The notes beneath the pieces were generated by a model. That model was not told where the DNA came from. It made no database searches and saw only the letters and a list, made by a program, of their open reading frames with translations. A DNA stretch of 64,000 bases. It comes from Stegostoma tigrinum (lineage: Eukaryota). The stretch lies in contig NC_081373.1 of NCBI RefSeq assembly GCF_030684315.1, positions 29,241,989 through 29,305,988 on the forward strand, read 5' to 3'. The position numbers were made by a program, and so were the translations under genes. This document shows positions 1 through 64,000 of the stretch, piece by piece. Positions within the stretch are counted from its first letter, which is position 1. Each line of letters starts with the position of its first letter.

Positions 1-518
1 GGATTCTGAAGTAAAAAGCGAGAGAGGGGGAGGCGGATAGAAAAAGGATAAAGGAGAAGACAGGTGGAGAGGAGACAGACAGGTCAAAGAGGTGGGGGAG
101 GAGTCCATAAGGGTGAGTGTAAGTGGGGGGTTACGTGGGGGCTGGGGATAGGTCAGTCCAGGGAGGACGGACAGGTCAAGGGGCAGGATGAGGCTGGTAG
201 GTAGGAGATGGGTGGGGCTTGAGGTGGGAGGAGGGGATAGGTGGGAGGAAGGACAGGTTTTGGAGGTGGGTCAAGCTGGGCTGGTTTTGAGATACAGTCG
301 AGGGAGGGGAGATCTTGAAGTTTGTGAAGTCCACATTGATACCATTGGGCTGCAGGGTTCCCAAGCAAAATATGAGGTGCTGTTCCTGCAACCTTCAGGT
401 GGCATCGTTTTGGCACTGCAGGAGGTCCAAGGCGGACATGTCATCTGAGGAATGGGAGAGCAACTGGGAGGCGCAGTTGTTTGTTGCGAACCGAGCGTAG
501 GTGTTCCACAAAGTGGTC
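1..518 (-). mobile_element. Penelope-like element (family 1), GIY-YIG C-terminal part and 3' UTR; runs off the window start
   Basis: ORF 176..391(-) QEQHLIFCLGTLQPNGINV is near-identical to the copies at 6832, 31064 and 56969. Confidence 0.9.
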
Positions 519-1559
519 ATGGTCTTCTCAATAGTTGGATGAGTGTTGTACAATGATAAACAGGCATGTTCATAACACAGCCAAACAGATTAAATATCAG
601 CTAATAAGTCGTTTTGTTAAATCCATGGCAACAGTAAGAGCAAGGGAGTCTTCTTCTTAGCCATGACTGATGTAATTTGTGGCCCTTAAGATACAGTCCA
701 TGGCAACAGGTTAGTGACCTGCTCCAGGGAAAATTAGTCATGGAGACAGAAGTACTTTATCTCTGTCCTATGCCAATAAGCACAGGAAAATATGATAGTT
801 TAGGTATATCTGAAGAAGTATCCCTATCTTTGGGCCAGAAACATTGGTTTCAAGTCCCATGCCTGGACTGTTGGCCATGGATGGAGTGCATATGGCCTAA
901 TTCAGCAGGTTGATAATCCTGCTGGGAATGTTTCCATCATTTTCCCACTATTCCCAAATAGGAACAAAGTGCATGTGAATATTTGCTTAAAATCATGTTG
1001 AGAATTTCGTGATTTGCTAAGGCGCTGCTCTTGAGATGTCGGGTACAATTTTCGTAATGGCTTTGAGTCTCCCAAGCCAGCGCCAAATGGGGATCCCAAG
1101 CCTATACATCCTGGGGTCCAGAATCGTAGAACTATTTTCTTAGAGGCAGCATCCTGATTACACTTCTATTAGGATGACAGGTGGGCTCCTGATGCTAACT
1201 GCCCAATGACAGGAGCTGCCCCTTGAAGGGACAAAGACTAACAACTATATTAAAGAGAACACAGGTGAGAAAGCCCGCTACCGGGATTATTAAGTCATTG
1301 TGGGCAGTCTTTGCTTTCTGCAGCCAAGTACATTGAGTCTCCAACTCCAATAGTTGTCCAGCCTGCAGCAGGGAGGCTATTTCTGATAAACCAGAAAAAA
1401 AAACTCCAAGTTGGGCCCTTATCTACATAAATTTGCAGCACGCATGTGTTAAATGGGGAGTCAGTCGATGTTTGGCCTGCCACTGGAAGTTTTGCTCGCA
1501 ATGGATATACATCAAGGAGCCATGTAGCTTCCCCACATTCCCAACTTCTAATCCCATAC

Positions 1560-1825
1560 CTCTAGGCATGGACAATCTAGCATATTATCTTTCAAATAAT
1601 ATGTTAGACTGAGACCTAATGCACCCTCTCCGATGTATGTAAAACAAAAAAAAATCCATGGCATGTCTTCTAATTCTAGGGGAGTTCTCCTAGGATTCTA
1701 GACCAACGTTTTTCCCTCAACCAAAGCAACCTGCCACAGCTGATTTGGCCATCGATCTCATTGCTTTTTGTGGCCCCTTGCTATCCATAAATTAGCTGTT
1801 ATGTGTTCCTACATTACAGTGGTGG
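1560..1825 (+). mobile_element. Old Deu-domain-like SINE fragment (AmnSINE/SacSINE-like)
   Basis: ...ctcattgctttttgtgg...ttgctat...aaattagctg...ttcctacattacagt resembles the DeuSINE 3' region; recognised from memory. Confidence 0.45.
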
Positions 1826-3004
1826 TTTGGAATGTTGATGGATAGTAATTTGTCTTCTTATTATTCAATTGTATTTTGTTTTACACAATGTATAATATCT
1901 GGAATGTATCTACTAGAGTGTGAAGTACATCTTTAGATAAATACAAAGGTGGTTATGAATGTCCTTGACTTCAGATAATTTTGATGTCAATTGTTGCTGC
2001 CATTGGAACCACAGAAAGAGCTTGTGAGGTATCAATGATACACAAGTTGCTCCTAGATTTTAATTTTAGTCAATTTGCCAAACACCAAGAAGGAACACCC
2101 ATATTAATGTCAATGAGACAAGAAAAGGCATATGTTTGCACTATGAAAAGAAAGAAGTGAACAAAGTAGCCAAGCTCGTGACACTGTAAAATACTCCTAG
2201 AGAAGAATCATTGATTTGAAAACAAATGTTGAGTGAAAGGTTAAAAATCAAAAGAATAATGTCATAATTATACATCTTGGAAGAAAATTCTAGCAAAGTG
2301 AGAAAAAAACTTATTAGCTTTTTTTCAAGATTTAACTTGAAATTGAACTATCTACCAGTCATCTATTAAACATACATTGAATGGAATGAAAGTTAAAATA
2401 GTTAGTAAAGTGCTGTATAAACGGCATTTCAATACATCTGGAAATCTCTAACGGAAATGCAAAATTGCTTATCGAATTTTCAATTATCATTTTATACAAG
2501 TATTTATAAGTCTCTCCCAAATTAGTTGTTGTAACTGCCTTTAATTTTGTAACTATTAGTTCTAAGATTATCCCTCGTGCTCTCCACAAATGAGTTTTAA
2601 ACAGACAATTGCTCACTGCATTTGCTCATTGTCTATGCTAGTGTATGGTACCTTCAGTTTCATAATAATGTTGGTTGTTTTCTTCAATTGTGCATGATAA
2701 TAAAATTTGAAGTCCATCGCAGAGATTAATTTTAAAATAACATATTGACTGTGTGGTCAAACAAAAATTCAAATTAGTTGCTTATGCCAGAATTTAAAAT
2801 TGAAAATTAATTGGAACCACCTCTGGAATAAATGGCGTAATTAATTTGTTAAACTATTGGTACTAAAATTTTTACTACCTTATTAAACCAATGCTGAAAA
2901 TGTTTATCATCATTATGACGGCATAAATGTATTTTTATGCCTACATAGCTAACATCTGTATGGATTTGTGGGCTTGAAATTATTTTTAAGCAGAGCACCA
3001 CCTC

Positions 3005-3118
3005 CCTCTGGAAATCTGGAGCAAAAACATAATGCACTGAAGAAACATAGCAGGTTAGGCAGCACCTGTAAAGAGAAACCAGAGTTAATGTTTTGAATCC
3101 AGTCACCATTTTTCAGAG
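3005..3118 (-). mobile_element. 3' end of older hammerhead-bearing PLE family 2, decayed
   Basis: agcaggttaggcagcacctgt...agagttaatgttttgaatccagtcaccatttttcag; the reverse complement is a degenerate CTGAAGA..stem..GAAACGTTAACTCT. Confidence 0.6.
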
Positions 3119-4099
3119 ATTATTATGCTTGTGCGCAAGTACAATATAACACATGTTTCGTGCACTCTTAGAAAACATCCTATTGCGGGTGAGTGATGAT
3201 CATTACCAATATTCTGAAAATAGTTGGAATCATCTTTGGTGTTAGCATTATCTTGTAATCATGTCATTAAGCACTTTGATATTGATACTTCCATCCTCTC
3301 CAAATTTTGAGATCCCAGTTAATGATCTAGAATTTTATTTGCAATGGGCAGTTCCACATGTTTCCAATTCTCCTCTGTTTTCAGAAAAGGCGCCCTGTGT
3401 CTTGGAATGGTTATAGCAATTAGTTGCTGGCAAGGTCACCTGCAATTGCCTTCCAATTATATGTTGTGCTGGAAATTGAAATTCCTTCTTTCATTGCTGA
3501 ATAGCTAATTGCAGAGTTCACCCAATGTTGGAACTTGCATTCAATTAAATGAGTCTGGTGAGCTGTAGATACCTGCCAGTATCCCTTGTACACACTGATA
3601 AGAAGCTCTGAATTTTGGCAGAGGCCTTCAGATGAGTGCTTAAGTAGAAAGTGATCAGATGGTGGAATGGTTGACTAAGAAATAAAGAAATATTGAGTGG
3701 GCCAGTAATCAAGGGAGAAAGGGCAACCAAAGGCAGGGGAGATGATCGGAAAAGGAGTGAGGCCAATGAGGAGTTGGCAATGGGATGAGGGAGAGCAACT
3801 GGGACATGAGAATCAGGTTTAAGATGGGGTCAGGGAGAGTGGGTAATTTTAATACAAATTTACATTGCCCGAAGTGATCTGAGACCAACTTCGATTAGAC
3901 AACATTTAGTCCTGGTTTCTATGAATGCAACTGGCAGTCCAATGGATGCACTCAGAGAAACCCGATCTGTAAACTTACCAAGGTGGAACAAAGCAAATCT
4001 ATTCCAGCCTCGTTGAGTTAGCTATTGACTCAACACAAATTAAAACATTTAGGAAGGTTCCTTGGGCAAGAAAAGGGCCATACCATTGATGTATTACTT

Positions 4100-5530
4100 G
4101 AGAGTGGATGCAAGTACACAGCCATAGTAACAGAACAACAATGATTACGTGGTTTTGGTGTAGCCAGCATTATTGCTATGGTCAGCAAAGCACACCAAAC
4201 CAACAAAGCCTATAACAGATTTAGTTTGTCACACCATCCTAAAAGCAGTCCAGCTTTTTTCAAAGTTTGTAAAACATGTTCCAAAGGCCAAGCCAGATCT
4301 TAGAACAAAACACAGGTGACTGACAAGAAGGGACAGCACCAAAACACAGGCAGCAGTTAAAGCATTAGAAGATGTACAAATGTAAAAAATATCAGAGATT
4401 CAGAGTCAACCTAAGAAAAGACAAGTTTCGGAAGATGACCAAGCTTTCCATATGGATAATCTCACATATCTTGTCAATGGTATAAGGCAACAATGGCTTT
4501 ACAACTATTAATATATCATATGCCCTGAAAAGGCAGGACAACACACAACAAAAGCTAAAATTGACGTGGGAGCTAGTTACAATATTTAACTGCTATGCAT
4601 CTTGAAAGACATATACACAGATAGGATTATTCAGTTTGAACTTAGTTGCGACTGCATAGCTGAAGACCTTGTAGTGATGGATAAGACAAAGGTAGAGCAT
4701 AACCTCAACCCTAATCTACTAGTGACAGCAGCAGAAACATAAGTTTATGTATTTAACAGCACAATGTGTCAACTCAGTGTCAGCCAGATAAAAATCTTTC
4801 GGGCCATTCACTCTGCCTATGGATTCTGTCCCAATTCACATAAAATCAAGGATGTTAAGCTAATATTGACCCCACGGGATAAAGATGATTGATGGGATTG
4901 CTTTAGATTTTTAAATTTCTCAAGAATCGTCAGTTACATTTTGGCTTACACTTTGGCCAGAGCCAATGTGAACAATTGCAAGAGGCAAGTACCGAAGTTG
5001 AGCATCTACAAAGGTTGCAAAAGGTCATTGTCCAGGGCTTTCCTGACAGTATTAGAGAAGTATCTGAGAAGATTTGTTAATTTTGACTATATAGGTTTGG
5101 TATAATATGTCAAATCATTTTCAAAATCAAACAAAACATTATGCAAAGATATCATGTCCATGTTACATCAGGGACAAGATAACATAGCAATACAACAAGA
5201 ACAACCATCATTGATACAATGAGCACTATTTCCAGTTTATTCAGTGTTCCAGATAACAAACCACAGTTCACTGGCAAACTGTTTAAAAATATGTATTAAG
5301 TGGAGAGTTATCCGTATCACATCACCGCAAAGAACATAATGTGGGTACTATCAAATCAACTTGTCTCAAGAAACAAAGCAAGATTTTCACATTGCATGGC
5401 TGCATTTTTGTGCAACACCAATTTCAATCCCAGCACAACTTACACTTGGAAGGCAGTTGTGGGCAATCTTGCCCAGCAACCAATTGTATAACTATTCCAA
5501 GACACAGACATCCTTTTTTGAAGACAGAGG
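4100..5530 (+). mobile_element. Highly decayed Ty3/Gypsy LTR-retrotransposon pol remnant
   Basis: Ordered motifs translated by eye: protease-like KAKIDVGASYNI (4551-4586), RT-like VFNSTMC..QIKIFRAIH (~4748-4810), integrase-like DIMSMLHQG (~5148) and DNKPQFTG (~5252). The order PR-RT-IN is the Gypsy order. Confidence 0.7.
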
Positions 5531-5559
5531 AGAACTAGAGATACATGATAAGCAAGCAG

Positions 5560-5990
5560 GTCGAGATATGATGAGGGGAAACCAGTGAATGTTGTTTATT
5601 TGGATTTTCAGAAGACATATTACAAAGGCACACATAGGAAATCAGGGTGTACCATGAAGGTACATGGGATTGGGGGTAGTGCATTGAGATGAATAGAACA
5701 TTATTTGGCTTATAGGAAACAAAGAATAGGAATAAATGTTGCAAATGACATGCAACTAGGCAGAAGGGTGAGCTGTGAGAATGGTACAGAGGTTTGGTCA
5801 AGCTGACTGAGTTGGCAAATGCATGGCAGATGCAATTTAATGCAGACAAATGTGAGATCATCCACTTTGGTGCCAAAAACAGGAAGGCATTTTATTGCCT
5901 GAAAGGCTTTACACCGAGAGAGGAGAATAGGCAATGTGACCTGCCTGCCCTTGTGCATAAACAGAATGAGGAGGAATGCTCTGACAATTG
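5560..5990 (+). mobile_element. CR1 LINE RT fragment
   Basis: VVYLDFQK and ORF 5794..5997 WQMQFNADKCEIIHFG. Confidence 0.85.
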
Positions 5991-6831
5991 TGAGTGACAT
6001 TTAGTGGCTGCATCCAGCAGGAAAACACCAAGTTTTTAAACAAGTCTAATGAAGAACAAATGCACCTGTCCAGAGAGGCATATGGTCATCAGTTCAAGGT
6101 GAGTTGTCAAAGCATTTCATTAAGATTTGAAATATTTGCCTTGTAAACTTTTTTATCTATTTGTTTAATTTAACAGTACAATCATGTATTTCTGTTCAAG
6201 ATTAGCTTTTATTTTTGGAAAAATGGGGAGCTGCTGTGTTTTGTCTCATAGTCAGAATGTCAATCCAGCTTTCACGCAAATACTGATGATATGCTCACTG
6301 TTTCGTCGCATGTGGTGGAGGCTGTCTTGGCCTCATGCTCCACCTTATCTTTAATGACTCGAAGCATTACGTGTTAAAGGAAGCATGCTTCTCTAATGCG
6401 AGCTAATAGGTTAATATTAGGTCAGATATCTATGTTTCTGAGAAATATAATGTAATAATATATTGTAATCATTGTGAATTGTAATAGATGACTGTTAGAT
6501 TCTTCAATATATGGCATCCATGCAAAGTTTCTTACATCATAGGAGATAATGTAAGAATTGCTGCATGAGGTAAAATTTTCCTAGCGAAGACAAACACATC
6601 AATTGCCATTTCAGTTCTCAATCTCTATTGCTGTCACATTATTTGGACTTGATGGTCCTATAATTTTTCTTTTGTAGTTGCTTTGAAAATGCAGGATTGC
6701 TTATTGATATGCATTTTGTAATTGTGACTTTCATGTTCTACTGGTGAAGTAATAATGTAGAATGTGAAAGCAAAATTCAGTTGTTTTCAGCATTTAAAGA
6801 TGTGCTCTGTTATCCAAACTTATAAAAAAAA

Positions 6832-7854
6832 CCAACACATCATTTTCTGACACTTCCGCCATCTGCAGTCCGACCCCACCACCAAAGACGTTTTTCCCTC
6901 CCCACCCTTATCTGCTTTCCGGAGGGATCACTCTCTCCATGACTCCCTTGTCCGCTCCACACGCCCCTCCAGCCCCACCACACCCAGCACTTTTCACAGC
7001 AACCACAAGAAATGATACACCTGCCCCTACACTTCCCCCCTCACCCCCATCCCAGGCCCCAAGAAGACTTTCCACATCAAGCAGATGTTCACCTGCACAT
7101 CTGCTAATGTGGTATACTGCATCCGCTGTTCCTGTTGTGGCCTCCTCTACACAGGGGAAACCAAGCAGAGGCTTGGGGACCGCTTTGCAGAACACCTACG
7201 TTCGGTTCGCACTAAACAACTGTGCCTCCCAGTTACGAACTATTTCAACTCCTCTTCCCATTCCTCAGACGACATGCCCATCCTGGGCCTCCTGCAGTGC
7301 CACAACGATGCCACCCGAAGGTTGCAGGAACAGCAACTCATATTCCGCTTGGGAACCCTGCAGCCCAAAGGTATCAATGTGGGCTTCACAAGCTTCAAAA
7401 TCTCCCCTCCCCCTACCACATCCTAAAACCAGCCCAGCTTGCCCCTGCCTCCCTAACCTGTCCTTCCTTCCACCTATCCCCTCCTCCTACCTCAAACTCC
7501 AAGCCCATCTCCAACCTACTAACCTCATCCCGCCTCCTTGACCTGTCCATCCTCCCTGGACTGACCTATCTCCTCCCTAACTCCCCACCTACACTCACCT
7601 TTACTGGCTACATCCCCGCCTCTTTGGCCTGTCTGTCTCCTCGCCACCTATCTTCTCCTCTATCCATCTTCTATCCACCTCCCGCTCTCTTCCTATTTAT
7701 TTCAGAATCCCCTTCCCCTCTCCCGTTTCTGAAGAAGGGTCTAGGCCCAAAACGTCAGCCTTCCTGCTCCTGTGATGCTGCTTGGCCTGCTGTGTTCATC
7801 CAGCTCTACACCTTGTTATCTCAGATTCTCCAGCATCTGCAGTTTCCACAATCT
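6832..7854 (+). mobile_element. 5'-truncated Penelope-like element (Neptune-type), family 1
   Basis: GIY-YIG ORF, C-rich 3' UTR, hammerhead motif 7729-7756; 13-bp TSD cttataaaaaaaa at 6819-6831 and 7855-7867. Confidence 0.92.
7085..7426 (+). pseudogene. GIY-YIG endonuclease domain of PLE (open frame, but part of a truncated copy)
   Basis: NVVYCIRCSCCGLLYTGETKQRLGDRFAEH...HFN-like...EQQLIFRLGTLQPKGIN: GIY/YIG halves, conserved R, E and N, and the CCHH motif typical of PLE endonucleases. Confidence 0.9.
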
Positions 7855-9564
7855 CTTATAAAAAAAAGCCCACACTTTGTACAGAGATTGTCCATTCATA
7901 TTATATTTCTTGCCCTTAGTTCCAAATTTGCGCACATACTTTCTTGATAATGTGCACTTATCTTAAAGACCAGTAGAAGAATTCCTCCTCACAATGAATT
8001 TCATGTCAATAAAATTCTGACATAACCAGAGGTTTCTTTTTCAAAATCACATATTGTGAAAGTATCACCTGGTAAGTCCGTTAATCTTGAAGAATTGGTT
8101 AAAGGTTTAAACTTGTATGCTATATCAAGCTAAATTATTTGCATGCCGACCTACCTTCAAAACTGAATATATAATTTTCAGCTCCAGCTTTCAAAAGGTA
8201 CAATCACTTAGAAGATCAGCTGTTATCTCACATTTGAGATCTTTGTGGAAAAAAGAACATTACATTTATCAACAGCAAATGTTAAGGAAATAACAACAAT
8301 CTTCCCATAAGAGCCGTAATTGTGCCAAACTTTTTTAAAACTTCTGTCAGTGTTGTATTAATAAATAACTGCACATTGCAACAAAGGCACAAGTAGTTAT
8401 AACAGCAAATAGCACATTCTCTGAATATTGAGTTCTAAACTTGTCTTTTCATGATTTGTGGCTCTGTCACTGGAAGTATTTTTCAATGTCATTGCCAAAG
8501 CCCATGCTGTCACTAACATGGTCAGCTAGGGAATAGGACACATAACACAAGGATCTTAAAATTAATAGGTGCTGTTGCAAGTGGCAAAGGTGATAAACTA
8601 CTATTTAGCTACTAGTAGCATAACATTGCTGCAGGACATTATTATGAAATAATGTTGTTTTGTCAGATTTTAATCATGTTTCAAACAATCTGTTTCAATA
8701 TTTACATTACAATTTTGAGACAGGGTCTTTCAGGGTTGATTGAAGCTTTGTTTCTTTTGTTGGTTTCCAAGGTTTAACTTGAACAAACTGATTTTAAAGT
8801 TGCAACCTAATGCCTCAATGTTAAACACTTTTCACTGTGGCACAGTTGCTGTGGCTGGAAGCAGTCAAAATGTGTAGGGACTGCTCAGTCGTGAGTCACC
8901 TGCTTAAAATGGGATTATAATTTCATACCAGTGACCTGTAGTCATTCAACAAGAACATTTTTTGTTGCGAGTATGTTGTGCCTAGAATCACCAGCATCTT
9001 CATGCACATGCGCAGGAAGTACACAAATTAACCCTTTCACTGGAAAATTGCCAAAATACTATTCAGCTTGTTTATATAATTTATTTCATAGTAAACCCAT
9101 AAAAATGCTTCAAATGTATGATCTTTGACAGACTATGCCTGAATTTAAACCTAAAACCCTCAAAATAAGCACGTTTCAAACAGTTTAGAAATCAAAGGAG
9201 ATGATACATTTACAGCGGAAACAGTCCAATGAGGTGAAAATGAATATAATTAGAAGAAAGATTTCTCTGCATAACTAAAGCTATAAAGGTTACAATGAGA
9301 CAACAGAATGGATATCATCCTCAATGGTCATGCAGTAAAAGTACAGCTGAACATAGAAAGTAGAGAGGAGATTTAAAAATAAAAAGAACGAGGAATGAAA
9401 ACAGTGTATAACAATTGTTTACTAGATAACAAAATGGGAATTCACAAGTAATTTCTTAACACATCATGACATAGTTGAACAAAAAGTGTACCTTATTTCT
9501 CCTCAATAGGAGAAATGTTCAAATGTAGCACCAGAGGAGCAGGGAATTTTATGGGAACAGAACT

Positions 9565-9930
9565 TTTGTTTTACGTTCAAGGGATATGAGCGTTGCTGGC
9601 TAGGCCACCAATTTTTTCCATCTCTATTTCATCCTTAAGGAAGTGCCAAACTGCCTTCCAAGCCAGGATGGTGCATCACTTGTAGGAGAATTTGTGGGTG
9701 TTGATATTCACATGCACCTGTGATCTTTGTTCTTCTAGGTGTTGAGGTTGTGATTTGGAATGTGCTGTCAAAAGAAGTCTCAGTGGGTTACCACAGTGCA
9801 GCTTGTACATTGTACGCACTGCTGCAAATGGACCTTAGTGGTGAAGGCAGTGGAGGATGGGGTGCCAATTAAGTGGGCTGCTTTGACTTGGAGTGTATCA
9901 GGCTTCTTGAACGTTGTTGGAGCTGTCAAC
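9565..9930 (-). mobile_element. CR1/L2-group LINE 3' fragment
   Basis: ORF 9780..10142 APTTFKKPDTLQVKAAHLIGTPS; related copies at ~23050-23460(-), ~52620-52990(-) and ~54810-55245(+). Confidence 0.7.
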
Positions 9931-11194
9931 ACAATCAAATAGAGAGTGAATAAAATATCTAAAGAGATTTGTGTAATAGATTGGCAGTTCTTAAAGTAGA
10001 AAATATTGTCTGGTCTAAATGGAGTTTGTCTTAGGTTGCTGAGGGAAGTAAGGGAATTTATTGAAGTTCCAGTCACAACCTTCCCATTCCCCTTAAATAA
10101 GGCAATAATGCCGGAGAACATAAGGGCAAAAATGTTACACACCTACTTAATTCATTGGATATGAGTGTGTTTGGTATGTACAGCATTTATTGCCTACACC
10201 TAACTGATCTTGAGGAGGTGGTGGTGAGCTTCATACTAGAAGAACAAAAAATCTTGAGAGAAAATATTCTGGTTCAAAGCTAATTAGCATTTGGGAAAGC
10301 ATAAGTTAATAAGTAAAAGTCAGTGTGGATTTCAAAGATTGCAAATGATATGAAACTCAAATATTTGTCAATAATGAGGAAAATAGTACAAACAATAGGA
10401 TGACATATCCTGATAAAATGGGTAAATATTTTGGGTTAGGACACTAATTCGTAAGCAGAAAGGGAGTAGAGGGATTTTTTTTGGTTGGAAAATCCAGACA
10501 GTTAAGCTTCCCTAAGGTTCTATTGTTTGATTCAATGGGATGTATCAGCATTTTTGTCTATGTTGAATGGCTGCATCCAGTGAATTCAAGTGACTGGTAT
10601 GGCTATTATGTGCGTGAGCCTTTGAGACCAGCCAAAACTCAGGGAAGAGACAGGGAAGGTCTTGAATTGGAGAAAAAAAAATGAATTGCAGAGCCATGGA
10701 AGACTGAGGAAGCCAGAAAGAGGTTGTTTGGTAGTCTCATTCACCAGTCTCAGGTAAAGAGAGATTAGAGGCCAAATGACATTGCAGACTGCTCTGAGAT
10801 AGATCAATGGCCCTAGAGAAGGGATAAGGTAGATCAGAGTAGTTGGAGGCCTTGTGGAGACTGGAAAGATTTGTAAGGGAGTAAAGACTTTGTAGAGTTA
10901 CGTAGAAAGCTTCATGAAGGAGATTGGAGAAGTTCAAAATATATCTAATTGCTGAGGTTTGGTGAAACAGGCACACTTGATGTAGAGTTACATGGAAAGA
11001 TACTTAATTAGCTCTTGCAAAGAAGAATCCTAGCCCCTCTTAGGCCTGTGTTTTTCTCAAAGCCTTGAAAAATCAAGTGGAAAAACTTGTGTTACATGGT
11101 TAAATGTAAGGTGCATGGCCACTGTATAATATTTTAATATCAACCTACCTGCTAAAAGTGGATTGATTACTGTCCCATCTCATCTAGGTTAATT

Positions 11195-11520
11195 TTTTTT
11201 TCCTTCGTTCATTAACAGGATGAGGATATCACTGGCTAGGCAACCCAGTTGCCCAATTGAGTCACCCTGTGGGTCTGGAGTCACATGTAGGCCAGACTAG
11301 ATAAGGATGGCAGTTTCCTTCCTTAAAGGACATCAGTGAACCAGATGGGCTTTTCCTGACAATCAATAATGGATTCATGGTTGTCATTAGATTTTAAATT
11401 CCAGACATTTTTTATTGAATTCAATTTCTATCACCTGCTGTGGTAGGATTTGAACCCAGGTCCCCGGAACATTATCTGGATCAACAATCTAGCAACAATA
11501 CCACTAGGCCATCACTTCCC
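11195..11520 (-). mobile_element. tRNA-derived SINE with LINE-derived tail
   Basis: Minus strand has A-box-like TGGCCTAGTGG and B-box GGTTCAAATCC, with an A-rich tail at ~11195; homologous copy at ~45985-46305. Confidence 0.8.
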
Positions 11521-12879
11521 CATTAAATAAGAACAGTATATAAATGGAAATATTAGCGGCTAGTTGTGTTGAGATCGACATTTAAAACAAAACTAACGTC
11601 TGAGAAATCTAATGCGATACATTTCGGCAGGAAGAATGAGTGGGTTAATAAAAAGCTTGAGAGGTTGTAGTGCAGCCTAATGCAGATATCATAAAGTCAA
11701 TTACCTAGATATAAAAGGAGAGCTGGTCATGATTGATTAGTGAATGGATTAACAGGCACGCTGGAAATAAACAGTGGGATACATTTAAAGAAATGACTTA
11801 ATGTTCAGCAAACATACATTACAAAGAAACAAAAACTCAACAAGAAAGATCCAATTTTAACATAAGGCAGTTACAGATAATATTAAATTAAAAGAAGAGG
11901 ATTTATGTTTGCAAAGAATAGTAAAAAGACTGAGAATTGGGAAAGTTTAAAAACCTACAATGCATGCCCGACAAATTAATAGTGAAAATAATAGAATATG
12001 AGTATAAGTTAGCCAAGAATATAAAATCAGATTGTAAGAGACCTGAATAAGAACAGATTCACAAATGTTGTGTAATATTTCCATTATTACGAAAACAGAT
12101 ATTGCTTGCAAATCTGAACAGATCCAGCAGCATCCATGGGAAGAAAGTGGAGTTAATGTTTTGAATGGTGACTCCCATCAATTCCATCCATTGTCTTTTA
12201 ATCTTAAACAGAGGTTGATGATGCGCAAAACTTATGAAGACTTTTCCTAATCTTCATTTTGATTTTTTTAAAACGTTGCAATTTCTCCAAAAATAATTTT
12301 GCCATTTACAAAGAAACTGTATTTATTGAGAACATTTCATACAACCTTTCATTGCCTGACAAGTGCTATAAGTTCTTTTGAAGTGTTGTCACTGTTGTAA
12401 TATAAGAAATACAGCAGGCAATGTGGATACAACAGTTTTCATCAGACATAAGCATGATAATGATCAGACAACCTGTTACAGTAATGTTTTTAGTTAAATT
12501 GTCTTCAAATCAATTCATGACCTTGCTCTTCCTTTTGTCACTATCTCTACTCCTATAATAATATTCCTCCAATCTTCCATTTCTGGCATCTTGTTGAACC
12601 TTAATTTTAACTGCTCCACCATTTGTAGTCATGCCTTACTTGCATTTATCTAACCTTGAAATTGCTTTGCTAAACCTCTCTATGTGTCTCATTCTGATCA
12701 GCCAGAAATGGAACTTGTGAATAAATGGCTCTATTTTTCTGGATGGAAGGAGATGACCGTTTGTGTACCAAAGGGATTGATGCTTGGACTCCAGTTATTC
12801 ATGACATGATGATGGAACCAAAAAACAATATTTCCATTATAACGAAAACAGATATTGCTTGCAAATCTCAACAGAGGTT

Positions 12880-13900
12880 CCTTGAAATATGAAATTGTAA
12901 AATGCTCAATTGCCAGGAAATTTCACGATCCAACATCGTGTTGGGAAGGATACTCTTAAGATTACTGAAATCCTGGTTGCTGAACTGAGTGGTACAGGAT
13001 GGTGTTGATTGTGATCATAAGATCTTGGAATTCATGGCTAAGGACAGGTACAAAATCTCTGCTTTTCCCAGACTTGTAAGGATGAAGCATTCTGAGAGAC
13101 AAGCATTAAGTCTCTGCAAGTTCTCCAGAATGCATGCTTTGAGATATAGGAGGTCAGTTTGTAGCTGCTCTGTATCTTTTTGTGAGCTTTGATCCTTTGC
13201 ATATTGAACAGGGTACCGACTGAAAAAGCAGAATGTATACTCTTATGTTGAGAACTTTGAGTACATGTAAGAGCGTACCCAAGAAGTAGATGGCAAACAA
13301 ACCTGAATCTATTACACAACTTTGCTTAATCTCATTGGTGAGAGCAAAAATATATCATGAGATATCATGGTGCATTGCATTGGCTAACATGTCACCATGA
13401 AACGTGTGAACAATCCTGGTTATCTTTTTAGGGCAGCCGTATCTGCTTGGTATTTTCCATAGAATTTCAGAGTTTGTGTCAAAGGCCTTGGTCAAGCCAA
13501 AAAACATCATGTAGAGAGTCCTTGTTCTGTTTGCAGGACTTTTCTTGATTTGGACATGCTACAAAAATCATGTGGTACACTCCTTACACAGGAAGATTGT
13601 TTTTGCAGTGGAAAGAACTGAAGTACTATGATGATTCTCACAGACATACTTCCCTTTCATTTATATAGGTGAGTTACGTAAGCATCCTTGTACTCTTGAG
13701 ATACAGTGACCTAGTTTCAGGTTAAGCTGAAGTCGGTAATGAGTTTCCTAACCATTTGAGCTCCTTCACACTTGAACTCTTCAAGTAGAATGTCATTGCC
13801 ACTGGGTGATTTACTCAAATAAAGCTCCAGAATGAGGTACAGCTGCAGAGTGAAGTTGTGCACAGCTGCTTTCTTGTCAGAGGCAGCTGTTGCTGCCTTT
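12880..13900 (-). mobile_element. Decayed RTE-clade LINE RT fragment
   Basis: Minus strand LTKAFDT (~13476-13496) followed by WKIPSRYGCPKKITRIVHTFHGDM, an RTE-type signature. Confidence 0.75.
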
Positions 13901-13999
13901 GTGCAGTATATGTTATAACCTGAGCAACTGAATAGATACAGATTTTAATTTTGGGTTTGCTCTCTTAGGTGAACTGCAACAAAAACAAGAAGCACTTTT

Positions 14000-14505
14000 T
14001 GGTATACTGTATACAATTCTATAGGAAGGATGTTGTTATACTTCAGAAGGTGCAGAAAAGATTTAGAAGGATGTTTCAGGGACTGCAGAGGTTGAGTTAG
14101 AGGGAGAAGCCGGACATGGAGCAGCGGAGGCTGAGGGGTGACCTTACAGAGGTTTACAAAATCATGAGGGGCGTGAATAGGGTGAATAACCAAGCTGTTT
14201 TTCCGAAGGTGGGGAAGTCCAAACATAGAGGGCTTAGGTTTAAGATGAGCGGGGAAGTATGTAAAATGGACTCAATTGGTAACTTCTTCACACAGAGGGT
14301 TGTCCGTGTATGGAAGTGGTGGAGGCTGATAGAATTACAACACTTGAAAGGCATATGGATGGGTATGTGAATAGGAAGAGATTAGAGGGATATGGGCCAA
14401 ATGCTGGAAATTGGAACTGGGTCAAATTGGAATTCTAGTTGATATAAATAAGTTGGACTGAAGCATCTGTTTCTGTGCTTATGACTCTATGATTTTATGA
14501 CTCTA
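14000..14505 (+). mobile_element. CR1 LINE 3' end
   Basis: ORF 14116 EQRRLRGDLTEVYKIMRG..NFFTQRVV; octamer tail (ATGACTCT)n at 14481-14505. Confidence 0.9.
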
Positions 14506-14554
14506 CCAAGCCTCAGCTGCTCTTTCTACATTGCCATCCAACATACATTTAAAT

Positions 14555-17500
14555 CTATGATTTAGAAGGAGGCCATTCAGTCATTCAAGCCTCTCTCACA
14601 ATTCAAAAGATGATGACTGACCTGTTTATATTCCATATTCCCATCCATATTTTGGTTCCTTGCATGACAGGAATCTGCCTGCCTCTACTTTAGTAATATT
14701 CAATGACCCCACACACGTTGCTTTCTGAGACAGAGTTCCAAAGTCGCACAAGTTTTGTCTGTCAATCCCCATCCCAAAAGAATGAGTCCTAATTTCGAAA
14801 AATTTTCCCTCATTCTGGATTCACCACAAAAAAATGAAAGAAACTTGCCATGTCCAACTTCTCAAGACCATTCATAATCTTACAAACTCCAATCAGATCA
14901 TACTTACTCTTCTGTGCTCTAGTGAAAACAATTAATCCCAGTCCATGTAATCATACTTCTTAGGACAGCCCACTCATTCCAGATAACAATCTAGTAAACC
15001 TCTTCCAAATTGCCTCCAATACATATATATTCTTCTTTAAATATTGGAACCAAAACTGTATGTAGGATGTAATTTTATCAGGGCCTAAGCAATGTGGTAA
15101 TGGTAAGATGTGTGGCAGAATTGAGCAAAAGGTGCAACAAAGCCCATCTCGATGTTGGCAGCAACTCCACCTGACAAGATTTTCATTAGGCAGTAGTTCA
15201 TTGCCAATTGACAGTGATTATTCGTTGTTAAACACCTTGTAAACAGCCCAAATTAGTAATATTCAGCTTCCCATCTTAGCAAACATGCCAAATAAGTTCA
15301 ATATCAGGAAAACTAGACAAAGAAATCGAATGAGAACCTGGCAGATTGAGCTTGCTGCTTGATCCGAACATTATTGATGTTGGAAACTGGCACCAATGTC
15401 TGAGGGCACAGTATACAAGCCAACTGCACCCCATGTCCATAAATTTGACATACAACATTTGCTACCCTCTAACAGCCTTCATGGTACATTGTTCCACCTG
15501 CAAAACTCTTCCGCAAATCAATGATGTGCTTCGGGCTGCACAACTATCATTGAAATGCGATAGCAAGGACATTGTAAACTCAGGGACTTGCACCCAGATG
15601 AAGGACTGGACCAGGTTGCATCTCCAGGCTCTTTTCATGCTGGCATAGTGCTTATTCACTCTAAACCTACATGCGTGCTCACATCATCCCTGCCTTGCTT
15701 TGCCTTGCCTTTCCTTCTTGCGCTTTGGCCCATTCACCAGAGATGCCAGTTTATATCACCACTGTCTTGCTGTGCTGTTTAGCACAGACACAAAACCAGG
15801 AAGCTTGTCGTAGATGTAAACAGGCATCAGTCAGAGGGTAGCCTTTGCTAAGGAGGACCTGGCACTGTAAGTCAAGGGACAGTCTCTGATACCAGTCCAA
15901 GCCCTGTTGCAGGGCAGCCAGAGTTAGGATCATCTTCTCATAAGGGGTAATAAGTTGAACAATGGCCAGTGTGTCATTTGTCTTGATTCTCTGTACCCTA
16001 ATGTGGGCATTTTCCTTATGCAATGAGATAGGCAAGTATTATGGGAGATGATAGTGAGTGGCACAGCTATTATTGTTGGCGTAGCTGTGGAGATGTCCTG
16101 AGTGAATGATTAGGCAGTGCAGTGGACAGGCAGGGGTAGAGTTTTGGAAGTTGGATTGGGTGAGTGAGTGGGGAAAATGGTGCAAATGATAGTAAGACTG
16201 GTAGAACATGTGGATAATGTAAGTTTGTGTGAGGTATTAAGAACAGGATGTGGCACCTCCCCTGGCAGAATTTAAAAGGTCATTCACCTTCTTTCTGCAG
16301 CACTGGGCATTCTTTTAGATGTCTAAAAACATTTCAACTAATGTGGCCACCTTGGATCAGAATGGCACAGTCTGGTGTTGTGACCTCCACTCTTATTCCT
16401 GAGTTTCTGTAAAGTCCCACATCAGCACCAGCCATCCAGCAGGATTTCTAGCACCATGGCTACAAATCAGAATGCCGATTTTTCCTTGTCTGCCACATCC
16501 AGCGCAAAATCAGCAACTGTGTAAAGTGGCTTCTAACTGACAGTTCTTTTCTGAGTGTGTGCCTTTAAAGGTGGAACTGGCACAAGGGATGTTGGTGAAT
16601 TCCAGGATATCAATTATGTGGTGAGTTGTTCCTGGAATAACAGGTAGCAAGATAGGATAGAGTTCAGATATATGGGAAATCATGGATTACGGTAGATAAT
16701 GAGGTGGTTTTGATAAGATGTAGCAAGAGAACTCACTAGGCCTTGCACTGAAAAACCCTCCAAACCCTCAATGCAGCTCAGACATAGCCAGAAATAATGT
16801 TAAAATTCAGCCTGCAGAGATTGAGATGCACTCTCACAATGACCTGTCAAATTGAAGTGTAACATCCTTACTTTTATGTTCAATTCCACTTGTAATAAAA
16901 ACTAGTATCCCATTAGCCTTCCTGCTTATGTGCTGTATCTCATACTAATCTTTTGTGACTTCTGCACTGGATCACTTAGATCTTTGTACCTCAAAAGTCA
17001 TTTTGTGTTTAAGTAATTCTCTGCTTTTTCATTCTTCCTACCAAATTAAACAACTCTACGTTTTTTCACATTATACCTGCCAGATGTTTGTCTTACGTGT
17101 TTCATTATGCCATCTATGCAACACATTTTCTTATCTACCCTTGCGTCAACCTCAAATTCAGCCACATTGCATGCAATCCCCACTTATAAATCATTGATCT
17201 AAATTGTATAATGTTGAAAGAGCAGCACGGAACTCCACAGGATTCCATTTGTCATATCTTGCCAATCTAAAGAAGACCCATTTACTCATAGTGTTTTCTG
17301 CCAGTCAGCCAATCTTTCACTCATTCTGGTATGTTACTCCCTGCATCAATATCACTCACGTCATACAAAATTCTTTTATATTGAACAATGTCAATGCCTT
17401 TTGGAAATCCAAGTAAATTTCATTAAAGTTCCTTGTAATCCATAATGCTTAGTTGTCATTTGAAAATTTCCAATGAGTTTGCTAAACAAAATTTCTCTTT

Positions 17501-17720
17501 CTCGCTGCCTCTGTCTGATTTCCCTTGACATTTTCGAGGTGCCCAGTTATAACTTTCTTAATGACCAGTTCTAACAACCTCCCCATGACACATTACAGTT
17601 AACTGCCATTTCCTCTTTTCAGCCCCCACCTTCTTGAATTGATTTGGTCTGTTTGCTTCCAGTCTGTTGAGAGCATCTATCCACATTCTTCCGCATTTTG
17701 GTTATAGATAACTTTAATAT
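14555..17720 (-). mobile_element. Old CR1 LINE split by a DNA-transposon insertion (15065-16812)
   Basis: CR1 3' and RT-like sequence on both sides; ccaaaactgta..|..ctcacaatgacctg is collinear across the insert. Confidence 0.7.
15065..16812 (-). mobile_element. Non-autonomous PIF/Harbinger-like element with Myb/SANT remnant
   Basis: Imperfect TIRs ggatgtaatttta / taaaattcagcc; minus strand LEILLD... and KNAQCCRKKVNDLLNSAR (~16261-16314). Confidence 0.65.
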
Positions 17721-20700
17721 TTGGGATAGCTGATGTTTTAAAGTCAGTTTTACTTTTTCTTGCTAGGTTGTTAACCAAGGCTGACAAAAATCACATTATT
17801 GTATGTACTATGATGGCAACCCTTACCAGCTTGAGGTTGGAGTAGTTTGCTGTCATCTTCCTCTTTCCTTGATGGATTTAAAGGCCCAGTTTGTTTATCG
17901 TGGTAGAGAAGAATCATGAGTAATTCTGAATGAAAAAAGGTTTTAGTCTGAAACAAGATCGAGCTTATTGCCTGATTGCAACTAGGAGCAAGTTACATTA
18001 GTAAGCTGTACATTGCAATTAAGACTATGGGGAAGCATAGAATATAGATTACTATTCTTCAAGAATCCTAAGAAGGCTTCCTTCTTCACCCATCCTCTGA
18101 TATCATCAAATTGGGAGAAACTGAAAGAAATCTGCAACAGTAACCTTTTTTCAACTGTTACTTTTCTAGAGTTATCTGGTTCTGTGTACTAAGTACCCAG
18201 ATTCACAACTCTTTCCACACTTTGAAAGAGAGATTGGCACAAGAAGCTAGATGGTAGGAATTTACTTAGAAAAGGTTAGGTGAGATACTGACCACATGTG
18301 ATTTTTCAGGGATAAAGAGCATCTCAACTTTCTTCGCCTTCCCCCTTTGTTCCTTAGGCATTTTATATGCTCCTTATAATATCAAAATAATCTTTATGAG
18401 ACATGGAGACCAAACCTTCATGTAATACTCAAGGGAGGTCTCATTAGGGCCAAATAACCTCTTTGGATGTACATGTTATCCCCTTCATATGTATATCTGT
18501 TTCTTATTTACAAATTGTGTTGACGGTTATGGGCTTGCTCTTTAAAACCAAAGGTCTCTCTTCTGTTGCAGAATACTGTCAGTACTTTCCCAGTTAGCAA
18601 ATGTTTGAAAAAGGTCAACGCAAAGTACTACAAATGCTGGAAATATGAACTAAATATTGTCATTGGCTGAGAAAAGCAGTTTTCTCAACCCATTCAAAGC
18701 TCAAAGTTTAAAGCATATCTATAAATAACTAAAATAGAGAACACCTTTGGCAACTTCTTCATCGAGAGTGATCTATATACATGGCAATATCTGAGGAAGC
18801 AAACTCTTTTGAGATGTTCAACATCCAAAGAGAATAAGCTGTCATCAGGAATGTTTTATTCAAATGTCAAGTAAACAAATTTGGATGGCGGATCCCAAGG
18901 GCAGACAGAGGCTTAGGAAATGAACAATCTACTTGCTCAGATATTGAGAGTAAAGTGGTGGAGAAAGCAAACATCAAACCAATGGCAAAAAAGAGGAAAA
19001 GTGGTCAGCGGTCTTTTGAGGTTAGAAAATATTTCATCACATGATAGTTTACATGAGTAGTTCCTTCGAAGTAGCAGGCTAGCAAAACAATGAGAGCAAA
19101 TTTTGGTGGAATCAATATGAAATATTTCTGTATCCTCTTGCATCTAACATTCTTTGATAAAACATGTTTTGTATTGAGCAGTTGCATTTTTCTTTCAAAG
19201 CAAAGCATTAAGATAATTTTAGCTGGACATCCCTGAAATATTTGTGTGGCAGGTTGACAGGCAGGTATGGAGCAACTTCATTTGATACTAGCTTTTATGC
19301 TTTTGACTGTCCTTGGCAGCTAAACAGAAATAATTTCTTTTCAGAAATGCAACCTCCATAATAAGTTTAAAAGGAAACGCTCAAACAAGTACATTTTTTT
19401 TGTCACATAGATGATTTCATAAACAATTTTTTCCCCTCTAACATGATGTGCAATCTGCCGGTAATTCTTCGCTACATAAAATAGTCTGGGATTTGTGTGA
19501 TGGTTCCCCCCCCACAGTAACACTTGGAAGGTTGTGAGATGAAATGCTGCTTAGGATAATGTAATTGGCCTTAAGGTACTGGATTTGAATTATAACATGT
19601 GATTTATATTCTGGAAATTAAAGACTCACTCATTTTCTAATTTAATTCCATCTTCTATGGAAAAATGTTCACTCTGAACTAAATTGGCGAATAATGTTGC
19701 TAATTCAAATGCAGATGTAATTTCGATACTGGTAGCAGTTTGCCATGATTGACGAGTCCCCGATGAACCGTTATGTTTCTTATCTCCTAATCTCACAAAT
19801 TCTCTGCAGTTGTGATAATAACTTCAGCTGCTGGAAAAAGGGAAAGAAATTAAATTCTCAACCGCCTGTCAATTCAGGCTCCATTTCCACCTGACATGTG
19901 CTGATTTAGTATCAAGTGCTCCTATTGAATATAAGAAACATGACTGGAAGACAGGCATTCTCCTGATAGTGAATATGACGGGTCTGTGTTCCTTGTTATT
20001 TGTTCAACATTAATAAATCGAAAAGCCTATGCCTTCCAGAAAATGTTTATCTGTATGATCGACACTGCCATCGTTTAGTATGTTGAATACAAATATGCTT
20101 TATCCATCATCCAACAGAATTTGAATAAGCCTATTAGATCTTGTGATATTAATTCCAAATTCTCAGAAAATCTTATTCAACCTGCAAGGTAAACTCAGAA
20201 AGAGACTACTTTTGTAAATATCAGCTGAAACCATAAATATTATATTGATACAAAAGATAATAGATTTATCTAGATAGCCCTTAGTTTAAATGTTATGCCA
20301 TTATTACAGAAATGATAGCTACCAAGAAAAGCTATTACGTAACATTATTAAACTTGCGAAATAAATGAGTACAGTATACACAGAAGCTTTCATTACGGTT
20401 TGGTTACTTCAGACTGTAATGATTCTTATAACTTGATATTACTAGGTCCAACATCTCTAAACACTTACATATAAATACATGAATAAGTGGCCTCTTTGTC
20501 ACATTTTGATTAATTCAAGTGAACCCAATGCCAGTTAACTTTTCATTGTTACTTCCAAATCTGTTGTAATGCTTCTCTTGAAAACAGTAAACAAGGGCTT
20601 GAGCAAACAACTGCCTATAACAATAAACTGTGAACTTAGTCTCACTTTTCAGGGGAAGATTTATTCTTCGTTGTGCAAGGCCGTAATAATTTATTTTCCA

Positions 20701-23459
20701 TTACATATATTTTATGCAGCAGATAACGAATAATTGACTGTAAGATATAGTTATATAATTCTGTGAGTGAACAGATTGAATGAGTCTGAGTTATTGCCAA
20801 CTGATGAGGGGAAATATAAGTCATTCTATTTATAGAATATTATTTCAAAATAATTAATAACATTCTTAACATTTGTATAACACTTTGTGTTGAATTTAAT
20901 AAAGTATATTATGTTGGTAGAAAGTCCTTTTTGCTCTCTACTCTGTCAAGTGAGCTATTTTTCATTTCTTCCGATGATCCTGACTACCATCTTACAAAGT
21001 TCATTAACATGGAGTAAAGTAATAAAGTTAAGAGGAAGTAACACCCAAACCCACTCCATTTCAAGTTTTCATATAGGTAGAGGTTATGCTTTATCAGTAA
21101 ATTAATTTTATTAATATTGTTTTAATATTTTATTCAAAAAAGAGAACTCACAAGTTAATTGGTGTGTTCATATAATAGATCTCTAAGCTACGTGATAGTG
21201 GCTTGAATTTAGATTTGCTGCTGATGGGTTTTTTTAATGCCAGCCAAACGGTATGGGAGACACTAATTCAAATCAAGCAGAATTTCAATTATTTTGTAAG
21301 ATGTATTCACATGGATTCTGCTGTATTTCCAGCAGGATGTCTGCAGACTCTACTGGAAAATGAAGGGGCCGAACTTAATGGGTTCCTGCATATTCTGGAA
21401 CTCTCATCTTATTTAAAAGGTTCCCTTCACTTTCCCAACACATTAAGGATCCGGCGTATTACTGAAGGACAGTATTCCAACTTAACTTACTGAAGAAATC
21501 TAGGTGAACACAATGGCATTGGTAAGGTATTACTTTGTGAAAGAAAATTATATTGGACCTTAATACAGGGTCTGAGAGGAAGCACTGCAAATAAATGTGG
21601 ATGCTATACAAATGACTATATCCTGTAAAGGACCTCCTGATTAATTCCGGAGGCCACTGAATCATATAGGAGATTAATAGTGACTGGTGTTGGTTGTGAA
21701 GATGGAAATGATGGGTGTCTTGGGTGGGCGAAATAGCAGAAGGGTTCCTGTCTAAATTATTTGTGAAGGATTGTGTCACATCATAATACAGTCTTCATCA
21801 ATTATGGTCATTTACACTTGTAATTTGATTCAAATTATGGTTTCACACAATCTCTGTCAGAAAAATAACCTCATTCCTTTGTTTCCTTTCCATATTCTCT
21901 CTATTTCAAGTATTAGCTAGATAAATGCACACATACATAATAGTTATATATCTAGCTAACTTAGAGAGTATAAAGCAAACAAAAAGTGTTTCTTGGCATT
22001 ATACTATGTCTTAATTTAATTTAGAATTTGAGCTAGCCTAACTTGTATGTATTTGTCGCTACTCAACAGTGTTCTGACTTATTGGTACAGTGAGTAAAAG
22101 GGTGGCATATAATTTACAGGTCGGTTTATAAGAGAAGTGAAAAGATTTATAAATTTAAAATTTAAAATAGAACCTATTGGAAAAATAATATTACAGTACC
22201 TAGTTGCTATAAAACATTAACAAACTGTTTCAGATATGGTGTTTCTGTTTAATAGCACCATTTTTTAAATGTCTATGGGAAAAATTAATGCAAATCTTTT
22301 CAGGACAAAATCAGCAGTAACAGTGCCAACTAATTTTTGCTCATTTGATTTGAATTATTAATAAGAAAGAAATCTACCATATGTTCCCAAAAGAACAGGA
22401 TACATTTATTTTAAATAAAATTACTGCGTTTGAGGCAATATAAGTAGTTCTTAACTGCTCTCATAGATAGCATGACTTAAATAATGATGCAACTTGTATT
22501 TGAATGAGGGACAAAACAGCTGCTCCCTGAATAAAAGTTGGCTGCCCTGCTCTATCAGTGCCATTCTGTCATTGCCTCCATTGCCTTAATCATCTGTTTC
22601 TCATTTTAATTAAAACGAAATAATCCGTTTTTCTATTTAAGTCTTCATCCGTAGCAGCAAATGGTTTTTACCAGCTCCACTGGCTAGTCTACAACTCAGA
22701 CTAAATTATTTTATGGCATAATTGTGAATAAAAAAGAGTGTTGTCTATCAGCAGTAAAAAAAAATGCTAATTTAATGTAGAAAAATGTGACATAATGATC
22801 AGGAACATACAGTGTCATTCAAAAAACACTTTAATACATGCAATAATGCACTTAAAGGCACAATGAATCTACAACTATAGCTGGCACACAACCCATGTTC
22901 TAGCATAGGCAGAAAACATGTGCACAGATATTAATAAATGTTAACAACAGAAACTTTATGATAATAGTTTTACTGTTCTTTCACTTTTTATTTCATCTAT
23001 TTCTGTGTGCTTTGAATTGTCACTGCTTAGTTGCTCACAGGAATTTAATTTTATACATTTTTGAAATATGAGTATTACTACCAAGGCTAGCATTTAACAC
23101 CTATCCCTTGCTGCTATTGAAAAGGTGGTAGTTAACCATTTTCTGGAATTGCTGCAGATCATGTGACAAAAGTACTTCCACAAATCTATTGGGTAGTGAG
23201 GTTTAGCATTTGTTTTAGCGCATATTCCTACATATCTCGCACCTCCACTCTTCTAGGTGTTGAAGATTTCCAATGTAGGAGGCACTGTTGACAAATCCTT
23301 CTTGAGTTACTGCAGTTCAGTATTCATCCTATATAAGTGAAGAGGTTGGATGTTGATGCCAGTATAGGGAGCACTGATTAAGCAGACAGCTTTATCTGGA
23401 TTGTATTGAATTATTTGAGAGTTGTAGCAGCTGTACCTATGCAGACAGTGCAGTGAACG

Positions 23460-24120
23460 TAGGTTTAGGAAATGGAACTTATCAGGTGGAAAAATTGGCA
23501 ATTGAAGAGCATTTGGGCGGCCATGACCATAATTCAGTTTTAACACAATTTCAGAAAAGGGAAAAAGATTGAACATGACTTAAAGTTCTAAATTGGGGTA
23601 AGTCCAATTTTATTAAGCTGAGGAATGATTTAGCAAAAGTGGTCTGGAAGCAGCTACTAGAGAATAAATCAATGTTGGAGAAGTCAGAGGCATTCAAAGG
23701 GAAGATTTATGAGATGATTTTCACAAAGAAAAAGGCCATATCTACAGCCTAAAGCGTAAAGGGTAAAGCACAAAAGAAAAGCATTATGTCTGATACCGAG
23801 ATCTCAATGCTATAGAAAGCCAAGAGGAGCACAGAAAGTCGAAGGGTAAAATCAAAATAGAAATTAGGAAAGCAAAGTAAACGTGAAAGAATGTTGACAA
23901 ATAAAAACAAGTTGAACCCAAAGATGTTTTATTGATACATTAGGATAAAAGAATAACCAAGGAAAGAGTAGGCCCACAAAAGTAACCCATGTATTGAGGT
24001 GGAAGATGTTGTTGCAGTTCTTAATGAGTATTTTATATCAGCCTTAAAAATAAGTGGTTAATGCAAATGTCATTGTTGAGGAGGACTGTAATGTATTGGA
24101 TGTAATAAACATACAAACGT
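23460..24120 (+). mobile_element. CR1 ORF2 internal fragment, probably continuing at 27350-28860
   Basis: gaccataattca..., gttcttaatgagtatttt (VLNEYF); A-rich CR1-like sequence. Confidence 0.6.
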
Positions 24121-24966
24121 ATGTTATGAGATGAAGACAGACAGCCAAAACAAATCAGTCTCCATAACCCTGTATTTACAAGACAGTAAAACTAAAATAT
24201 TCAATGACAGAGAAAATTTCCCCAATGGTTCCTAACCAGACTTTTTGAATAACCAATACCTGACACCAAATTTATAGCTTAAACAAAACAGTTAACAAAT
24301 TATTAATAATACAGTAGTTTTAACAAAGAAAATTAAACAGTAGGGTATTCTAATTAAGGTTTGTGATTTAAACCCAATGTTCTTTGACTCTAGTCCCCAG
24401 TTATACAGAAACAGATGGACAAACAGACACATATAAGGGATAAATTAAAAGAAGATGTAATTAGCCAGTTCATGTAAACAGTTTCCAAGATACATAATAC
24501 TTTGACACTTGGTACATTACCTTGCTTGTAGACACTGTTCAAATCAAATAGCTTCCAGCAGCCTACGACAAATATTCATTTAATTCTTATAACTGAGATT
24601 CCATCTCTGAACTTTCAATAAGCTGATAATGGGAGGATATTCAAGAAACAATCAAACATTTGAGCTGTAACTTTGGGAGCCACGTATTTTCTGACTTAAA
24701 CACAGTTCAAAACCAGTTCAAATTTTGATTTCTCTTTTTGTGTATTCCAACATTTTCTTTGTTACCATAACTTCCTGTGAGGTCCCAATATGTTCAAACA
24801 TCTGCCAACTGTTTGAGCATAAAACATCACTGAAACTGAAGTGTCTACAGTTCGTTGAACAAGAATCAACCTGCAATTAATTTTCAGGCCTGGTCTCATA
24901 AATAAATATCAGTTTGTTTGTTCTGTTCTCTTTGAAATAAGCTGCTGCTCACAGCTCAGAAATTAC

Positions 24967-25316
24967 CTTCAGCTCTCAGCCAACAGCTCATAGCTCCAAA
25001 TGAAAATTGATAAAACAAAAATAAAAATTTTGAAGGTCTTGGCATGTAGAAAATAGGAGCAAGAGTAATCCTTTCAGTCCTTGGAAGACAAACAGGAGGC
25101 TGGAAGAACAGAGATAAAGGGAACTGCAGTTGCTGGAGAATCCAAGATAGCATCTGCAGTTCCCATTATCTCTGTTCTTCCAGCCTCCTGTTTGTCTTCC
25201 AAGGGCTGAAGGGATTACTCCTGCTCCTATTTTCTACGTGCCGAGACCTTCAAAATTTTTATTTTTGTTTTATCAATTTTCATTTGGAGCTGTGAGCTAT
25301 TAGCTGTGGACTGAAG
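24967..25316. repeat. Long inverted repeat (~168-bp arms, 14-nt loop) centred on a PLE 3' end
   Basis: 24967-25134 is the reverse complement of 25149-25316, with mostly transition mismatches. Confidence 0.95.
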
Positions 25317-25380
25317 AACTTAGCAGGCCAGGCGGCATCTGAAAAGGACTAGTTAACACTTTGGGTATTACCCTTCCATG

Positions 25381-27060
25381 AAACCTGCTCTGCCATTCTT
25401 TATGAACATATTTGATCAACCAGCTCAATTCCTGTTCCTGCTTTTCCCTCATATCCTTTTATCCCTTTAGCTCCAAATCCTTCTTCAATTATACAATGTT
25501 TTGGTTGTGACTGCATTCTGTGGTAGCAAATTCCGCAGACTCATCACTCCAGGTGAAGAAATTCCTTCCTATCTCAGTCCTAAATGGCTTACCCCATATT
25601 CTCAGACCATCACCTCCGGTTCTGAACTCCCCCACCATTGGGAACATACTTCCTGCATGTACCCAATCTAGTCCTGTTAGAATTTTATAGGTTTCAATGA
25701 AATCGCTCTTAATCTTCTGAATTCCAGTGAATATAATCCTAACCAATTCAACCTCTCCTCATATGTCAGTACTGACATTCTGGGTATCAGTCTCGTATAC
25801 ATTTGCTGCAGTCCCTTTTTAGCAAGAATATCTTTCGTCAGATAAGGAGACTGAAATTGCATATGATATTCCAGGTGTAGTCTCAGCGAGGCTCTTTATA
25901 ATTATAGCAGGATGTCTTTGCTCTCGTACTCAAATCCTTTTGTCATGAGGGCAAACATGCCAAATGTCTTCTTTACTGCCTGCTGCACCTGCATGCTTAT
26001 CTTCTAATACAGGTTTATGATGGCACCCAGTTCTCATTACTAATTCCCCTAACTCAGTTTATAACCATTCTGATAATAATCTGCCTTCTTGTTTTTGCTA
26101 TCAAAGTGGACAATCTCCAATTCATCCAAATTAGACTGTAACGGCCATGTATTTGCCCACTCAGCTTGTCCAAATCGTAATGAACCATTTCTGTATCCTC
26201 TTCGCAGCACACCCTCCCACACAGTTTTGTGTCACCTGCAAATTTGGAGATATTACATTTAGTTCCCTCATCTAGAACATACAGCAGTATAGCACAGTAT
26301 AGGCCTTTTGGCCCACGATGTTGTGCCAACCTATTATCCTACTAAGATCAAACTACCCTGCATGCCCTACATTTTACTATCTGCATGTGCCGATCCAAGA
26401 GTTGCTTAAAAGTCTCCAAAGTATCTGACTCTAAAGTCTCTAAAATGTCTGACTCCACAACTATTAATATGTATTTTAATTAGCTGAGGTCCTAGCACTG
26501 ATCCCCGCAGTACCCAACTAGTCACTACCTGTCATTCAGAGAAAGACCCATTTATTTCTACTCTCGGTTTCCTGTCTGACAAACAGTTTTCTAGTCAATA
26601 CACTACTCTCAACTGCATGCGTTTTAATTTGAAGTGCTTATGGGGGACTCTGTTGAATGTGCAAATAGAGCTCATCCACTAGCTGTGCTTCATCAGCACT
26701 ACTAGTCCCTGAAGAATTCCAGTACATTTGTCAAGCATGATGTCCCTTTCATAAATCTATGCTGACTCTATCTGATCCTGGACTCTATCATTTTCCCCAC
26801 CAACAATGTCAGGCTGGTCCATCAGTCTCAAATTTTTCTCTACTTCCCTTCTTAAATAAAGGGGTTGCATTAGCTACCCTCCAAACTGTAGGCACTGTTC
26901 CAGTGTCTATAAAATCTTCAAAGATGACCACTGAATGAACAATGCAACTGTTATTTCTCGGGCCACTTTCTTAAATACTCTAGGATGCAGAATGTTGAGG
27001 CCTGAGGATTTATCAGCCTTCAATCACATCAGTTTCACCGACACCATTTCCTTTAGTACT
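25381..27060 (-). mobile_element. CR1 LINE 3' portion; its extreme tail lies at ~25043-25082, and a second CR1 tail is nested at ~26272-26460
   Basis: ORFs 25489, 25677 and 26054 (LGLYSLEFRRLR, CNISKFAGDTKL). Confidence 0.9.
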
Positions 27061-27349
27061 TCCCTCTCTCTAAACTCACTAAACACTCCAGGAATTCCTT
27101 CTCAACAATATTATTACTAATTTGATTTTGCTAATCTGTGCGCAAATTAAAGTGATCCACAATTACAGATGTTCTTTTATGGCATATATCTCTAATTTTC
27201 TGTTTAATGCCATTCTCAATATCACATCTACAGTTTGGGCAACTACATACAAAGCCCACATATTTTTGCCCCTTGGTATTTCTCTGGTCTACACATACAG
27301 ATTTCACATCATTAGAGCTAATATCATTCCTCACTATTCCTCCTCCTAA

Positions 27350-28860
27350 AAGTAAGGATAGAGGAAATTTTAATGGGATTAATATCTTTGAAAATGGATA
27401 AACCACAAAAGTCAGATGAAATGTATTCCTAGCTGTTAAAAGATGACAAGGAGAAAATAGCAAAAGGTTTGACTATTCTCCAGTCGTTACTGGATAAAGG
27501 TATGGTGCAGTAGGATTAGAGGACGGTTAATATTTTACATCTGTTTAATTAATTACAGGCCAGTCAGTCTAACCTCAGTAGTGGGCAAGTTGTTAGAAAT
27601 CAACACTGAGATGCAGGATAACCTGTAACTTAAAATGGTATAGATTAGTTGAGAATAATCATCATGGATTTGTTAAGTGAAGACCAATTATGTCTGACTA
27701 ACTTGATTGAATTTTCTGAGGAAATAACAAGGAGGATTGATGAGAATAGTACAGTTGATACGGTCTACATGAATTTTAGCAAGACTTTTGACAAGGTCTG
27801 TGTGGCAGACTGACTTTAAAAAATGTCAGTTAGATCTAGGAGGACGTTGCAAGAAAAAATTGTCTCCTTGGCAGGAAATGAAGAGTAATTGTTGACTTCC
27901 ATTTTTGTGCGTGGAAGGCTGTTTCAAAAGGATTCTGCTTTTTGTGATTTATACTATTAAACATTTGGATTTAAATAGAGGTGCCATGATCAAGAGGTAT
28001 TATAGATCATACAAAAATTGGCTGAGTGGTGCGAGGACCATAGTTGTATACTATAGGAACATATCAATGGATTGGTCTGGTGGGCCGATAAGTAGAAAAT
28101 GGAACTCAACCTGGAGAAGTATGAGGTTTTGGTTTGGGGGAGGTAAAAAAAAGACAAGGAATGCACAATAAATGAGAGAATACAGAGAGGTGTAAGTGAA
28201 ATGAGGGACCTTAGAGTGAATGTCCCCAGATTCTTGACAAGGAGGGTGTGTTGATAATGTGATTTTGGAAAAAAGGAAGCGTACAAAATCCTTTCCTTTC
28301 GTAACTGTGGGATAAACATAAGAGCAGGAGGTTCGGCTGGCATTGCATAAATTAGGCCTCGGCTCACTTCCTTACAGAAAGGCTGTAATTATACCAGAGA
28401 AGGTATGGAGAATATTTGTGAGGATATTACCAGGATAGGAAAATGCATCTATGAGGAAAGATCGAATAGGCTGTTGTTACTTCATTGGAACAGAAGAGAC
28501 TGAGGAGTGATTTGTTTGAAATGCACAAAATTTTTAGGGGCTCAGATCTTGTGGATGGGAGTTTATCATTGCAAAGAAGTCAGTGACTAGGAAATGTAGA
28601 TTTAGAAGGGATTGGTGAAAAGCTTAGAGGGAAAATGGGCAAAGCATTTTTGTACCCAGAGATTGTTAGGGTCCTATCCTTGCCCGAAAAAAATAGTAGA
28701 GGCAGAAATTCTTGATCTGTTTAAGAGATGGCTGGATAGGCACTTCAAGTGCAGGACTATGGACCAAATGCTGGAAAGTGAGATTAAGCTGGGTGGTTCA
28801 TATTTTGGCTTCGGCTGACACAATGTTCCTTCCTTAGTAGCATAAAATTTCTATCACTTT
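27350..28860 (+). mobile_element. Decayed CR1 LINE RT and 3' end
   Basis: NYRPVSLTSVVGK, CLTNL, VYMNFSKTFDKV. Confidence 0.85.
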
Positions 28861-31063
28861 CTGTAACTGTCACAAATAGTGGAGAGGTTTGAGTTATTCA
28901 ATGTAGAAAGTGGGGAGATATGGCATAATAATACAGCGACTAGACTTTTAATCCAGAGGCTCAGGCTTATTCCCACTTGGTCAGGCCCAATGTGTATCTA
29001 GACCTGCAGCAATGAGATTGACTCTCAATAGCTCTTTAAAATAATTGAGCAAGCTACTCAATTCAAGAGCAATTAGTGATGGGCAGCAACTTGTGGCCTT
29101 GCCACCAATGCTTTATGTGCCAGAAAAGAATATTTAAAAATACAGCTTCCAAAAGGCTGAGTTTCTAGCCATTGATGAGCCTCAGGATATTGATGGTGAG
29201 AGAGTTTGATGACAGTGTAATATCTAAATCTCACAAGAGTATTTTTTTTTCTCTTTCTTGTCAGTGATAATTATTGCCTAGCAATTGCCTGGTGCAAAGA
29301 TTAATTGTCGCACATCAGCTCAAGGTTAGCTGCTATCCAGGCCTTGTAACATGCAAGTATGAATTGTTTCTGAATAATTGTAAGTGGAGTTGAGCACTGA
29401 AGTCAACAGTGATAAACCACACTCCTGACTTTATGATTGAGGAAAGGGTTAGTCTGTCTGTCCTACTCTACTTCACTTGTTGAAATTTATCATCAATCCT
29501 ATTTTTTCAAGCAATGTTGAATGACCCAGAAGGAATCTGCTGCATAAGCATTGCTGTTATTCTGTATGATACAGCATATTATGAGTCCGAGTCAACATAA
29601 CATTGTTGAGCCGGAGTTTGTCTCTTACTGTGTGGTTCATTAATATTTTCACTAACGTCGCTCAATAAAGTAGGTTGCATATTTGAAATAAATACCGTAA
29701 CAACTTAATATCATGACAGACTACCAATAAAACTATAACATAACTACATTTGGCACAAAGCTCACTGCAGTACTTTCCCTTACACCTTTTACATTAAAGG
29801 TTCAATGGTTCATCACTGTTATCAAATTATTGCAAATTCATAAGTGTTCAATGAAAGCCCTAACACTTTAATAATGGTAAACTTGATTGAGAATATTATG
29901 AATGCAAAATGTATTTCCAGCTGTACATGTATGTGCAAGCTTGTTTCTAATTAGCTGAAAACTCAATTTGCAAACTTCATTTTAAAATTTCAGTTGTATT
30001 TAGCCTTCAGTTTTTGCAGTTGTCATAGCTTCACTTTATTATCACTAAATTGCAGCGAACCCTAAACACCTTCTCTAGTCTAGTGCACTTCTTGAAATCA
30101 GGTTGGGAATTATGTTATAATTCATTACCTACTCGAAACCTACGAGTTGGTAGACTATCAAGTAAATGAGAGGTTATTGCATAATTCATTTCAAGAGATG
30201 GAACTGCTTCTGTTAATTTTGTCATGATGCATTGTCAAATTGCTAAAACAACTTTTAAAGCTCTATCCTTTTAACGTAAATGTTTAAATTTGAATCAGAA
30301 TGCCAAAACAGAATGTATAGCATACGTTTTATGGGTGAAATTGCAAAACAATACAATATCAAATGATAATAATGATTTTTTCTAAAATAAATATCTGTGT
30401 AAAGCCAAGTATTTCACATTATAATATTGTCAGTTTTCAAGAAGTTGTAAATAATCAAGTACATTTTTTTTGAATCTGAGACCCTTAAAATAAAAAATAT
30501 TTCATAGCTCTAACATACTTCTGTGGGCTGGAAGATGAGAAAATTTTTTTTTTTTGAACAGATTTGTCATGCTGGCTAAAAGGTAACACCCAGCAATTGG
30601 CAAATGTTTTTTTCTGGATTAGAAATGTTCAAAAAATGCCTTGTAAAAACATTAAGTTTTTAAGGTAATAATACATTGGAAATTTGAAGTCTCAGTGCCT
30701 ATCCAAAGCAGACCTGTACAATATATATTATCCAGAAAAATCATATTCCTCATGTTGTTCTGGTTGTATATTATCTTTTATATTAGCGAAGAAATTGCAC
30801 TGGAACTTACAAGGTATTGAAAGCAGTTGGTAATGTTAGATAGAAATGAAGCAACTTGATTGCGAGTTTGCTGAATGAAATAACATTCTTTCATCATAAC
30901 CCATCACATGTTGTAATGTAGAAGTGTTGAAAGTAAACCTTTATACATAGGTAAAATTGTTTGACAAATTGATAATATTCTAACTGCTACTTACTCAAAC
31001 TCTTTTGAATGAAACTAACTTAATAATGAACCCAAAGACAAAAGCTACTCCTTGCACCACTCA

Positions 31064-31749
31064 GAGACAGTAGGAACTGCTGATGCTGGAGAATCTGTGA
31101 TATCAAGGTGTGGAGCTGGATTAACACAGCAGGCCAAGCAGCATCAGAGGAGCAGAAAAGCTGACGTTTCAGGCCTATACCCTTCTTCAGAAATGGGGGA
31201 GGGAAAGGGGATTCTGAAATAAATAGAGAGAGAGGGGGAGGCAGATGGAAGATGGATAAAGGAGCAGACAGGTGTAGAGGAGACAGACAGGTCAAGGAGG
31301 TGGGAATGGAGCCAGTCAAGGTGAGTGCAGGTGGGGAGTTAGGGTAGGGGTTGGTGAGTCCAGGGAAGATGGACAGGTCAAGGAGGTTGGAATGAGACTA
31401 GTAGGTAGGAGGTGGGTTGAGGTGGGAGGAGGGGATAGGTGGGAGAAAGAACAGACAAGTTAGGAAGGCGGGGACGAGCTGGGCTGGCTTTGGGATGCAG
31501 TAGTGGGAGTGAAGATTTTGAAGCTTGAGAAGTCCACATTGATACCGTTGGGCTGCAGGGTTTCCAAGCAAAATATGGGGTGCTGCTCCTGCAATGTTCG
31601 GGTGGCATCATTGTGGCACTGCAGGAGGCCCAGGATGTACATGTCGTCCAAGGAGTGTGAGGGCAAGTTGAAATGGTTTGTGACTGGGAGGTGCAGTCGT
31701 TTGTTGCGAACCGAGCGTAGGTGTTCCATAAACCGGTGTCCAAGCCTCT
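31064..31749 (-). mobile_element. 5'-truncated PLE family 1
   Basis: ORF 31460..31762 RFMEHLRSVRNKRLHLPVTNHFN; imperfect TSD ttgcaccac(ccac)tca at 31052-31063 and 31750-31765. Confidence 0.92.
31163..31190 (-). ncRNA. Minimal hammerhead ribozyme motif, intact core
   Basis: CTGAAGA-AGGGTATAGGCCT-GAAACGTC. Confidence 0.7.
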
Positions 31750-32719
31750 TTGCACCACCCACTCACCTAAGGTAGCTTAAAAGTATAATGTTACTGAGAT
31801 CACAATTATGTTCAAGATTTTACTATTGATATTTGCTGATTGTGACATAATGGATAAGAAGGCCAATACATATGGCCTGTTAGTTCAAATGCATCCAACT
31901 CCAATCTATCTGAGATAGATTACAGTTATCGATAGATTGTGTTGCTGAAACCCAAACTTGCTGAAGTGGTATTGCTAATTTTTGTGACAGTTGGTATTTT
32001 CTGGCTCTTTAACAGAAGATAATCAAATCATAGAGCAGTTTAACAGAAATCATTGGAATATTGGTGTATACAGGATTTCCATAATTGAAATTAGATGCCT
32101 ATCGTCTGTAATGTTCCCTGAGAAACAGAGAGTACAGCACCCCCTACAGAACATTATAAGTGTGCAGCTGTTTCTGTTCCATCATGCACAAATCTGCAAA
32201 GGCAATTCGGAATTAAATTATTAAGAAGTATTTGAAGTTAAATAAAATATCCACAACAATTTCTGATGGATGTCATTTAGCATTTATTGAATAATATGTA
32301 TTCATTGTTCTCATTTGTAATGAAGCAAGAATTTCCAGACATTATGGGCTGAATTTTTCCAATCCCTGAACGATGTGGGAAATGACAAGTCAGTTAGGAA
32401 AATATGGCAAGATCAGAAATTCTTGACTTTGAGAAAAAAATGTCTGATTTTCTACCCAAGGTTTGATCAGGAAAATGAGAATCTGTCTGATGAGCAGTGG
32501 TGAGAGCCTGTTTGCATACATTTACTCATTATAACCAATTCTCACAATACACTGTTTTGTAATTTCTAACATGAAAGTTAGGATGGATACTTGTTGGCTC
32601 CAGCTAACTGCTTGTTCCTCTGGATGCCCATATTGGCCAACAGACCCCAACATCACTGCACATGAGGTAGAGAGAAAACTGAGAATTGTAGATGGGTTAG
32701 TTTGGCATCAGTAACAGGA

Positions 32720-32940
32720 AAAATAATGGCGTTCTTTATAAAAGATTTAGTAGCAGAGCGCTTGGAAACAGCGACAGGATTTTTTTCGAGGATGTAACTC
32801 ATAGAACTGAAAGGGGAGCCAGTGGGTCTGGTTTGCTTGGACTTTCAGGAGGCTTTTGATGAAGTCCCATTTAAGAGATTAGCATGTACAATTAAAGTAC
32901 TCAGGATTGGGGATATTGTATTGACTTGGATAGAGAACTG
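32720..32940 (+). mobile_element. CR1 RT fragment
   Basis: LDFQEAFDEVP..RL..WIENW. Confidence 0.8.
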
Positions 32941-34983
32941 ATTTGATTTTGATTTGATTTATTATTGTCACATGTACCTAGGTACAGTGAAAAGTTTTTG
33001 TTTTACATGCAGTACAGGCAGAGCAGATCATTCAAAGATCATTGGGTGATAGAATAGAGTGAGGAGTACAATGCTACAGACGCGCAGAAGGTGCACAAAA
33101 AGCAAGAACAACATTAGATTTGAAATTTGACAAGTCCATTCAGCAGCCTAATAACAGCAGAGAAAAAGCTGTTCTTGAACCTGTTGGTACATGTGTTTAA
33201 GCTTTTGTATCTTCTACCTGTTGGAAGAGGTTGGAAGATATTATAATCTGGATCGGTGGGCTCTTTGATGATGTCAGCTACCATTTGGAGGCAGTGAAAA
33301 GTGTAGATGGAGTCAATAGAAGTTTGGCTTGTGTGATGGACTGGGCTGTGTTCTCAGCTCTCTGCAGTTTCTTACAGAGCTGGGCAGAGCAGTTGTTGTA
33401 CCAAGCTGCTTTCTATGGTGCATCTATAAAGATTGGTGAGGGTCCTTATGGACATGCCAAATTTCCTTAGCCTCCTAAGGCATTGTGCCTTCTTGACCAT
33501 TGCATCAATGTGGGTGGTCAAGGACAGATTAGTGGTGATTGTTATCTTTACACCGCACAAACAAACACTGTATCCCTTTCCTGTATTCTATCTCACTATT
33601 GTTTGATATCCAGCCTATAATGATGGTGTCATCTGTGAACTTGTAGATGGAGTTTGGATAAAATATGGCCACACAGTCATGAGTGTACAGCAAACAGCTA
33701 AATACACAGACTTAGATAACAAAGTGTGAGGCTGGATGAACACAGCAGGCCAAGCAGCATCTTAGGAGCCACGTTTCGGGCCTAGACCCTTTATCTAGGC
33801 CCGAAACGTCAGCTTTTATGCTCCCAAGATGCTGCTTGGTCTGCTGTGTTCATCCTGCCCCACACTTTGTTATCTTTGATTCTCCAGCATCTGCAGTTCT
33901 TATTATGTCTAAGTGCACAGTCTTGTGGGGCGCCAGTGTGGAAGATTGTTGTGGAAGAGGTGCTGTGGCATATCCTCACTGATTGCAGTCTGTGGGCCAG
34001 GAAGTCAAGGATTCAGTTGCAGAGGGTGGAGCAGAGACTAGGTCTTTGAGTTTGGAGATTAGTTTGGTTGGGATTATAGTGTTGAAGGCAGAACTCTAGT
34101 CATTAAGTAGAATTTGATGTAGGTATCATTATTATCCAGCTGTTGCAGGGATGAGTGTAAGGCTAGGGAGATGGCATCTACCACGGCCTGATGTGGCAGT
34201 AGACAAATTGCATGGGATTAAGGCAAGCTGGGAGGCGAGAGTTGATATGAGCCATGGCTAGCCTCTTGAAGCACTTTATAATTACGGAGGCCGGAGCCGC
34301 TGGGTGGTTGTCATTGAGGCACATTACATGTGTTTTCTTTGGTATTGGGATGATAGTGGTCTTCTTGAAGTAGGTGGGGACTTCAGATTGTAGCAAGGAA
34401 AAGGCAAAGATGTTAGTGAATACTCCCGCCAGTTCATCCACACAGGATCTGAGTGTACGGAGACTCCATCTGTGCCAGTCACTTTCCATTGGTTCACTTT
34501 CAAGAAGGCCAATCTGACATCTGCAGCAGTGACTGAGGGAACAAGTACATCTGAGGCCGTTGGGGTAGGTGACACTGTTCGAGCCAAGCGTAAAATGTAT
34601 TGTGGACATTAGGGAGTGATGTATTTTTTCCTCTATTCTGTTCTGCTTCACTTTGTAGCCTATTATCTTATGTAGGTCTTGCAACATACAGCGCATGTCT
34701 GTGTGGTTAGGTTGGGTCCCTAACTTAGTCCAGTATTGCGCTTTGCATCGCTAATGGTGAAATGGAGATCCTGTCTGGAGTTCCTGTAAAAATCAGGGTT
34801 GTCTGACTTGAATGCCACCCCTAGTCTTCAGCACACAATAGATTTCCCAGTTCATCCATGGGTTGGGTTCCAGTTGGGGAACATATGGACTGAGGTCTTT
34901 GGCATGCAGTCTTCTCCACATCTGCTAATGAATTCAGTGCCAGTGGTGGCATACATGCCTAGGCTGACCGCTGATGTTGTCTA

Positions 34984-34985
<2 letters not shown>
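32941..34985 (-). mobile_element. Rex1/Babar LINE, 3' ~2 kb
   Basis: ORF 34178..34696 ELAGVFTNIF..SL.QSEVPTYFKKTTIIPIPKK..CLND; ORF 33372 LRRLRKFGMS..LTNLYRCTIES; (ATTTG)n tail at 32941-32960. Confidence 0.9.
33714..33908. mobile_element. Tail-out palindromic mini-PLE nested in Rex1
   Basis: Inverted arms meet in the hammerhead stem; degenerate 16-bp TSD at 33698-33713 and 33909-33924. Confidence 0.88.

Positions 34986-34989
<4 letters not shown>

Positions 34990-35049
<60 letters not shown>
34990..35049 (+). repeat. (CA)n microsatellite, ~30 units
   Basis: Direct reading. Confidence 0.99.
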
Positions 35050-35050
<1 letters not shown>

Positions 35051-35374
35051 ACAACCTCTTTGGCTACTGCTCAGAAAGCAACCCTCGATGAGACTCCCCA
35101 AAATTGACACCTAGCTGACATTTTTATAACATTCAGTTTTACAGCCTTTCTGCTAGTGTAGTAGTTACTGTATCAACAATTGTGTAGGCAGGCCATCACA
35201 TTAGCCCACCATGGTATTGCTTGAATCCTACCGACCCATCTCCCATGGACACTCATGTCCCCATATCTCAATCATGTCTGCGTTCCTTTATAGCCCAATG
35301 TCAAATCGGAACAATCTCAACTCCCATCACAATCCTTTGCCTTGCCTTCTGTATGTCAATTCAACTATTATCCA

Positions 35375-35510
35375 AGATAATAAAATGTGAGGCTGGATGA
35401 ACACAGCAGGCCAAGCAGCATCTCCTGAGATGCTGCTTGGCCTGCTGTGTTCATCCAGCCTCACATTTTATTATCTTGGAATCTCCAGCATCTGCAGTTC
35501 CCATTATCTC
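35375..35510. mobile_element. Palindromic mini-PLE
   Basis: Perfect 54-bp arms (35371-35424 and 35427-35480); exact 14-bp TSD tcaactattatcca at 35361-35374 and 35511-35524. Confidence 0.95.
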
Positions 35511-38500
35511 TCAACTATTATCCAGTTGGGTGCACCTCAGAAGGCATGAGTTATTTGTCTAATGCTTCTGCTGTCCTTAAAAAGCATTCTCATTTAGGTT
35601 TGATTGTTCAATCCCTTACAGAAACAAGTATTTCCATCAGTCATACCAAGCACAGCAGAAGATGGTTTTGTTTTTTGGAGGGCCATCATCTTAATCTCAG
35701 AACAGCAGTGCAGCAGTTTCTTTGGATTTGAATGTTTAAATTTGAAGGCCAGTTAGAAAGGTTGACAATGGAGGAAGGAGATAGGGAAAGATGCAGAGAA
35801 CTTTAAAGTGATAACAGAACCATGAACTGGCTCAAGTAAATCTTATGTTATTTCATTACAGAAAGCTCATCTAGCCAATAGAAATGTAAGTATAGTGAAT
35901 GTGATGTTAGAAAGCCAATCTGTTTTTTCCTTACCATAAAACAGTGCAATTAAAAGCAAATTGGTGATAGTTGAATGGTAAACCAGTGAAAATAGAGCAA
36001 GTTATCTGACACTTATGGGAGCTGGAAGTGTGCTGTTTGGTCAAAGATTTTGGTTGACCAAGACGTCTGTATAATCAATATAAATCATACACTAAATAAT
36101 GCAGGCTGTGTACACATTACAGTTATACCTTACTTACAGTATAAATCACTTAATAATAATACGTTATTAATACAAGGTTGACTTAAACTTACAGGCAGAG
36201 AGCCTTCTCACTCCCATCCTCAACTGACTAATTAGACATTGTGACATTGTGATAATACTATAAACTTATGGTATTTCAGGTATCTATTTTTTGCCATTTC
36301 ATCAAGAACGTCAGTTTATAAGGTGCTGGTTGAAACAAAGTTTACTGTAATATGATATTTTCAGAATCTTCAGAAAAGACAATATCAACAAAGGAAATGG
36401 GTGTTAAAACACCAACAATGACACATATGAAACATATTCTAAAAGAACATGCTAGAGTGGGGCTTTGGCTCCAGGCAGACAAGGGAATTCACCCTTGAAT
36501 TCTGCCACAGTGAATCAGATTACTGGAAGTTTTTGTCGTTTAGGGAGAAGCATTTTCTCACTCCTCTAACAAAACAAGTGGACAGATTAATATTTTGAGA
36601 GCTGATGGGACAGGTTGGTGGCTGGTAATATGCTTTACATTTCAGATAGTCTGATTAACAAGGAATTATTATTACAGGTGTATTGAGATTTATAAATATG
36701 GCTCTTTGTACAAAATATTTTAAAATTGACTTGATTGACAATATTGTTACTTGGGAAATTGTTTCTAGGTTACTTTTTAAAACAGTTGATTTTAAGCTGG
36801 GTAATGATTCAACAAGTATGAAATTCTTGCCATTTCTGACAGCTTCAAGTGAAACAGCTGAGATGAGATAAACAGAGATTTTACAGGTGAAATATCCTGG
36901 ACATTCTCTGCTTGTGGAGTAGCTTTAGCCAAGCTCCTAAAGCTGAAAAATAACCAGCCTTGGACCAAGAAATGATGGTATCAGAAATGCAAGAATTTCA
37001 GTAAAAGCCTAAAGAGCTACAGTCTGCCAAAGAGAAAAAAGAACTGATTAGTGTAAGGGACCAACAGTCAAGTGCAAAACATGAATTTACGGATGAAAAA
37101 TGCAAAGTGGTGACAACAGTTGAGCATTGGCTGCAGGAAGTGAAACACTTGAATGAATGTTTGAAACATCCAAATGATAAAATGTTGAAGTAGCCAGATC
37201 TTGATGGACTTCAAGTACCAGAGGCCTGTGTGAGGTATCATGAAAAATGCTTTGAATAAGAGAAAGAATTGTTCATGATACTGAACAATTGCCTGAAAAC
37301 AGACTTAAAAGCCCAAACTTACAAAACTATTGGAACGTCATCTTAGGAAGAATAATCAAAGTGTTGAACACCAATGCAATCTGAAGAACAAGAACGGTAA
37401 TTTGTACAGTGGAAGAGCAAATCAAGACTTTAAAAGCAACTAAGGAAAAATTTAAGGATCAGACTGAAGTGATGATAAATAAGTCAAGAGATTCTAAGAT
37501 GTAGTCTGCAAATATAAAAATAAAATTCCAAAATAAACAGAGTTCCCATATGAAGTGGTCAGACTAGTGAGAAGCTTCTACTGAAATTTCTAACACTAAG
37601 AACCATCTAACTGAGTAGATTGGTGCAGTTGTTAAGCTGAATAAAAAGTTCAACCAACTTGGGAAATAATTGGAGAATAATAAGACAGTAAATTTTCGGA
37701 AGTAGTTATAAACAAAGTGGAAATGAAAACTTATTGTTTGAAGAATCAGTAGGAAGAAAATGATGTGTGCAGAAGACTGTAGTACGCCATTCAGATAAAC
37801 TTGGAAATGGTTTGGGTGAATAGAGCAAAGCACCATTGGTGCAAGTTCATTCATCTATGATGACAAAACATTATCTGGAACGCTTGAGGATGATAATTAT
37901 GAATCTCATCAATCTGAAATATGTGTTTTCAATTCTAAAATTAAAGGACCCATTGAACGTGTGCTTCAAAAGAAAAGTAAGAAAAAGAACGTTCTTCAGT
38001 ATTCAAATTGAGAAACAGCTGTTAAAAGTCATTTGTATTATACAGTATGAGGGAAGTTTTTTGTATGTGAAGGGGGAAAGCCACCAGAGTATTAATTCAT
38101 AGTTACACCAGAATATTTGAAAACCTATGGTATATAATAGAAATATTATGTTAATGAAGGAAATTATCAACATATGATGTACATCCACAACTGAAACTCT
38201 TAACATTAAGTTCACATTTACATGATTTCTTTGAGAAGAAATACCAAAAGATAACTAGTCCATTGTTAATAATAATTCACTAAAAATGCTTGGGTGGAGG
38301 CACTGTTCTGAAGTAGCTATCAAAATATACTGTTGAAGCTGATTAGGGACTCTTAGTCATATGCCTGGCCAGGTTAAACTGACCTGGAACCACTTGATGC
38401 TGACATTTGGTATGGGAAGTGAAAAGTAATTTATTCATGGCACTGGCATCCTGAATCTTGATGAGCGTAATATTCAGAGTTCAACATTGAGAAAATTAAA

Positions 38501-39159
38501 AGAGCACATTTCATTGTTATAATACAGTTACATGCCATTTGCAATTAAGGATAAAACATCCAGTATTTACTGGTATGTCTGCAGTACATAATTTCAAATC
38601 TATAAACAAAAACAAACAGGATGAAGCAAATCGACATTATTAATGTAGCACAATACTTTAGACATTCTTATGCTGTAAACTTAGTTCTACTTTTTACTTC
38701 ATCTCAAGAGTTTCTGTATACATTGCAATAATTTTGAAGGTTCATTCATTTCTTTAGGGACCAATCCAAAGGCATGCCACCACCCACTCAAAACTCACTC
38801 TAATTCTCATCTATGTTCCAGCTATTGTCTGAGGTAAAATTTTTGTTAAGTGACCCTCTAAACATTTGTAAGACCACATTACAATGGATATTACAGCCTG
38901 TTTTTTTCTGGTAACCAGCAGATATCCAACTGCTTTCTTAAAGCTTTCCAGCCTAACTCTGCTGAGGCTTTTTGCCGCGAATTTCTCTGTCCTCTAGCTG
39001 CAAGCTCAGCGGATCTTCCAGTTTGTTTTCATGAATGTGAGTTTTACTGGAGTAGAAACCTGCACAGTTTTTGTGTGAAAAATGATGAAGTTGGCATTTT
39101 TCTACTTAAATTTGCAGTCCTGACTAATAAATGTTTACTTCTTTCAAGCCATGAGCTGT

Positions 39160-39423
39160 AATAAGACCATAACACCATAAGACACAGGAGAAGAAATTAG
39201 ACCGTTTGATCCATCGATTCAGCTCTGCCATTCAATTTAGGCTGATGTTTCTCACCCCTAGTCTCCTACTTTCTCCCTGTAACCCTTGATCCCCTTGAGA
39301 AGCAAGAACATATCTATCTCTGTCTGAAATATACTTAATGATCTGGCTTCCACAGCCTTCTGTGGCAATTAATTGCATAGATACACCACTCGCTGGCTGA
39401 AGATGTTTCTCCTTATCTCCTTT
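39160..39423 (-). mobile_element. CR1 3' end
   Basis: (TAAGACCA)n tail on the + strand; same sequence family as the copy at 54053. Confidence 0.9.
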
Positions 39424-39429
39424 GTCTTA

Positions 39430-40662
39430 CAGACAGAAACAGACAATGTATCGGGGTGGGGGAGAAACAAAGAAATAGCTGAACAACTGAATGCAGACTT
39501 TGGTTCTGTCTTCACAAAAGAGGACACAAATCAGATATGAGAAATGTTGTAGAATGCAAAATTTAATGAGAGGGAAGAATTGAGAGAGATCAATATTAGT
39601 AGAGAAATGGTGCTGGGAAAATGGATGGGATTGAAGGTGGATAAATCCCCAGGGCCTGATAACCTACGTCCCAGATACTTAAGGAAGTGGCTATAAAAGT
39701 AGTGGATGCATTGGTGATCATCCTCCAGGATTCTATAGAATCTTGAACAGCTCCTTCAAGTTAGAGGTTGGCTAATGCCACTCCAGTATTCAAAAAGGGA
39801 GGTAAGGAGAGAACAAGGAATTATAGACCAGTAAGCCTAACATCAGTAGTGAGGAAAATTCTCAAATCCATTGTCGAGGATTTTCTCGTAGAGAATTTAG
39901 AAAGCAGTGGCAGGATTAGGCAGAGTCAGCATGTTTTGGGTCTGGTGACCATTCCTCTGTTAACAACTGCAACAACACATCCCTGCCCCTAGGAAATCTT
40001 GCTTGACAGATCTGTTGGATTTCTATGAAAATGTAACTATTGGAGTTGACAAGGGGAGAGGGTCAATGTGGTATATTTGGACTTTCAGAAAGTGTTTGAC
40101 AAAATTACGCATATTGTGCAAAATTAAAGCTCATGGGATTGGGGGCCATGTATTGAAATGGATAGAAAATTGATTGGCAGAGAGGAAACAAAGAATAGGA
40201 ATTAATGGGTTATTTTCAAATTAATCCACAATAACTAGTGGGGTTCCATAGGGATTGGTGCTGGGACCCTAGCTATTCACAACATATATCAATGATTTGA
40301 ATGAGGGAACAAAATGTAGCAGCTAAAAGTGTGCAGATGATACCAAGTTGGGTGGGAGACTGAACTGTGATGTGGATACAGAGGTTCTTCAGCATGATCT
40401 GGGCAGATTGGGTGAGTGGGCAAATCAATAGCAGATACAGTATAATTTGGAAAAAATATGAGGTTATTCACTTTGGATGCAAACCCAGAATGGCTGTAGA
40501 TTGGGAGAGGGGAGTGTACAGTGAGACCTGGGTGTCCTGGTGCACTAGTTGCTGAAGGTAAGCATGCATGCAGGTTCAGCAGGCAGTAAAGAAGCCAAAT
40601 GGTATGTTGGCATTCATTGCAAGAGGCTTCAAGTTCAGAGGCAGGTATGTGTTGTTGCAGTT
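39430..40662 (+). mobile_element. CR1 ORF2 RT fragment
   Basis: ORF 39768 ANATPVFKKGGKERTRNYRPVSLTSVV; ADDTKLGG. Confidence 0.92.
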
Positions 40663-40664
40663 GT

Positions 40665-40792
40665 TAACAGAGGAAAGGTCACCAGACCCAAAACATTAAC
40701 TCTGTTTTTTCTTTCCCTGATGCTGCCAGACCTGCTGAACTTTTCCAGCAACTTTGTTTTTATTCCTGATTTACGGCATCTGCAGTTCTTTT
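40665..40792 (+). mobile_element. PLE family 2 3' end
   Basis: Degenerate hammerhead aggtcaccagacccaaaacattaactct, then gatgctgccagacctgctga...gcatctgcagttctt. Confidence 0.7.
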
Positions 40793-41309
40793 ATTCACAA
40801 TCCTCTGGGTTCCCACTGTCCTTTGCCACATTATATCCTTTCTGTTTTGTTTTTATGCTGTCTCTGACCTCCGTCATCAGCCATGGTTGCCTCATTGTCC
40901 CTGTACCACGCCTTTTTCGCTAGGGATAAATTTTTGCTGTGTCTCCTAAATTAGTCCCAGAAACCAGTAATCTACGCAAAACCAAAACCACAACTGTCTT
41001 TATGGCTTTCACCTTCCTCACTCTAATTAATTAACTTTAATTATGTTACCCTTACAAAATTAATTGTCCCAAAATTAAAAGTTATCTCTAAATTTTTAAT
41101 CTGATCTATGAGCTGCTTGATTGAGAACATTATAGTAATAATAGACTTCCAGTAATGTAGCCCTTATTCACATCAGAAGATCTGAAAGTACTCAATGCAA
41201 TGAAATTTTGCTTGAAGCAAAGTTACTTTCAAAACAAAATCAATATTATTGGTTAATTTTGTTAATTTTCTTCTTGATTCAGCAAAATTATGAGGTAGTG
41301 GTACTAATA

Positions 41310-42880
41310 CAAACAGAAAACAAAAACAGAAGGTGGATTATTATCTGAGTGGTGAGGGTTTGGGAAAGGTGGGGAGGAATTGAGACCTGGATGTCCTTGT
41401 ACATCAGTCATTGAAAGTAAGCATGCAGGTGCTGCAGTGCACTGAAGAAGCTAAATGATATGTTGGCCTTTTTAGCGAGAGGATTCGAGTACAGGAGCAG
41501 AGATGTCTCTCTGTACTTACACAGGGTCTTGATAAGACCATACCTGGAGTATTATGTGCAGTTTTTGTCTTCTTATGGAATCCCTACAGTGTGGAAACAG
41601 GCCATTCAGCCCAACAAGTCCACACCGAGCCTCAGTGCATTCCACCCAGATCCATCCCCCTATAACCCACCTAAGTTACACATCCCTGAATACTATGGGC
41701 AATTTAGCATGGCCAATCCACCTAACCTGCACATCTTTGGACAATGGGAGGAAACCGGAGCACCCAGAGGAAACCCACGCAGACACGGAGAGAATGTGCA
41801 AACTCCACACAGACAGACACCCGAAGCTAGAATCAAACCTGGGTCTCTGGTGCTGTGAGGCAGCAGTGCTAACCACTGAGCCACCGTGCTGCCCCAAATC
41901 TGAGAAATGATGTCAAGCTACAAAGGAAATGCAACAAAGATAAACCAGACTGACATATGAGGAGGAGTGGAATTGGTTACAAGAATGAGACGTGATCTCA
42001 AGACAGGAGGAAGGGATAAACCAGGAAACTTCAACCAGTCTGGCTAACTTCCATGGTGGAGAAACTATTTGAAACAATTCTGAGAGACTTGGAGAGGCAA
42101 GGCTTTGTTAAGGACAGATCATGTCTGACCAACTTAAATAAATTTTTAGGAGATGACCGGGTGTCTAGATATGAGCAATACATTTGATTAATCTACATGG
42201 ATTCCCGCAAAGCTTTAGGTAAGTTTCTGAATGGGAGACTGTTAGCGAAGGTAAGAACCCATGGGATCCATAGAAGGTTGGCAAATTGGACTCAGAGTTG
42301 GCTGAGTAGCAGAAAACAGATCATGATGATCTAGAAGTGTTTTTGTGACTGGAAGCCCTTGAACATAATATAATATTGCATTCAGTTTGGGAGATAGAAA
42401 AGAGTGAATCCAAGAATGATCTTAAATGAAGACATATATTAAGGTATGAAGACAACACTAGCTAAAATGAACTGAGAAATCAAGTTTCTGGATATGTCAG
42501 CAGAAGTGAAATTGCAGAAGTTTAAGGAGATATTTCAGAATACTCAGGAAAGATACATTCAGTGAGACAGAACAACTCCAATGGAAGGACATACCATCCA
42601 TAGCTAACTAACGAAACTAAGGTGTCAAATTAAAATAAAATAAAATTCCAAAAGGATGAGTCATAGGCCAAAAAAGTTGAAAGGTAAAAGATGACTAAAG
42701 ATTTAAGGAGGGGGAAATTAGAATATGTTAGAAAGCTAGCGAGAAATAGAAAGACAGATAGCAATGTTTTAACAGATGTTTAACAAGGAAAAGCATAAGC
42801 AAAGTGATTGCTGATTATCTTGAATATGGATGATTAAAAATGGAAAATTAGGAAATGGCAGAATCATTGAACAGATTTTC
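41310..42880 (+). mobile_element. Patchwork of CR1 fragments interrupted by a SINE
   Basis: ORF 41460 MLAFLARGFEYRSRDV..LIRPYLEYYVQF; GRSCLTNL-like motif at ~42110. Confidence 0.75.
41574..41894 (-). mobile_element. HE1-like V-SINE (tRNA head, V domain, CR1 tail)
   Basis: GGCAGCACGGTGGCTCAGTGGTTAGCACTGCTGCCTCACAGC..GGTTTGATTC..GTGTGGAGTTTGCACATTCTC..GGTGCTCCGGTTTCCTCCCA. Confidence 0.92.
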
Positions 42881-44336
42881 ACTCATCCTCATTGTCTTCT
42901 TCCTTGCACTTCAGATAAGGGAATCATGATTGTTTTGCCTGAGAACCATTGGCACAAATGGTGTGTGATTCTTGTCAGGCAGTGCCAGAAAGATGTTGGT
43001 TGTAAGTTAAACTGCAGCCAAGTTTCTCAAATTGCTGAAACATTTTGTTTTATTCTGCAAGTTAATGGGGCCAACAGTGCTGTTGTTGTGAACCAAGACA
43101 ATATTCAACATTGTTTGTGTAAAATTGCTAAAAAAAAATTGTATCATCAGATAGGTAGTGAAACATTTTCCAATTCTGGTAACAACAACAATTCAGGTTC
43201 TACTACAGCCAAAGTACTATACAAATGTCATATCTCTGATGGGAAAGAATGAATATTCAAAATTTGACCTTCACTGTACATTTTTGCAAAATGGAGACAA
43301 ACAGCTCTTTCTCCCTCTCTCTATACTCATACACACACACGCACATATATATAAGGACACAATTCATTTTGATATTTTTTCTGTAATGAATTGTGGCATT
43401 TAAATCTCTTACATTACATATACATACACTATAATAGGTTTTCATTGCATTCCATTTCTGTTACTTCATGCAGTACTTTGGCAGAAAAGGATCATTTCAG
43501 TCTGTTTTACATGTGGATGTAAAAGTCAAATAGTACTTCACATTTTAAACTTAATTATATCAGCTAGTAGAACCATAAAGGATCGTAGCCACTATTTTAG
43601 TACAATGAATATTTATGTATCTGCACATCCTAATATATATTATAAATCATTTTGAAGCCAGTTAATCATGAAACTATCAGTTAATCATGATAATCTGCTT
43701 CATTTGAGAGTCCTTATAATGTACGGAGCAAAAAATGATAATGGACAAAATTTAATTCAATTTGCAACAACACTGCTAAATAATGTTAATGCCACATTGT
43801 GAGCTAATGCCACTATTTAGCACACAACATTTAATTATTAACTTATTAAGAGTGCTGAAAAATTTCCATGCTGCATTCTGTATTGCCTGGAGAAAAAAAT
43901 TGGATCTTACTATGCCCATTTATAAGTGCTAGGAAGCATCTCAGATGCACAAAATATCTTAGGCTCTGTCAGACAAGTTTATCCCTCTCCTATGTTTCCT
44001 ACCCATTTGTCAGACTGTACTTATGCCTTCACACAATAGATGATTTTATTGCCTTCAAATGGAGGGATCAGCAAACTTCCTCACTGGTTGTGAATGGTTT
44101 CTGCAGAATGCTAATTACAAATGAGGCCAGTGAACCAATTTCCTCAATTCCTTCCATTTGCCTATTTAGATTAACACATCATGCACTACATCTTTCTTGT
44201 GCTCCAGTGTGGTCGTGGTACAATTTCTCTTCTAAGATTCTTCCAAACTGGCACAAAGTCCCTGTTAAGATATTGTTCCTGCATCACTGAAATGCAACAC
44301 CATGGTAAAGAGGTAACAGTGTCGAACAATGAATAT

Positions 44337-44588
44337 ACTAAAATAAAATAGAGAACTGCAGATGCTGAAGATATCTGAAGCAAACAAAGGCAGAAACTGT
44401 TGGAAAAACTCAAAAGGTCTGGTAGCATCTACGGAGAGAAAACAGAGTCAACCTTTCAAGTCTGATGACTCTTCTTCATAAGAGTTCTGAAGGACGGTAA
44501 CTGAATTCAAAAAGTTGACTCTATTTTCTCTCCGTAGATGCTGCTAGACTGGCTGAGCTTCTCCAGCAGTTTCTTCCTTTGTTTGTTT
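44337..44588. mobile_element. Tail-out palindromic insertion of PLE family 2
   Basis: Inverted arms (agcatctacggagagaaaacagagtcaac / gttgactctattttctctccgtagatgct) meeting at two decayed hammerhead cores; TSD caatgaatat at 44327-44336 and 44589-44598. Confidence 0.8.
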
Positions 44589-45984
44589 CAATGAATATTC
44601 AATGAATAATACAATGCTCATTTACTTGCTGAAAAGAAAGAAGAAAAAGGACAGAGTTAATGGACGAATAGTTATTGGAAGAACTTTCTTTGAATGTATG
44701 TGATGTGGTGTCGTTATCCATACATCAGCTCACATAAAATGTACACCAGAGACTTGAGTTCTGTTTGAGACAGATGTCTTGAAATTTATAAACAAGTATG
44801 CACACTAATATGACATCTCAAACTTACAGTTTATGCTGTGTGCTTACTTACATTACTATTACAGTAAATACATAGTTGACAGCTTGATTAGCTGGCTGCC
44901 TAAGTGCTTAAATGTAAAGAGGACAAGAGGAAACTTTTAATACTGAAGTGTCAAATGCTGTAGTGTAATCTAGCTGCCTTAAAAGTATGGTGCCTTTCTG
45001 AGGTCTGTGAAACAACACAACAGAATTTTGTTCTGCAGTGAATCAGAGAATATCAGTGATCAGTCTAGCAGTTGACTGTCTCACATTTGGCATTATCTGT
45101 GAATATTCCTCTTCCTGCCAATGTAACAACTCACAAAGGCATGTGAACAATGTTATTTTTGGGAATTGGCACACTGTATACCTTAAAAGCTACACCAGTG
45201 TCACTTTTATTTCATTCCCATGCAACCTTGTGCCCCCTCTATATGAGATTGTTAATTTCAGGACACTTTAGACCTTCAGACCTGCCTTATTGGAGTCACT
45301 AGGAGAAAGAGAGCCCTTGATCATGGATATTTTCCCAGAAGATGTCCATAGATGTAAATGAAGAGTGGCGTGCAGACATGAGGCCTTGAATAACAGCACA
45401 AGTCCTGCAGGAGAGAGGGAAAGGGGGTGGGTGATAGCTTTCTCCTCTGCAACTACCGAATATGAATCTCCTTCACCGGTACCTCCAGTGCTGCATCCCT
45501 GAACCTATGTGACCTCTCCCTCGGTCCTTCTAGACATACCTAGGGTAGTTTCTTTAAATGAGGTCATTATGGACATTGGAATTTTACTAATGGGACTTCC
45601 TAGAAATCACATGACTGGCGAGACCTACTTGCTTTGCTATAGATCCTCGTCAGGTTGTTTGAATAGTGAATGGTTGGAGATTTTCTTGTTTTATCTGATT
45701 GAATTAGAGGGGAGCCTGCAAAGAAAAGCTGAGTTGGAGAAAAGCTTAAAGCTGATTTCTGCCATTTCTAAAAAGAAAACTCACCTCATCTGTTCAAGGT
45801 GATACCTATATGTTCTTTTGAAATAGTGATTGAAAGAGCATCCCATAGTTATATTTCCTGAGCAAGCCTGATCTAAAGTTTTCAGAGGCAACTGCACATA
45901 ATTAATTGCTTGATCACACGCACCAGAACATTAAAGTAACTGACTCCAGGACTTCGTATGCTTTATCTTTTCATCTTTTCTTGA

Positions 45985-46305
45985 ATTAATTCATTGGAAT
46001 TTATTCCAACCCCTAATTGCCCAGAGGGCAGTTGAAGATCAGCCACATTACTATGGTCTAGAGTCACACATCACCCAGATGGGGTGAGGATGGCAATTCC
46101 TTTCCCTAAAAGACACTAGTGAGCCAGATGGGTTTTTCTGACAATCGGTGATGGTTTCATGGTCATCCTTAGAGTCTTTAACCCAGATCGTTTACTGAAT
46201 TCAAATTCCTCCATCTACCACAGCAGGATTGAACCTGGGTTCCCAGGACATTACCTGGGTGTTGGGTTAACAGTCCAATGATAATACCGCTAGGCCATCA
46301 CCTCC
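45985..46305 (-). mobile_element. tRNA-derived SINE, same family as 11195-11520
   Basis: Collinear similarity; TGGCCTAGCGG A-box-like motif. Confidence 0.8.
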
Positions 46306-46369
46306 ATGAACAACTGATTAACCAAAGTGTTTTCTTTTTTCAGAAAACCAGTCGCGGCAGAGAGGTCTG

Positions 46370-46542
46370 TTTTTTTATTTCCTTTCCAAAGAGTTGTGAA
46401 TCTGTGGAATTCTCTACCCAGTGAAGTAGCTGGAAGTGGAGCGGAGTCCACAAAAAGATCAGCCATGGTCTTATTAAATGGTGGAGCAGGCTCAACAGGC
46501 CAGATGGCCTACTCCTACTCCTATTTCTTATGTTTTTATGTT
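46370..46542 (+). mobile_element. CR1 3' end
   Basis: QRVVNLWNSLP, then ggcctactcctactcctatttcttatg tail. Confidence 0.85.
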
Positions 46543-47119
46543 TCCTTTTCACAAGGAGTGCATTTGTGTGCATGAGAAATTTCAGGTGAGATGTTTAGAG
46601 GAATAAAATTTTATACTTACGTTTTACTGACTGTATATGTTAACCAATCATTGCACCTTTATTTAATAAGTTTTGTTTTAATAATTGTATTGAAGAAAAA
46701 AACCTATTTGATAAAAACCTGATAAAGATGAGGTATTTAATTAGCCACCTTGATAACTGGAGAAAGTATTTTCATTTACATTGTGGCCCATGGAATAGCA
46801 GAGCTGGAGCAATGTAGTGCACAGTATTGTGCTGTGGTAGGATGTGGGGCTTTATCAGGTGGTGTACATGTTGAGGGTGAAAAGTATTGAAATGTGAAGG
46901 AAAAACATTCATCATAAGAATTTTTTTTATTCTGCAGTTGTTACTTTGTTAGAAAAGAACATTATTAATGGTTACTGAAAAAGTGGCAAGTAATAGTAGA
47001 TTGCCCATTTGCAATAAGAATAAAAGGTTGTATAATTCCCTCTTGTGTTTTGAGAGAAAGGATGTGAGGAACGGTAGAGAAGTATTCAGAATTCTGAAGT
47101 AAGGGAAACTCTGTATATT

Positions 47120-48205
47120 AATGATTTAAATTTGGACTCTGAGAAAAAGAGCACAAATATCTCCAAATTTGCAGATGACACAAAGCTAGATGGGAGGGTG
47201 AGCTGTGAGGAGGATGTAGAGATCTTTGGACAAGTTGAGTGAGTGGTAGTTGGAGTATTATGTGGACATTCATGAAGTTATCAACTTTGTCACAAAAACA
47301 GGAAAGCAGCTTGTTATCCGAATGAAGCTAGATTGGGAAATGAGGTGGTGCAGTGAGATCTGGCTTCCTTGTACACCAGTTGCTGAGAATTAGCAGAGAT
47401 AACAAGGTGTAGAGCTGGATGAACACAGCAGGCCAAGCAGCATCAGAGGAGCAGGAAGGCTGACGTTTCGGGCCTAGACTGGAAGAACGGGTCTTAGATT
47501 CTCCAGCATCTGCAGTTTCTACCATCGCTGAGAATTAGCATGCAGGTGTAGCAGGTAGGAGAGAAGGTAAATGGTATATTGGTTTTTGTAGTGTGAAGGT
47601 TTGAGTACAGGATCAGGGATGTCTTGCTGCGATTGTACAGGGCCTTGGCAAGACCACACCTGACGTATTGTACGCAGTTTTGATCTCCTTATCTGAGGAA
47701 GGATGCTCTGCTATGGAGGAAGTGCAGCAAAAACTTACCAGACTGATTCCTTGGATGGTCGAACTGACAAATGAAAGGAGATTGGATCAATTAGGACTAT
47801 ATTCAGGACAGTTTAGAAGAATCAGTGTGTCTCATAGAAACCTATAAAATTCTGTCTAGGGTTGGATATGGTAAATACAAAAAGGATTGTCCTGATGACT
47901 GAGGAGCCCAGAACCAGGGGTCACAGGATACAGAGCAGGCCATTTAGGACTGAAATGAGGAGAAATTTCTTTATGAAAGATTAATGAGCCTGTGGAATTC
48001 TGTGCCACAGAAAGCATTTGAGACCAAAACACGTTTTCAAGAAGGAGTTAGATATACATCTTAATGCTAAAGGAATCAAAGGGGTGTAGAGAGAAAGCGT
48101 GAACAGGGCACTAAATTAAATCAGCAGCCATGATCATACTGGATGTTAGAACAGCTTCAAAAGGCTGGGTGGCCTGTTCCTGCTCCTCTTTACTATAACT
48201 CTATA
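47120..48205 (+). mobile_element. CR1 3' ~1 kb with nested mini-PLE
   Basis: ISKFADDTKL, RPHL, 3' hairpin and tail. Confidence 0.9.
47396..47526. mobile_element. Inverted mini-PLE
   Basis: Exact 14-bp TSD gctgagaattagca at 47382-47395 and 47527-47540. Confidence 0.92.
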
Positions 48206-48292
48206 AACAAAATGCATCCTTTAAAATCCCACCTACCTCTTGCACCTCATGATTTGAGCCACAGTTAGGAACTGAACAGGATCCATTTTTAA

Positions 48293-48376
48293 GAGATAAT
48301 AGGAACTGCAGATACTGGAGAATCCGAGATAACAAAGTGTGGAGCTAAATGAACACAGCGGGCCAAGCAGCATCAG
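48293..48376 (-). mobile_element. PLE family 1 3'-terminal ~84 nt, fused to a tRNA copy
   Basis: gagataataggaactgcagatactggagaatccgagataac...ggccaagcagcatcag. Confidence 0.92.
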
Positions 48377-48381
48377 GTCTT

Positions 48382-48455
48382 GGCTGGATAGCTCAGTTGG
48401 TTACAGTGTGGTGCTAATAATGCCAAGGTCACGGGTTTGACCCCCGTAGGATCCA
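48382..48455 (+). pseudogene. tRNA-Ile(AAT) retrocopy/pseudogene
   Basis: GGCTGGATAGCTCAGTTGGTTACAGTGTGGTGCT-AAT-AATGCCAAGGTCACGGGTTTGACCCCCGTA matches vertebrate tRNA-Ile-AAT with CpG-decay changes; the T-loop (TTTGA) is damaged and the 3' acceptor strand is supplied by target DNA. Confidence 0.9.
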
Positions 48456-51400
48456 TTTTTAACACGTGTAGTGAATAGGAACTTGATGTACATGCTATTA
48501 TCTTGTCCCAAAAATTAATGACCTTCCAATAGGAAATAAAAACCTTCTGAAAACTAACATCACCATGCCTGTCCCAAGACTTGCCTATTATCTGTAGCTG
48601 AAAAATGGACAAAATGTAATCTTAATAGGAATTCCAATCTCTAAGATTGTGTTTGTAATAAAACAATGATATTAAATTTTACATACAAAAAATTGCCACA
48701 TTTTGCTATTGCTAAGAAATAGTTTACCAATTCAACAGTCATAGTTTATTTTTGTATAAGCTATATTTACAATAATTCAAACTTTCATTTGGTAGAGCTA
48801 TAAAAATTACCTCATGAAAGGGAATCATCCTGGATATTTTGCCTGTTCTGGTGATGATAATTTCAATGGATCATTTTACCTTAGGGCTTCAGTGCGCACA
48901 CTCCTTGCAACAATAAAACAAATGGACTTTGTACAGGTTGGGCTGAAGGGCTAAAATTGCTGATGATATCTGAGAACTGCATGACCTGGAATGAGTCCTG
49001 TGAACATCCCTGTACATGTGGTATTTGCTTTTGTACTTGCTGTTTGTTACACTGCATAAAAGAGAGAGTTTCATTCCAAGTCGCTGGGCTTCACCTCAGA
49101 CCTGGATCATGAACAGTACCAGGAATGAATCTAAGCCTCTAGAGTAACTGTTGTTTGAGGGGATTCCGATGCAGAGGGACATAAGGCTGCTTGCTTCTTT
49201 TTCCTTTCTTTTCCATTTTTTCCCCTTTTATTGTTATTTTATACATGTTTATATTGATGCAAATTGCTGTTGTTGATTCTTCTCTTAATCACATTTAACT
49301 AAATCCATAAGAAGCGCTTGGATACGCTGTGGTCCAAGACAGACTTTTACCTGTGGTAATTTTAATAACATTCAAATTTATTTACTTAGTGAAATGAAGT
49401 TTTGGGTGAAAATGTTATTACAACAGGGCAAATGCAGCACCAGAAGAGTTTCCTGTATTTGTTTCCAGTATGTCTGCAACAAAACAAAATTGCTAAAAGC
49501 AGAATAATGGCTCCTGTGTAGTCACCAGTACGTCTTACTTGTGTGTAGAGCCAAATAGATTAGGCAGTTTATTTTAAGGACACAAGAAGATGTTGATAAA
49601 CTCATAAAAGTTTTGTTGTTGTGGGTTTATATTGCATATGTTCCTCAATCATATTTCACTGCTTATATAACATACCATCTCTTTTTTATTGTAGTGCATT
49701 TGATTCCTTTAAAAATCTATGATTTAATAGATGAAGTGTGCTTATTTTATACCTGAGCTAGATTTATTTATTTAATTATACAGTTTGAAATGACAGCTCT
49801 GTGACATTTGCCATATAAAATGCACTCAGCGGTTACTGCACAATAATAGATCAAATTAAGGGTTTCCTGCTCATCAATTGCAGACTATTCATTAATAAAT
49901 AAGTGCTAATAAATTCACAATCATAAATCTTTCTCTCACATTAATTTTGACTTTTTTAATATTTTAATTACGTGTTTCTAAATCTTAGGAATTATGCTCA
50001 ACATAAAATAAATTGCACTGCCATAGACTGTGTGCTATTCCAAACATGCATGCCATCTTTTTCCTTGTTGAACACTTTAGCCTGAGAAGTCAGCACATTG
50101 GGATGAAATCAAATTGCTGGATTACCGATTAACAAATAATTTCAGCAATGTGTTCTACAAACATGTATATTGATTACAACATTATTACAAAAGATTCATT
50201 TGCACTTAGCATTTTAAATACAAATCTATATGTTGTGTCTAATGCAGTAACTATTGAGCTTTATTTGCTAAATGAAATAATTTAAGAAGTGCACAATTTT
50301 TGAACAAATGGCTAAGCCACTTTCAATATGGTTAACTAAGTATTTAATTGTAATTCTGCATGTTAATTGGCAGAATAATAGAACTTAAACAGACTGTGAT
50401 ATCTTTGCATGTTAAGCAAATTCCAGACCTCAGGTGGTGTTTAAAATTCAGCTTCACCAGTAGAATAGCCAATTACTTATGTGATGCTATTTTGCAAAAC
50501 ATGCATCATGACTAATCGTCAACCATGGTAATTTCACTCACTTTCAGACAATTTCTCTTAAAATCAAGTAGAATTCCCCATATTTGCTCTTGCCTTATCA
50601 GCATGTCACCTTTTCTATATTGCTATTTGATCCAAAAATTGGTATTTAGGTAAATGGCTGTTTAGTGGTAACTGCACTTAAGCAACTTCTTTGTAAGTGG
50701 TGTAATCATTACTACAAATAGATCCCTTCAAACAGGCAAAAGTCAATCAATTTGATGAGTAGGAACACAATTATATTTTTCTACACACATTGTTCAAATC
50801 TGAATTAATTATTTTAAAGCACATTATTTATGTGGGCCCTATTTTGTACTTCTCAGTACATCAGCTATATAGTTTATATTAGCTGTGGTGAAAATTGTAT
50901 TTTAAATAATTTTATATATTATTGGTTAAATTTTAAGCTCATTTTAATTAACTACATGATGTAACTTTAGAATATGTTATAAAAAGGCAAAACACGAGGG
51001 GCATCAAGAGAATGAAAGGTGCTAGCATGCCTGAGTCTGCCATTTTCAGTGAAAATATTTCAAATAACGTGCCTAACGAATGGTAGTAGATGCAAGAAAC
51101 TCATATTCCAAACTTGGAAAAAGGAAGTTTTATTGACACTAAGGTGACATTAAGTTGAAAATGTGAAGACTTCATCAGTTACAATGTCATCAGGGCAAAA
51201 CATTTAGTTATTATTTCTTGCACAAGAATCTTGGAGATATCTTTGAAAGGTGAAATCATCCCAAGTTTCATGGAGTTATTTACATAGGTATTGTGAATCT
51301 CAGTTATGACTTCACCCAACAATGCTTCACAGAATTGACACTGCTGTAAGTTAATGGGTCAGCTCAATTGCAGTTTTATGCACACAAATCTTTCTTAACC

Positions 51401-52139
51401 AAGAGATCTTGGAAAAGGTATGCAACCTTTTTGCAACAGACAGCTAGATGATCATGAGGCCGTGGTTCTTCAATCCACTGGCATCGAGTCTTTATCAAGG
51501 TGAAGGGAAATTAAGTTTAAGGAAGGAAACAGGGTATTTAAATGGAATTGAGCTTGTACTTACATTTACTGAGCAAAAGCTTTGTCAGTCTGCCCCTCTC
51601 TCCATGTGGCTTTTTTTTTCACAATGATAATCTTTCCTCCAGAGTAGGTCTGCTCAACTGCTCGAGCTCAGTGTCCTCCCTCAGCATTTCCATCTGCTAC
51701 TGGAGGCACCATTTCTATATTAAAAACTTTATCAGTAGCTGAAGATAATAGCAAGAGTAGTATCCAAGTAGTAAATGTTTCACTGATATCTGCAAAGCTC
51801 TGTAGATGCTAGAATTCTGAAATTACACAAGAAAGGGTAAGAAATATTCAGCGGGTTAGGCAGTATTTTTGGAAAGAAGAGTTAAAATTTCAAGTTGATG
51901 ATCTCTTGTGAGAACTCCATTGCTGTGATGGTTCTGCCTTGCTCCTTTGGAATTAGAAAAGCATTAGAAACATTTTGCTAAATTATGTTCACTGTCCAAT
52001 ATGTATAATAGAAAACATTTGTGATTTTGTTCACCATGACAGCATACCTTCAAATGTAAGAGCTAGCAGCCACGTCTAATGTAGGGAGACTTGTAAAACG
52101 GTGGAAATAAATAGCGGTGTTCAAACAGTGCTGGCTGAA

Positions 52140-52562
52140 GTACCCTTAAGAAGATCAAGGTTGCTAGAGTTAGGGGTCATAATTAAAAGACAAAAAGTCA
52201 CTTTTTTTAAAGACAGAGATGCAGGAGAAAAAAATTATCTCCGAGGGTTTTTCATTTCTGAAGAAGTGGCCTGACCCAAAATGTCAACTTTCCTGCTCCT
52301 CTGATGCTGCCTGGCCTGCTGTGTTATCTCAGAGGGTTGTGAGTCTCTAGAATTCCCTTCCTCAAAAGATACCAGATGCAGAACCTTTGAATATTTTTAA
52401 GGAATAGGTTGGTAGATTCTTGATTACTTAAGAGTATGAAAGATTACTGGGGTACTTAGGAATGTTGAGTTGAAGTTAAAAGTAGATCAGCCATGATCTT
52501 ATTGAGTGACTGAGCAGGCTCAAACAGCTGAGTGGCCTACTCTTGTTCCTTGCTCATATGTT
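52140..52562 (+). mobile_element. CR1 3' end with nested mini-PLE
   Basis: SQRVVSL*NSLP and tail. Confidence 0.8.
52250..52323 (+). mobile_element. 74-bp PLE fragment starting just upstream of the hammerhead core
   Basis: 15-bp TSD ttatctc(c/a)gagggtt at 52235-52249 and 52324-52338. Confidence 0.85.
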
Positions 52563-54052
52563 AATTTGCAAATCATTCATGGGAAGAAATCTCAAAAATG
52601 GTGTGTTGTATGCCATGTTCTTTATTTGATCTTGGGATATGATCATTGCTGGCAAGGTTAGCTTTTGCTGTCCATCCTTTGAGAAGGTAATGGTGACCGG
52701 TCATGCAGTGCTTCCTGTAGATGGTACATATTACTGCTACCAAAGGTTAACCATGAAGGGAGCAAAATAACTGGAAGGTATTCAAGCATAGAGCTTTTTC
52801 TTGTAAGGTTGCAAGTTTCCTGACTATTATTGGAGCTGCACACTATTTAGGCAAGTAGACAGTATTTGTGACTGGTGCTTTGAAGATAGTGAGCAGGTTT
52901 TACCTAATCAGGAAGCCTGTTGACTTGTGGTTGTAGGCTGAATATTTATATAGCTTGTCAAATTACCAGGGATCAACAATGGTATTGCAAAGGCTGTCAG
53001 TTACAGAACTTTTACTCTTCACTCAAACAAAGTCCAGAGTCAGGAATCAATAAATGTGTACCTTCCTTTATTAGCCTGAGACTCCCATATATGACCAATG
53101 CCAGTGTCACCTCACCTGAAATGATACTTTGTTCATGTCAAATACTTTGCCAAATATCTAGATGCTTTTCTAAGAACAGACATATACTCGAGAACCAACA
53201 GGCCTTCATATTGTCAAAGATATTAAAAACATGTCCAAGCTTTGCTAAACAATGCCATATTGTCTGAAAAAAAATCATTCATTTGAGATAGACAATAACC
53301 AGTTGTAATGATATACCACAAAATAAAAGTCTGGTTGTCTAAGGTTAAAAAGATAATGGGTTTCTACTTGAAGCCCTCTATATATTTCTAGCGCCTCAGA
53401 TGTCTGGCAAGTTACAATCTAATTTATTTTTCAATGTAGTATCTCAGTAAAATAGAAATATTTAGAAAATTACATTGCATAACTATAATACAAATACAAC
53501 AAAAGTAATTTTAAGGTGTCCAATATAAGTGCAAAGAGTTCAGTTAACAAGGATATGTAGTGTCATTGCACTTGACCTTATAATAAATCCACAGCAAGTA
53601 CAGAAACCTAAAGGTCTGAAAACCCATGGGGCTTTGACCTCCATATGAATGTCAGTATCCACATGCCAATGCCCAGTGAACTAGCCCCAGTAAATTTGGG
53701 GACACAAATTTGCATGTACTTTTGTTTTTAAAAAATGTGCTTGTAGTTTTAAAGTGGGCTTCAGTCACTGTAGCTGGGTAGCTTCAGTCACCCAGTTGCT
53801 GGGTAAAAGTTGTTTGTGCTAGAAAATCAGGGCTGTTTTGTGACTAATTCAACAAATAGATTTCAGTTTATTAAAGTCTACTAAATACAATAGCTACAAG
53901 ATCAGGTCAGAGACTAGGAATTTTGTAATGACTAATTCAGCTCGTAACTCCCCAACCCCTGTCTACTGCCTACTAGTCCTATGACAGGAGAGTGATGAAA
54001 TATTCCCCACTTGCTTGAATAAGTGCAACTCCAAAAACACTCAAGAAGCTTA

Positions 54053-54800
54053 GACCATATGACCATAAGACATAAAAGCAGAAATTAGGCCATTTGGCAT
54101 ATCGAATCTGCTCCGCCATTCAATCATGGCTGATAAGTTCCTCAACCCCATTCTTCTGCTTTCTCCCTGTAACCCTTGATCCCCTTGATAATCAAGAACC
54201 TATCTATTTCAGGCTAAAATAAACTCAATGACCTGGCCTCCACAGCCTTCTGCGGCAGTGAATTCCACAGATTCACCACTCTCTGGCTGAAGAAGTTTCT
54301 CCTTATCTCCATTCTAAAAGGTCTCCCCTTTACTCTCAGGCGGTGCCCTCAGATCCTAGTCTCTCCTACCAATGGAAGCATCTTCCCAACATCCACTCTG
54401 TCCAAGCTATTCAGTATTCTATAAGTATCAATTAGATCCCCTCATCCCCTCCCCTCATCCTTCTAAACTCCAATGAGTATAGTCCCAGAGTCCTCAAATG
54501 TTCCTCATATGTTAAGCTTTTCATTCCTGGCACCATTCTCGTGAACCTCCTCTGAACCCAGGGCCAATATATCCTTCCTGAGATATTGAGCCCAAAACTG
54601 CACGCAGTACTCCAAATGTGGCCTGACCAGAGCCTTATAAAGCCTCAGGAGTACATCCCTGCTCTTATGTTCAAGTCCTTTCAAAATAAATGCCAATATT
54701 GTATTTGCCACCCTGACTACTGACTCAACCTGCAACTTTACGTTGAGAGAATCCTGGACAAGAACTCCCAAGTCTCTTTGCACTTTAGACTTCTGAATTT
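54053..54800 (-). mobile_element. Young CR1 (HER1-like) 3' end, inserted into a CR1/L2-group LINE (~53970-55245, +)
   Basis: ORF 54505..54783 RDLGVLV...LLRLYKALVRPHLEYCVQFW; the host LINE is collinear across the insert. Confidence 0.93.
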
Positions 54801-55311
54801 GATGCTATCCATGACAAAGCTTGATCGGCATTACATTCACAAGCATCTAATCCCTCCATCACCAACACTCAGTACCAGTAGTGTGTACTATCTACAAGAT
54901 GCACTGCAGAAATTCACCAAATTCTCCTTAGACAACCCCTTCCAAACCCATGATCACTCCACCTAGAAGGGCAAGGGCAGCATAAACCTGGGAACACCAC
55001 AAGGCGCAAGTTCCCCTCAAAGCAACTCAGCGTCCTGACAAGTAAACATATCACTGTTCCTTTACTGTTGTTCAGACAAAATTCTGAAATTCCTTCCCTA
55101 ATGGCATTGTGGATCTACCTTAAACACATGACCTGCAGCGGTTCAAGAAGGCAGCTCAGCACCACTTTTTCAAGCGCAACTAAGGACAAATAATAAATGT
55201 TGGGCAGCCAGTGATGTTTGGGTCCCACAAATCAACAGAAAAAAACACCCTAAATCAGAAACACGTCTTGAAAACTTGCAATTTTTGGACAATGTGAATT
55301 GATATAGATGT

Positions 55312-55444
55312 GTGATAATGGGAACTACAGATGCTGTAGAATCCAAGATAACAAAGTGTAGAGCTGGATGAACACAGCAGGCGGCCAAGCAGCATCTCAG
55401 AGCACAAAAGCTGACGTTTCGGGCCTAGACCCTTCATCCTCTGA
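55312..55444 (-). mobile_element. Mini-PLE ending in the hammerhead core
   Basis: 17-bp TSD tgaattgata(t/g)agatgt at 55295-55311 and 55445-55461. Confidence 0.9.
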
Positions 55445-56285
55445 TGAATTGATAGAGATGTTTGGCGGGTAGAGTTTCTACTTTGGATGCAACCCAGAAA
55501 GTACTGCCAAAAGCACTTGAAATTACATTTGTTCGGGTACTTTTCGAGTTTCTGCAAAAATTATTGTGAATACAGAATTGTCCTGAGCCAGAGCAATTGG
55601 AGGCAGGATAACAGACTGTATTTTTCTCTTTTTTTTCATTGAACATATATTTCTTAAATTTTTCACTGGTAATGCATTTATTGATGCAACTGTAAAAGGG
55701 TTCATCACCAAAAGTATTTTTTTTAAGAAGGCAGTTAAGTTTTCTACTTGTGAGTAACTGAGAGGGTGAGTTTAACCTTTCATTCCCTTAGACCAGGTGA
55801 GACTCAGGTTTCTTTCCTTTAAACATTTATTCATGCATGCATGGGAAGTGTACATATTCAAAAATGACATACAGCTCAAACCTTTATTTGATGATCAAAG
55901 GTTTTATACTATTATTGTTGCTGAAAAAAACTTCCAATCAAAAGGTTACACATTTACTCACCCCTTTCTCTACCCAACTGCATTCACATAGTTCACATTC
56001 ATCTGACCTACAGTTCATCTGTTCAGGACATGCCCTGAGTGAGGCTATGCAAATGCCTTCATGCAGGTGGTGTTCCCCAAGCTCAGTTGGACTGGCAAAG
56101 GTTTTTTACTTCCACTGGAACTCCCTGCAACTCATATGCTCCATTTTCCACATTTTCCAATGATAAAGCCAGTTGTAGTGCATGTTTGAAGATCTGTTGG
56201 GCTTCAGCTAATAGGTGCTTTTACATTGTTACATCACTAATCCCACATAACAAACAGTCTCACAGCGTATCACTCTCGTTGCCAC

Positions 56286-57906
56286 TGTAATAACCCCACA
56301 GAGGCCAGTATCCTGTTATCAAATTCCCCCTTTATTTGTGCGTGGAAATTCCTTGGCACTGATCCAGCTCCCTCAGAGCCACACCTCAGAGTCAACAGGA
56401 TGTCTGATACTCCTGTACTTACCTGTTGACCAGGGCTTCCTGATTGTACCAGATTAACTGCCCCAATCAAGGAACTCATATTCTATGAAGTCCAGAGATA
56501 ATGGGAACTGCAGATGCTGGAGAATCCAAGATAATAAAGTATGAAGCCGGTTGAACACAGTAGGCCAAGCACCATGTCAGGAGCACAAAAGCTGACATTT
56601 CGGGCCTAGACCCTCCATCAGAGAGGGGGATGGGGAGAGGGTTCTGAAATAAATAGGGAGAGAGGGGAAGGCAGACCGAGGATGGATAGAGGAGAGGATA
56701 GGTGGAGAGGAGTGTATAGGTGGGGAGGTGGGGAGGGGTTAGGTCAGTCCAGGGAGGACGGACAGGTCAAGGAGGTGGGATGAGGTTAGTAGGTAGGAAA
56801 CGGAGGTGCGGCTTGAGGGGGGAGGAGGGGATAGGTGAGAGGAAGAACAGGTTAGGGAGGCGGGGACAAGCTGGGCTGGTTTTGGGATGCAGTGGAGGAA
56901 GGGGAGATTTTGAAGCTTGTGAGGTCCACATTGATACCATTGGGCTGTAGGGTTCCCAAGCGGAATATCTGACCCCACCACCCAAGACATTTTTCCATCC
57001 CCACCCTTGTCTGCCTTCCGCAGAGACCACTCTCTCCATGAGTCCCTCGTCCGCTCCACATTCCCCTCCAATCCCACCACACCCGGCACCTTCCCCTGCA
57101 ACCGCAGGAAGTGCCACACTTGCCCCACACCTCCTCCCTCACCCCCATCCCAGGCCCCAAGACGACTTTCCATATTAGGCAGATGTTCACCTGCACATCT
57201 GCCAATGCAGTATACTCTTCCACTGTACCCAGATTGGCTTCCTCTACATTGGGGAAACCAAGCGGAGGCTTGGGGACCGCTTTGCAGAACACCTTCGCTC
57301 GGTTCGCAATAAACATCTGCACCTCCCAGTCGCGAACCATTTTAACTCCCCCTCCCATTCCTTAGAGGGCATGTCCATCATGGGCCTCCTGCAGTGCCAC
57401 AATGATGCCACCCAAAGGTTGCAGGAACAGCAACTCATATTCCACTTGGGAACCCTGCAGCCCAATGGTATCAATGTGGACTTCACCAGCTTCAAAATCT
57501 CCCCTTCCCCCTCTGCATCCCAAAACCAACCCAGCTCATCCCCGCCTCCCTAACCTGTTCTCCCTCTCACCTATCCCCTCCTCCCACCTCAAGCCGCATC
57601 TCCATTTCCTACCTACTAACCTCATCCCGCCTCCTTGACCTGTCCGTCCTCCCTGGATTGTCCTATCCCCTCCCCACCTATACACTCCTCTCCACCTATC
57701 TTCTCCTCTATCCATCTTCAGTCTGCCTCCCCCTCTGTCCCTATTTATTTCAGAACTCTCTCCCTATCCCCCTCTCTGATGAAGGGTCTAGGCCTGAAAT
57801 GTCAGCTTTTGTGCTCCTGAGATGCTTCTTGGCCTACTGTGTTCATCCAGCTTCACACGTTGTTTTCTATGAAGTCCACCTGGCTGACCTCGTTACAATC
57901 ACTACA
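56286..57906 (-). mobile_element. Probable ~240-bp solo LTR (TGTAAT...ACTACA) split by a PLE
   Basis: TG...CA ends with imperfect inverted termini and AATAAA on the minus strand (~56330); TSD unclear. Confidence 0.5.
56495..57864. mobile_element. Large tail-out inverted PLE: minus arm 56495-~56968, plus arm ~56969-57864
   Basis: PGTFPCNRRKCHTCP zinc-finger-like linker (Neptune-type) and GIY-YIG remnants; exact 14-bp TSD ttctatgaagtcca at 56481-56494 and 57865-57878. Confidence 0.95.
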
Positions 57907-60900
57907 CCCATACTGTCTACTTGCCCCAACATCAATCCCTCCTTCTGCTTTCCTGTCTATTCCATCTTGTAGCCCTTCCTTTTGGCCCTTGGTACATGCC
58001 CAAGTCGGCCAAATACTAGGTCTAATGCCTTGTGGGTCTTCCTTTCCTGGTTGGAAGCAAGATGGCTTTAAACCACCTCAGCAGGTCTGTTTTCATCGCC
58101 AAATTCTTTCCAAGTCATAAACCGTAGCATGATCAATCATATAATAACATGCTGATTTCCCTAAGCTAAACATGACTTAAGGATGATGAACGTTGATTGA
58201 AGCCATCTCCCACTATCTCCTGACTGGATTCTTAAATTGTCAATTATCAATGGATCCATCATCTTCATCAAGTTTGTTATTGTGATTTAGCTTAGATAAG
58301 CATTCCTTGTTTCTTTGTTAAAGGGAAAGGAAGGCCAATGTAATCTGGATTCAATGATTGATGTCTGGAGCTCATGTCACAATCTTAATTTGTAAAGTTC
58401 ACATCCAATCATGCACTATCTTATCACTAGCAGTTTGTTTTTTCCTGGTTTGATACTGCTGTGTGTAATTTTAGAAACATATATTTATATTCCTGTATAC
58501 CTAATGGAGAAGATCAGAAACCGTGGTAATTTCTATAAATTTTAAAAAGTCTGTAAGTTCAATTCTAATATAAGGAAGGCCAAATAAACAGTCTTTCAGT
58601 CCTGCAGCTGCAATTATAATTGTAACTTCCCAACAGTTTGTCTTCTTTTTGCATGCTCCAAGTTGGTTTAAAACAAAAATTAGTTTTCCTCATGAATATC
58701 CTTCAGTACTGTGTTTAAATTGCTTGTAACTTGTCATACAAAAAGTGCTGTTTGAAGATAAAGGTGGCATACTATTTATTTTTTCCCATATTGGCATATT
58801 CCAGTCATAAATGGTGATTTGATTAGACAGGCTGGTTCAAAATATGTTACTCTGACTCTACTGACTCCACCTTAAATACTTTTCATACTATTTTTCTTTA
58901 TGCAGCATGATAATCCATATTCTATCATTTCACTGAAATTATTGTAACCATTAAACAAGTCTCTAATCATATTAGCTTTGGTAAAAAATGAAATTCAATC
59001 ATTTTTTGAGTTATGGATGTTACTTACAATGCCAGTGAGTCATTAAAAAGAATTCCTTGGAACCTTAAGCTTTTACAGAACAAGATCTTGCTTTCTCACT
59101 CGTGACTTATAATTGTTCTTCGTCATTCTTCCTTTAACCTCTGAGTGTGATGATCTGCTCAAATTGTCTACATTTTCTTTCAGTTAATCTATTTCTATAA
59201 TTTGTTCTGAAATTCACCATATTCTATTATCTATGATCTCTGAATAATATAGACTCAGATTTATGCTCCTTAATTTGGTTTGACATTCTCCAGTTCTCTA
59301 CTCGCAGAGCACTTCACTCAATAATGTTAAAATAACATCATACATGGACTTAAAATTCTTCGGCTGTTTCATCTATGTCATCACACTTCTTACTGTGCTC
59401 CTATTCTGAGTTCCTTAGTTGTCCAAATCCAAATTTTTCTTCTTTTACTTTAATTTTGCTTGTTTTAGCAGGTATCAATATGTTTCACTTGATTTTAATT
59501 GATTTAAGGTCAGTTTCTCTTAGGATTAAATGCCAATATCTTGCTGACTTTACAGGCCACATAAACCATTTGAGCAGCAAAAAAGTAGGGCCACAAGATT
59601 GAAACCTATTCTTCAGTGCAATATCGGTCCATTTTGAACTGGTTTCGAAATATTTTCGCACACTTACGGAGTACCCCAATCCTGACTCTCATATGATTTT
59701 AAGAAAAGATCTACGAGGTTTTTGCTTATCTCTCCATGCATGGTCCAGATGCTTCAGGAGGTGGCCTGATTGTCAAATTCTTAAATGGAAAGACAAAGAC
59801 CCAGACATCAACATCACCAAGAGAAAACTATCAATTTTGCGATCTTATATCAACTTACCTTTATCTAAAATGCATGTTAACATCAATTGACTTTCTACTA
59901 AATCATATTGGTTACATTATTCTAATTCTTGTTTGCTACCCTTCCTCTGTCACCATCCTCTGGCCTTAGACACTTCCTCTCATCCAATTTTCGTTTCAAA
60001 TAATTACCATCCCATCTCATTCATGAGCCCTGGAGAAATGTTAGCCTTGTGATACCTTTAAAACCTAAAATCAAATGTTTTTGTTTGATTCCATGCAATA
60101 ACGTAACTACAAGAAACTTTACATTCTGACTTCAAATAACATGTTGTAGCAGTTGTTTATGGCCACCAATATCTTGTAAAATGGCAGAATACAATAACCC
60201 CACAATCCTGTAATTGATTTGCATTTCACTGCAACTGTCTTTCTTTATCTGGAACAGCCATAATTGGACAATTAAATCCCAACACTTAATATCACGTCTA
60301 GGTCTGCAATTTAACCTTGCATGTTTTTAAATTGACACAGGCACACACCACAATCACATATATACTTTTATATCTCTGTGCTCCCCAGAAATATGAATTC
60401 CCATGTGTTATAAACTCAAAATACAAAATCGCAAGGCCCAGGGGGAATGAAATAGAAACAAGCTAACATTTAAACCAGTTTAAATCTCATCCATTTTACA
60501 AATAGATATAAGAAAACATTTAACAACCAAGGAACTGAAATGCATACTGCTCCAGACCACAGAGGTTAACATTTAGTTAGGTTCAGCTTACAGCATATTT
60601 TTTGTCAAATGCCACCAATTTGTAATTAAAATGTCTTCTCTTTTCAATTTTAGTTAAAATGATTTTCTTCTCAATTTTTGAAGGAAAAAAAGCTTGTGTT
60701 CAAAGAGTCCTGATCTTCCACACATGCATGCGCTGGATCTTTAATCTTACTTGGGTCTTCCAAATTCCTGATCCCTTGTGCCTGTATGTGCCTGAGCTTT
60801 CTAGGTCTTCCCAAGGCTCCAGGACCAAGTGCAACTTGGTCCAAACGCACTAATTCTCCCTTGGGTGCCCAAGGTTTGAATGTGACCCAGGACCAAGCTT

Positions 60901-61185
60901 ATTAACCTGCCTTTGGGTGCCCAACGCAGGTACTACTCACCCTCCTACTCTAGGCCTCTTAAAACACCCTGAGCTCCAGGTCTGATGTTCTGATATCACC
61001 TAATGTTGCCCCCATTATGGCAGGGAAAGACAAGTGAGCATAAATAAAATCAACAAGGTCCACCACTGAAATAGTTTAATCCTTTATTCCCTCTTAGACC
61101 AGACGAGACTCATGTCTCTTTGTTTCAACATTTATTCATGCAAGCATGGGAGATGTAAATATCCAAAACTGGCATGCAGCTCAAA

Positions 61186-61354
61186 GATAATAGGAACTGC
61201 AGATGCTGGAGAATCCAAGATAATAAAGTGTGAAGCTGGATGTACACAGCAGGCCAAGCAGCATCTCAGGAGCACAAAAGCTTCATCTGATGAAGGGTCT
61301 AGGCCCGAAACGTCAGCTTTTGTGCTCCTGAGATGCTGCTTGGCCTGCTGTGTT
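61186..61354. mobile_element. Palindromic mini-PLE with hammerhead at the apex
   Basis: Exact 13-bp TSD catgcagctcaaa at 61173-61185 and 61355-61367. Confidence 0.93.
61287..61314 (+). ncRNA. Minimal hammerhead ribozyme motif, consensus core
   Basis: CTGATGA-A-GGGTCTAGGCCC-GAAACGTC; predicted cleavage after C61314. Confidence 0.75.
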
Positions 61355-61369
61355 CATGCAGCTCAAATC

Positions 61370-62140
61370 TCTATGGTCACATGGGCTGATCAAATGGAAT
61401 TCAGTCTGGATAATTGATGCACTTGTGCAGGACAAAAATGGCAGGGTTTTAAATAATGAATGGTCGGACCCCAGAAAGCACTAGGAATCAGAGGCACCTA
61501 GCTGTGCACAAAATCTCTTAAGGTATCAGATCAAGGGGGTATAAATGGTATGGTTGCATTTTATATCCAAGGTTTAGTGTTTAAGAGCAGGGAGGTTATG
61601 CTGGAACTGGATAAAACATTGGTCAGTCCACAGCTAGAGTATCGTGTACAGTTCTGAAATCCACAATAGAAGATGGATGTAATAATACTGGAGAGGTTAC
61701 AAAGCGGATTTTACAAGATGCTACTTGGGCTGGAGAGTTTCAGTTATGGACAGAGATTGGACAGACTAGGGTTGTTTTCCTCAGAACAGAAGAGATTGAG
61801 AGGTGACATGATTGAGATCTTTTGCATTACAAGGAGCATAGAGACAAGACATTAGGAAGCTTAGAGAAACAGAGGGATCTTGGGGTGAGAGATAATAGGA
61901 ACTGCGGATGCTGGAGAATCTGGGATAATAAGGTGTAGAGCTGAATGAACACAGCAGGCCAAGCAGCATCAGAGGAGCAGGAAGACTGACATTTTGGGCC
62001 TAGACCCTTCATCAGAAAATGGCAATGTACACAATACTATGAGCCAAGTGCAGGAAAATGGGATTAGAATGGTTAGGTGGCTGACCAGCATGGATTTATG
62101 GCCCAAAGGGCCTTTTTCTTACTGTGGCCTGTATGACTCA
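61370..62140 (+). mobile_element. CR1 3' portion with nested mini-PLE (~61888-62020, -)
   Basis: ORF 61673 RLGLFSSEQKRLRGDMIE. Confidence 0.85.
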
Positions 62141-63434
62141 AACCCAGATTGTCTACAGTGTTAGGGTACCACTGAATGAATACTTTCAATGATAAATCAG
62201 TGGCGCATTACATTACATCAGCAATCCATGTTGCCCATACTAGGAAACTGATTCATGTCTACTGAGTTGCCACCCCTCTGCTTTGGATGAGACTGCTATT
62301 TTGATTGCATTTTTCCCTATTTATGTAAGCATCATGTGATGTGAACATCTGTATTTACAGAGGTAAGATGTTGACTAGAACCTGGGCTAATCTCTCCCAA
62401 GGCAAGTGGCAAGTTCAGAGCCAGAGCTATCATCAGGCCACTCTTGTGAATTCCTAATGATGGGCTTAGAGTGTTATAGGCAGAGGCCTGACCTTGCTGA
62501 ATGCCATCTCAGCTACAACTGAAATTTTGCCTGAGGAGATTTGGGAAAAAAAGTAATGGGAGGGACTAAATAACTTGAATAAGAATTGAATAAAAATAAA
62601 GCTTAGTGATGGGGTTCAAACACCTGTCATAGGTTCATTTATGTATTACCTAATTAAAATATAGACAGTTTCTAAATTTGCATGTCCTCCAGGTTAATAT
62701 AATTTTTGTCATGCAAGTTAGCAGTTGTGAAGAGTTAATTAGACAGTTAAAGTTTAATTGTTTGATTACTGTAGGGTTTGCACAAGAACAATATTACAAT
62801 TTCAGAGTGTTTGATAATATTGCCTAAACTCGCTTGCCTCATGTTATTTGTGATGGTAAGCAATTAGACAAAGGGCTCTTTCAGGAAGCTGTTTCTAATT
62901 CAGCTCTGCCTAATGAATGGCCTTTATCAAGGGTTTGAAGCATTTTTACTGGCAAATTACAGGTCACTTCAGCAACGAAAGTCCCCCGTACTTTATATAT
63001 TGAGATAAATTACATAAATCACCCCTTGGTGCAAGGCAGAAAGCTTCACAATTAATCTATTCACTGCTGTATAATTAAGATCGAAAAGACTGCCATTAAA
63101 ATAAGCAAATCCATTTTGAGGTACAGTGTTACTCATCCCATTGTGTCCTTAGTACAATAGGGAAATTTAATTTGATACTGATCTGCTGTAGATATGACAT
63201 TATGAAACCACTTTGCCTTTTTTCTGACATATTTTGAAAGGCAAATTAATTTAACAATCCAAATAAAGCAGCATGACAAAGGTATTTTGCATCAATTTTA
63301 ATGGAGCATTTTCAGAGCAAAAGGGGGAAGGGCTGGCTCATATGCAGCAAATGTAATTAAAAAACTAGGATGTAATTTCACATAGCAACCTTTGCAAAAT
63401 GAAATGCATCAAATAAATAAGACAATCATAAGGA

Positions 63435-64000
63435 GAAGAACAGTTTGATTGGTAATAAAGGAACAAAAAAATCAAAGTTCTGGAAAAGCTCAGCAGATCT
63501 GGCAGCACCTGTGAAGAAAAATCAGGAATGGTAGGAGTTGCAGATGCTGGAGAATCTGAGGTAACAAGGTGTAGAGCTGGATGAACACAGCAAGCCAAGC
63601 AGCATCAGAGGAGCAGGAAGGCTGACATTTCGGGCCTGAAGGGTCTAAGCCTGAAACGTCAATCTTCCTGCTCCTCTGACGCTGCTTGGCCTGCTGTGTT
63701 CATCCAGCACTACAGCTTGTTGCCTAAGAAAAATCAAGGCTAACTTTTCAGGTCCAATGACTCTTCCTCAGAATTGATGGTAGCTTGAAAAATGTTGATT
63801 TTTATGCAGAAGATAGGGTGGGGGGAGAGGGTAAAGAGTAAACGATAGGTGGGGATACAGCCCAAGGAGAGAGAGGAGCAGTCGGGTAGACAAAGGAGTT
63901 AATAACAATGTGATTACGAGAGTGAATAGCTCTTAATAGGGACTGTTAGTGATCTAACAATAGATAGTGCGTAATGCAGGCTATGTGATAACAAGGCCTG
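63435..64000 (-). mobile_element. PLE family 2 3' region; runs off the window end
   Basis: ctggaaaagctcagcagatctggcagca...; reverse complement CTGAGGAAGAGTCATTGGACCTGAAAAGTT; purine-rich UTR follows. Confidence 0.7.
63527..63725. mobile_element. Palindromic mini-PLE (family 1) nested in a family 2 element
   Basis: Arms meet in the hammerhead stem; TSD aagaaaaatca at 63514-63524 and 63726-63736. Confidence 0.9.

Follow-up and report, generated by a model that had tools for sequence, protein, structure and literature searches.

A 64,000-nucleotide stretch of DNA (the window) contains a long palindrome whose centre is the 3′ end of a Penelope-like element (PLE) and whose arms consist largely of host sequence. 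The locus raises the question of whether PLE insertion can copy neighbouring host DNA in inverted orientation and, if so, at what moment and with which polymerase. We approached it through the anatomy of the palindrome and its target, public sequencing runs from the same species and a relative, and the other copies of the same PLE family in the window.

A palindrome centred on a PLE terminus

The inverted repeat comprises two arms of 168 nt each (24967-25134 and 25149-25316) that are 92% complementary, with 13 mismatches, no gaps and 14 nt between them, which upholds the ~168-bp arms around a loop reported in a preliminary description of this DNA. It is the longest of the 13 inverted pairs no more than 400 bp apart in the window, and its folding energy of −175 kcal/mol (z = −28) was equalled by 0 of 100 shuffled sequences. 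A 48-nt block is identical between the two arms. Six of the 13 mismatches sit in the distal 25 nt (P = 0.005), and three distal mismatches may have originated as heteroduplex at the re-entry junction. The window holds no other copy of the palindrome, and an Rfam scan gave no match there, its one match in the whole window being a tRNA-like stretch at 48386-48455. The parts of the palindrome are as follows.

24967..25134, + strand: left arm, made of native flank (24967-25109) and the first 25 nt of the PLE stub; the relative's contig is unbroken over 24864-25113
25110..25149, − strand: PLE stub from a Neptune-type PLE, of which it keeps the last 40 nt at the 3′ end (the tail and about 5 nt more); on the + strand it reads as first-strand cDNA
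25135..25148, + strand: loop of 14 nt, PLE positions 26-39 counted from the 3′ end, holding a 3-bp mini-stem
25149..25316, − strand: right arm, a reversed copy of 24967-25134, from which two own-species contigs (25155-25291 and 25262-25601) show 0 differences in either of 2 runs
25149..25173, + strand: reversed PLE end, a copy of the terminal 25 nt, 25/25 identical to the family copy ending at 35511
25174..25316, − strand: reversed host flank of 143 nt, a copy of 24967-25109

In public contigs the stub's family carries varied flanks before 25109/25110 and leaves the sequence of this locus after 25149, which fixes the ends of the stub at 25110 and 25149. The ~39 nt of cDNA first proposed to precede a snap-back corresponds to a real stub, its length corrected to 40 nt; counting the C at 25109 as element would make it 41. 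PLE sequence is limited, as described before, to the loop and the central ~25 bp of each arm (25110-25149 plus the reversed 25149-25173).

The target is an older PLE-like terminus

The host flank was earlier described as pre-existing DNA with a CR1 tail and the start of another repeat. The flank proved native to the locus, and the interrupted repeat turned out to be an older PLE terminus. The elements of the target are these.

25044..25082, − strand: LINE 3′ tail, which aligns with three other window copies; its family appears to resume near 25381, beyond the older PLE
25083..25109, − strand: older PLE-like terminal repeat, the part left of the insertion point (target), placed by sequence comparison
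25320..25380, − strand: resumed part of the same repeat, likewise placed by comparison
25096..25109, + strand: putative staggered-cut (TSD) sequence of 14 nt, its length taken from family TSDs, the last 7 nt being GAAGAAC
25306..25319, + strand: re-entry junction, with exact GAAGAAC at 25313-25319, a 4-nt exact microhomology (GAAG) and a 10/14 ungapped match to 25096-25109

GAAGAAC is present at both edges of the insert (25103-25109 and 25313-25319). When 25110-25319 was deleted in silico, the older terminal repeat aligned over the join (79%, 52 nt, E 3.5e-6), which agrees with the claim that an interrupted repeat resumes after GAAGAAC, and other genomic copies of this repeat continue from about 25110 into sequence resembling 25321-25343. 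Read from these alignments, the flank is nested: a LINE tail split by an older PLE-like terminus, itself split by the young stub. The LINE tail (about 25044-25082) we take to be CR1-like; a Pfam search gave no match for two of the four frames tested, the putative LINE frame among them, and contigs of the LINE family have loose ends at 25201 and 25431. Directly past the re-entry junction, both bases at 25320-25321 differ from most related repeat copies, possibly having been created at the junction. Two places (25083-25380 and 63465-63530) have young PLE copies within or next to older PLE termini, a possible target preference.

Sequencing runs from the same species and a relative

Contig evidence was drawn from 4 of 17 listed sequencing runs, two from the species itself and two from a relative (organism A); among the runs set aside were six organism A runs with small shares, two further runs of organism B and three bisulfite runs. 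The own-species runs come from different samples, one of which may be the source of the assembly, and the organism A runs come from two studies. Both own-species runs yielded contigs from 24889 or 24885 to 25021 (1 difference) and over 25155-25291 and 25262-25601 (0 differences), so that both outer junctions of the palindrome are bridged in 2/2 runs. Contig ends fall at 25021 and 25262, which mirror each other and both lie 30 nt inside the 48-nt block shared by the arms, as expected of two paths entering one node. Contig support at the junction between the PLE and the reversed flank amounts to just 19 letters on one side in these runs, and the loop is spanned by none of the contig pieces listed for the four runs. 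Depth in the own-species runs is near the single-copy level in the outer arm (25019) and zero at left-arm positions 25040 and 25045, a hole that in itself proves nothing and is compatible with bubble removal in contigs.

In both organism A runs, one contig is unbroken over 24864-25113 and another begins at 25341. In run X4 the first continues past 25113 with 15 letters that do not fit the PLE, and the second carries 33 unfitting letters; if the site is empty, these two ends overlap by 31 nt. The contigs were presumably built with k = 31, adjacent ones then being expected to overlap by 30 nt, and since the overlap found is close to this value we read the relative's site as empty. The stub and the reversed copy thus appear to be absent from organism A in 2/2 runs, as judged from contig extents rather than letters, which is the outcome that the preliminary description had anticipated for an orthologous site. 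The flank, present once and in place in the relative, is native to this locus.

These data bear on whether the PLE caused the palindrome at all. It might have landed in a pre-existing palindrome or MITE, carried the flank from elsewhere by 3′ transduction, or been misassembled, and the unbridged loop among the listed contigs and the own-species depth hole at 25040 and 25045 would fit such accounts. The arms, however, differ at 13 positions (the ground on which the preliminary description judged an assembly artefact unlikely), hold nested older repeats and are not transposon ends; both outer junctions are bridged in two runs of different samples; and the relative has the flank once, in place. 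We regard an origin independent of the PLE as very unlikely. A MITE or DNA transposon with long TIRs was rejected in particular, given no other copy in the window, outer-arm depth near single-copy and a duplication tied to the PLE junction.

Organism A diverges from the present species by 6.1% (64 differences over 1057 positions in five of the eight listed X1 pieces, three partial matches inside the LINE being excluded). The arms diverge by 7.7%, slightly above this figure yet compatible with it (P = 0.22), and a fold-back event soon after the species split is compatible with these values. The 7 arm differences that could be polarised all look derived in the left arm. Three of them, however, stand among the listed rows of a table confined to sites at which the relative and the left arm differ; the 4 free of this ascertainment bias are all derived in the left arm (p = 0.125, two-sided). 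A left-arm mutation asymmetry, not significant after removal of the bias, was dropped. Summed depth over the stub, which is not a copy number, reaches about 1e5-fold single-copy in organism B against 3-5e3-fold in organism A, no more than a hint of lineage-specific expansion.

Ordinary copies of the young PLE family

The window is animal DNA rich in repeats, which resemble those of cartilaginous fishes, and it holds 11 other tail-bearing copies of the stub's family, all 5′-truncated, the longest about 1 kb. Two sets of features describe them.

7016..7426, + strand: GIY-YIG endonuclease frame in another copy of the stub's family (3′ end 7856), which identifies the family
33711-33910, 35371-35511, 56494-57868, 61182-61364 and 63531-63729: ordinary head-to-head copies, the tail-less arm being longer in four

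The GIY-YIG frame scored E 5e-4 and 20.7 bits against the Pfam model, under the gathering cut-off of 22.6, and fell among atlas GIY-YIG clusters at 0.96. Inspection by eye showed a motif resembling a hammerhead core near 61288-61312, and Rfam gave no hammerhead match in 61150-62100. The copy at 56968-57868 carries C-x4-C-x2-C upstream of the GIY-YIG frame; CX2-5CxxC between RT and EN is described as marking the Neptune and Nematis PLE clades (PMC8557442), and the motif does not tell the one from the other.

TSDs of 11-17 bp flank 8 of the 11 other copies (6 found by script, 2 by eye); one of the rest has a 9-bp duplication that includes a mismatch, and two show no duplication. The cut at the palindrome is thus likely to have had a stagger of about 14 nt as well, with 7 nt surviving exactly, a TSD-like duplication below the family's 11-17.

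Six of the 11 are head-to-head, with inverted arms and a tail on one side. Their second arm begins at element position 32-36 in four and at about 37 in a fifth, and it abuts the TSD wherever one was found, which places the hairpin base at element position 32-37 on one side and at the TSD on the other. In four of the six the tail-less arm is the longer (122 versus 117, 988 versus 517, 129 versus 100 and 123 versus 114), two of these margins being small. Because the tail-less arm reaches further into the element, these four cannot be fold-backs of the tail-bearing arm. Published PLEs have head-to-head ends with an inverted pLTR and a 30-40 nt tail on one arm (PMC3846280, PMC11167929, PMC8557442), an architecture known in its classical inverted form (PMC2377424). 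These papers offer two origins: self-priming, deduced from junction palindromes (PMC3846280), and the use of two RT start sites with extension of both strands, as the PLE protein shows in vitro (PMC11167929). The longer tail-less arm agrees better with the second than with the first, and the ordinary head-to-head palindromes in the window would fit twin priming from two start sites rather than self-priming. PLE ends thus lie routinely within palindromes (6/11 other copies), so a plain enrichment of PLE ends at palindrome centres would mislead.

Several further structures were seen. The sixth head-to-head copy, 47377-47529, has a 14-bp duplication, and in its tail arm element position 38 is followed directly by about 115, so that positions about 39-114 are missing; this second break at the tail boundary may be either an RT jump or a later loss of one hairpin arm. 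At 48278-48465 an 84-nt PLE 3′ stub is joined, in opposite orientation and inside one 15-bp target duplication, to tRNA-like sequence (48386-48455; Rfam tRNA 32 bits, ARAGORN 0 genes), as if the target end that primed PLE RNA had been joined by a second one priming on a tRNA or a SINE derived from one. An older, different PLE-like family shows the same layout of a tail and a tail-less head-to-head arm at 44340-44590 (106-nt arms, 76%). A 70-bp inverted pair, 91% identical and about 650 bp apart (39921-39990 and 40637-40704), touches an old PLE-like stub, its second member lying at the stub's 5′ end; this too might be an inverted copy linked to an insertion. Finally, a 49-bp direct repeat (12074-12122 and 12827-12875) is 96% identical at a distance of 753 bp.

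Probable fold-back synthesis from a 3′ end inside the stub

The palindrome departs from this family pattern. Its two arms run to one and the same PLE terminus and continue into one and the same flank, the second arm carrying the terminal 25 nt. The arms of a normal PLE differ by the tail and join different flanks (in the cited accounts), whereas here both carry the tail end and host DNA is duplicated. An ordinary twin-primed head-to-head insertion, whose second arm would be tail-less and join the opposite flank, was accordingly rejected: twin priming cannot make two arms that share a terminus and a flank. A 3′ end at position 40 must therefore have turned and copied 168 nt, or an equivalent replication or fusion event took place. 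We hold with high confidence that fold-back DNA synthesis of some kind occurred from a 3′ end inside the stub.

The best explanation, to which we assign a probability of about 0.5, is an aborted PLE insertion repaired by fold-back synthesis in a single event during insertion. The PLE endonuclease would have made a staggered cut of ~14 nt in the older PLE terminus, nicking the + strand after 25109, as the family TSDs suggest. Reverse transcription would have begun at the tail-end start site and come to a halt some 40 nt on, shortly beyond the second start site; the extent of the cDNA is seen in the stub, and the cause of the halt is deduced. The freed 3′ end would then have folded on itself through 1 nt of exact microhomology, probably helped by the 3-bp mini-stem in the loop; the microhomology would rise to 3/4 had the cDNA run three bases further. 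From there a DNA-dependent polymerase would have copied 168 nt back across the primer junction into host DNA, the product of which is present at the locus. The new 3′ end would have paired, through imperfect homology, with the overhang on the far side of the break, fill-in leaving the 7-nt exact duplication. The product would be a neutral scar specific to this lineage.

Of 495 positions compared, the exit point at 24967 gives the best imperfect match (10/12 columns) when the overhang is taken as 14 or 16 nt, but the win is narrow (14 versus 13), is lost with a 13-nt overhang and depends on a scoring picked after the site had been seen; the copied path holds 6 other exact matches of at least 4 nt to the overhang. 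Exact microhomology at the turn is limited to 1 nt, and by itself the 58-nt nascent strand forms no priming hairpin, folding no better than shuffles (z = −0.5). A host repair polymerase is favoured over the PLE RT for the 168-nt copy. At yeast double-strand breaks, microhomology foldback is followed by Pol delta synthesis and capture of the other end by end joining (PMC11724301, PMC10622511), and since host Pol delta makes foldback duplications there, the PLE enzyme need not have made the copy.

The same two junctions are predicted by a later hairpin event. An ordinary head-to-head PLE, twin-primed and with a TSD of ~14 bp, would have inserted first, and later replication would have stalled, or the DNA been cut, at the base of its hairpin (position about 36-40); the nascent end would have folded back, copied 168 nt and re-entered the right-hand TSD beyond the hairpin, deleting the rest of the element. 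This needs host machinery only, and it draws on the ordinary copies, 6/11 of which are head-to-head with one hairpin base near position 36 and the other at the TSD, a geometry that would explain both the stop at 40 and the re-entry inside the TSD. A break at the same boundary (position 38) is seen in the copy at 47377-47529, though it could equally be an RT jump at insertion. Against a template switch of this kind, two events are required and the second arm has left no trace; moreover, the PLE part of the right arm is 25/25 identical to a family copy and the arms have no derived change in common across these 25 PLE bases, a short stretch that makes for a weak test of shared decay. We consider such a later switch possible but less likely than a single event during insertion.

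An unsealed RT-extended end might instead have been hairpin-capped, or replicated and joined to its sister; the long palindrome so formed would then have broken at a distance of 143 bp from the junction and been sealed to the original right end. Such outcomes are described for L1 primary RT ends (bioRxiv 10.1101/2024.12.14.628481) and for yeast breaks (PMC10622511), but this one would need a second break and an original right end that survived a cell cycle; the published cases give translocations or large copy-number changes, whereas here both flanks are collinear with the relative. We find replication or fusion improbable, and are similarly doubtful that the PLE RT paused at the tail boundary (its second start site) and, after tail-only cDNA had snapped back, itself copied through the primer into host DNA.

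Three proposals of the preliminary description are thereby narrowed. Synthesis did cross the PLE-host junction into 143 nt of flank and the product was rejoined at the target, but its timing at insertion does not follow from the structure. DNA-templated synthesis during PLE insertion stands for the templated copy and falls short on timing, given the later hairpin event, and on any part played by the PLE enzyme, given what host Pol delta does at breaks. As for PLE insertion as a general route to palindromes, one such palindrome is real, and generality would have to come from more than one event.

Relation to known fold-backs

The aborted-insertion reading has close parallels. In R2 (PRINT), the 3′ end of the cDNA snaps back and primes on cDNA or nearby target DNA before the 5′ junction (PMC11371274); here, likewise, a cDNA 3′ end would have primed further DNA synthesis. 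The R2 cases in that account are engineered insertions into human rDNA, often after full-length cDNA; the present event, unlike them, is natural and fixed, involves a 40-nt cDNA of a GIY-YIG PLE and copies 143 nt of primer-side flank.

L1 foldbacks are inverted flank duplications of 52-220 bp, found in 0.3-0.4% of insertions (PMC10191854; bioRxiv 10.1101/2022.05.18.492429) and attributed to extra DNA-polymerase synthesis from the cDNA 3′ end (PMC10191854). They share with our locus a short inverted duplication of host flank at a retrotransposition site, but they copy the flank upstream of the target site, on the 5′-junction side (PMC10191854), whereas here the primer-side flank was copied and the element's own 3′ end duplicated. 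Self-annealing of about 2 bp primes synthesis in L1 inverted duplications, a TSD-like feature is kept, and foldbacks of the primary RT end carry insert at the junction; the two local duplications in that report lie on the reciprocal end, and its primary-end foldbacks resolve as large rearrangements (bioRxiv 10.1101/2024.12.14.628481). At our locus, by contrast, it is the primary end that would have folded back and resolved locally. Shared with retrotransposition foldback duplications in general are the inverted host flank at the insertion, absent beforehand as judged from contig extents, the small loop (14 nt), the short microhomology at the turn (1 nt exact) and a TSD-like duplication that is kept (7 nt exact). 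Yeast foldbacks have no retroelement and are mostly 5-34 bp or chromosome-scale (PMC11724301, PMC10622511). A published PLE fold-back into flank was not found in the main texts searched, a set that mostly leaves out subscription papers; cases of like geometry may be present in the supplements on R2 and L1.

Implications

We conclude that the palindrome is real: a single repair scar, specific to this lineage, of a kind for which L1 and R2 retrotransposons already give examples. It differs from those by element class, by the primer-side flank that was copied and by its local resolution. If PLEs matched the L1 rate of about 0.4%, one such scar would be expected in about 4% of windows with 12 copies. 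Searches for the fold-back pattern and family motifs gave 0 loci in metagenome contigs, viral contigs and prokaryote genomes, as expected for animal DNA and uninformative on frequency. As a single locus it is an ordinary repair scar; scars of this kind would gain in importance if, across the genome, they proved to be concentrated at the tail boundary. Were snap-back by the PLE RT true, a many-copy genome would keep host-sequence palindromes centred on PLE tails, and these would be a genomic record of the PLE second-strand step, a process whose later steps are described as yet to be validated (PMC11167929). A series of junctions could separate RT pausing from host repair. By such events, PLE-rich genomes can gain hairpins of unique host DNA.

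Follow-up and report, generated by a model that had tools for sequence, protein, structure and literature searches.

A Penelope-like element end and a tRNA-Ile piece within one target site duplication in Stegostoma tigrinum

Chimeras of LINE-1 and antisense tRNA that lie within one target site duplication (TSD) of 9-19 bp have been reported at 21 loci, and twin priming was proposed as their origin (PMC13174262). Tailless tRNA retropseudogenes are a related class: these are 3'-truncated, derive from processed or unprocessed tRNAs, show short complementarity to the target, and are framed by TSDs (PMC5322556). For Penelope-like elements (PLEs), in vitro work on the protein of the Anolis element Poseidon showed that it cuts and extends both strands, and a dimer is predicted; the protein begins synthesis at two sites that share no homology with the target, which yields an optional tail of 30-40 nt (PMC11167929). 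In Adineta vaga, PLEs mobilise host genes inside a PLE TSD, for which template jumps were proposed, and inverted PLE structures were put down to self-priming on antisense templates (PMC3846280). Two other sources (PMC9977147 and bioRxiv 10.64898/2026.07.22.740005) bear only on non-autonomous partners of PLEs.

Here we describe a chimera of a PLE end and a tRNA-Ile(AAT) piece, which lies in a stretch of 64,000 nt from Stegostoma tigrinum (assembly GCF_030684315.1, contig NC_081373.1, positions 29,241,989 to 29,305,988). We refer to this whole stretch as the window, and unless otherwise noted, positions are those of the window. A sequence-only reading had proposed that the chimera arose in a single insertion.

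The element and its usual insertions

We take the repeat to be a Penelope-like element, a label that is based on its putative endonuclease and its insertion anatomy; the copies that we examined are 5'-truncated and reach up to about 1.2 kb. Three copies in the window serve as references:

6869 to 7856, plus strand: a longer reference copy of the element, which encodes a putative C-terminal GIY-YIG endonuclease region
35375 to 35511, no strand: comparator, an ordinary insertion of two PLE pieces head to head, TSD of 14 bp
56494 to 57868, no strand: comparator, a long PLE/PLE insertion of the head-to-head type, TSD of 14 bp

The GIY-YIG region of the longer copy matches Pfam with E = 5e-4 and 20.7 bits, which is below the curated cut-off of 22.6; its look-alikes in the Atlas fall in GIY-YIG clusters (0.96) and the GIY-YIG motif is visible in the translation. 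Several other features of PLEs are present: 5'-truncated copies, inverted arrangements, TSDs, and the optional tail of 30-40 nt, with copies that end at either of two points (0 and about -35). By eye, there are words about 100-130 nt from the 3' end that resemble a hammerhead core, and at its gathering cut-off Rfam matched no hammerhead ribozyme in the window.

Many PLE copies in the window consist of two 5'-truncated pieces, head to head, with one duplication around both. We sampled 60 stretches of 10 kb each at fixed coordinates (600 kb in total) and found a TSD of at least 10 bp at 64 of 124 PLE ends and none at the other 60. The 64 ends collapse to 46 insertions, of which 32 are head-to-head (three that were classed as single look twin by eye). 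The TSDs are 10-17 bp long, with one of 25 and a median of 13, and a few of the long ones are doubtful. Double-ended, head-to-head insertion is thus the norm for this element here. None of the 46 TSD-framed insertions in the 600 kb contained a captured small RNA. The sample also held 75 exact copies of our PLE anchor, which extrapolates to about 400,000 in the genome.

Two other observations concern where and how these elements insert. A very short head-to-head insertion at 25110-25172 has flanks that resemble an inverted repeat, which gives a long hairpin-like stretch. Also, in one SINE family many insertions lie near the same spot, immediately 5' of its B-box (for example L066, L068, L073, L074, L093, L099, and L101-L104); this may be a target preference or mere search bias.

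A tRNA piece in place of the second PLE arm

At 48278-48462 (G000:C24:29290266-29290450), a PLE end and a tRNA piece share one duplication:

48278 to 48292, no strand: left copy of the TSD, an exact 15-mer match that abuts the PLE 3' end directly
48293 to 48374, minus strand: terminal 82 nt of the PLE, with its 3' end pointing left (end point set by subfamily comparison)
48375 to 48381, plus strand: putative 5' leader of pre-tRNA-Ile(AAT), with 7 of 8 letters as in the leader of a tRNA-Ile(AAT) gene on contig C60
48382 to 48447, plus strand: nt 1-66 of tRNA-Ile(AAT), decayed (Rfam RF00005), with no CCA and an altered B-box
48448 to 48462, no strand: right copy of the TSD, an exact 15-mer in which 5 of the first 8 letters agree with the tRNA 3' end

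The repeat encloses 155 nt (82 nt of PLE, 7 nt of linker, and 66 nt of tRNA). The two pieces are in opposite orientation with their 3' ends outward, and neither is framed by a TSD of its own. The perfect 15-bp TSD and the nearly full plus-strand tRNA-Ile(AAT), with both 3' ends outward, are as the sequence-only reading had them. It had also recognised the minus-strand PLE 3' end, which we find to be 82 rather than about 84 nt long, but the linker that it gave as about 5 nt is 7 nt and appears to be templated. Chance would supply 0.43 matches to the 15-mer even at 2 mismatches, and the probability of an exact 15-mer repeat this close to a PLE end (within 500 nt) is about 1.6e-5. Since double-ended insertion is usual in this family, we view the chimera as the ordinary frame with one arm swapped for a tRNA.

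Against the ten best full-length PLE ends within the window, the PLE piece shows 84-90% identity. Its nearest copies differ from it at 4 of 70 letters, and the similarity stops after 48374. The A at 48292 may be common to the target and the PLE piece. The junction has a 1-nt overlap, the C at 48374, which belongs to both the PLE piece and the leader. No paralogue of the flanks turned up among the loci compared, and no orthologous empty site was seen. Among sequencing runs, a second organism contained 0.10-0.14 of the sequence words and four runs of one study contained 0.89-0.93, figures that carry no weight as evidence.

The tRNA copy scores 32.3 bits against the Rfam tRNA model (cut-off 29), and ARAGORN calls no tRNA there. 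In place of the intact cloverleaf and internal promoter of a functional tRNA gene, it has a broken acceptor stem and an altered B-box. Across nt 1-66 it differs from the gene at 8 positions, and 5 of these are CpG transitions. The copy stops within the acceptor stem. The sequence-only reading took the target to stand in for the missing tRNA 3' end, as a microhomology, but this likeness is weak (5 of 8 letters, p about 0.04). Together, the stop within the acceptor stem and the slight likeness of the target suggest that priming occurred with little pairing.

Which gene supplied the tRNA? Among the best 40 of 66 candidates scored, we found at least six tRNA-Ile(AAT) genes with identical sequences. 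For one gene (G000:C60:7768772-7768845, seen in L002 and L031), the 5' flank agrees with the linker at 7 of 8 letters, as against only 1-4 of 8 for the leaders of the other five (over six genes, p is about 0.004). Because the linker matches the 5' leader of a gene, the likely donor was a pre-tRNA-Ile(AAT) with its leader still attached. The unedited AAT anticodon says little about this, as a G is found there in only 3 of 36 non-gene copies of tRNA-Ile.

We considered and set aside several variants. If the leader-matched gene was the donor, then pairing of the T5 run of the target with its trailer fits at only 1 of 7 letters. For an alternative tRNA-Ile(AAT) gene, the trailer fits at 5 of 7 letters, but the leader at only 4 of 8. 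The leader of a third gene ends in the same six letters as the border of PLE and linker, but out of register. A decayed tRNA gene with its own T5 terminator would leave the identical upstream copy of the 15-mer unexplained.

As a separate matter, the same non-CpG change at gene position 23 is present in 7 of the 36 non-gene tRNA-Ile copies, and these have different leaders (L001, L011, L012, L018, L020, L029, and L046).

Captures elsewhere in the genome

We searched the genome (3.2 Gb, 835 contigs) for the PLE anchor near a tRNA B-box pattern and viewed all 56 matches. Five hold tRNA-gene sequence, with the chimera of the window among them. The other four involve two tRNA-Ser, a tRNA-Gly, and a tRNA-Glu, and three of these are confidently traced to donor genes on other contigs. 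Independent captures in opposite orientation, which the sequence-only reading had suggested looking for, thus exist at four more loci:

L094, 15-bp TSD: antisense PLE, tRNA-Ser(GCT), and trailer, laid out as in the window
L115, TSD of 9 exact letters plus one mismatch: full tRNA-Ser(GCT), trailer, and T5, laid out as in the window
L070, 14-bp duplication: antisense PLE, tRNA-Gly(GCC), a 189-nt local copy, and a sense PLE end
L071, 9-bp duplication: antisense PLE, 310 nt of a tRNA-Glu(CTC) locus, and about 1.2 kb of sense PLE

By eye, the remaining 51 of the 56 matches are PLEs beside SINE heads or B-box-like repeats, often with a TSD of their own. L019, L061, and L063-L065, in which a PLE adjoins or lies inside a SINE head, were left out of the count.

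The donors could be traced to different degrees. L115 is 96% identical over 98 nt to a single gene on contig C12; its copy starts within one base of the gene start and shares 4 letters with the donor past the T5 run. In L094, the trailer only loosely fits the best donor (a gene on C4) and runs past a T4 run. The tRNA-Gly(GCC) of L070 has a 7-nt leader (6 of 7 letters match) and a 42-nt trailer that is identical to an array on C1. The tRNA-Glu(CTC) piece of L071 is 84% identical to its donor locus on C44 and extends about 280 nt beyond the end of the gene, through several T runs. The 189-nt piece of L070 (L070:1677-1865) is 100% identical to G000:C4:62495631-62495819, which is 1.2 kb downstream and has a paralogue (81%) another 40 kb away; given this identity, we regard the piece as the apparent capture of a local template. 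L070 and L071 both interrupt LINE fragments, and the duplicated word is single in 27 and 34 empty paralogous sites, respectively (within 12 nt of register). Because the LINE paralogues carry the word once, the duplications at L070 and L071 are true TSDs.

None of the five captures has a CCA tail, two (the window and L070) have 7-nt leaders, and four have trailers. Relative to the second end, all five tRNAs are in the sense orientation. A search for the mirror orientation returned 23 matches and no tRNA (all were viewed by eye and 20 of the 23 were checked with Rfam). Statistical support for a strand bias is thin: 5 versus 0 has a binomial p of 0.03, the simple cases alone (3 versus 0) have p = 0.125, and as a fraction of matches (5/56 versus 0/23) Fisher's exact test gives p = 0.17.

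Other patterns added no new captures. With CpG-intact B-box patterns, there were 16 matches including 2 captures, and 6 mirror matches with none. A D-arm pattern for tRNAs of the Ala, Lys, Cys, and Tyr type had 2 matches, neither of which is a tRNA. A D-arm pattern for Ser and Leu had 11 matches, and the only captures were L094 and L115; we viewed 4 of the other 9, and the unviewed matches have one PLE-internal word in common. Five captures against roughly 400,000 PLE anchor motifs is on the order of one per 100,000 PLE ends searched. This is a lower bound, because the search relied on exact motifs and on some tRNA types only.

We also noticed some features around these loci. At the junction of L115, the PLE piece repeats a 20-nt unit three times right before the tRNA, which resembles slippage by a reverse transcriptase (RT) as it reaches the end of its template. 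The array on C1 (G000:C1:76141746-76164780) is a tandem array of tRNA-Gly(GCC) genes with a spacing of about 1.5 kb, and the first T4 run is some 70 nt downstream of the gene. Copies of tRNA-Ile or tRNA-Ser are also joined, in head-to-tail order, with the head of an abundant SINE of tRNA origin (L010, L011, L013, L015, L023, L029, L039, L046, L058, L190, and L194). Some of these fusions have gene-specific leaders and trailers, and as same-sense chimeras they recall U6/L1. Finally, L012, L009, L014, L025, and L041-L053 belong to a dispersed family of several tandem tRNA-like units; in L012 the units are similar to Asp, Ile, Gly, and Leu tRNAs and there are three Rfam tRNA matches.

Mechanism, alternatives, and comparison with known systems

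We propose that the chimera probably arose from a single PLE insertion in which the second cut end was primed on a pre-tRNA, that is, by twin priming on two templates. The GIY-YIG endonuclease would have nicked the two strands 15 nt apart, as the TSD indicates. The top-strand end would then have copied 82 nt of PLE RNA from the usual 3' start; the product of this step is seen in the window. The bottom-strand end, which in a head-to-head PLE/PLE insertion would use a second PLE template, may instead have started inside the acceptor stem of the tRNA, with little pairing, and proceeded through the leader to its 5' end. Once the two cDNAs were joined over the 1-nt overlap and the gaps filled, the target would be left duplicated. 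L094 and L115 could have formed in the same way, with a pre-tRNA captured directly at the second end. In L070 and L071, the tRNA would have been reached by a jump from PLE cDNA.

The geometry, TSDs, donors, and recurrence of the captures are direct observations. The single insertion, which the sequence-only reading also favoured, is supported because double-ended anatomy is usual for the element, the TSD is of typical length, the junction was found only once in our searches, and there are four further independent captures; the annealing of a tRNA 3' end that was part of that reading is the weak point. The both-strand extension, homology-free starts, and predicted dimer of the Anolis protein fit the mechanism as well. 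It had further been suggested that a PLE RT can write unrelated small RNAs into the genome. Captures do recur, and the PLE RT itself may have copied the tRNAs and may have copied them from RNA. More tentatively, and with slightly less than an even chance in our view, the telomerase-related RT of PLEs primes both ends of its staggered cut, accepts unrelated nuclear RNAs (nascent Pol III transcripts above all) with hardly any pairing and by template jumps, and makes small-RNA pseudogenes.

If the insertion was a single PLE event, then an open tRNA gene might still have served as a DNA template for the tRNA part, either through a template jump of the RT or for a patch made by a repair polymerase. 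We consider this unlikely. L071 extends about 280 nt past its gene and L070 contains an exact copy of nearby DNA, and these two cases fit a DNA template as well as they fit read-through RNA. L094 passes a T4 run and L115 resembles its donor beyond the T5 run; polymerase III also reads through T4 runs. On the other hand, all five captures are on the strand that is expected from an RNA template, the captures in the window and in L070 begin 7 nt upstream of the gene, L115 begins within a base of the gene start, and the window copy ends inside the tRNA. The lack of CCA and the location of the donors on other contigs also favour RNA. In three to four cases the capture ends at or within the limits of the transcript, although 5' ends do not cluster significantly at the start of the transcript (p about 0.13).

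A somewhat less likely alternative is that the PLE made the cut and its own cDNA, while at the second end, which was left free, the pre-tRNA was copied by another enzyme such as a LINE RT or a repair polymerase. LINE fragments, as recognised by eye, are plentiful in the loci that we examined, and other routes to tRNA retrocopies may exist, given the fusions of tRNA-Ile to SINE heads and the solo copy L188 (see below). However, in L070 and L071 the tRNA follows on from PLE cDNA at the second end, for which template jumps by one enzyme are the simplest explanation, and a PLE protein is able to extend both strands in vitro (PMC11167929).

We think it quite improbable that there were two events, in which a tailless tRNA retrocopy with a 15-bp TSD came first and a PLE later inserted, without a TSD, exactly between the left TSD copy and the leader. 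Tailless retrocopies with leaders are known (PMC5322556), and this genome seems to have one: L188 (G000:C11:71914446-71914522) is a solo, 3'-truncated tRNA-Ser(GCT) with a 12-bp TSD and a 5-nt leader like that of the C12 gene, and by its structure it appears to be a tailless-type retrocopy without a PLE piece. PLE ends are dense (75 anchors in the 600 kb sampled), and at nearly half of the sampled ends (60 of 124) there is no TSD of at least 10 bp. But a base-exact landing would be required at three independent loci, and chance insertions of PLEs into SINE heads often have their own TSD (L064, L080, L102, and L105). If insertions were sequential, solo copies should far outnumber chimeras. Instead, a scan of 57 copies from the tRNA-Ile and tRNA-Ser families, genes included, gave one TSD-framed copy without a PLE (L188) against three chimeras, which is the opposite of this expectation; the scan missed the imperfect TSD of L115.

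An amplifying composite SINE made of a PLE end and a tRNA has next to no chance of being correct and was rejected: although tRNA-Ile-derived repeat families are present in the genome, a tRNA-derived SINE would have many dispersed copies of one structure, but among 43 matches (from the best 40 of 294 candidates) and 5 exact-pattern matches only the window spans the junction, the other captures have different tRNAs, junctions, and TSDs, and the tRNA promoter faces away from the PLE piece. (Our DNA similarity searches scored the best 40 candidates of 294, 66, and 108.) The sequence-only reading had named many identical junctions as the sign of such a SINE, and had also seen in the chimera a possible route to new SINEs. 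With its altered B-box, outward-facing promoter, and a junction found once, the chimera does not bear this out. The chimera is likely a dead, single-copy by-product. More generally, the tRNA captures are real, recurrent, and rare by-products that probably have no function, and with rare captures and decayed products, the effect on the host looks small.

The captures are nevertheless informative about how PLEs insert. Head-to-head copies might be due to self-priming on antisense RNA or to the both-strand extension that is seen in vitro, and a foreign RNA at the second end, because its polarity is known, serves as a natural reporter of how an insertion is finished. According to these reporters, priming at the second end uses a separate template of the sense strand, and PLE RNA need not be recognised. 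If the more tentative reading above is correct, then sense-strand captures favour two-ended priming over antisense self-priming as the source of head-to-head structures, and PLEs would be an unreported general source of small-RNA pseudogenes in PLE-rich vertebrate genomes, including solo copies like L188. The two-ended model can be tested by genome mining and one in vitro assay, and it bears on the use of PLE proteins as writers of chosen RNAs into DNA.

In the open-access literature, we found no report of tRNA capture by a PLE. The novelty that the sequence-only reading suggested holds to this extent for PLEs, but the same antisense capture of tRNA is published for LINE-1 (PMC13174262). The L1 chimeras resemble ours in that the pieces are in opposite orientation with 3' ends outward, share one TSD, and are rare. 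They differ in that most contain 5' halves of tRNAs, whereas here the element has a GIY-YIG endonuclease and the pieces are nearly full-length, with leaders and trailers. In its main text, PMC13174262 uses none of the terms Penelope, precursor, pre-tRNA, and trailer. The tailless retropseudogenes of PMC5322556 are attributed to L1 in therian mammals and include no piece of the mobiliser; here, the PLE piece is present.

As to PLEs, the elements described in PMC8557442 and PMC11167929 have an inverted 5'-truncated copy beside the main copy, as here, and their tail of 30-40 nt matches the two end points that we see. In the available parts of these two papers, only the element's own RNA serves as template, with no cellular RNA at the second end. 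In Adineta vaga (PMC3846280), the mobilised sequences are intron-containing genes that are framed by pLTRs, and the text available to us does not mention tRNA, whereas here tRNAs are captured. The sense-strand tRNA at the second end also favours two-ended target priming over the self-priming put forward there. What seems new here is an L1-like capture, probably by twin priming, in a different class of element, and one that takes precursor-type pieces.
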